Assembly (NCBI GenBank): GCA_018610125.1
Contig: JAHEOI010000372.1
Location: 1-49,381, forward strand
Direction: 5' to 3'
Source of the DNA: Verrucomicrobiota bacterium
Lineage (GTDB): Bacteria; Verrucomicrobiota; Verrucomicrobiia; Limisphaerales; JAHEOI01
DNA length: 49,381 nucleotides
Shown: in pieces, positions 1-49,381 of the stretch
Numbering within the stretch: the first letter of the stretch is position 1
Layout of the letters: each line of letters begins with the position of its first letter
Position numbers and translations under genes: made by a program
Notes under the pieces: model-generated
Told to the model about the DNA's origin: nothing
The model's input: the letters and a program-made list of their open reading frames with translations, nothing else
Database searches by the model: none

Positions 1-386
1 AGATTCTGGGGGTGACGCTTGGCGTAATACCGCGCGGCCTCCAAAATCGACGTTGAGCCCAAAATTTCGACCGCCTCGGCGTATTCCTTGCATGCGGTCT
101 CGAGGGAAACCCCGACGGACTTCAAAGCTCCCTTGGCCTGGACGTATTCGGCTTTGTCCTTATCCTTGAGGGTCAAGACCTCGATTTCTCCGTGCTGCAT
201 CTTGGTCAGGATCTCGTTGGCCTTGCTTTTGGCCTCCGGTAGCCGGGACACACGTTGCTGTTTCCGTTTGCTTCCGACGTGGTAGTCGAGCATGTATCCC
301 TCCCGGCCCTTCTGGAACGCCCGGTAGATTTTGACGACGTTACCGCCGCGCTTCATCCGGATCGGGAATTGGGTCTCATCGCTCAC
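1..386 (-). CDS. Tyrosine recombinase / phage-type integrase, N-terminal fragment (gene runs off the left edge of the window)
   Basis: The minus-strand frame is open from GTG 386 (or ATG 356) to position 1. It is absent from the ORF track because it has no stop in the window. Translation VSDETQFPIRMKRGGNVVKIYRAFQKGREGYMLDYHVGSKRKQQRVSRLPEAKSKANEILTKMQHGE... resembles arm-binding N-termini of tRNA-targeting integrases, and it lies directly beside the tRNA-Leu 3' end. Confidence 0.45.
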   Translation of the reverse strand, partial: MSDETQFPIRMKRGGNVVKIYRAFQKGREGYMLDYHVGSKRKQQRVSRLPEAKSKANEILTKMQHGEIEVLTLKDKDKAEYVQAKGALKSVGVSLETACKEYAEAVEILGSTSILEAARYYAKRHPQN

Positions 387-536
387 GTCCGGGATGTTAC
401 TTCGGCGATACTTTCGAGGTAAAGCCCAGAGAAAACGGGTGGCAAAATCGGCTGCCACGTTACTAATCCGTGACTATTCGAGCCTTCATCCGTAGTCGCG
501 TGAGTCGTAACTCCTTGTGTGCCGGGAAATTGAAGA

Positions 537-621
537 TGGTGCGCTTAGCAGGATTCGAACCTGCACGGGTTGCCCCACTACCACCTCAAGGTAGCGTGTC
601 TGCCAATTCCACCATAAGCGC
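537..621 (-). tRNA. tRNA-Leu, anticodon GAG, long variable arm, CCA encoded
   Basis: The reverse complement reads GCGCTTA-TG-GTGGAATTGGCAGACACG-CTACC-TTGAGGT-GGTAG-TGGGGCAACCCGTG-CAGGTTCGAATCCTGC-TAAGCGC-ACCA. It has a 7-bp acceptor stem, the TTCGAAT T-loop, anticodon loop TTGAGGT (GAG) and a class II variable arm, colinear with E. coli tRNA-Leu. Confidence 0.93.
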
Positions 622-869
622 ACCCGCTCGTGCCAAACCACTTTCATTATGCGAAGGAGACTCCATATTCGCAAGGAAAAATTGCACCCGGATTGGGCCC
701 CGGTGGCCCGGACCCAGAAGGTCATCTCGCCATCGACCGACGAGCCTATTTCACCCCATCTTCGCGTAAACTTGGCCTAGGCGCTCCCTTCAAGTCACCG
801 ATCTCACTTCTCCGAAACCTTCGGCGCATCCGCATCAGCCCGAGGATATCTTGGGCGGCTGTCCCATAG

Positions 870-892
870 CCTCTCCCATCGGATGGGAGAGG
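870..892. repeat. Perfect 11-bp inverted repeat (CCTCTCCCATC g GATGGGAGAGG), a REP-like hairpin
   Basis: The arms at 870-880 and 882-892 are exact reverse complements. The same GGGAGAGGG flavour occurs in the hairpin at 14784-14811. Confidence 0.6.
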
Positions 893-971
893 GCGGGGTC
901 AGGGCTTTCTATACAGGAGCTTTTGCAGCGATCGGCAGGACCGTGGGCCAAGTCAAACCGCGCCGTGGTGA

Positions 972-1412
972 TTGTTTGATATGGACGGTTCAAGCAGGAC
1001 CAATCAAGGTTACGGTATGAACAGTTACGAAGAGCTCAGAAACGAGTTGGAGAACAAGCTATGGGAGCACTTTCCAAGAACACGGGAAGAAGAAGGCGCT
1101 GATTGGGGGGCGACATTGCTTGAAGAGCTTGAGGTCGAAGAATCGAAAGGCGACGAGGAGTCCTATTACGAAACCAAGTTGACTGAGCTGTTGGAGGATG
1201 CCCGCGAGACGGCCTTGATTACCCAGTATGAAAAGGGGTATCGGGAGGCCTCAGGGATGGAGGAGCTGGATACCGGCATTACGCTAATGGCCCACGATTG
1301 GGCCCAAGAGCTTTGGAAACAAGATAACGAGCGCTGGAAGGCCTTGACGGAAGAGGAAGCTTACTCGGAAGGGAGCGAGCGGGCCAAGGGGGAATCTTCG
1401 TTTCAGGAATAG
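972..1412 (+). CDS. Hypothetical, strongly acidic protein (alternative start ATG 1017)
   Basis: 146-aa ORF rich in E/D (LEELEVEESKGDEESYYETKLTELLEDARE...). I recognise no family, and it has no competing ORF. Confidence 0.4.
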   Translation: MFDMDGSSRTNQGYGMNSYEELRNELENKLWEHFPRTREEEGADWGATLLEELEVEESKGDEESYYETKLTELLEDARETALITQYEKGYREASGMEELDTGITLMAHDWAQELWKQDNERWKALTEEEAYSEGSERAKGESSFQE

Positions 1413-1528
1413 CGCCGGCGAAGCGTTGCCGAACATTCGACGGGCATGAATTCAAGGGTGATCGCGATTTCAGAGGGGCAAGAAAGACGGGGAGTTTGCC
1501 CGCGAAGGGCGCGAAGCGTCCGCGGCTT

Positions 1529-2776
1529 TTATCGACATTCATCGGCGGTTTTGAAACAAGCGCGCTCTTCCATGGCGCACTCCTCCTCCTTTGAGATCAA
1601 GAATTCCGCGCCTGCTGCATCGGCAAACCGGATCCCTTGTGAGGTCAGGCGAAACCCTTCCGCGGTTCGAGCACCCCAGCCAATTCGCACGAGGTACTCG
1701 ATTGTCGATCCCCAATGTGTTTCCAGATCGAAACCGGTCGTGCGCCTGAATTGCTCATAGGGCCAACCGGCATTCATTCGCAAGCCAAACGCGGCTGCCT
1801 CGCCGGCCCTCGCCAAAGGAGAAAGGATCTCTCGGTAATCCACCGGCCACCGGCCTTGCTCGATTTCCCGGCAATAAATTTCCGTATTGGCGTAGTTTAG
1901 TGTCCGCTCGGCATTGACATAACCGGCTGCGCTCGGCCCCAACGCATAATACTCCCCACCGCGCCAATAGTTCATGTTATGCCGGCACGCCTTATCCGGG
2001 ATCTCGCCATTGCCAAGGTGCGTCGCAAAGGGTGTCGAAGTCCGGGCAAAATTGGAGACCTCATACTGCATCACGCCATGCCGCGCCAGCCTTTGGAGGA
2101 GCTCATCGTAGAGCTGTTCGTTCAACTCCTGGTCGATGGTCACGCGTCCGGCCCTGAGGTCTGCAAGCAGGGGGGTATCGTCTTCGTACGTCAGCTCATA
2201 ACAAGCGAGGTGCTCCGACTCGAAGGCAAGGATTTCATCCAATGTCTCTCGCCAGATTTCGAGACTCTGTTCAGGGATCCCAAACATGAGATCCAGGTTG
2301 ATATTGTCAAAGCCGGCCGCCCGCAATGTGTTGAACGAGTCAAAGACCATGCTCCGGGTGTGAATTCGCCCCAAGCGCTCGAGAAGGGCTTCATTGAGCG
2401 ACTGCACTCCCATCGAAATCCGGTTGACGCCATAATCTCTGAAAAGCCTTGCCTTGTCGCTTGAAACGGTCGCCGGATTGCACTCGACAGTCCATTCCTC
2501 TGCTCCCAGCCAGCCCAGACGATCCATGGCTTTCATGATTCGCTGCCACTGACGTCGGTTCAAAATCGACGGCGTCCCGCCTCCAAAGAAGACCGTTCTT
2601 GGTGCAAGCCCCTCTCCGATCCACTCCATCTCTTGGATCAGTGCCGAGACGAACCGATCGACGGTGGCCCGATCCGGAAGATGCGAGTAAAATGCGCAGT
2701 AAGCGCACTTGTGCGCACAAAACGGCACATGAATGTAGACGCTTCTACCGTGTTGTTCTTGAGCTTGGTTCGGCAT
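1529..2776 (-). CDS. hemW: Radical SAM heme chaperone / oxygen-independent coproporphyrinogen-III oxidase-like protein (HemW/HemN family)
   Basis: N-terminal CxxxCxxC radical SAM motif (HVPFCAHKCAYCAFYS), GGGTPS motif, and a length of 415 aa typical of HemW. Confidence 0.85.
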   Translation of the reverse strand: MPNQAQEQHGRSVYIHVPFCAHKCAYCAFYSHLPDRATVDRFVSALIQEMEWIGEGLAPRTVFFGGGTPSILNRRQWQRIMKAMDRLGWLGAEEWTVECNPATVSSDKARLFRDYGVNRISMGVQSLNEALLERLGRIHTRSMVFDSFNTLRAAGFDNINLDLMFGIPEQSLEIWRETLDEILAFESEHLACYELTYEDDTPLLADLRAGRVTIDQELNEQLYDELLQRLARHGVMQYEVSNFARTSTPFATHLGNGEIPDKACRHNMNYWRGGEYYALGPSAAGYVNAERTLNYANTEIYCREIEQGRWPVDYREILSPLARAGEAAAFGLRMNAGWPYEQFRRTTGFDLETHWGSTIEYLVRIGWGARTAEGFRLTSQGIRFADAAGAEFLISKEEECAMEERACFKTADECR

Positions 2777-2894
2777 AGCTAACGCTTTTCGCTCGCATAC
2801 ACCCTACTCGTTTCAAGCCATTCTTGCATCCAACTTCGATTGAATCGAATGTCTCGAGCCGTTACGCTTCGGTCCAAAAAAGAACGATCAGGCT

Positions 2895-3698
2895 ATGCCA
2901 ATGCCACCGGATTACCACATGCATACCCCTCTTTGCCGTCATGCAACCGGCGAGCCGACCGAATACGCCGCGCAGGCAAAGCAGGTCGGGCTCAGCGAGA
3001 TCGGGTTTTCCGATCATAGTCCGATGGCACGCGACGACTTCGACGATTGGCGGATGAAAGCCGATGAATTGGAGGAATATATCCGCCAAGTGAAGCAAGC
3101 CCAGACCGATCACCCAAGCTTGACGATTCGCTTGGCTCTTGAGATCGATTTCCTCCCGGGACAAGAAGACTGGATCCGCGAGCTTGTCCGACGTCACCCG
3201 TGGGACTACGTGATCGGGTCGGTCCACTATGTCTCGAGCACGTGGGCACTCGATAATCCCAATCAGATCGACGAGTGGGAGCGACGCGATCCGGACGAAG
3301 TGTGGGGAACCTACTTCGATTGGCTAACCCAGGCCGTCAATACCAAGCTCTTCGATATCATCGGTCACGCGGACCTCTGTAAGAAGTTCCGCTATTATCC
3401 AAACAGGGATCTCACCCCTGACATTGGCCGTTTTCTCGATGCCGCTCAGGCGACCGACACGGCGATCGAGATTAATACGGCGGGTCTGCGCAAGGATTGT
3501 GGCGAAATGTATCCGAGCCTCCTTATTTTAAAAAAGGCCTTTCGGCGGGAAATCGGGCTGACGTTTGGCTCGGATGCTCATAATGCCTCCGAGGTCGGCA
3601 TGGCATTCCCAGAGGCGGTCAAAATGGCCAAATCGGCCGGGTATCGATCGTATTGTCGGTTTGAGGGGCGATCCCGGAAGACAGAGCCGTTGCCATAA
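2895..3698 (+). CDS. Histidinol-phosphatase, PHP family (HisJ/HisK type)
   Basis: DYHMHTPLCRHA N-terminal PHP metal motif, GFSDHSP, SVHY and GSDAH motifs; 267 aa. Confidence 0.8.
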   Translation: MPMPPDYHMHTPLCRHATGEPTEYAAQAKQVGLSEIGFSDHSPMARDDFDDWRMKADELEEYIRQVKQAQTDHPSLTIRLALEIDFLPGQEDWIRELVRRHPWDYVIGSVHYVSSTWALDNPNQIDEWERRDPDEVWGTYFDWLTQAVNTKLFDIIGHADLCKKFRYYPNRDLTPDIGRFLDAAQATDTAIEINTAGLRKDCGEMYPSLLILKKAFRREIGLTFGSDAHNASEVGMAFPEAVKMAKSAGYRSYCRFEGRSRKTEPLP

Positions 3699-3736
3699 GC
3701 GGTAGCGACGGTACGCCGCACTGCCGTTCCCGCTCT

Positions 3737-3813
3737 TGAACATCGAGGACGATGTCCCTATCAAGGGGGGAAGCGGAATGAAGTGTGGGACGCCGAGGAC
3801 AGCGTCCCTATCA
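3737..3813. repeat. Two tandem copies (50-nt period) of the hairpin-TATCA interspersed repeat (family 1)
   Basis: Copy 1 is TGAACATCG-AGGA-CGATGTCCC-TATCA (3737-3763). Copy 2 is GGGACGCCG-AGGA-CAGCGTCCC-TATCA (3787-3813). They lie between the convergent stops at 3698 and 3835. Confidence 0.7.
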
Positions 3814-3834
3814 AGTGAGGCGGGAAGACCGCTT

Positions 3835-4698
3835 TTACTCCTCTTTTTCCTTTTTCTTCTTCTTTTCCTCCTGCTCCTTCTTCTGCTTCTCTACCTCATC
3901 CTTTTTGATGACCTCAACTTTGGCCCCCTTCTCCAGTTCTTCCTTGGAGGGGACCTTGATGATATCGCTGGTCACCGGCTCTTGGCGGTTCACTCCAAGG
4001 AGCTCGACATCAAAGATCAGGGCTTGATTGGGACCGATCCGAGGAGGTTTTCCCGTTTCCCCATATCCGAGCTCGGGCGGGATAAAAAGACGCCACTTTC
4101 CACCGACGCTCATGCGGGTAAGCGCCTGAGTCCATCCTTTGACAACCCGATTCGCGGCAAAGGTGGAAGGCTTGCCACGCTCGTAAGAACTGTCAAAGAC
4201 TGTCCCATCCAACAGTTTACCTCGGTAATGGACCTTCACCTTGTCCCAACGCTTGGGAGTCTCGCCATCGCCCTTTTTCAAGACCTTGTACTGGAGTCCG
4301 CTCGAAAGGGTCTTCACCCCCTCTTTCGACCTGTTCTTTTTAAGGAACTGCTTCGCCTTGGCCTTATTGATCTTGGCGGCCTTTTTTTTCTGAGCTTGCG
4401 CGCGCTTGCTAATGACCGTCCGAAACTCATTCATTGCCGCACGCGTCTCCTTCTGAGGAAGCAAACGGGAGCTGCCGCTTAACGAGTCTTGAATCCCTTG
4501 AATCAAGCTCTGGAAATCCATGTCCTCAACCCGAACACCGCGCTCCTTCCAACTCTTTCCGAGCTCAAAGCCGATCCCGTAGCTGTACTTGCTTTGCGCT
4601 TTGCTCGACATTGTCTTCTTGGGAGCCTGCGCCAGTCCGAGATGCGCTGAAAGACCAATGCCTCCGATGACAAACAAAATGGTGACTGCGTTTTTCAT
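3835..4698 (-). CDS. FKBP-type peptidyl-prolyl cis-trans isomerase (FkpA/Mip-like) with signal peptide and K/E-rich C-terminal tail
   Basis: N-terminal signal-like [30 protein letters not shown] core [40 protein letters not shown]...GYGETG...[10 protein letters not shown]. Tail [23 protein letters not shown]. Confidence 0.88.
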
Positions 4699-4721
4699 AA
4701 CTTTAATCGGATTTGATTTAA

Positions 4722-5393
4722 CTAGCCTGAGCTTGCGTTTTCAACGAAAATCTTTGCCGCAGCGGTCGTCCCAAGCGTAATGGAACGATTGTTCGTAAAG
4801 CCAAGAGTAATGGAATCCGCTGCTGTATTACGGTCCTCAACCTCCAGCTCGGTGCCGAGCACAAGGCCGAAATTATGGACAAACCCAAGAAAGTCGGGAT
4901 CTTGGTCGGCAATCTGGGCAATTCTAACCCGCTCCCCGACGTCACAGCCGACCAAGCTCTCGAGCTTGCGATCGATTAATCGCCCGTCGGCCGTTGGGAT
5001 CGGATCGCCATGAGGATCTTCTGTCGGATGCCCCAAGACTTCGTCGATTCGCTCAAGGACACGGTCCGAAATGACATGCTCCAGCTTCTCGGCTTCCTCA
5101 TGGATCTCGGTCCAATCCATCTTGAGCACCTCCACTAGGAAGATCTCGATGAGACGGTGACGCCTAAGCACTTGAAGGGCGAGATTTCTTCCCTTTTCCG
5201 TGAGGCGCACCCCGACCCAAGGCTCATACTGGACCAATCCGAGATTGGCCAGCGACTTGATCATGGTGGTGGCTGTGCCCGGCACCACCCCCAGAGCGGC
5301 AGAGACTTTCCCCATGGGCACCTCCGGACGACCGATTTCCTGAGCCGCCAGGTAGATCTGCTTCACATAGTTCTCTACCGTGATTGTCGGCAT
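4722..5393 (-). CDS. DtxR/MntR-family metal-dependent transcriptional repressor with C-terminal FeoA/SH3-like domain
   Basis: ENYVKQIY...[15 protein letters not shown]...[27 protein letters not shown]...[12 protein letters not shown] matches the DtxR HTH plus dimerisation/metal-binding domains. Confidence 0.88.
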
Positions 5394-5466
5394 GAGGCTT
5401 CATCGACGACGCTGGAAGCTCTCGAGCGTCCGTCCAGCGTTCTCGTCGATTTGAGGTAGCGCTTCG

Positions 5467-6738
5467 CTAGCTTTTGACCAAGAGCTTCTTTTCAACGGAA
5501 TAATTTTCAAGCACAACGTACTTGGGCAGGCCCCCTTCGAGGGGCAGCTTGGGCTGACCCTGGATCAGCGGCGCCGCATACGCGATAAACTGCTCATTTG
5601 GCAGGAACCCATCTTCGGAGAGCCATTCCCGAGGGACCAGCTTCTCTTGATTGGCGATCTCGTTGAGGTCGTGCAGCTCGGTGTGGCATTCATAGGGATC
5701 GTTCTGTCCCCGCACAAGCTTGATCATGTAGCCGCTCTTACCTTCGACAGCACCCCGGACCGCCGCTTGACCGCAGGCAACCGCCTCATCAATGTCGGTT
5801 TGACTTGCGAAGTGGGCCGCGGCCCGCTGCGCGTAGCCAAGCTTGGCCGTCCGCGTTTTCGTGCCAAGCTTCTCTTCGACAATCTCGCCCAAATTCTCGG
5901 CAGCCCCCGACAAGAGCGGATGTCCGAAAGCATCGACCCGGGTCTTATCGACGCCGATCTCTTCTCCTTGAGCGTCCTTGATTCCCTCGCCGACCACGAC
6001 GACGCAATAATTATGGGTATCCGTGACCGCTTTCACCCGGGAAAGGAAGCTTTCTTGATCAAACGGAATCTCTGGTACCAGGACAATGTGGGGAGCATCG
6101 GAGGGATTCCGACGAGCCAGGACGGTGCCGGCGGCAATCCAGCCTGCCGAACGCCCCATCACCTCGACCAAACAGCACATTCCTTGGTCGCTGGCCATGC
6201 TCCCGACATCCTTACCGATCTCGGCAATCGTTGTCGCGTTGTATTTGGCCACCGACCCAAAGCCCGGGGAGTGGTCCGTATTCGGGAGATCGTTGTCGAT
6301 CGTCTTCGGGACCCCGATCACCCGGAGCTCATAGCCTCGCTCCGCGGCATGCTGATGGATCTTATTGGAGGTATCCTGCGAATCATTCCCTCCGATATAA
6401 CAGAAGTATCGGATATTATGCGCCTCCAAGACCTCGCATAACCGATCAAGATCCTTGGCCGCTTGCTCGGGCTTCTTTTTGAAATCGAGCTTGTAGCGAC
6501 AGGTCCCTAACGCCGCTCCCGGAGTGTACTTGAGGTTATCGATCGCCCTTGCCTTTTCCTCATTAAAATCGATCAAATCTTCATTCAGGATCCCGAGCAC
6601 GCCGTTTCGGCTGCCGTAAATTTCCTCAATCCCCTCGTGCTTACCCGCCTCCTGAACTACGCCGGCCAGACTCGCATTGATTACAGCGGTCGGCCCACCT
6701 GATTGCGCTACTAAAAGATTTCCAGTTAAATCAGCCAT
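5467..6738 (-). CDS. pfp: Phosphofructokinase, probably pyrophosphate-dependent (PFP)
   Basis: PFK motifs SGGPTAVINAS, IGGNDS (Asp where ATP-PFKs have Gly), GVPKTIDND (Lys where ATP-PFKs have Gly) and VEVMGRSAGW. I place the start at ATG 6738 (MADLTGNLLVAQSGG); the 44-codon upstream extension in the track looks non-coding. Confidence 0.85.
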   Translation of the reverse strand: MADLTGNLLVAQSGGPTAVINASLAGVVQEAGKHEGIEEIYGSRNGVLGILNEDLIDFNEEKARAIDNLKYTPGAALGTCRYKLDFKKKPEQAAKDLDRLCEVLEAHNIRYFCYIGGNDSQDTSNKIHQHAAERGYELRVIGVPKTIDNDLPNTDHSPGFGSVAKYNATTIAEIGKDVGSMASDQGMCCLVEVMGRSAGWIAAGTVLARRNPSDAPHIVLVPEIPFDQESFLSRVKAVTDTHNYCVVVVGEGIKDAQGEEIGVDKTRVDAFGHPLLSGAAENLGEIVEEKLGTKTRTAKLGYAQRAAAHFASQTDIDEAVACGQAAVRGAVEGKSGYMIKLVRGQNDPYECHTELHDLNEIANQEKLVPREWLSEDGFLPNEQFIAYAAPLIQGQPKLPLEGGLPKYVVLENYSVEKKLLVKS

Positions 6739-6866
6739 AATTATTTTGTTATTTCGGACTCGGCACCTCCGCCAAGATTGATGCCTGAATGGCGTCGACA
6801 TCGACCCTAGTGAAAACGATACATGGCAGTACCGAAGAACCCAACCCAAAAAAGTCAAAAATTGGG

Positions 6867-7736
6867 TCAAACCACCACGACCGGATTTTCAAGCTGTCCG
6901 ACCCCGGAAAGGTCGATTTGGACGCGATCCCCTTCTTGAAGTGTGAAATCGTCCGGTGGCACCAGCCCTGTGCCGGTCAACAAGATGACGCCGTTTGGAA
7001 ACCGCTGACACCGGAAGAGATAATCGATCAAGTCGCTTAACGGGCGCTTGATCTGTGCCAATCTCGTCTCGAGCTCGACGGCGACGGTCTCCCCCCGAAG
7101 AATGCGCAGGTGGATTTCCCACTCCCGGATCGCGGCCTCACTCGTTTCCAGCGCCAGGAACGGGCCCAACGCGCAGGAACGGTCGTACACCTTGGCCTGC
7201 GGCAGATAAAGGAGATTCTCCCCTTCAATGTCCCGCGAGCTCATGTCGTTCCCGATGGTACACCCGAGCATTTCGCCTCCCGAGCTCAGAAAGATGGCCA
7301 GTTCCGGCTCCGGAACGCTCCAATCGGCGTCATGGCGGATACCGACCGCCTCCCACGGGCCGACCACTTTTTCAGGCTGGGCTTTGAAAAAGAGCTCCGG
7401 GCGAGCCGCCTCGTAGACCCGGTCATAGGCCGAAGCGCTAAAATCCGACTCCTCCATTCGCGCGGACTTGCTACGAAGATATGTCACCCCCGCGGCCCAC
7501 ACCTCTTGATAATCGACCGGTGCAAGGAGCGTCACCTCGCCTCGCTTGTGGCTGGGCCATTCCATCTCCCTTCCCGAGCGACCGTCGGCCCGCGCCTTAC
7601 CTCCCAGCTCCAAGGCCGCTTGCTCAAGCGTGCTCCCCTTTTCCGGGCGTCTCGGATATTCAAGGATTCGTTCGTTATCCCGGACCTCGCCGATCCGAAT
7701 ATTCCCTTGACGGTCTTTCAATCGACACAATTTCAT
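6867..7736 (-). CDS. Fumarylacetoacetate hydrolase (FAH) family protein
   Basis: The C-terminal FAH fold pattern ([13 protein letters not shown]..., [47 protein letters not shown]) is present. Start chosen at ATG 7736 (MKLCRLKD); the longer track ORF would overlap the divergent neighbour. Confidence 0.8.
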
Positions 7737-7813
7737 CGTTCCCACCAGCCCGTTTCTCTCGGATACGAGATCCGATATACTGTCCTCTCGCCCCCCATTG
7801 ACTCTAATGGCGA

Positions 7814-8326
7814 ATGCCTCCAAAAATCGTTGCATTTCCCCGCCAAAATCGCTATAGATTATCTGTGAAAGTAAGGGCTTTAACGAAGGCACTTTGCTTG
7901 CTTTTGCCCCTGTTGGCGACAGCCCCGACACAGGGGGTGACTTACGGGCAAAAGGTGGTTGCCGCTGTCCTTATGGCGGAGGCATGGGGCGAGGGACCGA
8001 AAGCGATGACAGCGGTTGCGGAAGTGATCCGCACCCGAGCCGATAAATGGGGGGTAAGTCCCTTGGCCGTGGTGAAGCGGGAACGCCATTTTTCCTGCCT
8101 CAATCAGACCACGCCGGAGCAGTTGATTCGCAAATTCCACGATAAGGAAGACTTCAAGGTCGCGCTCACGATTGCCCGAACCATGTACAATCGGCCGGAG
8201 CATTTGCCGGACTTCGCGGAAGGCGCGACGCATTTCGATGCCCTTCGCAATCGTCCTTATTGGGCCCAAGGAAAACGCCCCGTCGCCGTCATTGGTAAGT
8301 TGGCGTTTTACAAATTGAACATTTAG
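7814..8326 (+). CDS. Cell-wall hydrolase, SleB/CwlJ (Hydrolase_2) family, secreted (alternative start GTG 7865)
   Basis: Signal-like [16 protein letters not shown], then [33 protein letters not shown] and GATHFDA...PYWA...IGKLAFYK, which matches the SleB-domain pattern. Confidence 0.65.
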
Positions 8327-8474
8327 AGTCTGGAAAGGAGTAAGGGTATGGCATTCCCCCTAGGCCGAAAGCAATGGAAGGGGACTCAGGAGGCATGCCG
8401 ATAAATTTTCCCCCTTGCTTTCCGGATCGGCGCCACCTAGATTATGATTCCTTGTAATAGAGGATTTGACTTTT

Positions 8475-8687
8475 ATGCGACGCCCTAGACTTACAAAGAC
8501 GCGGAAATCGGTAGCGAGGCGGTTCAAGATCACCGCCAATGGGAAGGTCATGCGAAACCACGCCGGCAAGCGCCACCTTTTGCGCAAAAAGGATGCGAGA
8601 CACCGGCGCCGTTTGGGCTCCGAGGTGCAGATTGACCCCTCGGACGCAAAGCGCATTAAGAAGAACCTTCCGTTTGGAGCCCGCTAA
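8475..8687 (+). CDS. rpmI: 50S ribosomal protein L35
   Basis: MRRPRLTKTRKSVARRFKITANGKVMRNHAGKRHLLRKK is the typical L35 sequence. It lies directly upstream of rplT. Start at the second ATG of the track ORF. Confidence 0.9.
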   Translation: MRRPRLTKTRKSVARRFKITANGKVMRNHAGKRHLLRKKDARHRRRLGSEVQIDPSDAKRIKKNLPFGAR

Positions 8688-8763
8688 GGCCGGTTGGAAC
8701 AAGAATCGAGGCGCAGAGGAAAATCGACTTAAGCTGAGTCATTAAGGAAGCGAACCGAATACT

Positions 8764-9129
8764 ATGCGAGTCACAAACGCTCCGGCTTCAAGACAACGAA
8801 GAAAGAAGATGGTCCATGCGGCGAAGGGCTTCCGCATGCGGCGCTCGAAGCTTTACCGCTACGCGAAGGATGCCCTCGACCATGGTCGCCAGTATGCCTA
8901 TCGGGACCGCCGCGCCAGAAAGCGTCGTTTCAGACAGTTTTGGCAAACCCGTATCAATGCCGCCACCCGCGATGCCGGCCTTACCTATAGTCGATTCATG
9001 GAAGGATTGAAGGCCGCCAATGTCAATCTTGACCGAAAAGTCCTGGCAGATATCGCAGCCAGAGACCCGGCAGCCTTCAATGAGCTGATCAAGACAGCCC
9101 AGGACGGCCTCAAAAGCAAGGCCAATTAA
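8764..9129 (+). CDS. rplT: 50S ribosomal protein L20
   Basis: RRKKMVHAAKGFRMRRSKLYRYAKDAL...YAYRDRRARKRRFRQFWQTRINAA...NLDRKVLADIA is the canonical L20 sequence. Confidence 0.95.
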   Translation: MRVTNAPASRQRRKKMVHAAKGFRMRRSKLYRYAKDALDHGRQYAYRDRRARKRRFRQFWQTRINAATRDAGLTYSRFMEGLKAANVNLDRKVLADIAARDPAAFNELIKTAQDGLKSKAN

Positions 9130-9202
9130 CGTTTTTTCGTAAGCTTAGCCTGCACCCAAAAGTAGGGCCCCGAGAAAGTCTTGAAGTAGCGTTTTGGTTG
9201 GA

Positions 9203-9238
9203 AACGGGCTGTCTTGAACGTAAGGCGCCCGTTTTTTC
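9203..9238 (+). terminator. Rho-independent terminator / attenuator between rplT and pheS
   Basis: Stem AACGGGC (9203-9209) pairs with GCCCGTT (9227-9233) and runs into a T tract (GTTTTTTCG). Confidence 0.6.
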
Positions 9239-9289
9239 GTCTTCATCCGGCCGGCTCACGTCGGCGAGCCGTATCAGGCATTACCGTTT

Positions 9290-10324
9290 ATGTCGTTTCT
9301 TGACCAGATTGACCCGGTGAAAGAGGAAGCCCGCGAGGCCTTGGAGGCAGCCAAAGATCTCAAGGCGCTTGAAGAGGCGCGTGTCGGCTACCTGGGGTCG
9401 CGAGGTCGCTTTACGGCACTTCTGAAACAGCTCGGCTCCCTTTCCAAAGAGGAGCGCCCCGAAGCAGGCAAGCGGATCAATCAAGCCAAGACGGAACTGG
9501 AAAACCTGCTTAGCGAGCGCAAGGCGCAACTTGAAGAGCAGGCGGCCCTTCCTCAGGAACCGACCGATTTCACGCTCCCGGGCCGGCGGCGCGCCCTCGG
9601 GAAATTGCATCCGTTAACTCAGGTCACCGATCATATTGTCAAAAGCTTTCGACGTCTCGGCTTTGTCGTCGCAGACGGTCCTGAAATTGAGGATGAATAT
9701 CACTGCTTCGACGCATTGAACACCCCGCCGGACCATCCGGCACGAGATACCCAAGACACTTTCTATCTCGATCCGCAACAGCAAACGACCGATGCCCGGA
9801 ACGGCCCGTTCTCACGGCTGCTGCGAACGCATACCTCGTCGGTCCAGATTCGGGTTATGGAGCAGCAGCGCCCGCCCATCCGAATTATTGTCCCGGGCCG
9901 GGTTTATCGACGCGACACCGCAGACGCGACGCACAATCCGACGTTTCAGCAGATAGAAGGGCTGTATGTCGACCGCAACGTGACGGTAAGCGATCTCAAA
10001 GGGACGGTGACATCGGTTTTTCGCGAGGTCTTGGGGAAAGAAGTCCAGCTCCGATTCCGTCCTCACTATTTCTCCTACACCGAGCCGAGCTTTGAGATCG
10101 ACTTTTCGAGTCCCCTTGTTCGGAAAATGGGCAAGGAATGGCTGGAAATTGCCGGCTGCGGCATGGTGCATCCGCAAGTGTTTGAGAACGTCGGTTATGA
10201 TCCCGAGGAATGGACCGGTTGGGCATTCGGCTTCGGGATCGAGCGGATTGCGATGATTCGTTACGGGATCAATGATATTCGGTTATTTTACGAGAATGAT
10301 CTCCGATTCCTGCGGCAATTTTGA
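9290..10324 (+). CDS. pheS: Phenylalanine--tRNA ligase alpha subunit
   Basis: Class II aaRS motifs (HPARDTQDTFY, LLRTHTSSVQIR, GRVYRRD, FGFGIERIAMIRYGI); 344 aa; followed by pheT. Confidence 0.97.
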   Translation: MSFLDQIDPVKEEAREALEAAKDLKALEEARVGYLGSRGRFTALLKQLGSLSKEERPEAGKRINQAKTELENLLSERKAQLEEQAALPQEPTDFTLPGRRRALGKLHPLTQVTDHIVKSFRRLGFVVADGPEIEDEYHCFDALNTPPDHPARDTQDTFYLDPQQQTTDARNGPFSRLLRTHTSSVQIRVMEQQRPPIRIIVPGRVYRRDTADATHNPTFQQIEGLYVDRNVTVSDLKGTVTSVFREVLGKEVQLRFRPHYFSYTEPSFEIDFSSPLVRKMGKEWLEIAGCGMVHPQVFENVGYDPEEWTGWAFGFGIERIAMIRYGINDIRLFYENDLRFLRQF

Positions 10325-10331
10325 GTGAAGC

Positions 10332-12791
10332 ATGAAGGTCACACGCAACTGGTTAAGGCAATACGTCGATATCGACGAGCCTGCTTCGACGATCGCGGAG
10401 CAGCTCTCGATGCTGGGCCTGGAAGTCGAAGGCGTTGAAGAGCGGCCTGACCCACTGGCCGGGGTGGTGGTTGCGCGGATCTTAGCCAGTGAGAAGCATC
10501 CGAATGCGGATCGTTTGTCGGTTTGCCGTGTCACTGACGGTCAGGAAGAGCGGCAAATCGTTTGCGGGGCCTCGAATTTTCAAACGAATGACAAGGTCCC
10601 GTTGGCCCTCCCGGGCACAAGCCTTAAGCCCTCCCCGGACGAGGAGCCGATCACCATCAAAAAGAGCAAGCTCCGAGGCGTGCAGTCGGAAGGCATGCTT
10701 TGTTCCGCGACCGAGCTTGGCACCGGCGAAGACAGCTCAGGCCTCATGATCCTCCCGACTGACGCCCCGGTCGGTGATCCTCTTTCAGACTATTTGGGTC
10801 GTCCAAAAGAGGATGTCCTGTTTGACCTGGAGATCACCCCGAACCGACCGGACCTCAATAGTGTGATCGGCATCGCAAGGGAGCTCCATGCCAAATCGAA
10901 CCGCGCCTTTCACGTGCCCGATCCGGAGCTGCCGACCGATAAGGCAAACGGCGACGGCGCGAGTCGGCCAATCGACCGATGGGTCAATGTCAGGTTGGAA
11001 GCCCCCGACCTTTGCCCTCGTTACACAGCCCGTGTCATCCGCGACGTCCAAGTCGGCCAGAGCCCGGATTGGCTCCGCTACGCCCTGGAACAAGTCGGTA
11101 TTCGCAGTATCAACAACATCGTGGACGTGACCAATTACGTCATGCTCGAGATCGGTCAGCCGCTCCATGCCTTTGACTACGATGCCTTGTTCACCCCGGA
11201 AAAGAGTCAGGCGACATCCCCTTCGATCGTTGTGCGACAGGCCACCTCCGGAGAGCAGTTCGTGACGCTTGACGGAGAAAAGCGCGATTTGTCCCCTGAA
11301 ACCTTGCTGATTGCGGACGAAACAAAGGGTCTGGCCCTGGCCGGGGTCATGGGCGGTGCGAACAGCGAGATTAATGCCGATACGACGAATATCCTGTTGG
11401 AGAGCGCCTACTTCAAGCCGCAAAACATCCGGGCCACCGCCAAGCGTCTTGGTTTGCAGACCGATGCCTCCTATCGTTTCGAGCGAGGCGCTGATATCGA
11501 AATCTGCGATTGGGCGAGTCGGCGTGCGGCATCACTGATCCTTCAAACGGCCGGCGGACAATTGGTTGACGGACTTGCCGATGCCTACCCTGTCCCTCAT
11601 GAGCCAAAAGAGATCACGCTGCGCCACAATAAGGTCGCAGGCGTGCTCGGATTGGAAATCCCGGCAACGGCACAAACCGACTATCTGCATCGACTCGGTC
11701 TGGAGGCAATTGGACAACAAGAGGCAGACACAACCCGATTTCGAATTCCCTCCTTCCGTGTCGATCTCAAGCGCGAAATCGATTTAATCGAAGAAGTCGC
11801 GCGCATCCATGGCGTCGAGCGGATTCCGACCACGACGCCCCGCGGGGTCCTCGGGGAGCATCCGTTCGATTCGACGTATGATGAGCTCGCCGAAATTCGC
11901 CATCTTTTGACCGGCTTGGGGATAAATGAAGCGCAAGGACAAACGCTGATCTCAGAGAGTAACGTCAGATCGGGGGGAATAGCTTCCCCGATTCGGTTGG
12001 AATATCCCCTTAGCAGCGACATGAACGTGCTGCGTCCCAGCCTGATACCGGGGCTCCTCGATTCCCTGCAGCACAATTTGGCCCATAAGAACCATGATGT
12101 GGCTCTCTTCGAAATCGGGCGCGTCTTTCCATCGTCGGACAACCCTTCCCACGAGGAGCTCCGACTGGCCATTACGCTGACCGGGGCACGCTACCCCACT
12201 TTTTGGAGCGGTCCCGAGCGAGGGGTCAAGATGGATATCTATGATTTGAAGGGGATTATCGAGGAAATGGGCGACCAGTTTGGCGTGCCTTCCTTCCGCT
12301 ATATTCGATCCCCGGAGAATCAGACATTGTATCTTGAGTCGGCATCCCTTTGCTTGGGAGATACCCAGCTTGGGGAGATCGGACAGCTCCGTCCGCAACT
12401 GGCAAAGGCCTATGATCTCCGAGATCCCGTCCTTGTTGCCGAGCTCAACCTGGACACATTGCTCGCCCACCGGAACCGGATGGCGGCGTTTCAACCGCTT
12501 CCGACCTATCCCGACATCCGGCGTGATATCGCATTGGTGCTCCCGGAAGCCACCCTGCATGAAACGGTCGTCAACGCTATCAGAGACGCCCAACCGCCTC
12601 ATCTGGAGCGCATCGAGCTCTTTGATCTTTATCGAGGTGAGAACGTCGCCGAGGGCTACAAAAGCATGGCGTATGAGCTGACCTATCGGCATCCGAGCCG
12701 GACCCTGACCGATAACGAGGTCAACGCCACTCAGGAGCAGCTCTTGCAGCACCTCCGAAGTGAGCTGGGAGCAACGATTCGAGATAGTTAG
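10332..12791 (+). CDS. pheT: Phenylalanine--tRNA ligase beta subunit
   Basis: N-terminal tRNA-binding domain (HPNADRLSVCRV...VCGASNF), B3/4 and B5 domains and C-terminal FDX-ACB domain; 819 aa. Confidence 0.97.
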   Translation: MKVTRNWLRQYVDIDEPASTIAEQLSMLGLEVEGVEERPDPLAGVVVARILASEKHPNADRLSVCRVTDGQEERQIVCGASNFQTNDKVPLALPGTSLKPSPDEEPITIKKSKLRGVQSEGMLCSATELGTGEDSSGLMILPTDAPVGDPLSDYLGRPKEDVLFDLEITPNRPDLNSVIGIARELHAKSNRAFHVPDPELPTDKANGDGASRPIDRWVNVRLEAPDLCPRYTARVIRDVQVGQSPDWLRYALEQVGIRSINNIVDVTNYVMLEIGQPLHAFDYDALFTPEKSQATSPSIVVRQATSGEQFVTLDGEKRDLSPETLLIADETKGLALAGVMGGANSEINADTTNILLESAYFKPQNIRATAKRLGLQTDASYRFERGADIEICDWASRRAASLILQTAGGQLVDGLADAYPVPHEPKEITLRHNKVAGVLGLEIPATAQTDYLHRLGLEAIGQQEADTTRFRIPSFRVDLKREIDLIEEVARIHGVERIPTTTPRGVLGEHPFDSTYDELAEIRHLLTGLGINEAQGQTLISESNVRSGGIASPIRLEYPLSSDMNVLRPSLIPGLLDSLQHNLAHKNHDVALFEIGRVFPSSDNPSHEELRLAITLTGARYPTFWSGPERGVKMDIYDLKGIIEEMGDQFGVPSFRYIRSPENQTLYLESASLCLGDTQLGEIGQLRPQLAKAYDLRDPVLVAELNLDTLLAHRNRMAAFQPLPTYPDIRRDIALVLPEATLHETVVNAIRDAQPPHLERIELFDLYRGENVAEGYKSMAYELTYRHPSRTLTDNEVNATQEQLLQHLRSELGATIRDS

Positions 12792-12811
12792 AGGGCTGGA
12801 ACGGGAAAGAG

Positions 12812-12882
12812 CGGACTGCAGTGGAATGCACCCTACCGTAACAGCGGTGGTCGGCAGTCCCTCGGCCCACTGATCGCGTGCC
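12812..12882. repeat. Interspersed repeat family 2 (about 70-80 nt, core ...GCAGYGGARTGC..CCCTACCGYAACAGCGGTGG..CGGCAGTCCC...)
   Basis: Aligns over roughly 70 nt with the reverse complement of 43192-43274. Partial copies occur at 16705-16735 and 45075-45109. Confidence 0.6.
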
Positions 12883-12940
12883 AGCCCCTTGGATTCCTTC
12901 AGATCTCGAACCGGAAGCCTTTATCCGTTAAGCTGACAAA

Positions 12941-13375
12941 ATGAAGCTATTATTTCGTGTCGGCTCGTTTTTTCAAAGGCTGAGCCGCAAGAATATTGAA
13001 GCGCTCAAGGATCTCCAAAGGCGGGCCGAGCGCGGCGAGCCGGACGCCCAAGTGGAGTGGGGAGAAAAGCATTACGAAGGCATCGAGGGCTTTGCGCGAA
13101 ATGTTCCCGAAGCGGCCAAGTGGTTCCGCAAAGCGGCGGAGCAAGGACACCCAAAGGCCCAAATGAACCTCGGCATGATGTATTTCCTGGGACGCGGGGT
13201 CCGCCAAGATCGAGCAGAGGCCTACAAATGGATCCAGCTCGCCGCGGAGCAGCACCACAAGCAAGCCGAGAAGACCCTTGGGACGCTCACTAAGAAATTG
13301 AGCGGCTCAGAGATCGAAGCCGGCAAGGAGCGAGTCGCGACGTTCAATCCGGTCCGCACCCACTACGACTCTTAG
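12941..13375 (+). CDS. Sel1-repeat (TPR-like) protein
   Basis: Two or three Sel1 units: AAKWFRKAAEQGHPKAQMNLGMMYFLGRGVRQDRAEAYKWIQLAAEQ. Confidence 0.75.
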   Translation: MKLLFRVGSFFQRLSRKNIEALKDLQRRAERGEPDAQVEWGEKHYEGIEGFARNVPEAAKWFRKAAEQGHPKAQMNLGMMYFLGRGVRQDRAEAYKWIQLAAEQHHKQAEKTLGTLTKKLSGSEIEAGKERVATFNPVRTHYDS

Positions 13376-13433
13376 GGTTGGAAAGGATTATCGATCGTTG
13401 CCAAGGTTCCTGCACAATCAAGCGGAGGGAATG

Positions 13434-13460
13434 AAGCGGCTGACAACCGCTTTTACTTTG
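13434..13460 (+). terminator. Terminator-like hairpin after the Sel1 gene
   Basis: AAGCGG-ctgacaa-CCGCTT followed by TTACTTTG. Confidence 0.5.
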
Positions 13461-13553
13461 ATTGTCCATGCCGACCGATTTTCGGGAAGTCGTCCGCGTC
13501 AGGCCCCTGCCCTTGAGTGACACACTCTCCCTCCCCTTGCCGTCATTCAGGCC

Positions 13554-13682
13554 TCAATCACCGCTGCAGTTCTCCAAGATATGACCGCAGCGGCGACAGA
13601 CCCGTTTGCACTTAATTTCGACAATGTCTTCGCTACCACAAACGTAGCAGACCTCAATCTCTTGAGAATCGCCCGATGTCAT
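13554..13682 (-). CDS. 42-aa Cys-rich (zinc-ribbon-like) micro-protein, translationally coupled to the upstream sigma-like gene
   Basis: My own translation is MTSGDSQEIEVCYVCGSEDIVEIKCKRVCRRCGHILENCSGD. It has CxxC and CxxC pairs 13 residues apart plus two further Cys. Its ATG (13682-13680) overlaps the TGA (13681-13679) of the upstream gene as ATGA. It is below the 60-aa cut-off of the ORF track. Confidence 0.45.
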   Translation of the reverse strand: MTSGDSQEIEVCYVCGSEDIVEIKCKRVCRRCGHILENCSGD

Positions 13683-14758
13683 GCTTCAGCCGACGCATGC
13701 GTGGCGAATTGCTGCAAGTGCTTTTTGATGTCGCTTATCTTGCGCGACACCTCCCGAGACTCGCGGCCCTCGAGCACGGCAACTTCTTCCGCCCCGAAGC
13801 CTTCCAGGAAATGCAGCTCGAAAACGGCCCTGCCGAGCTCCGACCAGCTCTGTGCCACCGATTTCATGAGGCCCAGGAACTCGCCACGCGAAACCAACGC
13901 ATCGATCGGTGACGAAAGCGACCATTCATCCCCTGGAAGCCATTCTCCGATCAACAAGCGTTCCGGCTCAAAATTTATGCCGCGGAGCACCGCCTTCTTT
14001 TCCTCATCGTCATAGGGCTCACCGGAGCTTTCGCTATTTCCGATGCCGGATGAGCTTGACTCGCTGTTGCTGCGCTCCTTTGCTGATGCCGCCTTGCCTT
14101 CGAATTGGGCGATCCGTTTTTTCAAATCGTGCCGTAAGATTGCGTAAAACCAGAGGCGATAATTTTGTTCGGGCGGTTTTTGGTCCGCCGTCAGAAAGAC
14201 CTGCTTGGCTACTTCGTCGGTGACCATCCGCGGATCGATCGCATTCCGGGGAATCTCACCCAAAAGCTCCGCTCGCCATAGCTGCCGCCATGCATACCGT
14301 ACGAGGCGGGAATAATGTTGTTGAAACATCTCACTGACAACCTCCGGAAGCGATTGCGACTCCCGCGAGCGCGCCTGGGGCCGTGCGGCAAATTGGGTCG
14401 GCTCTTCCCGTCCGATCGTTTCCTCACGCTGTCGTCGGTTCCATTGGTCCTCTTTCCGTAAAGATGCCTTTAAGTGCTCCAACTCCCGCAGCAATGCCTT
14501 GACGGCCTCATCGAAGGCCGGCATTGGGTCGTCTTCTGTTTTATCGGAGTGCAGGGTATTGGAGGGGAGTCGAAGCGTCAGCGAGGCCGTATAGAGCGGC
14601 TTTTTCGGATTCTTTTCCAGATGGGTATGCAGATGAATCGCGTCCGGTGGAAAGCGTTGTAAATGTTTTTCGAGCTTACTGATTTTCTCTCGCAGCTTCT
14701 CTTCAAGCTGAGCATAACGCTCAACATTTTTTGTGACCAAATCCCAGGTAAACGTCAT
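13679..14758 (-). CDS. Fusion protein: N-terminal HPF/RaiA (ribosomal S30EA / sigma-54 modulation) -like domain plus C-terminal ECF-like sigma-70 regions 2 and 4
   Basis: The N-terminus ISKLEKHLQRFPPDAIHLHTHLEKNPKKPLYTASLTLRLPSNTLHSDKTEDDPMPAFDEAVKALLRELEHLKASLRK follows the HPF/YfiA pattern. Region-2-like: FQQHYSRLVRYAWRQL...VTDEVAKQVFL...WFYAILRHDLKKRI. Region-4-like: LGRAVFELHFLEGFGAEEVAVLEGRESREVSRKISDIKKHLQQF. Start taken at ATG 14758 (MTFTWDL). Confidence 0.7.
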   Translation of the reverse strand: MTFTWDLVTKNVERYAQLEEKLREKISKLEKHLQRFPPDAIHLHTHLEKNPKKPLYTASLTLRLPSNTLHSDKTEDDPMPAFDEAVKALLRELEHLKASLRKEDQWNRRQREETIGREEPTQFAARPQARSRESQSLPEVVSEMFQQHYSRLVRYAWRQLWRAELLGEIPRNAIDPRMVTDEVAKQVFLTADQKPPEQNYRLWFYAILRHDLKKRIAQFEGKAASAKERSNSESSSSGIGNSESSGEPYDDEEKKAVLRGINFEPERLLIGEWLPGDEWSLSSPIDALVSRGEFLGLMKSVAQSWSELGRAVFELHFLEGFGAEEVAVLEGRESREVSRKISDIKKHLQQFATHASAEA

Positions 14759-14783
14759 AGCTACCTCCCTCTTGTAACAAGGG

Positions 14784-14811
14784 AGAGGGAGGGCGTGACA
14801 GCCCTCCCTCT
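14784..14811 (-). terminator. Strong hairpin downstream of htrA (possible terminator; no clear U tract)
   Basis: AGAGGGAGGGC-gtgaca-GCCCTCCCTCT, an 11-bp perfect stem located 29 nt after the htrA stop. Confidence 0.45.
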
Positions 14812-14839
14812 GATTCAACTCCTCATTTCCGTTTTGATT

Positions 14840-16318
14840 CTAACCATTTCTTCCCGCATTGACCACCAGGATCTTATACGCACCTCGGCTCCAAACACGG
14901 AGTAATACTCGATCTCCCTCGATCTGCTGTGTCAGCTTCATCGCTTCCTCGGCGCTGCCGACCTTTTCACGATTGATGGTCAGGATCACGTCGCCCGGTC
15001 GCAAACCGGCCTCACGGGCGGGCGAATCGGCTTCAACATCACGCACGAGAGCGCCTTCGATATCGGACGGGATATTAAACTGCTCCCGCCACTGACGGGT
15101 GATGTCGGTCACCGCAACACCGGTAAGCACCTTGCTCTCTTGATCGCCACCACCCTGGCGTTGCCGTTGCATCTGCGCGATATTATCCGGACGGCGGGTG
15201 AGGTCGACCGTCAGCTTCTTTTGAGCCTCGTCGCGAATAACAGTCACCGTCGCTTCCGAGGTCGGAGGCGTTTGCGCCACGAGCAACCGGAGGTGCCGGC
15301 TATCCTCAACCGGCTTCCCATTGAACTTGATAATCACATCCTCCTCTTTAAGGCCGGCCTTTGCTGCGGGCGTATCCGGTACGACCCGGCTTACCAAGGC
15401 ACCCTCCTGGCTCTCGAGCCCATAATATTTCACATGCTCCGGCTCGAGATCCTGCGGAAAAACACCGAGATAGCCACGCTTGACTTCTCCGTGCTCAATG
15501 ATCTGCTTCATGACATTGCGAGCCATGTCGATCGGCACGGAAAATCCGACGCCTTGACTCCCCCCGCTTTGGCTCAAGATGAAGGTGTTGATCCCGATCA
15601 ATCTGCCTTTGATGTCAACAAGCGCTCCACCCGAGTTGCCGGGATTAATGGCGGCGTCTGTCTGGATGAAGTTCTCGTAGGCGGCAATCCGTTGCCTGAA
15701 TCCGCGGCCGATGGCACTGACCATTCCCATGGTGGCTGTCTGTCCAAGCCCGAACGGATTCCCGATTGCCAGTACGAGGTCGCCCTTCTTCACCTGGTCA
15801 CTATCAGTAATGGTGATTGCCGGCAGGTTGGAGGCATCGATCTTGATAACAGCCAGATCAGTCGCCGGGTCGCCGCCGACCACTTCCGCCGTGTACTGCT
15901 TTTCCTCCTCAGCCAACGTGACCTCAATCTCATCGGCGTTTTGGACGACATGGTTGTTCGTCAAGATGTAACCGTCCTTGGTGACGATCACTCCCGAGCC
16001 CAAGCTCGATCGTTTTCGCTGCTCCGGTATGTCACCGAATTGGTCCCCAAAGAATCGCCGAAACTTCTCCATCAAAGGCGAGCGCTCCATTTTTTTGGTG
16101 CTCGAGATATTGACGACGCTCTTTGAGGCTTTCTCCACAATAGGGGCAAACGAGTTTGCCCTCGTCGAGCGGTCAATCGGCTCATTGTTAATCTTAAAAT
16201 TGGGGGCCGCCCCTTCGATACTGACCGGCCACGGCGATACGATACCGAGACTGGCAAGCACCAGCGCGCCTACCGCCATTGACCCAAAATACCTCGAGGC
16301 TATCTGCTTCATTCTCAT
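14840..16318 (-). CDS. htrA: HtrA/DegP/DegQ-family periplasmic serine endoprotease with two PDZ domains
   Basis: Trypsin-like triad context (TNNHVV, DLAVIKI, GNSGGALV) and two PDZ segments. Start placed at ATG 16318 (MRMKQIASRYF, signal-like). Confidence 0.92.
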   Translation of the reverse strand: MRMKQIASRYFGSMAVGALVLASLGIVSPWPVSIEGAAPNFKINNEPIDRSTRANSFAPIVEKASKSVVNISSTKKMERSPLMEKFRRFFGDQFGDIPEQRKRSSLGSGVIVTKDGYILTNNHVVQNADEIEVTLAEEEKQYTAEVVGGDPATDLAVIKIDASNLPAITITDSDQVKKGDLVLAIGNPFGLGQTATMGMVSAIGRGFRQRIAAYENFIQTDAAINPGNSGGALVDIKGRLIGINTFILSQSGGSQGVGFSVPIDMARNVMKQIIEHGEVKRGYLGVFPQDLEPEHVKYYGLESQEGALVSRVVPDTPAAKAGLKEEDVIIKFNGKPVEDSRHLRLLVAQTPPTSEATVTVIRDEAQKKLTVDLTRRPDNIAQMQRQRQGGGDQESKVLTGVAVTDITRQWREQFNIPSDIEGALVRDVEADSPAREAGLRPGDVILTINREKVGSAEEAMKLTQQIEGDRVLLRVWSRGAYKILVVNAGRNG

Positions 16319-16704
16319 ACATTGCTCCTTTCGATTCCTTAACCAATGCCGGACTGCCGTTCGCACGCCCGACCGTTTCTTCCTTAATGCTTATCACGCT
16401 CAAAACCGTCACTCGGTTACCGCTTTGAGCGTTCGTCTGCTTTGACAATGGACCCAACCTCTCTATTCAATCAAAAGAAGTGCCCACTCCCTCTAAATCG
16501 TATCAATCCCCATACCAACTCACGAGAACAGCTTCATCTCGCACTCGGATTTGGCTATAACCTCCAGTCCAGGCAGGACTTACGTCTCAAATCAATCTCG
16601 CCGCCGACCCAACCAACCGCCGTCACCACAGCGTGCCACGGCCGGCGATGCGCCAAAACGGCACACCTAAGAGTCATTGTGACGCGTTCATCTTTTTGGA
16701 AAAA

Positions 16705-16735
16705 CGGCCGCAGCGGAGTGCGGGTGTCCCCTCCG
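16705..16735. repeat. Partial copy of repeat family 2 (CGGCCGCAGCGGAGTGCGGGTGTCCCCTCCG)
   Basis: Shares the GCAGCGGAGTGC core with 45081-45092 and with the reverse complement of 43254-43267. Confidence 0.4.
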
Positions 16736-16779
16736 TCGACCTTGCCCCCAATCCTTGGCGGGTGTGAAACGACGCCTCG

Positions 16780-17868
16780 CTAGCCACGATCCCTGAGTAT
16801 GTCATCAAAGGTGCGGACTGAGAGGCTAATCCCGGAGAAGTTGCAGAGATTGACCAACGCGCGGAGGGCGACCCCGATACCGTCGGGCCCCGAAAAGCCC
16901 CCAAACTGCCCGCCACCCCGAACGTGCGGCTCGAGCTCGAGGAAGAACCCGGGCAAGTTAAGGGAGTTCATTTTCTCATTCAGTGGCCCCAAGGTCCGCC
17001 GAAGGAGATGAAAGATTTCCCCATGGCCTGAATGCCCGATATCGCATGGGACAAAATGCTTCAGCAGGTCCTCTTCGATATGGCCGCCGACCGTTTCCGG
17101 GACCGGGCCGTTGTAGTCTTTGATGTGAAACCAAATCAAATGCGGCAGGACGGCCGCGAACTGGTCAAGAATGGCATGGATGTCATACCCCAAAGTCCGC
17201 ATGTTACCGGCGTCGAAGACGATGCCCAAGGCCGGGTTATTGATCTTCTCAGTCACCTGTTTCAGCGTATGCCCATCGGGCGCGATGAGGTTGGCCTCGG
17301 TTTCAACTCCGGTAATCAAGTCATACCTTCGAGCAAGCTCCACGATCTGGCTTAACGCATCGACCGAAGCTTGAAGCCAGTCGGAGCGCTTTTGATTGTC
17401 CGGGGCGTAAAACGGAAAGATGCGATAGAGCTTCGAATTCAGGCGATTGGCAATCTCAAAGCAGCGCTCGCAATATTGCAGGTATTCGTCGAATGTCGCT
17501 TCCTTAACCTCACCCCCTTGGCGCATGAGGACGTTCGTCGCATTGCCCGAAAACTTCACCTTGCCGATCCGTCCTCCGACACTGGTCGTGCTTAGCCCAT
17601 AATCTTTCTGGATTTTGAAGATTCGATCCACCTCGTCGTTGGTTAAGTCCTCGACATGCCGGGGCTTGGCATTGGGATCCGAATCCAAGTTGAAAAATCG
17701 GACACTGCAGTAACGAAAGCCGGCGGTAGCAAGACCGGAAAACACCGTCTCCGGCTGTTTTGAATGCTCGTCGGCAAAGACGCTGGCCAGCGCCACGGGG
17801 TTGGAAATCGGATTCAAGCATCTCTCCGGGCTTTCAAGCCACTCCGTCCATGTATCGATCATCGTCAT
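16780..17868 (-). CDS. Sugar phosphate isomerase/epimerase (xylose isomerase-like TIM barrel) family protein
   Basis: Pattern of AP_endonuc_2/TIM-barrel proteins (ITGVETEANL, GIVFDAGNM, HIKDY...); 362 aa. Confidence 0.72.
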   Translation of the reverse strand: MTMIDTWTEWLESPERCLNPISNPVALASVFADEHSKQPETVFSGLATAGFRYCSVRFFNLDSDPNAKPRHVEDLTNDEVDRIFKIQKDYGLSTTSVGGRIGKVKFSGNATNVLMRQGGEVKEATFDEYLQYCERCFEIANRLNSKLYRIFPFYAPDNQKRSDWLQASVDALSQIVELARRYDLITGVETEANLIAPDGHTLKQVTEKINNPALGIVFDAGNMRTLGYDIHAILDQFAAVLPHLIWFHIKDYNGPVPETVGGHIEEDLLKHFVPCDIGHSGHGEIFHLLRRTLGPLNEKMNSLNLPGFFLELEPHVRGGGQFGGFSGPDGIGVALRALVNLCNFSGISLSVRTFDDILRDRG

Positions 17869-17921
17869 ATACGAGCGATCTTACGGAGAGCCCGGTCGGT
17901 GATTCAAATCCAAAAACAGGC

Positions 17922-18770
17922 TCAATCCCCAGTCGGGATTCTCCCCTCCTCGAGCGCGTCTTCGTAAGCGCGGTTCTGCCGGTAATAAGGGCTAAGAGCC
18001 TCTTTCAAGGGATCGGAATCCGTTTCAGCGAAACCGTGATGGGAGTGTCTTCGCCAGCCTTCGGCATGCTCAAAGGCACCGGATAAGCTTCCTACCTCCA
18101 GGGACATCGTTTCCATTGTTTTGAGATACGAGCTCAATCCCTGGCTTTGGGCAAGCCAATCTTGTTGACTCTCATGACAGGCAAGCGCCTTTTGTTTCAC
18201 GGGATAAACCGATGAGGTATCGACGAAAATACCGGGGATAATCCGTCGTCTTAAAGGATCCCTCAAGCCATACGGCATCGCGTGATAAACGGTCATTTGC
18301 TGATCTACCGGCTTACGGCGCGGGCTGGTACGAAAATTCGGCATACCGCGGGCGAATGCGGCGGTCACACACAAACGCGACGTGTTGGTATGATCCTCCA
18401 TGTAATCTTGGGGGGAGGGAACCAACAGAATGCGGGGAGCAACTTCACGGATACGGGCAGCCAACCGCCTCAGTAGCTTCAGGTCGTAAAGAATCTCGAG
18501 GTCGTCGACGAAGCTCGGATGAAATTGCGCCCCTAAGACCCCCGCAGCAGCCTTGGCCTCCCGTTTTCGAATCGTTCGCGTCGTAACGGCGCTATGCTTG
18601 ACACTGCCACAGGAGCCACTCGCTACGGTCATGTAATGGGTCTCGTAACCCGCCTTGCCCAAAAGCAGCAATGTCCCGCCCATAAGGAACTCAATGTCGT
18701 CCGGATGGGCCGCGATGGCCATCGCCCTCGGCCTGTCGGCCTGTTGTGAATCGTTCCCTCTCTTACTCAT
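17922..18770 (-). CDS. PIG-L / LmbE-family N-acetylglucosaminyl deacetylase
   Basis: AIAAHPDDIEFLMGGTLL motif and a later HxxH-type region. Start placed at ATG 18770 (MSKRGND). Confidence 0.8.
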   Translation of the reverse strand: MSKRGNDSQQADRPRAMAIAAHPDDIEFLMGGTLLLLGKAGYETHYMTVASGSCGSVKHSAVTTRTIRKREAKAAAGVLGAQFHPSFVDDLEILYDLKLLRRLAARIREVAPRILLVPSPQDYMEDHTNTSRLCVTAAFARGMPNFRTSPRRKPVDQQMTVYHAMPYGLRDPLRRRIIPGIFVDTSSVYPVKQKALACHESQQDWLAQSQGLSSYLKTMETMSLEVGSLSGAFEHAEGWRRHSHHGFAETDSDPLKEALSPYYRQNRAYEDALEEGRIPTGD

Positions 18771-19004
18771 AACGCTTTGATACCGCTCATTCTGGACCAA
18801 AATCCGAGGCCGTCCAAGGCCGGGATTCTCAGAGAGAAATCCCAAACGTTTACGGGATTGGCAACGCCATTTAGTTTATCCTATTGGGTCGTCGGTGCCG
18901 GCATTGGCAGCGTGCCTTGGGCTACCGGACGGAAAAACCGCAAAAGGCAATCACCCCGCGTGGCATCTAGCCCGCCGGAAGAGCGGGTCGGGAAATGACA
19001 AATT

Positions 19005-20789
19005 ATGGCAAATCACGAGGCAGAATCGAATTCGAAACCGAGCACGGTCACTAGTGAGGCGAGAAACCGGGAAAAATGGGCCGAGGAGCCAAGCGAGAGC
19101 CAATCCCAGCATAAGGATTTCATACGAGAGATTGTCGCGGAGGACGTCCGTCAAGGAAAGCATGGCGGCCAGGTGGTTACCCGGTTCCCACCTGAGCCCA
19201 ACGGCTACCTCCATATCGGGCATGCCAAATCGATTTGCCTCAATTTCGGTCTCTCGGAAGAATATGCCCAAGGGGTCTGCCACCTTCGATTTGACGACAC
19301 CAACCCGTTACGGGAAAGCCTGGAATATGTTGAATCGATCAAGGAGGATGTCCGCTGGCTTGGCTTTGATTGGCAAGATCATCTTTATTTTGCCTCCGAT
19401 TACTTTGATCAGCTTTACCAGTATGCGGTCGCCCTGATCAAAAAGGGAAAGGCCTTTGTGTGCGATCTCACTATGGAGCAGATTCGCGAGTACCGGGGCA
19501 CTCCTGCCGAGCCGGGACGCGAAAGCCCCTACCGAAACCGATCGGTGGAAGAAAATTTGGATCTCTTCGAGAGGATGCGCCAAGGGGAGTTTGCCGACGG
19601 CGAGAAAGTCCTGCGCGCCAAGATTGATATGGCCTCGCCGAATATTCACCTCCGCGATCCCGCCATTTACCGCATCCGTCACGCCAGCCATCACCGGACC
19701 GGTGACCGGTGGTGCATTTATCCGATGTACGACTTCACCCATTGCCTCTCCGACGCGATCGAGGGAATCACCCACTCGCTCTGCACGATGGAGTTCGAAG
19801 TCCATCGTCCCCTCTATGAGTGGGTTTTAAGCGAGCTCGAGTTTGAACAACAACCCAGGCAGATCGAGTTCGCCCGGCTCAATCTCGGCTTCGTGGTGGT
19901 CAGCAAGCGCCTCCTAAACGAGCTGGTCGAGGGTGGGTATGTCGATGGCTGGAACGATCCGCGGATGCCGACCATTTGCGGACTTCGCCGCCGCGGCTAT
20001 ACCCCTGAGTCCATTCGCCGGTTCTGCGATAAAATCGGGGTTACGAAGTACAACGCGACAACGGACCCCGCCTTACTCGAGCACAGCATTCGGGACGATT
20101 TGAATCGTCGCGCCCAACGGGTCATGGGTGTGCTACGCCCCTTAAGGGTGGTTCTGGTCAATTACCCGGAAGACAAGACAGAGCAGCTCGAGGCGGTCAA
20201 TAATCCGGAAGATCCCAGCGCCGGCACACGGCTCGTTCCTTTCTCCCGCGTCATCTATATCGAGCAAGGCGACTTCCGCGAAGACCCACCCAAGAAATTC
20301 TTCCGGTTAATGCCGGGCGGCGAGGTCCGACTGCGGTACGCCTATATTATCAAATGCGTCGATGTCGTCAAAGACCCCGACACGGACGAGTTGATTGAAG
20401 TGCACTGCACCGTCGATTTCGATACCCGAAGCGGCACGGGCCAAGCTCAGCGGAAGGTCAAAGGGACCATTCACTGGGTCTCAGCCGATCATGGGATTCC
20501 CGCCCAAGTACGGCTTTACGACCGTCTCTTTCAGGTGCAAGACCCGACCGACGTCGAAGAGGGCGAAGACTTCAAGAAGAATTTGAATCCCAACTCTTTG
20601 GAAACCCTCACCACAAGTATTGTCGAGCCAACCTTGAACCAGGCCCGCCCGGGCGATCGGTATCAATTCGAGCGCCAAGGTTATTTCTGCGTCGATACCA
20701 AAGACACTGGGCCGGACCACCTCGTCTTCAATCGAACGGTCCCCCTAAAAGACACTTGGGCCAAAATCGAGCAAAAACAGCAACGTTAA
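19005..20789 (+). CDS. glnS: Glutamine--tRNA ligase
   Basis: [23 protein letters not shown]...RFDDTNP...[16 protein letters not shown] is near-identical in pattern to E. coli GlnRS. VVSKRLL is the KMSKS equivalent. An N-terminal extension of about 45 aa is present. Confidence 0.96.
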
Positions 20790-20944
20790 TGCGCCGTGCA
20801 GCCGATCTTGTAGATCGCCACCACAAAGGCAAGCGTTGCCAGTATCAGAAAAATCGGAGCCCCGAGCGCCGCGTAGTAGACACCGACTCCGAGTACGATC
20901 GCCATCCCTATCCATGCACCACAAGCTAGCAAAAAATTTTTCAT
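20786..20944 (-). CDS. Small (52 aa) two-helix membrane protein, hypothetical
   Basis: [52 protein letters not shown]. This is the inner start of the 118-aa track ORF. Its stop overlaps the glnS stop within TTAA. Confidence 0.4.
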
Positions 20945-21045
20945 AGGTGTTACTTTATCTCGATTCGCGACATGTGCAAGCCGACCCATCAGCGACCACG
21001 ACCGGTCGCGGTGTAATCCCTCTGGGGGTATGCCATTTGACACAC

Positions 21046-22335
21046 TTATTCCGTTCCAGCGGCCCCTTTGGAGACGCCGCTTGTTCTTGATGCCCATTCG
21101 CTCAGCACTTGCTCCCGCCGCTCCGGCTTCAATTTTGCCCATCGCCTTGCATGCTTGTAGAAGGGGTGCCAGCGGCCCGATTTGGCGTGCAGGAGATTGT
21201 TGAAGGCCGGAAGCAGGTGGTGGTAGGTCGCAATTGAATTGAGCTGGGCGTTATTGGGCGGTCCCTCAAACCAGTGATCGTAACCCGAATAGCCGTTCCA
21301 CTCGGATTTTAGCCGTTGATAATCCCGCTTCAACGATGAGAACAATGCCCGTTTCTTGGCCTTGATATCGTCGACAGCCAAGCCGTTGGATACCTGCTTT
21401 TTGCCGGTGGTCGCATTTTGACCGGCCTCGATCGAATCGTAAAACGTCTTTAGCGTCGCTCGGTAATCCAATAGCAGCTTGATCACCTGATCCTTTCGCC
21501 TCAAGTGTCGCTTGTAGCGGGCCAGAAGCTTCGGGCTAGCGCGCTGTTCGAGCCACAAAGTCACCCCTCGTCGCGCGACGGCCGTCGCAAACGCCTCATT
21601 GAAATCGGTATCCCCCGCGGCGAAAAGTTTTTGATGCGCCAACTCGTGAAAGAGCGTCGCGGCCAGTTGCGGTTTTGGATAATCGACAAACGTGCTTAAG
21701 AGCGGATCGCGAAACCAGCCAAGCGTCGAATAGGCATCCACGCCCTCAACATGCACGTCATACCCTTGCCGTTTCAGGCGTCGAGCATGACGCCGGGCGC
21801 GCCTTTCTTTAAAGTAGCCGCGGTATTCCAAAGACCCGACGAACGGGTACCACCATGACTTGGGCTCAAGGGAATATTGCGGACAGGCATAAACGTTCCA
21901 GACGACATGAGGTCGATCGAGGGCCACATAGCTCAAATAATGCCGGTCAATCGGCAGGTGAAGCTCTTCCTTGGCAAACTCTCGCAACTCCAAGACCAAC
22001 CGAAATCGAGCTTTTAACGAGGACGGGGTATCCGGAACGTCGATCAATTGCTCAATCGGCTCGCGACGGGCCAGGATATCGACTTGTCCCTTGATCGCCT
22101 GCGTGTAATAGCCGACACTCTGACACCCTGCCGAGAGTCCCGCCGAAAGTACCGCTAAGAGTCCGAGCAAGCATACGCCAACCCTCCTCCGAAGCGATTT
22201 CGATCGCCTCGAAGCGCCTTGAGCCGAGAGCCACGCTACCGAATTCCGGCACCACGCCACTGAATCAGCTCTCCCCTTCTTTTCCAAACCGCGACTCGAT
22301 GAATCAACCTCCGTACCCACGTCCCGCATTTCCAA
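21046..22335 (-). CDS. Predicted zinc aminopeptidase (DUF2265/Aminopep-like), lipoprotein; start uncertain
   Basis: HExxH motif (FHELAHQ) in a context typical of the putative-aminopeptidase family, and a lipobox-like LSAGLSAGC. Confidence 0.6.
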   Translation of the reverse strand: MEMRDVGTEVDSSSRGLEKKGRADSVAWCRNSVAWLSAQGASRRSKSLRRRVGVCLLGLLAVLSAGLSAGCQSVGYYTQAIKGQVDILARREPIEQLIDVPDTPSSLKARFRLVLELREFAKEELHLPIDRHYLSYVALDRPHVVWNVYACPQYSLEPKSWWYPFVGSLEYRGYFKERRARRHARRLKRQGYDVHVEGVDAYSTLGWFRDPLLSTFVDYPKPQLAATLFHELAHQKLFAAGDTDFNEAFATAVARRGVTLWLEQRASPKLLARYKRHLRRKDQVIKLLLDYRATLKTFYDSIEAGQNATTGKKQVSNGLAVDDIKAKKRALFSSLKRDYQRLKSEWNGYSGYDHWFEGPPNNAQLNSIATYHHLLPAFNNLLHAKSGRWHPFYKHARRWAKLKPERREQVLSEWASRTSGVSKGAAGTE

Positions 22336-22368
22336 TTACCCGCAATTCCTATGCATGGTGCGTCCGTG

Positions 22369-23469
22369 TCACGGCAACGTGCTTATCGCATTCGCCTTCA
22401 ATAGGCAATAAACCGACTGTCCCGCCGCCAGCCCGAGACGCTCAAAGGAGCCGGAGCTCACTTCCACAAGCATGGGAAATCCGACATCGACTTCGACAAT
22501 GAAGGTTCCCCCCGACTCGCTGAAACGCCGAATTCGACCTCGAAGCTGATTCTGAAACGAGATCCCGCTGATCGACTGCGTCGCGATAGCCACATCCTCC
22601 GGGCGGATGGCCACCGACAGACGCTGCCGCACATTGTAATCAATCAATGGTCCTCGTAGCTCTACTTGATCCGGGCTGCGAAGCCTCCCATCTTCCGGAG
22701 CCCATTGCAAGCGAGTGCAGCCCAGTCCCGGCTCATGCGCCACCACTTCGACCGGAACCACATTGAGAAGCCCCGTCGGCACTGCGGATTCGAGGAGAGG
22801 GCCTTCCAAAGCCAGGTCGGTGTAACTCCCCCGCCCAAGAGCCCGACCGTTATCGAGGATGAGTAAGGAGCTCGTCAACCGCAATAGCTCACTTAAATCG
22901 TGACTGATATAGACCACCGGGACTTGAGCTTCCTTAATAACCCGCCGAAAAAACGGCAGAATTTGGCCTTTTAGGCGTTGGTCCAATGCCGCCAACGGCT
23001 CATCCATAAGGATCAGGCGGGGATGACTTACGAGGGTGCGAGCCAACATCACGCGTTGACGCTCGCCGCCGGAGAGGTACTTGGGACGGCGCCGGAGCAA
23101 GGGGCCAAGCTCCAAGAGCTCCACCATATCCGAAACCGAGAAGGAGTGCTTCGAAGTTCGACCGAACCGGCGTGCAAAACGGAGGTTGCCTTCAACGCTC
23201 AGGTGCGGAAAAAGCCGGTCTTCCTGAAAGACGATCCCGACCCCGCGGCGATGCGGTGCCAGATTGATCGCGGCCCGACTGTCATACAAGACCGTCTGAT
23301 CAATCGCGATTCGTCCTTCCGACGGCTTGAGCAATCCCCCAATAAGATGCAACAGAGTCGTCTTGCCGACACCCGACCGACCAAAGAGGCCGATCACCCG
23401 CTCCTCCAGTCGTTCGCTCAGTTCCAGCGAAAAATGCCCTCGACGGAATAATAGATCCAGCTCCAACAT
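22369..23469 (-). CDS. modC: Molybdate ABC transporter ATP-binding protein with C-terminal TOBE domain
   Basis: Walker A GRSGVGKTT, signature LSGGERQRV, Walker B ILMDEPLAALD, C-terminal TOBE-like region; adjacent to modB and modA. Confidence 0.88.
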   Translation of the reverse strand: MLELDLLFRRGHFSLELSERLEERVIGLFGRSGVGKTTLLHLIGGLLKPSEGRIAIDQTVLYDSRAAINLAPHRRGVGIVFQEDRLFPHLSVEGNLRFARRFGRTSKHSFSVSDMVELLELGPLLRRRPKYLSGGERQRVMLARTLVSHPRLILMDEPLAALDQRLKGQILPFFRRVIKEAQVPVVYISHDLSELLRLTSSLLILDNGRALGRGSYTDLALEGPLLESAVPTGLLNVVPVEVVAHEPGLGCTRLQWAPEDGRLRSPDQVELRGPLIDYNVRQRLSVAIRPEDVAIATQSISGISFQNQLRGRIRRFSESGGTFIVEVDVGFPMLVEVSSGSFERLGLAAGQSVYCLLKANAISTLP

Positions 23470-23475
23470 CCCCGT

Positions 23476-24186
23476 TTACCTCCCGTCCTCCGAAGTGCTC
23501 AGCAGCCGTTTCAGGGATCGCGCGAGCCGCTCCGAAATCATCAACGCCCCAAGTGAAAAGAGGATCGAGATGCCGACCAGGCGTAGCGCGGCCTCGTCAC
23601 CCTCCAAGGATTGGGCGTAAGTGTAGACCGCTAATGGCAGCGTCCGAGTTTCCCCTTCCGTATTCCCCGCAAAGGTCACCGTCGCGCCAAACTCCCCAAG
23701 ACTTCTGGCAAATGCAAGGATCAAGCCGGCGAGAATGCCGGGCGAGGCCAACGGCAACGTAATCGTCAGAAAGGTCCATGCCCGATTGGCTCCCAAGGTC
23801 ATCGCAGCCTCTTCCAGGCGTCGGTCTACCAATTCCAAGGACAATCGAACCGTGCGCACCAACAGCGGAAACGCCATGACCGCCGAAGCCATTACGGCCG
23901 CCTTCCACGTGAATGCCAAATCAAGGCCGAACGATTCTTTCAGCCATTGGCCGATCACCCCTCGACTGCCAAAGAGCACAAGCAGGCTATAACCGGTAAC
24001 CACCGGCGGGAGGACAAGCGGGAGGTGGACCAACGCATCGACGATCATCTTGCCCCAAAACTGTTTCCGCGCCAACAACCAGGCAACCGCAATGCCGGGC
24101 AGCATTATCGTGACAACGCACCAGAAGGCGACTGTCGCCGATAATTTTAGGGCTATCCACTCCTCGGTCGAGAGTAAGAGGTTCAT
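23476..24186 (-). CDS. modB: Molybdate ABC transporter permease
   Basis: 236-aa permease with the EAA-type loop (LAFARSLGEFGATVTFAGN) typical of ModB/CysTW. Confidence 0.9.
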   Translation of the reverse strand: MNLLLSTEEWIALKLSATVAFWCVVTIMLPGIAVAWLLARKQFWGKMIVDALVHLPLVLPPVVTGYSLLVLFGSRGVIGQWLKESFGLDLAFTWKAAVMASAVMAFPLLVRTVRLSLELVDRRLEEAAMTLGANRAWTFLTITLPLASPGILAGLILAFARSLGEFGATVTFAGNTEGETRTLPLAVYTYAQSLEGDEAALRLVGISILFSLGALMISERLARSLKRLLSTSEDGR

Positions 24187-24995
24187 GGACGACTCCCTCC
24201 GTTGGTAACGGAGACGTTTCTTGGCACGACATGGAATCCGGCCTCTTGAAAACGTCGACGTGACCAGGGATCACTCAAAAACTCAAGAAAGGCCGCCCCT
24301 TCCGAAGAGGCCTCCCGGCCTAGTGCGACCGGATACCGAACTTCGGGCTGGTAGTTTGAAGGGAATTCCCCGACAATCGTCACCCCTTCTGAAGCCATGG
24401 CATCCGTTCGGTAAACAATCCCGGCACCGGCTTCACCGCGCTCCACCAATCGGAGTGCCATCCGGACATCAAGCGCGTTGAGGGCACGTCCCTCCAACGC
24501 AGCCCACCATCCGAGATCTTCCAGCACGGCACGCCCATATCGCCCGGCGGGAACATGGTCCGGATTGGCAATGGCAAACCGTCCGGAAAAGGCTTCCCCG
24601 ATAGAGAAATCGCGGCTCACGGTTACAGAAAACCGTTCTCCCGCCGGGGCAATCAGCACCATTTCGTTGCCCAGCAGGTCCCGGCGTGTCTCAACCTGAA
24701 TTCGGTCCTTTTGAGCGACGAAGTCCATCCATCTCGGGGATGCCGAGAGAAAAACGTCGGGAGAGGCCCCCGCAACGATTTGCTTTGCCAACGTTGAGGT
24801 CGCTGCGAAGCTTGTCCTCACGGAAACAGGATGGGCTTTTTCATAGCGTGCAGCGATGTCCCGGATGACATCGCCGGCGCTGGCCGCGGCAAACACCACG
24901 ATGGATTCTTGCTCATCTCCGCGAGCTGAGCCGGATTCCTCCATGCCGGCCCGATCGGTGCAGCCACCGATTATGACCATAAAGAGCGCAACCAT
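24183..24995 (-). CDS. modA: Molybdate-binding periplasmic protein (lipoprotein)
   Basis: VFAAASAGDVI...FAATSTLAKQI..GASPDVFLSAS...ANPDHVPAGRY matches ModA. Start taken at ATG 24995 (MVALFMVIIGGC lipobox). 4-nt overlap with modB. Confidence 0.85.
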   Translation of the reverse strand: MVALFMVIIGGCTDRAGMEESGSARGDEQESIVVFAAASAGDVIRDIAARYEKAHPVSVRTSFAATSTLAKQIVAGASPDVFLSASPRWMDFVAQKDRIQVETRRDLLGNEMVLIAPAGERFSVTVSRDFSIGEAFSGRFAIANPDHVPAGRYGRAVLEDLGWWAALEGRALNALDVRMALRLVERGEAGAGIVYRTDAMASEGVTIVGEFPSNYQPEVRYPVALGREASSEGAAFLEFLSDPWSRRRFQEAGFHVVPRNVSVTNGGSRP

Positions 24996-25309
24996 CGTCA
25001 CACCCACCCGCGCACCTCTTCCCGACCCAAGCGCAACCCAAGGCAGCTCGCAAGTTCGGTCGATTTTCGCTCGGTCGAGTGATTCATCATCCATGCCCAT
25101 TCGACATCCATCTTATCCCTTTCGATTGGCATTGCAAAACCGTCATGACTAAGGGAGACTAAGCGAGGATTCGCTTGGTTGTATATTGCGCATTTTCTCC
25201 CCGATTGGGTCACGGAAGGGTGGGTCACCGCATGGCGTTCGCAAAATCTAAATACCGAATACCGAGCTGACTTTATCACGTCGATCGTTCAAGCGATCCG
25301 TCAGAGCCC

Positions 25310-27391
25310 ATGAAACGGCACAGAATCTTGATCATTGATGACGAAGAGGATATTCGCGAAATCCTTGAAGATGCCCTGTACTCACAAGACGAGCGGGAGA
25401 CGATTTCCGTAGGCGACGGAAACGCCGGATTTAGCCGAGCCAAGAATGAATCCATCGACCTCGTTCTCCTCGATCTCTGCCTGCCCGACGTGAACGGATT
25501 GGAAGTCTGTCGCTGGCTCAAACAAGATCCCAAAACCCAGGCCATACCGGTTGTGCTCATGACCGGCAAACAAACGACCGACGATAAACGGCGAGGTTTG
25601 CAAATGGGAGCGGTGGATTACATCAACAAGCCGTTTAATCTTAATGAGCTTATAGAACGCATCACGAGCCTCTTAAAGCAGCAAACCGGTCCTCCCAGCC
25701 AAGATAGCGGTGTAACAACCGCCACCACATCCCCGGACCAACGAGTTATCGAACGAATCCGTCAGGGCCTCGAATCTTCCACTGACGCGCTATGTCTGGT
25801 CAATGATGCCGGAAACGCCATTTTCCAAAATCGCTCCTTCCATCTGATGTTCGAGCTCCACCCTGAAGCGTTGCTGTCGTCTGATCGCTACACCGCTTTC
25901 TTTAAGGATAACGTTGTTTGGAAGCAGCTCTGGTCAAGCTGTCGAGCCGGTAATCCTTGGCGCGGCGAGGTCGAATTACAGACTGTGACCGGTAAGACAA
26001 TCACCCCCCTCTGTCGAGCAAGCCCCATTTGGGATGAGAGCCATCAGTTTTGCGGGATCCTTTTTCTCTTTACGGACATCAGCCATCTCAAACGCTTTGA
26101 GAGCGACCTCCTTTATCAGGCAACGCACGATCCGTTAACCGACCTCTACAACCGGCGATTCTTTGACGAAGTCTTGACACATGCCGTCAATAACGCCCGC
26201 CGAGGCCACGTTTGCACACTCCTCTACCTCGACTTGGATAATTTTAAGGTGGTCAATGATACCGAAGGCCATGAAGCGGGGGATCGACTCTTAATGAAGA
26301 TTGCCCAGCTCTTGCGCGCTCATACGCGGAAGGTCGATCAATTGGCTCGATTCGGGGGCGATGAATTTGTCCTACTCTTGGAGCACACCGATATCGACGG
26401 CGCGACCCAAGTGGCGAAAAAGCTTCTGGAGGCAATTGACGGCTTTCGACATCTCGAGAACGAGAAGTTTATCGGGATCTCGGCGAGTATCGGAATCGCC
26501 CTGATTGATGGCACCCATTCTTCCGAGCAGGTCCTGGCTCATGCCGACATGGCTTGCTATTTAGCAAAACGGCAAGGGAAGAAGGGCTTCATGGTCTACA
26601 ACGAACAGAATGCCGAAATAACGCGCTTCACGGAGGAGGCCAACTGGTCGCTCGACATCGACCACGCCCTTGCCGAAAACCGCTTTGAGATCTGGCTTCA
26701 ACCGTTGTTCTCATTAAAAACGAACGGGTATCGCCGGCCCAACTTCTTTGAAGCGTTGGTCCGGATGCGGGATACCGAAGGCAATCTCGTCTTGCCCGGC
26801 ACGATCATCCCCGCAGCCGAGCGTTTTGGGAAAATCATCCAGATCGACAAGTGGATGATTGAGCGAGCGGTCGATTTCTTACATGAACAGCCGCACGCCA
26901 CCGTGGCCGTCAATCTTTCCGCTCATTCCCTCAACAATCCGGCCATTGCCCGCTTCGCTCAGGACCTTGCCGAGCGCAAAGGGTTTACCCCGAATAGCCT
27001 CTGTCTCGAAATCACGGAAACCGGAATGCTTCGAAGCTTGGATGCCGCCTGCTCCGCAATAGCGCAGCTAAAGAAGCTCGGCTTCGGTTTTGCCCTCGAT
27101 GACTTTGGGGCCGGCTTTTCGATGCTCCATCAGATCCGATACCTCCCGGTCGATTTTATCAAGATTGACGGCCAATTCATCCATGACCTCAATCAGGACA
27201 ATTTCAACCAAATGGTCGTGAAATCGATCAGTGAGATCGCTCAAAGCCAGGGCAAAGCGGTGGTCGCTGAATGCGTCGAGACGACCGAAGACCTCGCCAT
27301 TCTCCGAAAATTGCCGATCGATTTCGCACAAGGATTCTACTTTCAAGCCCCTAAACCGCTCAGCAATTATATTGGTTCGGATGGCATGTGA
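25310..27391 (+). CDS. Response-regulator receiver - PAS - GGDEF - EAL multidomain c-di-GMP turnover protein
   Basis: REC (ILIIDDEEDIREIL...DLVLLDLCLPDVNG), a PAS-like segment, an intact GGDEF (ARFGGDEFVLLL) and an EAL domain (FFEALVRMRD...DDFGAGFS...KIDG). Confidence 0.92.
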   Translation: MKRHRILIIDDEEDIREILEDALYSQDERETISVGDGNAGFSRAKNESIDLVLLDLCLPDVNGLEVCRWLKQDPKTQAIPVVLMTGKQTTDDKRRGLQMGAVDYINKPFNLNELIERITSLLKQQTGPPSQDSGVTTATTSPDQRVIERIRQGLESSTDALCLVNDAGNAIFQNRSFHLMFELHPEALLSSDRYTAFFKDNVVWKQLWSSCRAGNPWRGEVELQTVTGKTITPLCRASPIWDESHQFCGILFLFTDISHLKRFESDLLYQATHDPLTDLYNRRFFDEVLTHAVNNARRGHVCTLLYLDLDNFKVVNDTEGHEAGDRLLMKIAQLLRAHTRKVDQLARFGGDEFVLLLEHTDIDGATQVAKKLLEAIDGFRHLENEKFIGISASIGIALIDGTHSSEQVLAHADMACYLAKRQGKKGFMVYNEQNAEITRFTEEANWSLDIDHALAENRFEIWLQPLFSLKTNGYRRPNFFEALVRMRDTEGNLVLPGTIIPAAERFGKIIQIDKWMIERAVDFLHEQPHATVAVNLSAHSLNNPAIARFAQDLAERKGFTPNSLCLEITETGMLRSLDAACSAIAQLKKLGFGFALDDFGAGFSMLHQIRYLPVDFIKIDGQFIHDLNQDNFNQMVVKSISEIAQSQGKAVVAECVETTEDLAILRKLPIDFAQGFYFQAPKPLSNYIGSDGM

Positions 27392-27403
27392 TAAGAGAGA
27401 AGT

Positions 27404-27430
27404 GGGACGTCGGGGACGACGTCCCTATCA
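27404..27430. repeat. Hairpin-TATCA interspersed repeat (family 1), best copy
   Basis: GGGACGTCG-GGGA-CGACGTCCC-TATCA, a perfect 9-bp stem, between the convergent stops at 27391 and 27489. Confidence 0.75.
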
Positions 27431-27488
27431 CGGAGAGGGATCGATCGGAAAGGGCGGCAGTCACTATTTCACGGGGCGAGTCACCGCT

Positions 27489-29750
27489 TTAGGGCTGCTC
27501 GCCCCCGAGATCGTTGGCCGACTCGACACCCGTTTCCGCGAGGAATGGAGCCTGCTGCTTCTTGGCCAGCTCGATATAATCCCAAAGGATATTCAAGCTC
27601 TCGTCGAGATGGGGATCCACCGGTCGATTTCGACGGTCACTTAAACTGATCCGTCCGGCAGCACCGGCCTCGTCCGATGAGTCATCAGCAGCACCCGCCC
27701 CATCTGATGTGTCATCACTCTTCTCCCCCTCTTCGGTCGATTCTCCCTCTTTCTCTTTCCCTTCCTCTTTCTCGGTGTCTGACTCAGGGAGCTCAATCGG
27801 CTCAAGTGGCTCCTCTTTCTTCGCCATGTCCAGCGTCAACTTGAACAGGTCGAGATCGTCAAGGAGCTTGACCTTTTCTTCGAACTTCTCGCGCTTCTCG
27901 GCCAAGGCTTCACGCTCTTCTTTTTTCTTCAACCGGGCCTCTTTCTGGAGCGAGACCGCCTTGTTAGCCTGTCTCTCCTTGATCAATTGGATGTCTTTTC
28001 GCACGAAGTCAAAGGCCTTGCTGTTGGCAACCCGTGTTTCAGACCGTCCCCGGAGCTCTTCAACATAGGGCTTGACCCGGTCCATGTTGTCATATTCCAA
28101 CTTCGCGATGCGATCGGCCGGCAGACTGTTATCGAGACTGGCCTCCCCCAACTCCAAATAGTCGAAACCGGAAGGCAAAACAATGTCGGGGGTTACGCCC
28201 TGTCGCTGTGTTGTGCTACCCGCGACGCGATAGAATTTGGAGACCGTAAACTTAAGACGGCCGGGCTTTTTCACCTTCACCGGAGAGACAAACTTGTTCA
28301 ATGTAAGAACGGTTTGAACCGTCCCTTTGCCATGCGTTGACTCGCCACCGACGACAATGGCGCGTCCGTAATCCTGCAGGCAGGCCGCCACGATCTCGGA
28401 AGCCGAGGCGCTCAGTTTACCGACCAGCACAACGAGCGGTCCGTCATAGCTAATCCCGGCGTTGTCATCCCGGAGCACGGTGGTCTGCTCCCGATAATCT
28501 TGATACTGCACCACAGGCCCTTCGTCGATGAACAGACCGGCAAGATCCACGGCCTCGCTCAAGATTCCGCCGCTATTGTGCCTTAAATCGAGCACAATTC
28601 CATTGACCCCCTCCTTCTTCAGCCGTTTCAGTAAGGTCTTGGTATCCTCAGCACAATTCTCGTAGAACTTAGGTAGGTCGATAACCCCGAGACGACCATC
28701 CTCACTCTTGGAATCGGTTTTTTCGATCACTTTGGCCTTGGCGTACTGCTCCTTGAGCTCAATCTTGTCACGAACAATCGTCACTTCCTTCCGGACCGAG
28801 CCATCCGCGGCCTCCGCCGGGATGATGGTCAGACGAACCTTTTTGCCGATCGGCCCTCGGATCATTGAGACAACATCCCGGAGCTTTCGCCCGACGACGT
28901 CGACGGGCTCTTTGCCTTCCTGAGCCACAGCCACAATCCGATCATTGGGGCTGAGCTCGCCACTCTTAGACGCCGGCCCGCCCGGCACCAAACTGACGAT
29001 CTTCGTGTATCCGTCTTCCCAAGTCAGTCTAGCCCCGATGCCTGTCAGGGAGAGGTCGATGTTGTTGATTTCGAAATTTTTCGCCTCGGTCGGGCTGAGG
29101 TAGGCGGAATGGGGATCATAAGCCTGCGCAAGCGCTGTGAGATAGCTTTCAAGCTTCTCTTCCACTTCATACTTGGACATGACCTGGAGCAGCCGGTCAT
29201 AACGCTTTTGAATCCGCTCTTTGACGGTCTTACGATCGTCGCCCGCAAGCTGACCCTGTAAGAATTCGTTCTTGATTCGATCGTGCCAAAGGGCTTCCGC
29301 GGCAGCCTTGTCTTCCGGCCATGAGGCATCATCCCGATCCGGAACAAAGGTTTCCTCCCTCGTGAAGTCATACTCCTTTTTCAGAAGCTTCTCGGTGATA
29401 TACTGATGACGCGCTTCGAGCCGCTTGACATACCGCTTGAATATCACAAATGCCGCCTCGACATTGCCTTGAAGCGTGGCTGTTGACAGTGCCTCTCCAA
29501 ATTCCGCCTTGAATTCGTCGATGTCCGATTGAAGGAAGATCATTCGGTTGGCATCCAACGTATCGAGATAATTCTCCAGAAAATCGCTCGCCATTTCCTG
29601 GTCCAGCGGCACTTGCCTAAGATGGGCTCTCTGGAGTAACGCCCCCACCACCTGAGTGATCTCACCGGCCTGCTCCTTCGTGTAATCCACGGCAGAGCCA
29701 GGAAGTAAGCTGCAGAGCAAGATACCAACACTCGCCAACGTTGCTTTCAT
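27489..29750 (-). CDS. Carboxy-terminal processing (tail-specific) protease, S41 family, with long acidic C-terminal extension
   Basis: Tsp/Prc-like N-domain, PDZ (GIGARLTWEDGYTKIVSLVPGGPASKSG), S41 core (IVLDLRHNSGG...LVVLVGKLSASASEIVA...GKGTVQ), then an E/D/S-rich tail. Confidence 0.88.
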   Translation of the reverse strand: MKATLASVGILLCSLLPGSAVDYTKEQAGEITQVVGALLQRAHLRQVPLDQEMASDFLENYLDTLDANRMIFLQSDIDEFKAEFGEALSTATLQGNVEAAFVIFKRYVKRLEARHQYITEKLLKKEYDFTREETFVPDRDDASWPEDKAAAEALWHDRIKNEFLQGQLAGDDRKTVKERIQKRYDRLLQVMSKYEVEEKLESYLTALAQAYDPHSAYLSPTEAKNFEINNIDLSLTGIGARLTWEDGYTKIVSLVPGGPASKSGELSPNDRIVAVAQEGKEPVDVVGRKLRDVVSMIRGPIGKKVRLTIIPAEAADGSVRKEVTIVRDKIELKEQYAKAKVIEKTDSKSEDGRLGVIDLPKFYENCAEDTKTLLKRLKKEGVNGIVLDLRHNSGGILSEAVDLAGLFIDEGPVVQYQDYREQTTVLRDDNAGISYDGPLVVLVGKLSASASEIVAACLQDYGRAIVVGGESTHGKGTVQTVLTLNKFVSPVKVKKPGRLKFTVSKFYRVAGSTTQRQGVTPDIVLPSGFDYLELGEASLDNSLPADRIAKLEYDNMDRVKPYVEELRGRSETRVANSKAFDFVRKDIQLIKERQANKAVSLQKEARLKKKEEREALAEKREKFEEKVKLLDDLDLFKLTLDMAKKEEPLEPIELPESDTEKEEGKEKEGESTEEGEKSDDTSDGAGAADDSSDEAGAAGRISLSDRRNRPVDPHLDESLNILWDYIELAKKQQAPFLAETGVESANDLGGEQP

Positions 29751-29919
29751 AATTTCTTTTCCGATTCCACGGAGGGATTTTCAGTTTGTAAAAGTATTCC
29801 ATGCCAGGTCAGCCGTTGCAACTCCGGACAATCATCCCGGGACGGTTTGATTCATCGGATTAATGGCTCGAACGGTCGGCATACCCCCCGGAATCGTTGC
29901 ACCCAAGAGGAAGTTTTTC

Positions 29920-29949
29920 GTGACGCCGCGAGGGAGAGCCCCTTATAAT
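29920..29949 (+). promoter_or_regulatory. Candidate sigma-70-type promoter giving a leaderless transcript for the HTH-MBL gene
   Basis: A perfect TATAAT at 29944-29949 ends 7 nt before the ATG at 29957. GTGACG (4/6 to TTGACA) lies 18 nt upstream. No Shine-Dalgarno sequence is present within 15 nt of the ATG. Confidence 0.3.
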
Positions 29950-29956
29950 TGGCACC

Positions 29957-30808
29957 ATGGCAGAAAGGATCTCATTGGAGGATTTCCACAACGACATCAT
30001 CGGGAAGGCTCAGCGGGGCCTAAAATTAACGGACGACACGCTTGCCAAGTTGGCCGGAGTCTCCCGCTCCGACATCGAGCGCGTGAAATCGGGGGAAGCC
30101 GATGAGGCCATCGTTCGCAAATTGGCCAAGCCGCTCCACCTTGGAGAAGAGGCACTGGCGGTGAGCGCCCGACAAAGCTGGCACCCGGGAACCGATCCGA
30201 TCGAAGGAATCGCCCAGTTCAACACGCCATTCGCCGACATGGGAGTGAATGCCTATGTCGTTTGGGATCCTGAAAGTCGACAGGCCGGTCTGTTTGACAC
30301 CGGGTCAGACGCCACGGAAATGCTCGAGCTGGTCCGACAAAAGGGGCTTGAGGTAAAAGGAATCTGGATTACCCACACCCATCAGGACCACATTGCCGAC
30401 TTGGGACGATTGCAGTCCGAGACCCGGGCCAAAGTCTATTCACCGGCACTCGAACCCTTGCCGGAAAGCGAAACGTTTCCGGCCGGACATGTATTCCAGA
30501 TCGGTAACCTAACCATTGAAACACGGGTCACTTCCGGACATTCAAAGGGCGGGATCACTTACGTCATCAAAGGTCTGGGTCACCCGGTCGCTGTTGTCGG
30601 GGACGCCTTGTTCGCAGGATCGATGGGGGGCGGGATGGTTTCCTATGAGGATGCCTTGGCCAATAACAGGCAAAAGATCCTCAGCTTGCCGGACGACACC
30701 ATCGTCTGCCCGGGGCACGGGCCCTTGACGACAATCGCTCAAGAAAAGCGTTACAACCCGTTTTTCCCCGAGCTCAACAGCGTCGAGAATGCTCCCGAAG
30801 CCAAGTAA
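29957..30808 (+). CDS. MBL-fold metallo-hydrolase (glyoxalase II-like) with N-terminal XRE-type HTH-like segment
   Basis: ITHTHQDHIADL (HxHxDH), SGHSKGG, GDALFAGSMG and CPGHGP motifs. The N-terminal ~60 aa (LTDDTLAKLAGVSRSDIERVKSGE) look like an HTH. Confidence 0.8.
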   Translation: MAERISLEDFHNDIIGKAQRGLKLTDDTLAKLAGVSRSDIERVKSGEADEAIVRKLAKPLHLGEEALAVSARQSWHPGTDPIEGIAQFNTPFADMGVNAYVVWDPESRQAGLFDTGSDATEMLELVRQKGLEVKGIWITHTHQDHIADLGRLQSETRAKVYSPALEPLPESETFPAGHVFQIGNLTIETRVTSGHSKGGITYVIKGLGHPVAVVGDALFAGSMGGGMVSYEDALANNRQKILSLPDDTIVCPGHGPLTTIAQEKRYNPFFPELNSVENAPEAK

Positions 30809-30891
30809 GTCAGTGTCGAGCTCGCATTGAGTCGGACAGAGCGAGTCGTCAACATTCGCAATGACAACCCAGAGCTAGCAATCAACCTATT

Positions 30892-31809
30892 ATGTCGGAA
30901 ACAATCGGATTTGTCGGTGTCGGACGAATGGGCGCCAATATGGCAAGGCGCCTCAAGGAATGCGGTTACCCCGTGGCGGTCCTTTACGACGTCAACACCG
31001 CCCTCGCGCAATCACTCGCCTCCGAGCTCGAATGCAAAGCGGTCGATCGGCTCGCCGATGTGACCCAGCTTGCCGACCTCGTTTTCACGGTCGTCACCGA
31101 TGACGAAGCCATGCGTGAAATCTATAGCACCGAGAGCGAGCGCGACTCGTTGCTAAAGCAGGCCCAGGGAAAACTTTTCATCAATTGTGCCACCGTATCG
31201 CCCGAAGTCCACACGGAAGTTGAGAAGGCGGCACAGAGTGCCGGAGCACAGACCTTGGAAGCATGTATGGCTTCGAGTATCCCGCAAGCCCGTCAAGGGA
31301 CATTGTACCTGATTTGCGCCGGGCAGAAAGCGGCCTTTGATCGAGCTCAAAAACTCCTTCAAGATTTGAGCTCATCGTTGAGCTATGTCGGCGGAACCGG
31401 CCAAGCCGCCAAGGTGAAAGCCCTGGTAAACATGGTCATGAACATGAATACCGCCGCGCTGGCCGAAGGCCTCGCCCTCGGTGAAGCGCTTGGACTCGAC
31501 CTGACGACCCTTCGGGAGGTTTTCGGCCAGACCGGAGCCAATTCCCAGGTGCTCAAGACCGATGGCGAAGACATGGAAAACCGCGATCATGAATGCTTTT
31601 TCTCCGCGGCCCACGCGGCGAAGGATTCCGGGATCGCCTTGACGTTGGCCAACCGTTGCAACCTCGACCTCCCTTTGGCGAAAGCGACGCGCGACCAGTA
31701 CCAACGGATGATCGAGGCGGGGCTCGGGGAGCTGGATAAGTCCGGGGTAGCGGAATTGACCTTCAAAGGGCGCCAACCGAAAAAGCCGGGAAGCGAGGCG
31801 TCGACATGA
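30892..31809 (+). CDS. NAD(P)-dependent oxidoreductase, 3-hydroxyisobutyrate / 6-phosphogluconate dehydrogenase-like family
   Basis: IGFVGVGRMGANMARRL Rossmann motif plus the C-terminal NAD_binding_11-like helical domain. Confidence 0.82.
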   Translation: MSETIGFVGVGRMGANMARRLKECGYPVAVLYDVNTALAQSLASELECKAVDRLADVTQLADLVFTVVTDDEAMREIYSTESERDSLLKQAQGKLFINCATVSPEVHTEVEKAAQSAGAQTLEACMASSIPQARQGTLYLICAGQKAAFDRAQKLLQDLSSSLSYVGGTGQAAKVKALVNMVMNMNTAALAEGLALGEALGLDLTTLREVFGQTGANSQVLKTDGEDMENRDHECFFSAAHAAKDSGIALTLANRCNLDLPLAKATRDQYQRMIEAGLGELDKSGVAELTFKGRQPKKPGSEAST

Positions 31810-31945
31810 AGCGTTGAATGCAACCCAGGCTCTTGCTTAGCCGCATGGCTTCGAACGGTTTGAGGCAACGCCTCGCTCGCGGTTCCTTTTTGAAATTTTG
31901 CTCCCGGTATTGTAACCTAAAAGGTTCGAAAGGCTCCGATTGACT

Positions 31946-32953
31946 ATGATGAAGCGACGGAAATTAGGACAATCCGGGATCGAAGCCTCAGTCGTCGGAC
32001 TGGGCGCTTGGGCGATGGGCGGATGGATGTGGGGCGGGACCGACGAAAACGAGTCCATCAAGGCCGTTCACGCCGCCCTTGATTCAGGGATCAATTTAAT
32101 CGATACGGCGCCGATATACGGATTCGGCGTCTCGGAAGAGATTATCGGCAAAGCCATCGAGGGTCGGCGGGACGATGTGGTCCTGGCAACCAAGTGCACG
32201 ATGGTGACCAACACGACCCACGGCGTCCATAAATTCAACTCGGATGCGCGGGGACCGAATCCAAACGGTCACATCGCGGTACAGATTTACGCCGATCCGA
32301 GCTCGATCCGCCAAGAGGTCGAAGCCAGCTTGAAACGGCTTAAGACCGACCGGATCGATCTCTATCAGACCCATTGGCAAGATACCTCAACGCCGATCGA
32401 AGAGACAATGAGCGCCCTGCTCGATCTGAAAAAGGAAGGCAAAATCCGGGCTATCGGGGCTTGCAATGCATCGGTCGATGAGCTTCGGGAATATCAAAAG
32501 GTCGGAGTGCTGGACAGCGACCAGGAAAAATATTCCATGTTGGATCGTGGACTGGAGCAAGAGCAACTCCCATTCTGTCAACATCATCATGTCGCTGTGC
32601 TTGCTTACTCCCCACTTGCTCGGGGCCTTTTGACCGGAAAGATCAGTGCGGATCGGGTTTTTGCGGAAGGAGACCAACGCCGAAACGATGAGCGTTTCCG
32701 TGTCGCCTACCGCGAACGGGTCAATACCATGCTGGGCCAATTCGAGCCGGTCGCCAAGCGCCACGGAATCACGCTCACGCAACTGGCCATCGCTTGGACA
32801 TTCCACCAGCCGGGCTTGACACACGCACTCTGCGGTGCCCGAAATCCAAAACAAGCGCAAGAGAACGCTCAAGCCGGAAGCGTCGAGCTAACGAGCGACG
32901 ACCTCAAGCAGCTCGAGGACGCGATGCAGCGAGCCGATCCGGCAGCCGCCTAG
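31946..32953 (+). CDS. Aldo/keto reductase
   Basis: LGQSGIEASVVGLGAWAMGG...GINLIDTAPIYG...IDLYQTHW...LAYSPLARGLLTGK; ATG 31946 is preferred over the TTG at 31940. Confidence 0.88.
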   Translation: MMKRRKLGQSGIEASVVGLGAWAMGGWMWGGTDENESIKAVHAALDSGINLIDTAPIYGFGVSEEIIGKAIEGRRDDVVLATKCTMVTNTTHGVHKFNSDARGPNPNGHIAVQIYADPSSIRQEVEASLKRLKTDRIDLYQTHWQDTSTPIEETMSALLDLKKEGKIRAIGACNASVDELREYQKVGVLDSDQEKYSMLDRGLEQEQLPFCQHHHVAVLAYSPLARGLLTGKISADRVFAEGDQRRNDERFRVAYRERVNTMLGQFEPVAKRHGITLTQLAIAWTFHQPGLTHALCGARNPKQAQENAQAGSVELTSDDLKQLEDAMQRADPAAA

Positions 32954-33109
32954 AAAGAGGTCCGCGTTGGAGCCCAAGCAATCGCCGAACCCATATTATG
33001 AGGCGCCCGGGGCTGCCGGGCGGACCTCGACCGGACTCCGGAATGGAACCGGTCAGCTCAGTCACTCATCGGTTAAGACGAACAAACGAGAAAAGGACCA
33101 ACAGACATC

Positions 33110-33955
33110 ATGAATAACGACGAAACGACACCCAGCCCGCATCAGAATTTTGGCGATAACCCGATAGACACCCGAGAGACAGACCACTACAAAGAGGAGT
33201 ACGTCGACGAGTTTGTCGATAAATGGGACCAGCTCATCGATTGGGAAGCCCGCTCCAAAAGCGAAGGCGCGTTTTTCATTGACGAGCTGAAGCGACGCGG
33301 GGCCCGCCAAATCTTGGATGTCGCCGCCGGGACCGGGTTCCATTCCATTCGCCTGTTGCAAGCCGGATTCGAGGTCGTCAGCGCAGACGGCAGCCCGGAA
33401 ATGCTTGCCAAGGCTTTTGCTAACGGACGGAAGCACGGCTACATCCTCCGAACAGTGCAGGCCGATTGGCGATGGCTGAACCGGGACATCCATGGAAAAT
33501 TTGACGCGGTCATTTGTTTGGGGAACTCGTTCACTCACCTCTTTGCCGAAAACGACCGCCGAAAGGCCTTGGCTGAGTTCTATGCCGCATTGCGCTATGA
33601 CGGCATCCTTATCCTCGACCAGCGCAACTACGACGCTATCCTGGACGAAGGATTTTCAACCAAGCATACCTATTACTACTGCGGTGAGAACGTTAAAGCC
33701 GAGCCCGAGCATGTCGATACCGGCCTGGCACGGTTTCGATACGAATTCCCAGACCAATCAGTCTTCCATTTGAATATGTGCCCCATCCGCAAGGATTACG
33801 TCCGGAAACTCCTTTTCCAAGTCGGCTTTCAATCTGTCCGAACCCTCGGTGACTTCAAAGAGACCTACCAGCAGACGGAACCGGACTTCTTTATCCATCT
33901 CGCTGAAAAGCAATACAATTACGAGGCCGAGGACAAAGGGAATACGACGACCTAG
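33110..33955 (+). CDS. SAM-dependent glycine/sarcosine N-methyltransferase-like enzyme (GSMT/GNMT family)
   Basis: From memory of halophile GSMT sequences, the following blocks are colinear with them: EEYVDEFVDKWDQLIDWEARSKSEG, ILDVAAGTGFHSIRLLQAGFEVVSADGSPEMLAKAF, RTVQADWRWLNRDIHGKFDAVICLGNSFTHLF, LILDQRNYD, YYYCGE and DFFIHLAEK. Confidence 0.72.
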   Translation: MNNDETTPSPHQNFGDNPIDTRETDHYKEEYVDEFVDKWDQLIDWEARSKSEGAFFIDELKRRGARQILDVAAGTGFHSIRLLQAGFEVVSADGSPEMLAKAFANGRKHGYILRTVQADWRWLNRDIHGKFDAVICLGNSFTHLFAENDRRKALAEFYAALRYDGILILDQRNYDAILDEGFSTKHTYYYCGENVKAEPEHVDTGLARFRYEFPDQSVFHLNMCPIRKDYVRKLLFQVGFQSVRTLGDFKETYQQTEPDFFIHLAEKQYNYEAEDKGNTTT

Positions 33956-34058
33956 TTCCCTTCTTCAGGCTCACTCGTCGACCAAAGGGTGCCTGATAGG
34001 GACCTCGTCCCCGAGGTCCGGTTTTCTCTCCCCATGAAGCCTTGGTAAAGAAAGAAGT

Positions 34059-34086
34059 GGGAACGCCGGGGACGGCGTCCCTATCA
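34059..34086. repeat. Hairpin-TATCA interspersed repeat (family 1)
   Basis: GGGAACGCCG-GGGA-CGGCGTCCC-TATCA (one bulged A), between the convergent stops at 33955 and 34105. Confidence 0.75.
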
Positions 34087-34104
34087 GGGGCTACTACTCC
34101 TCTC

Positions 34105-34836
34105 CTACGAACCGACACCGAAATAGCGAAGTCCCTCAATTACCCCATCGGCTTCCGGGAGGCTCGCCCAAAAGAGATTGGACCCGCCCACAACATCGCC
34201 CAGCTCCGGTTTGGCATTGGCCACGATAATTCCAAAGATTCCAGGGACTTGAAACATCCTCAAATCATTTCCAGTGTCACCCGCCACGACGGCTTTGGCG
34301 GGATCAATGCTCAAATGACGGCATAGCCAAGTCACAGCATTCCCTTTACCGGCTTGGGCTGGTAACACATCCAAGTCGCGGCTTGACGAATAGATAACCG
34401 CAACGTTTAGCCCCGCCTCGGTCAGGCGGCGCCTCAATTGCTCCACGTCTTCCGGTGACGCGTCATACCAATACCAGCTCGATTTCAAGTCGGTTTGAAA
34501 TCGTTCCGGTTGCGCTTCGATTCCCGGAAATTCAGCGACAATCCGGCGCACTCGTTCAAGATCCCATCCCTCCTTGAATTGCGCCTCATAATCGTGCAAC
34601 GGGCTTCCCGAGCTAAAATCCAAGATACAGGTTCCGACGCCCCCGATCAGGAAATCCGGCTTTGGCAATGGCGATTCATGAATCAAGGCTACCTGATCGT
34701 CGATCAACCGGCCACTGACATAACATAACCACGGCCGCTCGGATTTAGGGAGCTCCGTCCAGAACTCCCGAAATCGATCTGTCGCAGCGAGATCGCCATA
34801 AATCGTGCCGTCCAAGTCGCTGCAAAAGAGTTTCAT
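34105..34836 (-). CDS. HAD-IIB hydrolase, sucrose-phosphate phosphatase (S6PP)-like
   Basis: The DLDGT nucleophile motif is present. SSSRDLDVLPAQAGKGNAVTWL, AGDTGNDLRMF and GIIVANAKPEL are colinear with cyanobacterial SPP. Start at ATG 34836 (MKLFCSDLDGT). Confidence 0.68.
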   Translation of the reverse strand: MKLFCSDLDGTIYGDLAATDRFREFWTELPKSERPWLCYVSGRLIDDQVALIHESPLPKPDFLIGGVGTCILDFSSGSPLHDYEAQFKEGWDLERVRRIVAEFPGIEAQPERFQTDLKSSWYWYDASPEDVEQLRRRLTEAGLNVAVIYSSSRDLDVLPAQAGKGNAVTWLCRHLSIDPAKAVVAGDTGNDLRMFQVPGIFGIIVANAKPELGDVVGGSNLFWASLPEADGVIEGLRYFGVGS

Positions 34837-34857
34837 CGTCGAGCCCATGGTCAATTT

Positions 34858-35475
34858 CTACCGAACCTCTAAATTCTCGAGGTATTGTCGAAGTCCTTCT
34901 TTCGCTCCCCCGACAAAAGGGACACCGTGGGCAAAAAGCAAGTGATCAAAGTCCCGATTCAAGTGACCCAAAAAGACTTCGCGAATCCCACGCTTCACCC
35001 CTTTCGGATCATCTCCCAGCAGCCAATCCGGAACAAATCCGAGCTCACTGTTCCATCGGACAAGGGCGTCGCCAATAGCCAGAACCCCCTCGGAAACCGG
35101 AAGATACAACGCTGTCTCTTCAGGACATAGCACCCCCACTTCAAGTGCCTCGATATTTCCCGGAAGTGTCTCACCGTGATTGAATGAACGAATCGGCTCG
35201 CCTTCGGTGAATTCGTGAAGGCCCGCATGGTGACACCAAACCTCGCATCCGAAGGCCTCCTGAAGCTCGGCGCTATGGCGATAATGGAGCCGATTTGTCA
35301 GGTAGATGTGCTGCGGCAGCTTTTCTTTGGACAACGCCCCAAGGCCTTCCGGCGGGAGTAACGGATCGATCAGCACGGCCGGATCGGTCGCCACGACCAG
35401 ATACGAATCGACCTCCTCTTGAATCTCAGGATGGACCGCGGTCCAATGATAAACGCCTGGCAAGATCTCTTTCAT
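34858..35475 (-). CDS. MBL-fold-like protein with degenerate metal motif
   Basis: Overall beta-lactamase-fold pattern (GVYHW...LIDPL...IYLTNRLHYRHS...GDAL...LLFAHG), but it lacks a canonical HxHxDH. Confidence 0.5.
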   Translation of the reverse strand: MKEILPGVYHWTAVHPEIQEEVDSYLVVATDPAVLIDPLLPPEGLGALSKEKLPQHIYLTNRLHYRHSAELQEAFGCEVWCHHAGLHEFTEGEPIRSFNHGETLPGNIEALEVGVLCPEETALYLPVSEGVLAIGDALVRWNSELGFVPDWLLGDDPKGVKRGIREVFLGHLNRDFDHLLFAHGVPFVGGAKEGLRQYLENLEVR

Positions 35476-35523
35476 ATAACCTCATTCTTAACCCATTGGA
35501 GCCAACACGGTCGTTCCCAATCC

Positions 35524-36456
35524 CTATAGCTTCCCGATCAGCCGTTTTCCACCTTCGACCACTTCTTCAACCGTCAGGAAGTTAAGTCCGCCCTCGCCCT
35601 GGAGCAATTTGACTCGCTCGCTTACCGGAGACCACACTTCGGCCCTGGCCGGTCCCCAAAGCAGGAGACTCGGCACTCCGACCGCCGCGGCAAGATGCGA
35701 GATGCCGGAATCATGACCGATAAAGCCCGCGCATTCCTGCAGCGATTGGCCCACCTCCGGAAGCGGTCGGCTCTGGACAATGCGATATCGCTCTGCCGGC
35801 AATTGAGCAGCCAGTCGCTCGAGTCGGCCCTCTTCAGCTTCGCCTCCGAGCAGTAGCAGATGAAAGCGAGTCTGCTCCGCCAGATAGCTTAGCAGATCGG
35901 CCCACTTCTCCTCGGGCCAATTCTTGCGTTCACTCCCACTCCCAGGATGGACCGCCAACCAATCGACTGACCGATCCGGCCCGTCATCGGCCTTAGGAAA
36001 CCGCAATTGCGGGAGGCGGTCCGCATCGAAAATCGTGAGCTGCTCCAGCGGTTTGAGGTAGGCATCGGTAGCATGCATCGCACCGGTATCATCGGCCCGA
36101 TGAGGCCCCACAATGAATTGGGCCGATGAGCAGCGTCGGACATTCGTTTCAAACACCTTGTCCGGATCGTAAAGGAAGGAAATGATCAAGGCGAATTGCG
36201 AGAAATAGTTTGCCAGATCTTTGTTTAGCTCGCCGCGATTCGCAAAGAAGCCGGCCAACGCCCCCGCTTCGATAGGCCTTACCCGTTCCACGAGCCCTCC
36301 GGCCTCCGCTAAACGGGCAATATGCGGATATCCCAGCACCTCGAGGTGGATCCCGGGAAACGATTGCCTCAACGCCTGGAGGACCGGCAACGTCAGTATA
36401 AAATCGCCGATCGCTCCACCCCGAATCACCAAGACTTTTCCGCGCCTCTGATCCAC
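35524..36456 (-). CDS. Glycosyltransferase family 9 (heptosyltransferase-like)
   Basis: KVLVIRGGAIGDFILTLPVLQALR N-terminus and C-terminal GHDSGISHLAAAVGVP are typical of GT9. Confidence 0.8.
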   Translation of the reverse strand: MDQRRGKVLVIRGGAIGDFILTLPVLQALRQSFPGIHLEVLGYPHIARLAEAGGLVERVRPIEAGALAGFFANRGELNKDLANYFSQFALIISFLYDPDKVFETNVRRCSSAQFIVGPHRADDTGAMHATDAYLKPLEQLTIFDADRLPQLRFPKADDGPDRSVDWLAVHPGSGSERKNWPEEKWADLLSYLAEQTRFHLLLLGGEAEEGRLERLAAQLPAERYRIVQSRPLPEVGQSLQECAGFIGHDSGISHLAAAVGVPSLLLWGPARAEVWSPVSERVKLLQGEGGLNFLTVEEVVEGGKRLIGKL

Positions 36457-36469
36457 ACGCCCCTTTCAA

Positions 36470-37009
36470 TTAAAAGACCGTCAACCCGAGTCCGACAACA
36501 AAAAGGCCGAATCCGGTCAAGCCGCCGCAGACCGTCCGGATACGCCGGTTGCTCGCTGTCCACCAATAAAGCCAGTCGCGCAATCGCCAAGGTGAAATCG
36601 TCAGCCACATCCCGGCCAGGATGAAAATATACGCCCAGACTATAATCACCAGTCGCCATTCCGTAGGGGCCCAGCGGGCCGTATCGAGCATCAGCTTGGC
36701 CAACAGTAACATCACTAATGCCAACCCCCGCACCGCCAAGAAATCTTGAACAAAGAGGCAGGTCATTACCCCCAGACCGGCAAAGCCAAAGACCATGAGC
36801 TGCTTATACTTCGCAAAATCAGCGATCGTTTCCTGGTTGACGTTGTAGAGAAACCAGATCGTAGCAGTCACCATCAACAGATACCCGGGACTGACCGAGC
36901 GCGGAAAGTGCTGAAGGACTTTTCGGTAATGTTCGGGGTAAAGCCAGCCATACGCTTGTGATGCGGCCACCAACAGTCCCAGTAGAATCGCTAACAGAGA
37001 AACAGACAT
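36470..37009 (-). CDS. Hypothetical integral membrane protein (about 5 TM segments)
   Basis: 179-aa hydrophobic ORF with regular TM-length segments; I recognise no family. Confidence 0.6.
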   Translation of the reverse strand: MSVSLLAILLGLLVAASQAYGWLYPEHYRKVLQHFPRSVSPGYLLMVTATIWFLYNVNQETIADFAKYKQLMVFGFAGLGVMTCLFVQDFLAVRGLALVMLLLAKLMLDTARWAPTEWRLVIIVWAYIFILAGMWLTISPWRLRDWLYWWTASNRRIRTVCGGLTGFGLFVVGLGLTVF

Positions 37010-37110
37010 CTGGATTCCTTCAATTTCAAAAAAAGCTGAACAATTGGGGTAAGCTCAAAAACGGCACCCCCAGCTCGTCATCACCATACGCTCAAGGATC
37101 AATGACATGG

Positions 37111-38469
37111 TCAGTCAAGATTGACGATGGCGGGGTTACCATAAAGAGTAAATTGTCCGGTTCCCTCGATCTTCAAGTCGAGGAGACGGCCTTGATGACG
37201 CTCATTCCCTTCGAAGACCACAATCTTGTTGGCGCGTGTTCGCCCTTCGAGTCGATTCGGATTCTTGCGACTCGGCCCCTGGGCCAAGACCTCCACAGTT
37301 CGCCCGACGTAGTGCTCGCACTTTCGCTTGCCGATGGCGTTGACTTCCTCCAATAACCGGGCATGCCGCTCGTCCTTGACCTCCTCCGGCACTTGGTCCG
37401 GCATCTTCTCGGCAGGCGTGCCCTTGCGCTGGGAGTACTTGAACACGAACGCGTTGTCGAATTCGACCTCACGCACCAATGACATGGTCTGCTCAAAATC
37501 CTCCTCGGTCTCACCCGGAAAGCCGACAATCAGATCGGTCGTGACACCGATCTCGGGCGACACCTGGCGGAGCTTCCGGACGATCTCGAGAGCTCGCTCC
37601 CGAGTATACCCTCGGTGCATGAGCTTCAACATGCGATTGCTCCCACTCTGAATGGGGATATGGGCGCTTTCACAAAGCTTGGACAATCGCCCGTAAGCCG
37701 CGACCAAATCATCGCCATATCCCTTCGGGTGAGGCGAGGTAAAGCGCAGCCGCTCCAAACCGGGAATCTCATTTACCGCTTCGAGTAATTGAACAAAGGC
37801 CGATTTCCCATCTTTGGCCCCGATTTCCCGTTTGCCATAACTGGTTACGATCTGTCCCAAAAGTGTGATCTCCTTGACCCCTTTGGAGACGAGGTCCTCA
37901 CACTCGGAAACGATATCCGGGATTGATCGGCTTCGCTCGCGCCCGCGCGTGTAAGGCACGATGCAAAAGGTGCAGAACTGGTTGCATCCCTGCATGATGC
38001 TGACGTAGGCCGAGACCGACTTCGTCTCGGAGCTCCCGGCAAGCAAGTGCTCTCGAATGGTTGACTCACTCCCCTTTTCCTGGTCGACGTCACAGATCTT
38101 TTGTCGCCCTCCTTGCAAGAGCTCGCTTAGATGGTCGGCGGTCCGGTGGTATTTCTGCGTCCCAACCACCAAGTCCACATCCGGGAGCCGATCAATCAAT
38201 TCCCGGCCCCGGCTTTGTGCCATGCAGCCCATGAACCCCAGCAGCTTCTGCCGGTTATCGCGCCGAGCTTGACCGGCCAAGCTCCCCATCTTGCCCAATG
38301 CCTTCTGCTCGGCCGTATCCCGGACACTGCAGGTATTGATCAGCACGATATCGGCCGCCGACTCCGTGGAAGCGAGGGCATAGCCCTTATCGACGAGCTG
38401 AGCCGCGACCGCCTCCGAATCGCGCTCGTTCATCTGACATCCATATGTCTTAATAAAGACACTCGGCAT
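37111..38469 (-). CDS. miaB: tRNA-2-methylthio-N6-dimethylallyladenosine synthase
   Basis: UPF0004 N-domain (FIKTYGCQMNERDSE), radical SAM CNQFCTFCIVP and C-terminal TRAM domain. Confidence 0.95.
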   Translation of the reverse strand: MPSVFIKTYGCQMNERDSEAVAAQLVDKGYALASTESAADIVLINTCSVRDTAEQKALGKMGSLAGQARRDNRQKLLGFMGCMAQSRGRELIDRLPDVDLVVGTQKYHRTADHLSELLQGGRQKICDVDQEKGSESTIREHLLAGSSETKSVSAYVSIMQGCNQFCTFCIVPYTRGRERSRSIPDIVSECEDLVSKGVKEITLLGQIVTSYGKREIGAKDGKSAFVQLLEAVNEIPGLERLRFTSPHPKGYGDDLVAAYGRLSKLCESAHIPIQSGSNRMLKLMHRGYTRERALEIVRKLRQVSPEIGVTTDLIVGFPGETEEDFEQTMSLVREVEFDNAFVFKYSQRKGTPAEKMPDQVPEEVKDERHARLLEEVNAIGKRKCEHYVGRTVEVLAQGPSRKNPNRLEGRTRANKIVVFEGNERHQGRLLDLKIEGTGQFTLYGNPAIVNLD

Positions 38470-38478
38470 AGGCTGCGT

Positions 38479-39168
38479 TTATGGATTCAGCTCGCCCGGA
38501 GATGGAAGATCCGGCAAGTTGCCTCCCGGCAAGCCCGAATCCGATTCTTCCTCGCTATCCGAAACCTCGGGAAGATCCTCAGGCGCATTCCGATTCAATC
38601 GCTTCAGAACCTCATCCGAAATATCGCTCTGCCCGTTACTGTAAACCAAGGCGGGAGTCTGGTTGATCGTCTTCGCCGCTGTGTCGAGCACCAAGGTATA
38701 GCCCTTGGATTTTGCCACCTGCTCCACGACACCCGAGACTTCTTTCATGATCTTCTCCCGCATCCGCCGTTGCTTCTCCTGCAGCGTGCTTTTGGCTGTT
38801 CGGTCAAACTGCTTGACCTCTTTCTCCAATTGCCGGATCTGCCTCAGCTTCTTTTGGGCCGCTTTTTTCTTGCGCTGACGCTCTTGGTTCGAGACCACTT
38901 GGTCGTTGGCCCCTCGAATGAGCTGCTTGTACTCCTTCTGAGCACTCTGGTACTCCTTGTACATGCTCTTGAGCGTCTTCTCAAATTCCGCGCCGCGCTT
39001 CTTCAAGCGGGAATCGGCAATCTTCGTCTTGTAATAGTTGTCGAAGACCTTCTTGAGATTGATCGTCGCGATCTTCTGCTCTGTCTGTGCCGAGACACCA
39101 CTCACACCCAGGCACGCGACAGCCCAAAGGAGCCCGATTTTGACTAAGATCGACTTGGTCGTTGTCAT
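38479..39168 (-). CDS. skp: OmpH/Skp-family periplasmic chaperone with acidic/proline C-terminal tail
   Basis: Signal peptide plus K/E/Q-rich coiled region (KIATINLKKVFDNYYKTK...). It lies directly downstream of bamA, as in most diderms. Confidence 0.8.
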   Translation of the reverse strand: MTTTKSILVKIGLLWAVACLGVSGVSAQTEQKIATINLKKVFDNYYKTKIADSRLKKRGAEFEKTLKSMYKEYQSAQKEYKQLIRGANDQVVSNQERQRKKKAAQKKLRQIRQLEKEVKQFDRTAKSTLQEKQRRMREKIMKEVSGVVEQVAKSKGYTLVLDTAAKTINQTPALVYSNGQSDISDEVLKRLNRNAPEDLPEVSDSEEESDSGLPGGNLPDLPSPGELNP

Positions 39169-39181
39169 GATTGTAACTTAA

Positions 39182-41503
39182 CTAAAAGTTGCGGGTATAA
39201 CCAACGCTGAATTGAAATTCACCACTGCTCCGGCCCAAGCCGTCGCCATCGGTGATCGGGATGCCATAGTCCAACCGTAACGGGCCGATCGGCAAGTTCA
39301 GCCGCAAGCCGAGGCCGACGTTATCGCTGTAGCCGCCGAAATCCGGGTCATACGCATCCGGTACGACATTACCAATATCGTAGAACGTCGCCACACGCAA
39401 CCGTTCGATGACGGGAATGCTGTATTCCACAGACCCAAACCAGAATGTGTTACCGCCTATCGGCTCATTGTTGCCGGGATCCCGCGGCCCCACTTCACGG
39501 AAGTCAAATCCGCGCAGGTTATACGCCCCTCCCAGGAAGAAGCGATCAAAAAGCGGCACCCGATCCGACCGGCCATAGCTTTCTGTCACACCGCTTCGCC
39601 CAAGGATCTCCCAAACATGACCTTCGAAAAACCCGGGGAAGTACCAGGCCGAGCTGAGCTCTACCTTATAAAAGTCGCTGTCGCCGCCAAACGGACCGCC
39701 TGCCACTTCGGTCGATAATTCGGTCCGCTGCCCGTTGCTCGGAAGAAACCCACCGCCCCGAGTGTCATACGTGAGCCCAAAGCCCATTTTTGAAACCAAC
39801 CGCGAGCCTTCCTCGGCATCAATCAGCGATTGGGAGAATCCGGAGTCCTCCTCGAACTCCAAATCGACCTCTTCCAGGGTGTAGCTGACACTCCCGCGAA
39901 ATTGCTCGGTCCATAGCGCCTTGGTCAGACTCAAGCTGCCGCCCGTGCGGCGCTCATCATACTCGTTACTGACAAAATCAAGCTGGCGATGGTAGAGATC
40001 GACGGAAAATTCCAGCTTCTTCCCCAGGAGCCATGGCTCAACAAAGGTCACTTGATAATCTTGACGCCGGGTCCCCAATTGCATCCGGACCCGGAACTTT
40101 TGTCCCCCGCCGGCGAAATAGGGGGGATTGAACAGATCGAAGTTGCCTTGGCTCATCTCGACGAAGCCGACAATATTGTCCACGGTGCTAAAGCCGGCTC
40201 CCACGGAAATGTTGCCGGTATTCTTCTCCTTGACGTCGACCACCAGGTTTTTTCGGTTCGGCACCTCGGTCTCTTCGGGTCGGGTGTCAACGCTCTCGAA
40301 GTAGTTCAATCCCTCGAGGCGGTTCCGGCTCCGCTTGACGCGCACCATATCGAATGTCTCACCCGGTGAGACAGCAAGCTCACGCCGGATCACGTAATCC
40401 TTGGTCTTGGTATTGCCTTGGACATTGATCTTCTCGATGTAAGACTTCTCCTTCTCCTCGATTTTATAGACCAAATCCATTGTTCCTTGCTTGGTGTTGG
40501 CATTCTGGACGGCCTGGAGCCCGATATCGATGTAGCCCTCGGCACCGTAAAGATCTCGGATGTTCTCCTTGTCCTGACTCAACCCCTTGGGCGAGAAGAT
40601 CTCGCCGACCTTCATTTCAAGCGCCTCTCTTATTTCCCGGTCGGAAAAGACCCCATTCCCTTGGATTTCGATCGCCCCGACCTCATACTGCTCGCCTTCG
40701 AAGATATGGAACTTCAACACCAGCTTTTTCGGCGTTTGGTAATCGCGCTCGACCCGCTTGATCCGAAAGTCGATGTAGCCTTTATTCTGATAAAACTGGC
40801 GTAAGCGCTCTTTATCGGTTTGGAGCTGGTCCTCCTTGAGCTTGCCGCCTCCGGTAAGCCAAGAAAGGAACCAATGCCGGCGGGTCTTGATTTTGTTACG
40901 GAGCTTCCCTTGCTTAAAGGCCTCGGCCCCGATAAACTTCACCTTTTTGATACGGACCTTCGGGTGCTCCGAAATTTTGAAGGTGGCCGTCCCTCGCCCC
41001 TCTTCCTCGTTGATGTCCAGGACATACTCCACCTCGGTACGCTGATACCCCTTCTTTTCGTAAAAGTCTTGGATCGCTTGGACGTCTTGAAAGAGTGTTT
41101 GCTCGTCCAACGGCTCACCCACCTCGGACTCGATCTTCTTCCGCAATTTCTTGTTGCTAAACTGCTCGTTCCCTTCAATGCGAAGATCGGTCAGAGTCGG
41201 TTTCCCTTGCAGAACATAGGTCAGGATGACTCCCTTTTTCCCTTGCTTCTCGGTAACCCGGATCTGGTAAAAATAGCCGGTCTGGTAAAGGTTCCGAACG
41301 TCGTCGTTAATGCTTAATTCGCTGTATTTATCGCCGACTTCGGTCCGAATGTTCGCCCGGATGAGCTCCTCATTGGCGGCAGGGGGACCGACATGCTTGA
41401 TCTTGATCGCCTCGACGACCGACGAGGATTGGCCCCACACGTGAGCGAGACCGCTCAGTAACAGCACCGTGGCTCCGACAATAAATCGCTTGTATCCGTT
41501 CAT
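39182..41503 (-). CDS. bamA: Outer membrane protein assembly factor BamA
   Basis: Five POTRA-like repeats followed by an Omp85 barrel ending ...FQFSVGYTRNF. Start placed at ATG 41503 (MNGYKRF), just after the dnaB stop, rather than the overlapping ATG 41527. Confidence 0.93.
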   Translation of the reverse strand: MNGYKRFIVGATVLLLSGLAHVWGQSSSVVEAIKIKHVGPPAANEELIRANIRTEVGDKYSELSINDDVRNLYQTGYFYQIRVTEKQGKKGVILTYVLQGKPTLTDLRIEGNEQFSNKKLRKKIESEVGEPLDEQTLFQDVQAIQDFYEKKGYQRTEVEYVLDINEEEGRGTATFKISEHPKVRIKKVKFIGAEAFKQGKLRNKIKTRRHWFLSWLTGGGKLKEDQLQTDKERLRQFYQNKGYIDFRIKRVERDYQTPKKLVLKFHIFEGEQYEVGAIEIQGNGVFSDREIREALEMKVGEIFSPKGLSQDKENIRDLYGAEGYIDIGLQAVQNANTKQGTMDLVYKIEEKEKSYIEKINVQGNTKTKDYVIRRELAVSPGETFDMVRVKRSRNRLEGLNYFESVDTRPEETEVPNRKNLVVDVKEKNTGNISVGAGFSTVDNIVGFVEMSQGNFDLFNPPYFAGGGQKFRVRMQLGTRRQDYQVTFVEPWLLGKKLEFSVDLYHRQLDFVSNEYDERRTGGSLSLTKALWTEQFRGSVSYTLEEVDLEFEEDSGFSQSLIDAEEGSRLVSKMGFGLTYDTRGGGFLPSNGQRTELSTEVAGGPFGGDSDFYKVELSSAWYFPGFFEGHVWEILGRSGVTESYGRSDRVPLFDRFFLGGAYNLRGFDFREVGPRDPGNNEPIGGNTFWFGSVEYSIPVIERLRVATFYDIGNVVPDAYDPDFGGYSDNVGLGLRLNLPIGPLRLDYGIPITDGDGLGRSSGEFQFSVGYTRNF

Positions 41504-41507
41504 CACT

Positions 41508-42956
41508 CTACGCTTCCGCTGGTACATCTTCCGCTTCCACTTTGGCCATGCTCTCGAAACGGGTGTACCCCCTCAAGAAGGTGAGATCGACCTCACCCGT
41601 GGGACCGTTCCGCTGCTTGGCAATGAGCAGCTTTACTTCCTGTGCCTCGGTTTCCACCCCTTCTTCGTTCTCTTTAGGCTTGTAAAGCAGTGTCACAAGA
41701 TCGGCGTCTTGCTCGATGGCGCCGGACTCTCGAAGATCGGATAGCCGTGGCTTCCGGTTCTTATCCTTTTCCAGCTCTCGGTTCAATTGGCTAAGCACGA
41801 TCACAGGGACATTCAGCTCTTTGGCCAAGGCCTTCAGGCCATTTGAGATGTCGGTAATTTCCTGCTGCCGATTCTCAGCGCGTGCTGACGATGAATGGAG
41901 AAGCTGGAGGTAGTCAACCACAAATAGCTTAATCCCGTATTGCTGCACCATTCGCCGAGCCTTGGCCCGGAGCTGTAAAATCGACAGACCCGGCGTATCC
42001 TCGATGTACAATGGCGCATTGGCAAATTTTCCGGCTGCGCTCGTCAGCTTGGCAAAATCCCGCTCCCCCAGAAAGCCCTCTCGAATATCGCGCAGATTGA
42101 CCCGAGCCCTGGAGCAGATGAGTCGCAGCACCAATGACTCCGCGGTCATTTCCAGGCTGAAGACTCCGACGGGAAACTTATCTTCGACAATGACATGCTC
42201 GACCATATTCATCGCGAGCGAGGTCTTGCCCATGCTCGGGCGCGCGGCGACGACGATCATTTCCCCCCCGTGCAGCCCGCTGGTGAGCTTATCAAAGTCG
42301 CGATACCCGGTCGAAACACCGGTCAGCAGTCCCTGCCGTTGATGAAAATCCTCGATCGTGTTGATGGCATCATTGACGAGCTCGCGAATCGTCTTGCGCC
42401 CTTGATCGACCCGGCTCTGACTGATCTGCATCACTTCCCGCTCGACCTCGTCGACAAGCTGATCCACATCCCCCTGATGCTCGTAGACACGATTGACCAC
42501 GTCCATGCAGGTGGTCACCATCTTCCTTTGAACGTATTTCTCGCGAAGGATCCGGATGTAGTAACTGAGATTGAGCGGCGACGGGACACCATCAACGAGC
42601 TCGGACAGGTAAACGAGTCCCCCAACTCCTTCAAGCTGCCCTTTTTCCTTGAGACGATGCTGGAGGGTGATCATATCGATCACCTCCTTGTTGTCATACA
42701 TCTCGAGAAAGACTTCATAGATCGCACGATGACGGAGGTCATAAAAGACATCCGGGGCGCTGAACTGCTGAACACACTCGCTCAAGCACTCATTCGGGGC
42801 TTGAAGGATGCAGCCGAGCACACCCTGCTCCGCCTCAATGGAGTGCGGCGGCAATCGATCAATCTTGCTCGGATCGACCTGCTTCCCCTTTCGCCGATTC
42901 TTCTTTGTGGAATCTTTGTCCCGATTGCCTGATTGCGAGTCGTACGAATCGATCAT
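41508..42956 (-). CDS. dnaB: Replicative DNA helicase
   Basis: PPHSIEAEQGVLGCIL N-domain, Walker A ARPSMGKTS, Walker B FVVDYLQLL, and SQLNRELE, AKQRNGPTG motifs. Confidence 0.96.
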   Translation of the reverse strand: MIDSYDSQSGNRDKDSTKKNRRKGKQVDPSKIDRLPPHSIEAEQGVLGCILQAPNECLSECVQQFSAPDVFYDLRHRAIYEVFLEMYDNKEVIDMITLQHRLKEKGQLEGVGGLVYLSELVDGVPSPLNLSYYIRILREKYVQRKMVTTCMDVVNRVYEHQGDVDQLVDEVEREVMQISQSRVDQGRKTIRELVNDAINTIEDFHQRQGLLTGVSTGYRDFDKLTSGLHGGEMIVVAARPSMGKTSLAMNMVEHVIVEDKFPVGVFSLEMTAESLVLRLICSRARVNLRDIREGFLGERDFAKLTSAAGKFANAPLYIEDTPGLSILQLRAKARRMVQQYGIKLFVVDYLQLLHSSSARAENRQQEITDISNGLKALAKELNVPVIVLSQLNRELEKDKNRKPRLSDLRESGAIEQDADLVTLLYKPKENEEGVETEAQEVKLLIAKQRNGPTGEVDLTFLRGYTRFESMAKVEAEDVPAEA

Positions 42957-43030
42957 CTATCAATCGTGAGGGCAGCGCGTCCCTGATTCAACGTCGATCG
43001 CTTCCGAATTCTTCCCAAGTTATTCACTCC

Positions 43031-43051
43031 CTGATAGGGACGCCGTTCGCG
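43031..43051. repeat. Half copy of repeat family 1 in reverse orientation (CTGATAGGGACGCCG...)
   Basis: The reverse complement CGGCGTCCCTATCAG matches the right arm plus the TATCA tail. The left arm is degenerate. Confidence 0.4.
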
Positions 43052-43191
43052 TTCTGACCCGCTCATTTGGATCGGTACGTTTGGCATACGGAGCCGGTAA
43101 CCGGGGTCCCGATTTCTACTTCTACAAAGGAAAGCGATGACAAGTTACGCGCACTCCGTAAGCTAGCGAGGCCGAGCCTCCGACCATTCGA

Positions 43192-43274
43192 GGCATGAGT
43201 GCGATCAAGGTCAGCAGGGGACTGCCGACCCTACCACCGCTGTTGCGGTAGGGACCGCACTCCGCTGCGGTCCG
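43192..43274. repeat. Interspersed repeat family 2, reverse orientation, overlapping the 3' end of the DUF1080 gene
   Basis: The reverse complement CGGACCGCAGCGGAGTGCGGTCCCTACCGCAACAGCGGTGGTAGGGTCGGCAGTCCCC... aligns with 12812-12882. Confidence 0.6.
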
Positions 43275-44274
43275 CGCCTTTGACAAGCCAGATATTGCGG
43301 TACCGCACGGGCGTCCCATGATCCTGTAAATGAAGAGGCCCTTTCGCCACTTCGTTGCGGCTGGCTCCGCCACCTGTCCCTTGGGAGAGTGCCACACCTT
43401 TATGGATCACAACCCCATTGTGCTTCACGGTCACCTGGGCATTGGCAATCTTGTTTCCGTTTTCGTCGAATTCAGGCGCGTGGAACCAAATATCGTAAGT
43501 TTGCCACGCAAGCGGTGGAAGACTCATATTGTGATTCGGCGCCCGCTCTCCGTAGAGCCCGCCGGCATGATTGTTCTTAGGCGGTAAGCCAAAGGAGTCA
43601 AGCACTTGAACCTCGTAGCGATGCTGGAGGTAGACCCCGCTGTTGCCGCGCCCTTGCCCCCGAGCTTGAGGCATATAGGGACAACGGAATTCGATATGGA
43701 GATAAGCGTCTCCAAAAGTGACCTTACTGGTAGCCCCCTCCTTGAGCAGTCCATCACTGGTCATCGCGGCTCCGTCTTGCCAAGCGTCCAAGGAACCGCC
43801 GTCAAACAAGACCGTAGCCTCCTTTGGAGGCGCCTTCCCAAGCGTCGGACTCTTGCGCACAGTCCTCTCGAGCAGACCGATCCGGGTGTCGTCTTCCGAA
43901 TAGACCGAGGTAAACCCGGGCTGAACGACCGCATAGTAAGGATCCTCGGGATGCTCCACTCTAAGATTCCAGCCTTCCCGTTTCCCCTTCACCCGGACCA
44001 CATCCGGCGACTCACCATCCCAGCCCGGACCGGGAGGGAAGTTGCCTTCATACGCAATCACTTCAAACTGTTGCTCGCCCAGCGCGCGCACCTGAATGCT
44101 TACAGGCTTTCGGCCCTCTTCTGTGCGAAGTTCGCCCGTGTACTCACCTTGGAATAGAAAATCCCGCGAGTCCGCCGCCTCGATCGCACTGCTGAAGACC
44201 GGCTCCGACTGCAGGTTCGCAGCCAGACCAACGACCATTAATCCACTCAATAACCAGTTAATCCCTAATCGCAT
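43231..44274 (-). CDS. Secreted DUF1080 (3-keto-disaccharide hydrolase-like) domain protein
   Basis: C-terminal block VKHNGVVIHKGVAL...KGPLHLQDHGTPVRYRNIWL is typical of DUF1080. Start taken at ATG 44274 (MRLGINWLLSGLMVVGLAA signal). Confidence 0.8.
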   Translation of the reverse strand: MRLGINWLLSGLMVVGLAANLQSEPVFSSAIEAADSRDFLFQGEYTGELRTEEGRKPVSIQVRALGEQQFEVIAYEGNFPPGPGWDGESPDVVRVKGKREGWNLRVEHPEDPYYAVVQPGFTSVYSEDDTRIGLLERTVRKSPTLGKAPPKEATVLFDGGSLDAWQDGAAMTSDGLLKEGATSKVTFGDAYLHIEFRCPYMPQARGQGRGNSGVYLQHRYEVQVLDSFGLPPKNNHAGGLYGERAPNHNMSLPPLAWQTYDIWFHAPEFDENGNKIANAQVTVKHNGVVIHKGVALSQGTGGGASRNEVAKGPLHLQDHGTPVRYRNIWLVKGADRSGVRSLPQQRW

Positions 44275-44613
44275 GCTTATTCTCCTTCGTTCGAATTTAG
44301 ACAATTGCAAACACGATAATAGCACCGACCGTATCCCCGGCCAATGATTTTGTCATTGCGCAGGCAACGGGCGGGAACCTCACCTCGAGCGGCGACTCAA
44401 GGCCGTGGGAGAGCCGAAAACTTTTTTTCCTGATGAACGCGGATGAGACGGGGGGAGTCGAATGCCGAGCGCTGGATGGCCGGTGAAAGGGGCTGTGAGG
44501 TGGGTTCCCCGGGACAAGCGGTTTGATTCCGATGGCCAAGCTTGCCTGAAACGTTTGTTCCGGGAAGAACATCCTCACAGGGCTTTCACAGGCAATATCC
44601 GCTGCCATCTGCG

Positions 44614-44766
44614 TCAATCAGCGGTTAAGAGTTTTCGTTCTTTGCCTTTTTGCGGCTGAACAGTTCCCTTGAGCGAGCCTCGGCCGAGCTCCTCAGTCAA
44701 GCCTATCGAGCGCGCATCCCTGGACAGGTCTTGCAGTGCGGATTCGATATCGTCCAGCTTGCTCAT
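44614..44766 (-). CDS. 50-aa ORF, possible orphan antitoxin-like (addiction-module-component-like) protein
   Basis: My own translation is MSKLDDIESALQDLSRDARSIGLTEELGRGSLKGTVQPQKGKERKLLTAD. The N-terminus weakly resembles the short helical antitoxins that pair with RelE/ParE. It is below the ORF-track cut-off. Confidence 0.3.
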   Translation of the reverse strand: MSKLDDIESALQDLSRDARSIGLTEELGRGSLKGTVQPQKGKERKLLTAD

Positions 44767-44867
44767 AATTGAAATCTACCAAGGACCGCTGCCAAACGCC
44801 AGACAAACGACAAAATCAGAGGGAAGGCCGCGACCCGCATCTTCCGCCCTTTGGGATACCTGGACAT

Positions 44868-45255
44868 CTAGGACGACGTCCTCTGATAGGCTCACCGTCC
44901 CCCTCCCGCTTCGCGGGAAATCCCAAATCCCAAACAGCTCATTTTAAGCGCCGAAGGTGCGTGTCAACCATAGCCCAGGGCTCCACCCTGGGGACAAAGG
45001 ACAAAAAAACCACCCAGCCCTGTAAGGGCGTGTCAATCGCCGATTCGGGCGGACACCCGGGTCTGCCAACCGCACGGACGGCAGCGGAGTGCCGTCCCTA
45101 CCGCAACGGGCAAGATCCGAAATTGGGCGATGCAGCTTTGGAATTTGGAATTTGGATTTCGGATTTTCCCGCGAAGCGGGCGGGGCGCCTATGGCGCGGT
45201 GAAAGGTGAAAGGCCGAAAGTGAACGTGGGAGTAAGAGGGAGAGGGAGGAACCGC
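44868..45255. repeat. Repeat-dense non-coding block bounded by inverted copies of a GGGATTT(n)-CCCGCGAAGCGGG element
   Basis: The left arm at 44905-44935 (CCCGCTTCGCGGGAAATCCCAAATCCCAAAC) is the inverted counterpart of the right arm at 45137-45180 (TTTGGAATTTGGAATTTGGATTTCGGATTTTCCCGCGAAGCGGG). The block also contains a family-1 variant (44868-44900), a family-2 core (45075-45109), two GCGTGTCAA copies, and the hairpins CCCAGGG/CCCTGGG and GCCC/GGGC. Confidence 0.6.
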
Positions 45256-45256
45256 C

Positions 45257-45823
45257 CTACTTTTCAAACTCGATCCGGCGTTCTTCCAATTCCTTCATGA
45301 TCTCCGGAGCCCCTTTTAAATCGACCAGCGGTCGCAATTGTGATCGAATATACGCCCAATCAAGCAAGCCAGTTCGACGAACAATGACGCTTTCCACATC
45401 AGCCCAGTCTCTCGACCTCGCTGCAAACGCCTTCATTACGATCAAATCCTCGGCAGAGCAAACCCGAAGCCGGGTATCTCCCGGGAATTCGAGCTTCCTT
45501 GAGCGCTCTATCGCGCATTCTTCAAAAGGAAGGCCCGCCAATGCAACATCGATACCGACTCCGGAAGCGGCCCGAAGCAACAAGACGCGGTGTTTAAGCG
45601 CAAACCTGCGGGGCTCCTCAATCCGCGATTCAAACTGATCTAACAATGCCTCCACATACGGCTCCTTACCGCCGAACCCGGTCAGCAACGTCACATCGAC
45701 GTCAACGGTCTCCCGAGGCTCTCCCCAGCATTGCAAAGCCAACCCGCCGATGAAGCAGAATCGCCAATTCTCGGTCTCGCAAAGGTCCTGCAACTGAGCC
45801 GCCGTCCGAATGACCTCAATCAC
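45257..45823 (-). CDS. Minimal nucleotidyltransferase-fold protein (AbiEii/MNT-like N-terminal motif), putative toxin-like partner
   Basis: FCFIGGLALQCWGEPRETVDVDVTL resembles the GG-x-A-x5-G-x2-R-x-T-x-D-x-D signature of DNA-pol-beta-type nucleotidyltransferases. Later comes DLIVMKAFAARSRDWADV. The GTG start overlaps the upstream gene by 8 nt. Confidence 0.55.
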   Translation of the reverse strand: MIEVIRTAAQLQDLCETENWRFCFIGGLALQCWGEPRETVDVDVTLLTGFGGKEPYVEALLDQFESRIEEPRRFALKHRVLLLRAASGVGIDVALAGLPFEECAIERSRKLEFPGDTRLRVCSAEDLIVMKAFAARSRDWADVESVIVRRTGLLDWAYIRSQLRPLVDLKGAPEIMKELEERRIEFEK

Positions 45824-46076
45824 GATGCGCTGCCTTCTTGAACCATTCCTGCTGTTCCTTCAGACCGGAATAAGGACGCGGAGCCCTCGGCGGGGTCCAA
45901 TAGTCTGCCGGACCACATAAAAGTGCGATCGCGCGGCCCCCATCAAGCGCTCGTAGCTCCTGCCGTCGTATTCGTTCCAGCTCAGGCCCGGCTTCTTTCC
46001 AGGTCTCTACCCACTGCTTTGCCTGAGCCAACTGTTCCGGCGTCCACTCAGTTGAATCGGTTGGATTCGTCTCCAT
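45816..46076 (-). CDS. 86-aa hypothetical protein, upstream partner of the nucleotidyltransferase-fold gene
   Basis: METNPTDSTEWTPEQLAQAKQWVETWKEAGPELERIRRQELRAL...SGLKEQQEWFKKAAHRD. Its stop lies inside GTGATTGA, which is shared with the downstream start. Confidence 0.55.
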   Translation of the reverse strand: METNPTDSTEWTPEQLAQAKQWVETWKEAGPELERIRRQELRALDGGRAIALLCGPADYWTPPRAPRPYSGLKEQQEWFKKAAHRD

Positions 46077-46152
46077 AATTCAAACGTATCACCAATACAT
46101 TTCAAGCACCAAATTCCAAAGGGCCCAAACCCCCTTTCAAGCGCCGGACATC

Positions 46153-46241
46153 GAGGACCACCTCTTCTGATAGGCTCACCGTCCTCGGTGACCGCGTGCG
46201 CCTTCCCCAACAACTGGACGTCGGGGACGACGTCCCTATCA
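46153..46241. repeat. Two repeat units: a family-1 variant (GAGGACCACCTCTTCTGATAGGCTCACCGTCC) and a canonical hairpin-TATCA copy
   Basis: 46153-46184 matches 44868-44900. 46215-46241 is TGGACGTCG-GGGA-CGACGTCCC-TATCA. Confidence 0.65.
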
Positions 46242-46329
46242 GAAGTCCAAGCTCCAGGGTCTGAGGTCGCGCGCGAAGCGCCCGCAACAACCCCGTGCAC
46301 GCTCAAAGCACCTGTGTTAAACTCACCTG

Positions 46330-46569
46330 ATGAAGGAAAACCAGGAGTTCGAAATCAATTACTTCCAGGACGAAGACGGTCGATTTACAGCCGAGGTGCC
46401 TGCAATCCCCGGTTGCATTGCATGGGGTGAGACGCTGGAGGAGGCTTACAAGAATGCGATCGAAGCGATCGAAAGTTGCCTCGAAGCCCGCGAAAAAGTT
46501 GGGGCATCGGGGCCAAAGACGCCGCGTTATGCGGGGTTGAACGTGTACCGGCGCACCGGAGATGGCTAA
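46330..46569 (+). CDS. hicB: HicB-family antitoxin (UPF0150 fold)
   Basis: EINYFQDEDGRFTAEVPAIPGCIAWGETLEEAYKNAIEAIESCLEA is the classic HicB N-domain pattern. Confidence 0.8.
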   Translation: MKENQEFEINYFQDEDGRFTAEVPAIPGCIAWGETLEEAYKNAIEAIESCLEAREKVGASGPKTPRYAGLNVYRRTGDG

Positions 46570-46697
46570 GCTGATGCCCCTCTCCCACCGGGAGCTGGCG
46601 CGCAAAGCTCAAGCGTGCCGGTTTTGTGGAAATTCAAGCTCGGCGACATCCTGTCTATTACTCCGCCCAGAAGGACCTGACAATTCCTATAAGCCGG
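46562..46697 (+). pseudogene. hicA: hicA toxin remnant: 1-nt frameshift after codon 15 and loss of the C-terminal third
   Basis: Frame 1 reads MAKLMPLSHRELARK. After one extra base at 46607 the next frame reads LKRAGFVEIQARRHPVYYSAQKDLTIPISR (HicA-like: L-K-x-x-G-F, H, T-I/V-P). The sequence then runs into low-complexity pyrimidine-rich DNA. Confidence 0.5.
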
Positions 46698-46895
46698 GTT
46701 TTCCGCCTTCCGTCCTGGCCTCGACGCTCGACTCTCGGCTCTCGACTCTCCGTCCTCTGTCTTCGGTCAAGGCCTCCGTCGCTCAGCAGTTCAGCCATCC
46801 AGCATTTGCCAGCCACTTTTCACCGCGCACAGGGCACACCCCTGCACACAGCCACGCCCGCCTAGTCAAGGGAGAGGGTCCATGGCTCGGTCGCG

Positions 46896-47111
46896 TCAGG
46901 CACACTCGACTTCGGGCCGATAATGAAGCACGATCAACTTCTCTATCGGCACTGCAGCGAATGCATACGCTCTGCCTTCTTCATCACTGAATTCGACCTC
47001 GACCGTCTCCTCAGTTAACGCTTCCACAACAGTACCGCCGACACTCACGCCTTCTGGCCTTCTCCGCCATGCGCTCCATTGGTCGTTAAGTGGCCTCGAG
47101 CTCCCGAACAT
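46896..47111 (-). CDS. DUF4926-like small protein (second, more divergent copy)
   Basis: GGTVVEALTEETVEVEFSDEEGRAYAFAAVPIEKLIVLH matches the core of DUF4926. The N-terminus is atypical, and it overlaps the upstream gene by 26 nt. Confidence 0.5.
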   Translation of the reverse strand: MFGSSRPLNDQWSAWRRRPEGVSVGGTVVEALTEETVEVEFSDEEGRAYAFAAVPIEKLIVLHYRPEVECA

Positions 47112-47316
47112 GGATCATATCTCTTGGGCGTACTTGGCGGCACTGCGATGAAGGCACTGTAGAAACAGCCACCGTTTGTCCGCTAAGCGTCGCAAATTCC
47201 ACTTCGTAGGCTTTTCCCTCCCCATGAATATGGACAACCGTGCCCGCATCCCCGGCCTTTAACCTTTCCGAGGGCATGTCTTGTGTCAGCACAACGCAAT
47301 CATGTTCCTTGATCAT
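47086..47316 (-). CDS. DUF4926 domain protein
   Basis: MIKEHDCVVLTQDMPSERLKAGDAGTVVHIHGEGKAYEVEFATLSGQTVAVSTV fits the DUF4926 pattern as I remember it. Confidence 0.68.
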   Translation of the reverse strand: MIKEHDCVVLTQDMPSERLKAGDAGTVVHIHGEGKAYEVEFATLSGQTVAVSTVPSSQCRQVRPRDMIHVRELEAT

Positions 47317-47660
47317 AACCGTTCACCGCTAAGAGGGTACGCCGCAATCAGCCGTGGCGCAACAGCACCCGTTTCTGCTTGCCACACCGTACGCAGCATA
47401 GCAGAACGCCCGTCAGTGGCCACCAGCTCTCCGTCGATTTGATAAACGACACCGTAACCCGTTTCCCGCATTCCGGTCACTTCATTGGTCTGCCCGTGCT
47501 CTTTTAAGGCCGCGGCTAGTCGAGCCCATTCGCGCGCATTGAAACCATATCTCGCAAAGAATCGAGCCTTCGATGCCCCAATAGGATGTTGCAAGTTTAG
47601 AAGATAGTCGACGATCTTCCCTCGCTCGACAATTGCCAGCTCCGCGTTCGGCAGTCTCAT
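47313..47660 (-). CDS. DUF6883-like protein, upstream partner of DUF4926
   Basis: MRLPNAELAIVERGKIVDYLLNLQHPIGASKARFFARYGFNAREWARLAAALKEH...LRTVWQAETGAVAPRLIAAYP resembles proteins annotated DUF6883 (recalled from memory). Start at ATG 47660. 4-nt overlap with the DUF4926 gene. Confidence 0.55.
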   Translation of the reverse strand: MRLPNAELAIVERGKIVDYLLNLQHPIGASKARFFARYGFNAREWARLAAALKEHGQTNEVTGMRETGYGVVYQIDGELVATDGRSAMLRTVWQAETGAVAPRLIAAYPLSGERL

Positions 47661-47808
47661 TTTCCGGAAGCCAATCTCTGCGCTCAGCCCCTCCGTAGTT
47701 CCGTGAAACTGGAACTTCGACGATCTGTCCTTCCTCCCCGGACCTCGAGGGCAACTCCCTGACAGGGGCACAGCCCTCTGTGAGCCCACTTCCTTCCCCG
47801 GGAAATAT

Positions 47809-47837
47809 GGGAACGCTGAACGACAGCGTCCCTATCA
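47809..47837. repeat. Hairpin-TATCA interspersed repeat (family 1)
   Basis: GGGAACGCTG-AACGA-CAGCGTCCC-TATCA. Confidence 0.7.
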
Positions 47838-47864
47838 GGGCCCCCTGCCCTCCGCCTTCCGCTA

Positions 47865-48170
47865 TCAGGCGTCTGCCCCCTGTTCACGGGGTTCTTCAAG
47901 AACCAGTTCCCACGAGGCCTCAGCAATGGTGCCATCGGAAAAACGCACCCAAAAGCCCGACCGGGTTTCAGCATCGAGCCAGATTGAGCTCACCTCTTGA
48001 GACAGATCCTCTTGTCGATTCGCTTTTAGAAGCCTTGCTCGGTCCAATTGTCCAATCGCCCCGGAATCAAACTCAATTTCAAAGCACATAGCGTCCTCCA
48101 AATATCGCACCCATCGGATCGGCTCAAACTTTCCCTCGCCTACAGCAACCGGTTGAATTACAGTCTTCAT
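47865..48170 (-). CDS. DUF2442-like small protein
   Basis: MKTVIQPVAVGEGKFEPIRWVRYLEDAMCFEIEFDSGAIGQLD...FWVRFSDGTIAEASWELV has the two-lobed pattern of DUF2442. The call is supported by the DUF4160-like reading frame immediately upstream (ATGA overlap). Confidence 0.45.
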   Translation of the reverse strand: MKTVIQPVAVGEGKFEPIRWVRYLEDAMCFEIEFDSGAIGQLDRARLLKANRQEDLSQEVSSIWLDAETRSGFWVRFSDGTIAEASWELVLEEPREQGADA

Positions 48171-48396
48171 AGCTCGCCTTTCCGAATCATTTCTCTTACC
48201 AACTCTACCACTCTCGTGGGTGGCCTCCAATTCCCGAGGGCTTCGAAATTGTCGGTTCGTAGTCGCCCCAAGAACCGGTTCTTGCCGTCGAGCACATGAA
48301 CATGCGGAGGCCAATGGTCCCCAATCCACCACAAAAACAGATACCCGCCTCGTCGTTTTCGACCTATTTGCCCTCGATCCGCGATTGATTCGCCAT
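48167..48396 (-). pseudogene. DUF4160-like gene, frameshifted near its 5' end (or shortened to a 55-57 aa product from TTG 48334 / CTG 48340)
   Basis: It is not in the ORF track. The minus-strand frame reads ...GRKRRGGYLFLWWIGDHWPPHVHVLDGKNRFLGRLRTDNFEALGNWRPPTRVVELVREMIRKGEL*, with the DH-x-PPH-x-H signature of DUF4160. The only ATG (48396, MANQSRIEGK*) is in another frame, and the span is not a multiple of 3. Confidence 0.45.
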
Positions 48397-48488
48397 TACA
48401 GGCGCTGGCGCGTGTTACCGATTATCGGTTAAAAGTCAAAGGCCGTTGACGCGCCCCCAACCACGCAATCCGACACCGGGTGATCCGC

Positions 48489-48567
48489 GTTTGGAATTTG
48501 GGATTTCCCCCGAAGCGGGGCGACGGTCCCTACAGGCCGGGACGTAAAACTCAAGCTAAAGCTTGAG
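48489..48567. repeat. Third copy of the GGGATTTCCC-CGAAGCGGG element, fused to a GGTCCCTACAGG unit and a CTCAAGC-TAA-GCTTGAG palindrome
   Basis: GTTTGGAATTTGGGATTTCCCCCGAAGCGGGG (48489-48520) matches 45137-45180 and the inverted 44905-44935. It is followed by CGACGGTCCCTACAGGCC and a 7-bp palindrome at 48550-48567. Confidence 0.6.
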
Positions 48568-48576
48568 CCTACAGCT

Positions 48577-49008
48577 TGCAGCTCCTACTTCGACTCAAGC
48601 CTTCTCTTGGCCGCCCTGTTTGGTCAAAGCGGAGCTGAAGCATTCGCCAAGCGATGGGATGAAGAGCCGTTTAAGCTATCCTCGCTCCTGATCGAAGCGG
48701 AATCGGTCACCGCGATTCGTCGTCTGGCGATGACGCAATCCTCTTCCAGCGAGATCGATTTCATCACTGAAAATAGGGATCGCCTCTATCGGCACTTCTT
48801 CGCCTTGACGGTTAAGCCTGTCGACGACGAGGTGGTGGAGCGGTTGAATGATGAGATCCGTCTTGGCGGTTGTCGGACGCTGGACGCCATCCATCTTGCC
48901 ACCGCCTTGCTGTATCAGGAACGTTCGGACGAGCCTATCGTTGTTTGCAGCAACGACACCCGAATGCGCGCGGTCGCGCTCAAGCTTGGCTTCCACCTTT
49001 TCCCTTGA
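48577..49008 (+). pseudogene. PIN-domain (VapC-like) toxin gene lacking a usable start upstream of its first catalytic Asp
   Basis: The in-frame translation ...CSSYFDSSLLLAALFGQSGAE...SSLLIEAES...RTLDAIHLATALL...VCSNDTRMRAVALKLGF shows the D-E-D-D PIN pattern. Between the in-frame TGA at 48481 and the conserved Asp codon there is no ATG, GTG or TTG, and that stretch is repeat DNA. The track ORF starts at TTG 48607, after the Asp. Confidence 0.6.
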
Positions 49009-49381
49009 AGGTTACCCGCGATGGGGCATGCGTGAGAGGCAAGCTGTCTGTAAGACGGAGATTCTTGTTTGATGTATCCCAAGCGTCGTCGCTTGCGGCT
49101 TGCGTGCTGTTTCAAGCAACCTTGCTTGGGTTTTGACTGGCGGGCGGGCTCTGACGCACATTTCGCGTGGTCTTCACTCCGGAAAAGAAGCCATCGTCGC
49201 CCCCCAATTAACCCTGAATGGGTTGCGCACCCACGCCTTAGCACACGAGTTTCTGGATAGGCCAGACTTCCCCTACGTGCTTAGGGTCTGTCAAGAAATA
49301 AGTGTGCCATTTGGCGGGAGCGCCACCGAGTCAGATGCAAGGCGCGACGAGGGCGCATCCCAGAGCGGGCTGTAACCGAGG

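Follow-up and report, generated by a model that had tools for sequence, protein, structure and literature searches.

A ribosome hibernation factor domain fused to a divergent ECF-type sigma factor in clusters of heat-shock genes

In a stretch of 49,381 nucleotides from a Verrucomicrobiota bacterium (contig JAHEOI010000372.1 of assembly GCA_018610125.1, the whole of which we call the window), one gene encodes a protein of two modules: a domain with the HPF/RaiA fold, continued by a basic helix and a linker, and a divergent sigma factor of the ECF type (group 4 of the sigma-70 family). The family of this protein sits in clusters of heat-shock and proteostasis genes, from those of Verrucomicrobiota to the enterobacterial heat-resistance islands, where it corresponds to orf11 of LHR/tLST. 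We tentatively favour the view that its members are putative stress sigma factors tied to ribosomes by their HPF domain.

Results

The gene and its HPF module

The complete coding sequence of the fusion lies on the minus strand (13679..14758), runs from an ATG at 14758-14756 to a TGA at 13681-13679, and encodes 359 amino acids. The first-pass annotation had described a single uninterrupted frame of 359 codons, and the open reading frame, its translation and the conservation of the frame in homologues agree with this. The ATG has a GGGAGG Shine-Dalgarno sequence 7 nt to its 5' side, and homologues begin at the same methionine; because this spacing and these starts favour the ATG at 14758, a longer form starting at the TTG at 14818 is unlikely. 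Directly 5' on the same strand, across a spacer of 81 nt, is a gene for an htrA/degP-like serine protease with Trypsin_2 and two PDZ domains in Pfam (14840..16318), confirming the initial placement of the fusion immediately downstream of htrA. The latter likely starts at the ATG at 16318, which is preceded by an AAGGAG Shine-Dalgarno sequence, its longest open reading frame beginning at 16366. The other neighbours of the fusion, a Sel1-repeat gene and pheST, are on the opposite strand, and genes for sHsp20, ClpK, KefB and PsiE are absent from the window.

The N-terminal module (aa 1-100; 14459..14758, minus strand) is recognized by Pfam, AF2 and Foldseek, in line with the HPF/YfiA half proposed at first. 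The PF02482 profile (Ribosomal_S30AE) matches aa 9-100 over profile positions 5-87 of 88 (E 3.1e-10), with 41.1 bits against a GA of 23.7. The AF2 model (pLDDT 90-97) has the beta-alpha-beta-beta-beta-alpha fold, with strands at aa 4-10, 42-49, 56-63 and 68-75, and helices at 16-32 and 78-100. Foldseek superposes it on solved HPFs with TM of 0.84-0.89 and rmsd of 1.5-2.3 A, the best matches including 4hei_A (TM 0.89, rmsd 1.5 A) and 8uu7_w (TM 0.84). Identity to these structures is only 15-27%, the cut-off of the TIGR00741 yfiA equivalog is missed (34.1 vs 40.9 bits), and the BLOSUM distance from E. coli HPF and YfiA is about 0.8; we class this half as a divergent subfamily of HPF/RaiA. It is nonetheless the best-conserved segment of the family (mean consensus frequency 0.71). 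The HPF hallmark AID..dKL.RQL..K is present as AFD.AVKALLREL..LK, and both helices are still rich in basic residues. For the predicted binding to the 30S decoding centre, the sequence gives only indirect indications.

The family alignment and AF2 delimit a basic helix and linker after this domain (14351..14458, minus strand). The helix (aa 103-117) carries the family motif LRxExxWKRKxRR and the linker (aa 118-136) a conserved RFAxxP...GPQ; the tryptophan, F123 and P127 are each found in at least 90% of the family alignment. AF2 confidence is low over aa 110-130 (pLDDT 54-57).

The sigma module

The first-pass annotation had divided the rest of the protein into a sigma region 2, a linker rich in serine and acidic residues, and a region 4. 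The segments were rightly placed, and the layout holds by family profiles and structure, whereas Pfam and TIGR matches in the window protein are below threshold or absent; the HPF domain is detected by HMM, the sigma domains by profiles and structure.

The divergent sigma2-like domain (aa 137-236; 14051..14350, minus strand), delimited by AF2, Foldseek and hhalign, has three long helices plus an inserted loop (pLDDT 94-98), and Foldseek aligns these helices with ECF sigma2. Its conserved residues include DEV.RQA, KP, W203, L207 and EL.RR. The Pfam model Sigma70_r2 gives no match in the window protein and matches one of 22 family members (E 0.009). The acidic linker that follows (aa 237-283; 13910..14050, minus strand; pLDDT 48-62) has a conservation of 0.42, with the family motifs GYDAExPL and LEP. 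It is shared by relatives that consist of the sigma module only (motif YQPDE..LED..PD) and is missing from a 307-aa alphaproteobacterial form of the fusion. The helix-turn-helix of sigma4 (aa 284-359; 13682..13909, minus strand) was identified by AF2 (pLDDT 91-98) and by profiles. Sigma70_r4_2 matches 17 of the 22 members, and in the window protein reaches 20.3 bits over aa 310-348, below its GA of 25.7. Similarly, the window protein misses the cut-off of the sigma70-ECF model TIGR02937 (24.1 vs 42.9 bits), with a match at aa 143-350 that spans model positions 5-163 of 165.

Searched against the PDB, the family profile matches WhiG, FliA and ECF sigma factors down to E 3e-9, including the sigma4 domains of SigH, SigW, SigD, SigE and FliA/WhiG (E 1e-3 to 3e-9). 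An hhalign comparison with E. coli sigmaE extends from sigma2 through sigma4 (91.6% probability, E 8e-7) and pairs the sigma2-like domain with sigmaE residues 35-97, and Foldseek aligns 211-229 columns with structures of ECF sigma factors. In the recognition helix of sigma4 the family keeps an RxR (QxRLR), equivalent to R176/R178 of sigmaE by our own residue mapping, the hhalign alignment stopping at sigmaE residue 175. The window protein has KKHLQ instead, without the two arginines conserved in the family. Most base-contacting positions of this helix vary in the family. AlphaFold did not place the HPF and sigma modules against each other with confidence, in the long form (pTM 0.56) or in the short one (pTM 0.44), and Pfam found neither a Response_reg domain nor a dimerisation domain of the Ribosom_S30AE_C/PF16321 type in the window protein.

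Distribution and variants

The complete architecture recurs in more than 100 protein clusters. Full-length homologues with an uninterrupted frame were found in over 70 clusters at 28-43% identity, and a single frame across the junction is retained in relatives, which answers the question of whether the fusion is conserved. They occur in Verrucomicrobiota, in Alphaproteobacteria (Bradyrhizobium sp. BTAi1 with WP_012047507.1, Rhodoplanes) and on plasmids of Beta- and Gammaproteobacteria, and some are encoded on finished replicons, i.e. the chromosome of Bradyrhizobium sp. BTAi1 and many complete plasmids. No member found is more than 43% identical to the window protein; its nearest relative is from a metagenome-assembled genome labelled Omnitrophica, and its relatives lie in the Verrucomicrobiota radiation.

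The two modules also occur as separate genes in other genomes, as HPF-only proteins of 114-143 aa and sigma-only proteins of 214-247 aa, and we never saw such genes adjoining each other. A word-indexed search for the closest stand-alone sigma gave only fusions among the matches listed, and an exhaustive search was needed; it recovered 414 representatives with E<=1e-10 to the profile of the sigma half, most top matches starting near residue 130. Two close sigma-only relatives exceed the TIGR02937 cut-off of 42.9 (P0127 with 44 bits, P0139 with 53 bits), and three more distant ones reach 67-74 bits. One distant sigma-only gene is followed by a gene for a 67-aa anti-sigma-like protein with an HxxxCxxC motif, and a sigma-only relative is followed by a gene of the Balon-like baeRF_family10.

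Genomic neighbourhood

The neighbours of the family are proteostasis genes: htrA, hsp20, clpB, dnaK, dnaJ, grpE, lon and groESL. They were found at 10 of 22 fusion loci outside Alphaproteobacteria (mostly of Verrucomicrobiota) and at all seven alphaproteobacterial loci. For example, grpE lies directly 3' of the fusion or sigma-only gene at three loci, with a 4-nt overlap, the gene is located 3' of hsp20 at four (one of them that of P0127), and elsewhere it adjoins clpB, dnaK, dnaJ or htrA. Four further loci share the order of the window, in which htrA is followed by the family gene, and HPF-only genes can take the middle place in arrangements of the type htrA-X-dnaJ. The presence of HPF-only and sigma-only genes in the same neighbourhoods is typical of interacting modules. 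Mobile elements show the same association: a plasmid of B. anthina carries three hsp20 genes, the fusion and then groES-groEL-dnaK, and on Roseomonas p3 and in tLST the family gene is also carried together with chaperones. The analogy with sigmaE-type envelope-stress modules, initially drawn from htrA, does not describe this context, which is one of general proteostasis and heat shock, including tLST, and we found no conserved anti-sigma gene, of the RseA type or other, beside the fusions. Nor did we find a NepR-like or other conserved small gene adjoining the family gene.

No CIRCE or HAIR operator was found near the genes across all loci scanned. We also searched 34 upstream regions de novo for a shared -35/-10 pair (a 5-mer and a 4-mer with a spacer of 14-20, against shuffled controls). 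None exceeded the shuffles, and the top pairs were GC-rich. The sole recurrent promoter-like pattern, TTGA(A/T)-N15-CCTAT, was chosen post hoc and is sigma32/sigma70-like, not ECF-like; it is enriched (4 of 46 regions, compared with 0.055 for shuffled sequence) and covers few loci.

Relation to described systems

The first-pass annotation knew of no described fusion between HPF and a sigma factor. This was overstated, because the labels 'HPF/RaiA family' and 'sigma24/RaiA' are already in use for family members at NCBI and IMG, and a preprint of November 2025 ('The evolutionary lifecycle of ribosome hibernation factors', bioRxiv 10.1101/2025.11.04.686544) describes, in its accessible text, chimeric HPF isoforms fused to SigE, one of them on an E. 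coli plasmid. Like the proteins studied here, these chimeras have an N-terminal HPF/RaiA without the dimerisation domain of long HPF and a SigE-like (ECF sigma) part, and are scattered over phyla in varied genomic locations, including plasmids and stress loci. The accessible text classes them as variants of hibernation factors that coexist with canonical HPF, often near Balon, and contains no experiment on the SigE type; the verrucomicrobial clade, the association with heat-shock genes and the sigma-only and HPF-only variants do not appear in it. The kind of fusion was therefore already noted, in this preprint and in databases, and the window protein is a divergent further member.

We reached tLST by successive tblastn searches, from the window protein to proteins of Roseomonas and Burkholderia, and from these to enterobacterial plasmids; the alphaproteobacterial short form had no tblastn match among plasmids. 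The family alignment is homologous to orf11 of E. coli (WP_023304019.1) over its full length (hhalign 96.9%, E 1.4e-10, 296 columns), and orf11 shares the proteostasis setting, with sHsp20, ClpK, HdeD, Trx, KefB, PsiE, HtpX and DegP around it in tLST. It differs by being very divergent, its HPF domain being missed by Pfam and its sigma4 matched only at E 0.014, and by its set place, with hdeD-GI on one side and trx-GI on the other; the window gene is 3' of htrA and outside a tLST island. Of 5426 complete E. coli genomes, 152 have orf11, which is still annotated as 'hypothetical'; 285 plasmids also carry it. No loss of resistance to heat or chlorine followed its deletion from E. coli MG1655 lacZ::LHR (PMC8407380).

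Discussion

If the fusions are stress sigma factors, their sigma module would bind the RNA polymerase core and drive stress and proteostasis genes, probably including their own neighbours, which would make these clusters and islands transcriptionally self-contained. Several results fit this interpretation. The sigma half looks genuine, because sigma-only relatives pass TIGR02937, the family keeps W203, EL.RR and RxR, and an anti-sigma-like gene adjoins one of the relatives. The position of the genes is that expected of a regulator, given their adjacency to grpE, hsp20 and other chaperone genes, the lack of CIRCE and HAIR operators, and their transport with chaperones on mobile islands. The lack of an anti-sigma gene next to the fusions also fits the rule, stated in the main text of the ECF classification (PMC7826278), that ECF sigma factors lacking an anti-sigma have a regulatory extension in the same protein, thought there to regulate the sigma in cis. 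We compared the fusions with such proteins, i.e. those with C-terminal extensions (ECF41, ECF42, ECF44 and the SnoaL_2 domain of SigJ) or N-terminal ones (ECF121 BldN, ECF36 SigC, ECF12 SigR). All share a sigma2-sigma4 core and an extra domain in one polypeptide, with no nearby anti-sigma gene. However, the N-terminal extensions known so far are short, and none is a folded domain taken from the translation apparatus as HPF is; the sigma core of the fusion is too divergent for the Sigma70_r2 or TIGR02937 cut-offs; and the main text of PMC7826278 assigns an S30AE/HPF domain to none of the ECF groups.

The HPF module might replace the missing anti-sigma as an on-board regulatory domain, and couple the availability of the sigma to ribosomes. 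A link between translation and transcription, or an HPF domain acting in cis like an anti-sigma, had been suggested at the outset, and both are possible as putative functions. When heat or starvation stalls translation, the HPF could dock in the decoding centre of ribosomes left vacant, which could either set the sigma free or hold it back. The full version of this idea, in which docking frees or else sequesters the sigma and chaperone and protease genes are thereby transcribed as a direct readout of ribosome occupancy, is doubtful, and we consider it unlikely to hold as stated. To our knowledge, no sigma factor has been demonstrated to link translation status to transcription initiation at the protein level. 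The sigma reading itself is weakened by the lack of a shared promoter motif, by the two arginines missing from sigma4 and by the null phenotype of the orf11 deletion, which implies that the island does not depend on orf11 as an activator, at least in that E. coli strain. The sigma2 that Pfam does not see, the variable recognition helix, the higher conservation of the HPF half and the lack of confident docking also count against it.

Some of these weaknesses speak for a different role, that of a ribosome hibernation factor, or 'chimeric HPF isoform', whose sigma-derived tail is not a promoter-specificity factor. The HPF would block the decoding centre of idle ribosomes under heat or other stress, and, where long HPF has its dimerisation domain, the sigma-derived half would serve for docking or oligomerisation and might anchor RNA polymerase or a different partner to ribosomes in hibernation. 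Long HPFs are induced by stress in Firmicutes. Those of S. aureus, B. subtilis and Listeria have the same layout of an N-terminal HPF, a flexible linker of ~30-35 aa and a C-terminal module, and the N-domain of the fusion superposes on Listeria and Vibrio HPF with the TM values given above; their C-terminus is a dimerisation domain of ~60 aa, where the fusion has a sigma-like region of 220 aa. Besides this likeness, a hibernation role agrees with the strong conservation of the HPF domain, inside which all invariant residues lie, with the HPF-only variants that hold the same slot between htrA and dnaJ, with the failure to find a cognate promoter in the 34 upstream regions, and with the harmless deletion of orf11. 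It is also how the accessible text of the preprint places the HPF-SigE proteins. The Balon-like gene that follows a sigma-only relative points the same way, as do the Balon operons, in which genes for Hsp20, DnaK/J, HdeD and RaiA occur with those for alternative sigma factors (PMC10901736). Yet sigma-only relatives devoid of HPF are kept at the same loci, 5' of grpE and 3' of hsp20, which implies that the sigma half has a function of its own. Sigma2 and sigma4 are both kept with their core features, close relatives pass the sigma70-ECF model, the PF16321-type dimerisation domain is absent, and ribosome binding is a prediction for all members. On balance, a protein that is mainly a hibernation factor, the main rival of the sigma reading, is somewhat unlikely.

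A decoy resembling PhyR is a further alternative. The sigma half would no longer bind RNA polymerase or DNA, but titrate an anti-sigma or another partner, with the HPF controlling its exposure. PhyR also fuses an ECF sigma-like domain to a second, signal-handling domain, and the profiles show a weak resemblance: two of 22 members, and the B. anthina protein (25.6 and 20.1 bits against a GA of 27), have sub-threshold matches to the Pfam models PhyR_sigma-like and PhyR_sigma2, and the family profile has weak PDB matches to PhyR. The sigma2 domain is degenerate in sequence, and the short form is found in Alphaproteobacteria, which use the PhyR/NepR/EcfG system. The sigma structure that superposes best is EcfG bound to NepR (5uxx_C, TMt 0.62), but AlphaFold often draws free ECF sigmas closed, so this likeness carries little weight. 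In PhyR the sigma-like domain is N-terminal, the receiver C-terminal, and the partners are NepR and EcfG; the fusion has none of these, neither a receiver domain nor a conserved NepR-like small gene adjoining it. Moreover, the main clade is in Verrucomicrobiota, where we know of no PhyR-type partner switch, and sigma-only relatives pass the model of true sigma70-ECF factors. We regard a decoy as improbable. Finally, an artefact of assembly, sequencing or gene calling that joined adjacent hpf and sigma genes, which the separate HPF-only and sigma-only genes of other genomes might suggest, is next to impossible: conservation of the single frame end to end across genomes, the many matches to the sigma half that begin near residue 130, the finished replicons, and HPF-only and sigma-only genes that are never adjacent rule it out.

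With an active sigma half, verrucomicrobial heat-shock clusters would bring along a transcription factor wired to the ribosome, and so would the mobile islands for heat resistance, both tLST (Klebsiella, Enterobacter and E. coli) and the chaperone islands of Burkholderia and Roseomonas plasmids. This would explain how such islands work in new hosts, and give a function to orf11 of tLST. If the fusions are hibernation factors instead, sigma domains can be reused as ribosome-associated modules. In either case, carriers that grow in culture (Bradyrhizobium sp. BTAi1, Rhodoplanes, E. coli with LHR) open the question to direct experiment.

The immediate surroundings of the window gene have some features of their own. 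An open reading frame for a 42-aa Zn-ribbon protein over the stop codon of the fusion was considered as an anti-sigma and rejected, being conserved at none of 35 related loci. The 81-nt spacer after htrA contains a GC-rich hairpin, GAGGGAGGGC-N6-GCCCTCCCTC (14784..14811, minus strand; fold energy -37.2 kcal/mol, z = -2.7), whose 3' arm can alternatively pair with the Shine-Dalgarno sequence AGAGGGAGG (14764-14772). An RNA thermometer was discarded, since the folding prediction keeps the Shine-Dalgarno sequence paired at 20-55 C. A consensus scan for sigma70 found two sites, against 1.6 expected; the sigma70-like match TGGTCA-N17-TAGAAT (14837..14865, minus strand; 9 of 12 positions), which overlaps the htrA stop codon, is a possible, if weak, candidate for the promoter of the fusion gene.

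Domain architecture of the fusion protein

The gene occupies positions 13679-14758 of the minus strand as one uninterrupted frame of 359 codons. Its ATG at 14758 is the likely start, because GGGAGG lies seven bases upstream and the homologues begin at the same place (MT[LF]xWNxV). The next gene on the upstream side, 81 nt away and in the same orientation, encodes an htrA/degP-type protease with Trypsin_2 and two PDZ domains. The first-pass annotation had also placed the fusion directly after htrA, and the segment boundaries it gave for the fusion protein were accurate.

That annotation had read the product as a single protein joining an HPF domain to an ECF-like sigma factor. Single-sequence HMMs recovered one half of it: Pfam detected Ribosomal_S30AE at residues 9-100 (41.1 bits, cut-off 23.7), but the sigma half stayed below threshold, with 20.3 bits for Sigma70_r4_2 (cut-off 25.7), no match to Sigma70_r2, and 24.1 bits for TIGR02937 (cut-off 42.9) over residues 143-350, spanning nearly the whole model. 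The family profile matches solved HPFs (8uu4_w, E 1.4e-7) and solved sigmas (WhiG, 3.5e-9; FliA, 7.5e-6; the ECFs SigH, SigW, and SigE, near 1e-3), and in hhalign the C-terminal-half profile aligns across regions 2 to 4 of E. coli sigmaE (probability 91.6%, E 8e-7, 141 columns). An AlphaFold model built with the family alignment (mean pLDDT 84) begins with a beta-alpha-beta-beta-beta-alpha domain (residues 1-100), then has a helix (103-117) and a linker of low confidence. Three long helices (137-236) come next, and a disordered acidic stretch (237-283) separates them from a C-terminal domain of four helices (284-358). In Foldseek, the N-domain superposes on HPF/YfiA structures (TM 0.84-0.89, rmsd 1.5-2.3 A) and the C-terminal half aligns with ECF sigmas over 211-229 columns. 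Family and structural evidence therefore give the order HPF, linker, sigma2, acidic linker, sigma4, and bear out the fusion. The model leaves relative domain positions unfixed (pTM 0.56 for the long form, 0.44 for the short form). Its closed sigma2/sigma4 pose resembles anti-sigma-bound ECFs (Foldseek TMt 0.62 to 5uxx_C) more than RNAP-bound forms (about 0.3), but this counts for little, since models of free ECFs often show a closed form.

Distribution and novelty of the family

Among 5.8 billion proteins searched, 85 clusters matched, and about 70 of these are full-length (28-43% identity, 307-395 aa). At most 43% identical to any other member found, the window gene is a divergent new member. 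Rhodoplanes, Bradyrhizobium, and Xanthobacteraceae have a short form of 307 aa that lacks the acidic linker, and a scan of GTDB species representatives gave 34 loci, mostly in Verrucomicrobiota MAGs (Opitutia, Udaeobacter, Chthoniobacterales). Exhaustive HMMER with the sigma-half profile returned 414 representatives at E<=1e-10; most top matches start near residue 130, and these proteins are therefore fusions. That an assembly or gene-calling artefact joined two genes is extremely improbable, since the frame is kept among these top matches and on finished replicons, including the Bradyrhizobium sp. BTAi1 chromosome (ABQ39622.1 / WP_012047507.1) and many complete plasmids. One cluster (P0081) holds Bradyrhizobium short-form fragments filed under assemblies of Chiloscyllium punctatum (shark), Staphylococcus epidermidis, Mammaliicoccus sciuri, and Neisseria gonorrhoeae, most likely through Bradyrhizobium contamination. 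Two representatives have unusual layouts: P0251 (1100 aa) carries six tandem sigma4-like repeats matching the family profile, and P0168 (530 aa) adds a C-terminal region of about 185 aa to the fusion.

The fusion is thus a real and conserved gene. It is not unprecedented, although the first-pass annotation knew of no described case. A November 2025 preprint explicitly describes some divergent HPFs without the dimerisation domain, fused to Csp, SigE, or CBS domains, and reports that these chimeras coexist with canonical HPF and are often found near Balon (10.1101/2025.11.04.686544). NCBI and IMG labels on family members cover both halves ("HPF/RaiA family", "sigma24/RaiA"). The kind has therefore already been noted, though it is uncharacterised. 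The N-terminal extensions mentioned in the main text of the ECF reclassification are all short, and that text has nothing on ribosomal domains (PMC7826278). In the literature searched, we found no account of a systematic heat-shock/proteostasis context for the family, of sigma-only and HPF-only variants at the same positions, or of an explicit profile link from the Verrucomicrobial and alphaproteobacterial clade to tLST orf11. The fusion is surprising for specialists of sigma factors or ribosomes, and testable in cultured carriers.

Genomic context

The best indication of what the family does comes from its genomic context. We clustered the neighbours of fusion loci and annotated them by Pfam. 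A proteostasis gene lies within four genes at 10 of the 22 distinct non-alphaproteobacterial loci (mostly Verrucomicrobiota). If a genome has about twelve genes of this type, only a few percent would be expected by chance, a level that we estimated rather than computed as a statistic. Besides htrA in the window, these neighbours include hsp20 (loci L002, L004, L011), clpB (L011, L013, L014, L016), and dnaJ (L005, L014, L016); the fusion stands between dnaK and grpE in L017 and, in L012, precedes grpE and overlaps it by 4 nt. All seven alphaproteobacterial loci (L023, L024, L027, L029, L031, L033, L035; Rhodoplanes, Bradyrhizobium, Xanthobacteraceae) share one operon, ordered ClpP-like SDH protease, PsiE, Trx2, ferritin-like, fusion, Hsp20, Lon, MarC, KefB, which resembles in gene content the beta/gammaproteobacterial heat-resistance island tLST (transmissible locus of stress tolerance, or LHR). 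No fusion locus scanned had CIRCE or HAIR operators.

With the window protein as query, tblastn found distant fusions on plasmids. On the Burkholderia anthina conjugative plasmid NZ_CP071828.1, the fusion, annotated "sigma-28", follows three hsp20 genes and precedes groES, groEL, and dnaK; an integrase and IS elements flank this mobile chaperone island. On Roseomonas mucosa p3, the fusion separates hdeD from a group made up of two hsp20 genes, marR, ftsH, and a ClpG-like AAA gene. The Roseomonas protein in turn matches 285 plasmids (Klebsiella, Enterobacter, Acinetobacter, E. coli). The match in an E. coli beef isolate, a "hypothetical protein" between hdeD-GI and trx-GI, is orf11 of the locus of heat resistance (LHR/tLST; WP_023304019.1; 11001-12146 in locus L049, E. 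coli plasmid NZ_CP061759.1), a gene of unknown function in the tLST literature (PMC8290217). It is carried by 152 of 5426 complete E. coli genomes and by those 285 plasmids. The family alignment matches Orf11 from the HPF part to sigma4 (hhalign probability 96.9%, E 1.4e-10, 296 columns), which on profile comparison identifies it as a full-length, very divergent homologue; Pfam detects no HPF domain in it.

The halves also occur alone. HPF-only proteins (114-143 aa, 50-57% identical to the window N-domain) nest within the fusion clade in an NJ tree of N-domains, and their genes follow htrA at four of five loci, like the window fusion, with dnaJ next in two of these. Among sigma-only relatives, the P0139 gene immediately precedes grpE and overlaps it by 4 nt, P0127 and P0165 each come right after hsp20, and the sequence upstream of P0133 contains nothing HPF-like. 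Each half therefore works separately, and stress loci are the setting of both. Since the acidic linker is also present in sigma-only relatives, it is part of the sigma lineage. In locus L042 (315-2207), the distant sigma-only gene P0243 has a baeRF_family10/Balon-like eRF1 homologue 18 nt downstream, a second, independent link of this lineage to ribosome A-site/hibernation proteins. Distant sigma-only relatives are also followed by a 67-aa HxxxCxxC anti-sigma-like gene with a BON protein, or by Trx2, and BON and HdeD precede one of the distant relatives.

Possible functions

Our first-ranked, still tentative, reading is a stress sigma with an on-board HPF domain that is regulatory or couples it to the ribosome. 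Its regulator-like gene position, comparable to that of hrcA in many bacteria, counts for a working sigma. So does the status of sigma-only relatives as bona fide members of the ECF superfamily that exceed the TIGR02937 sigma70-ECF cut-off. A further point in favour is that W203 and EL.RR are conserved, as is RxR in the recognition helix of sigma4. By our own mapping this RxR corresponds to sigmaE R176/R178; the hhalign alignment ends at residue 175. No conserved anti-sigma gene lies beside the fusions, which also counts in favour; ECFs without one usually carry a fused regulatory extension, according to the reclassification (PMC7826278).

Other observations count against a working sigma. A search of 34 upstream regions found no common promoter motif, and the recognisable promoters are sigma32/sigma70-like; in B. 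anthina, CCCTTGA(A/T)-N15-(C/T)(C/T)TAT precedes both the fusion and hsp20, which suggests that the fusion gene itself belongs to the heat-shock regulon. In sigma4, most of the positions that contact bases vary, and conservation is higher in the HPF half (0.71) than in sigma4 (0.60) or sigma2 (0.54). Deletion of orf11 did not lower resistance to heat or to chlorine (PMC8407380), which weighs on the same side. Where 80-90% of long-form members have QxRLR in the recognition helix, the window protein has KKHLQ (residues 345-349; 13709-13723, minus strand), and without the two conserved arginines its capacity to bind DNA may not be typical of the family. A hibernation factor with a sigma-derived tail ranks second, as a rather unlikely reading, and a PhyR-like decoy third, as a distinctly improbable one; the rest of the probability is assigned to no particular reading. 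The stress sigma is most exciting as a ribosome-gated factor, for which the case is circumstantial.

Immediate surroundings of the window gene

The spacer between htrA and the fusion (14759-14839, minus strand) contains a strong predicted GC hairpin (14784-14811; fold z = -2.7), whose 3' arm can alternatively pair with the Shine-Dalgarno. It may terminate or attenuate htrA transcription, or act in the control of translation. An obvious RNA thermometer was rejected, as the Shine-Dalgarno remains paired in silico from 20 to 55 C. Downstream, a 42-aa ORF (13554-13682, minus strand) has four Cys pairs in a zinc-ribbon pattern, MTSGDSQEIEVCYVCGSEDIVEIKCKRVCRRCGHILENCSGD, with no counterpart downstream of the 35 related genes examined. 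Its ATG overlaps the TGA of the fusion gene (ATGA), an arrangement that suggests translational coupling of the two.
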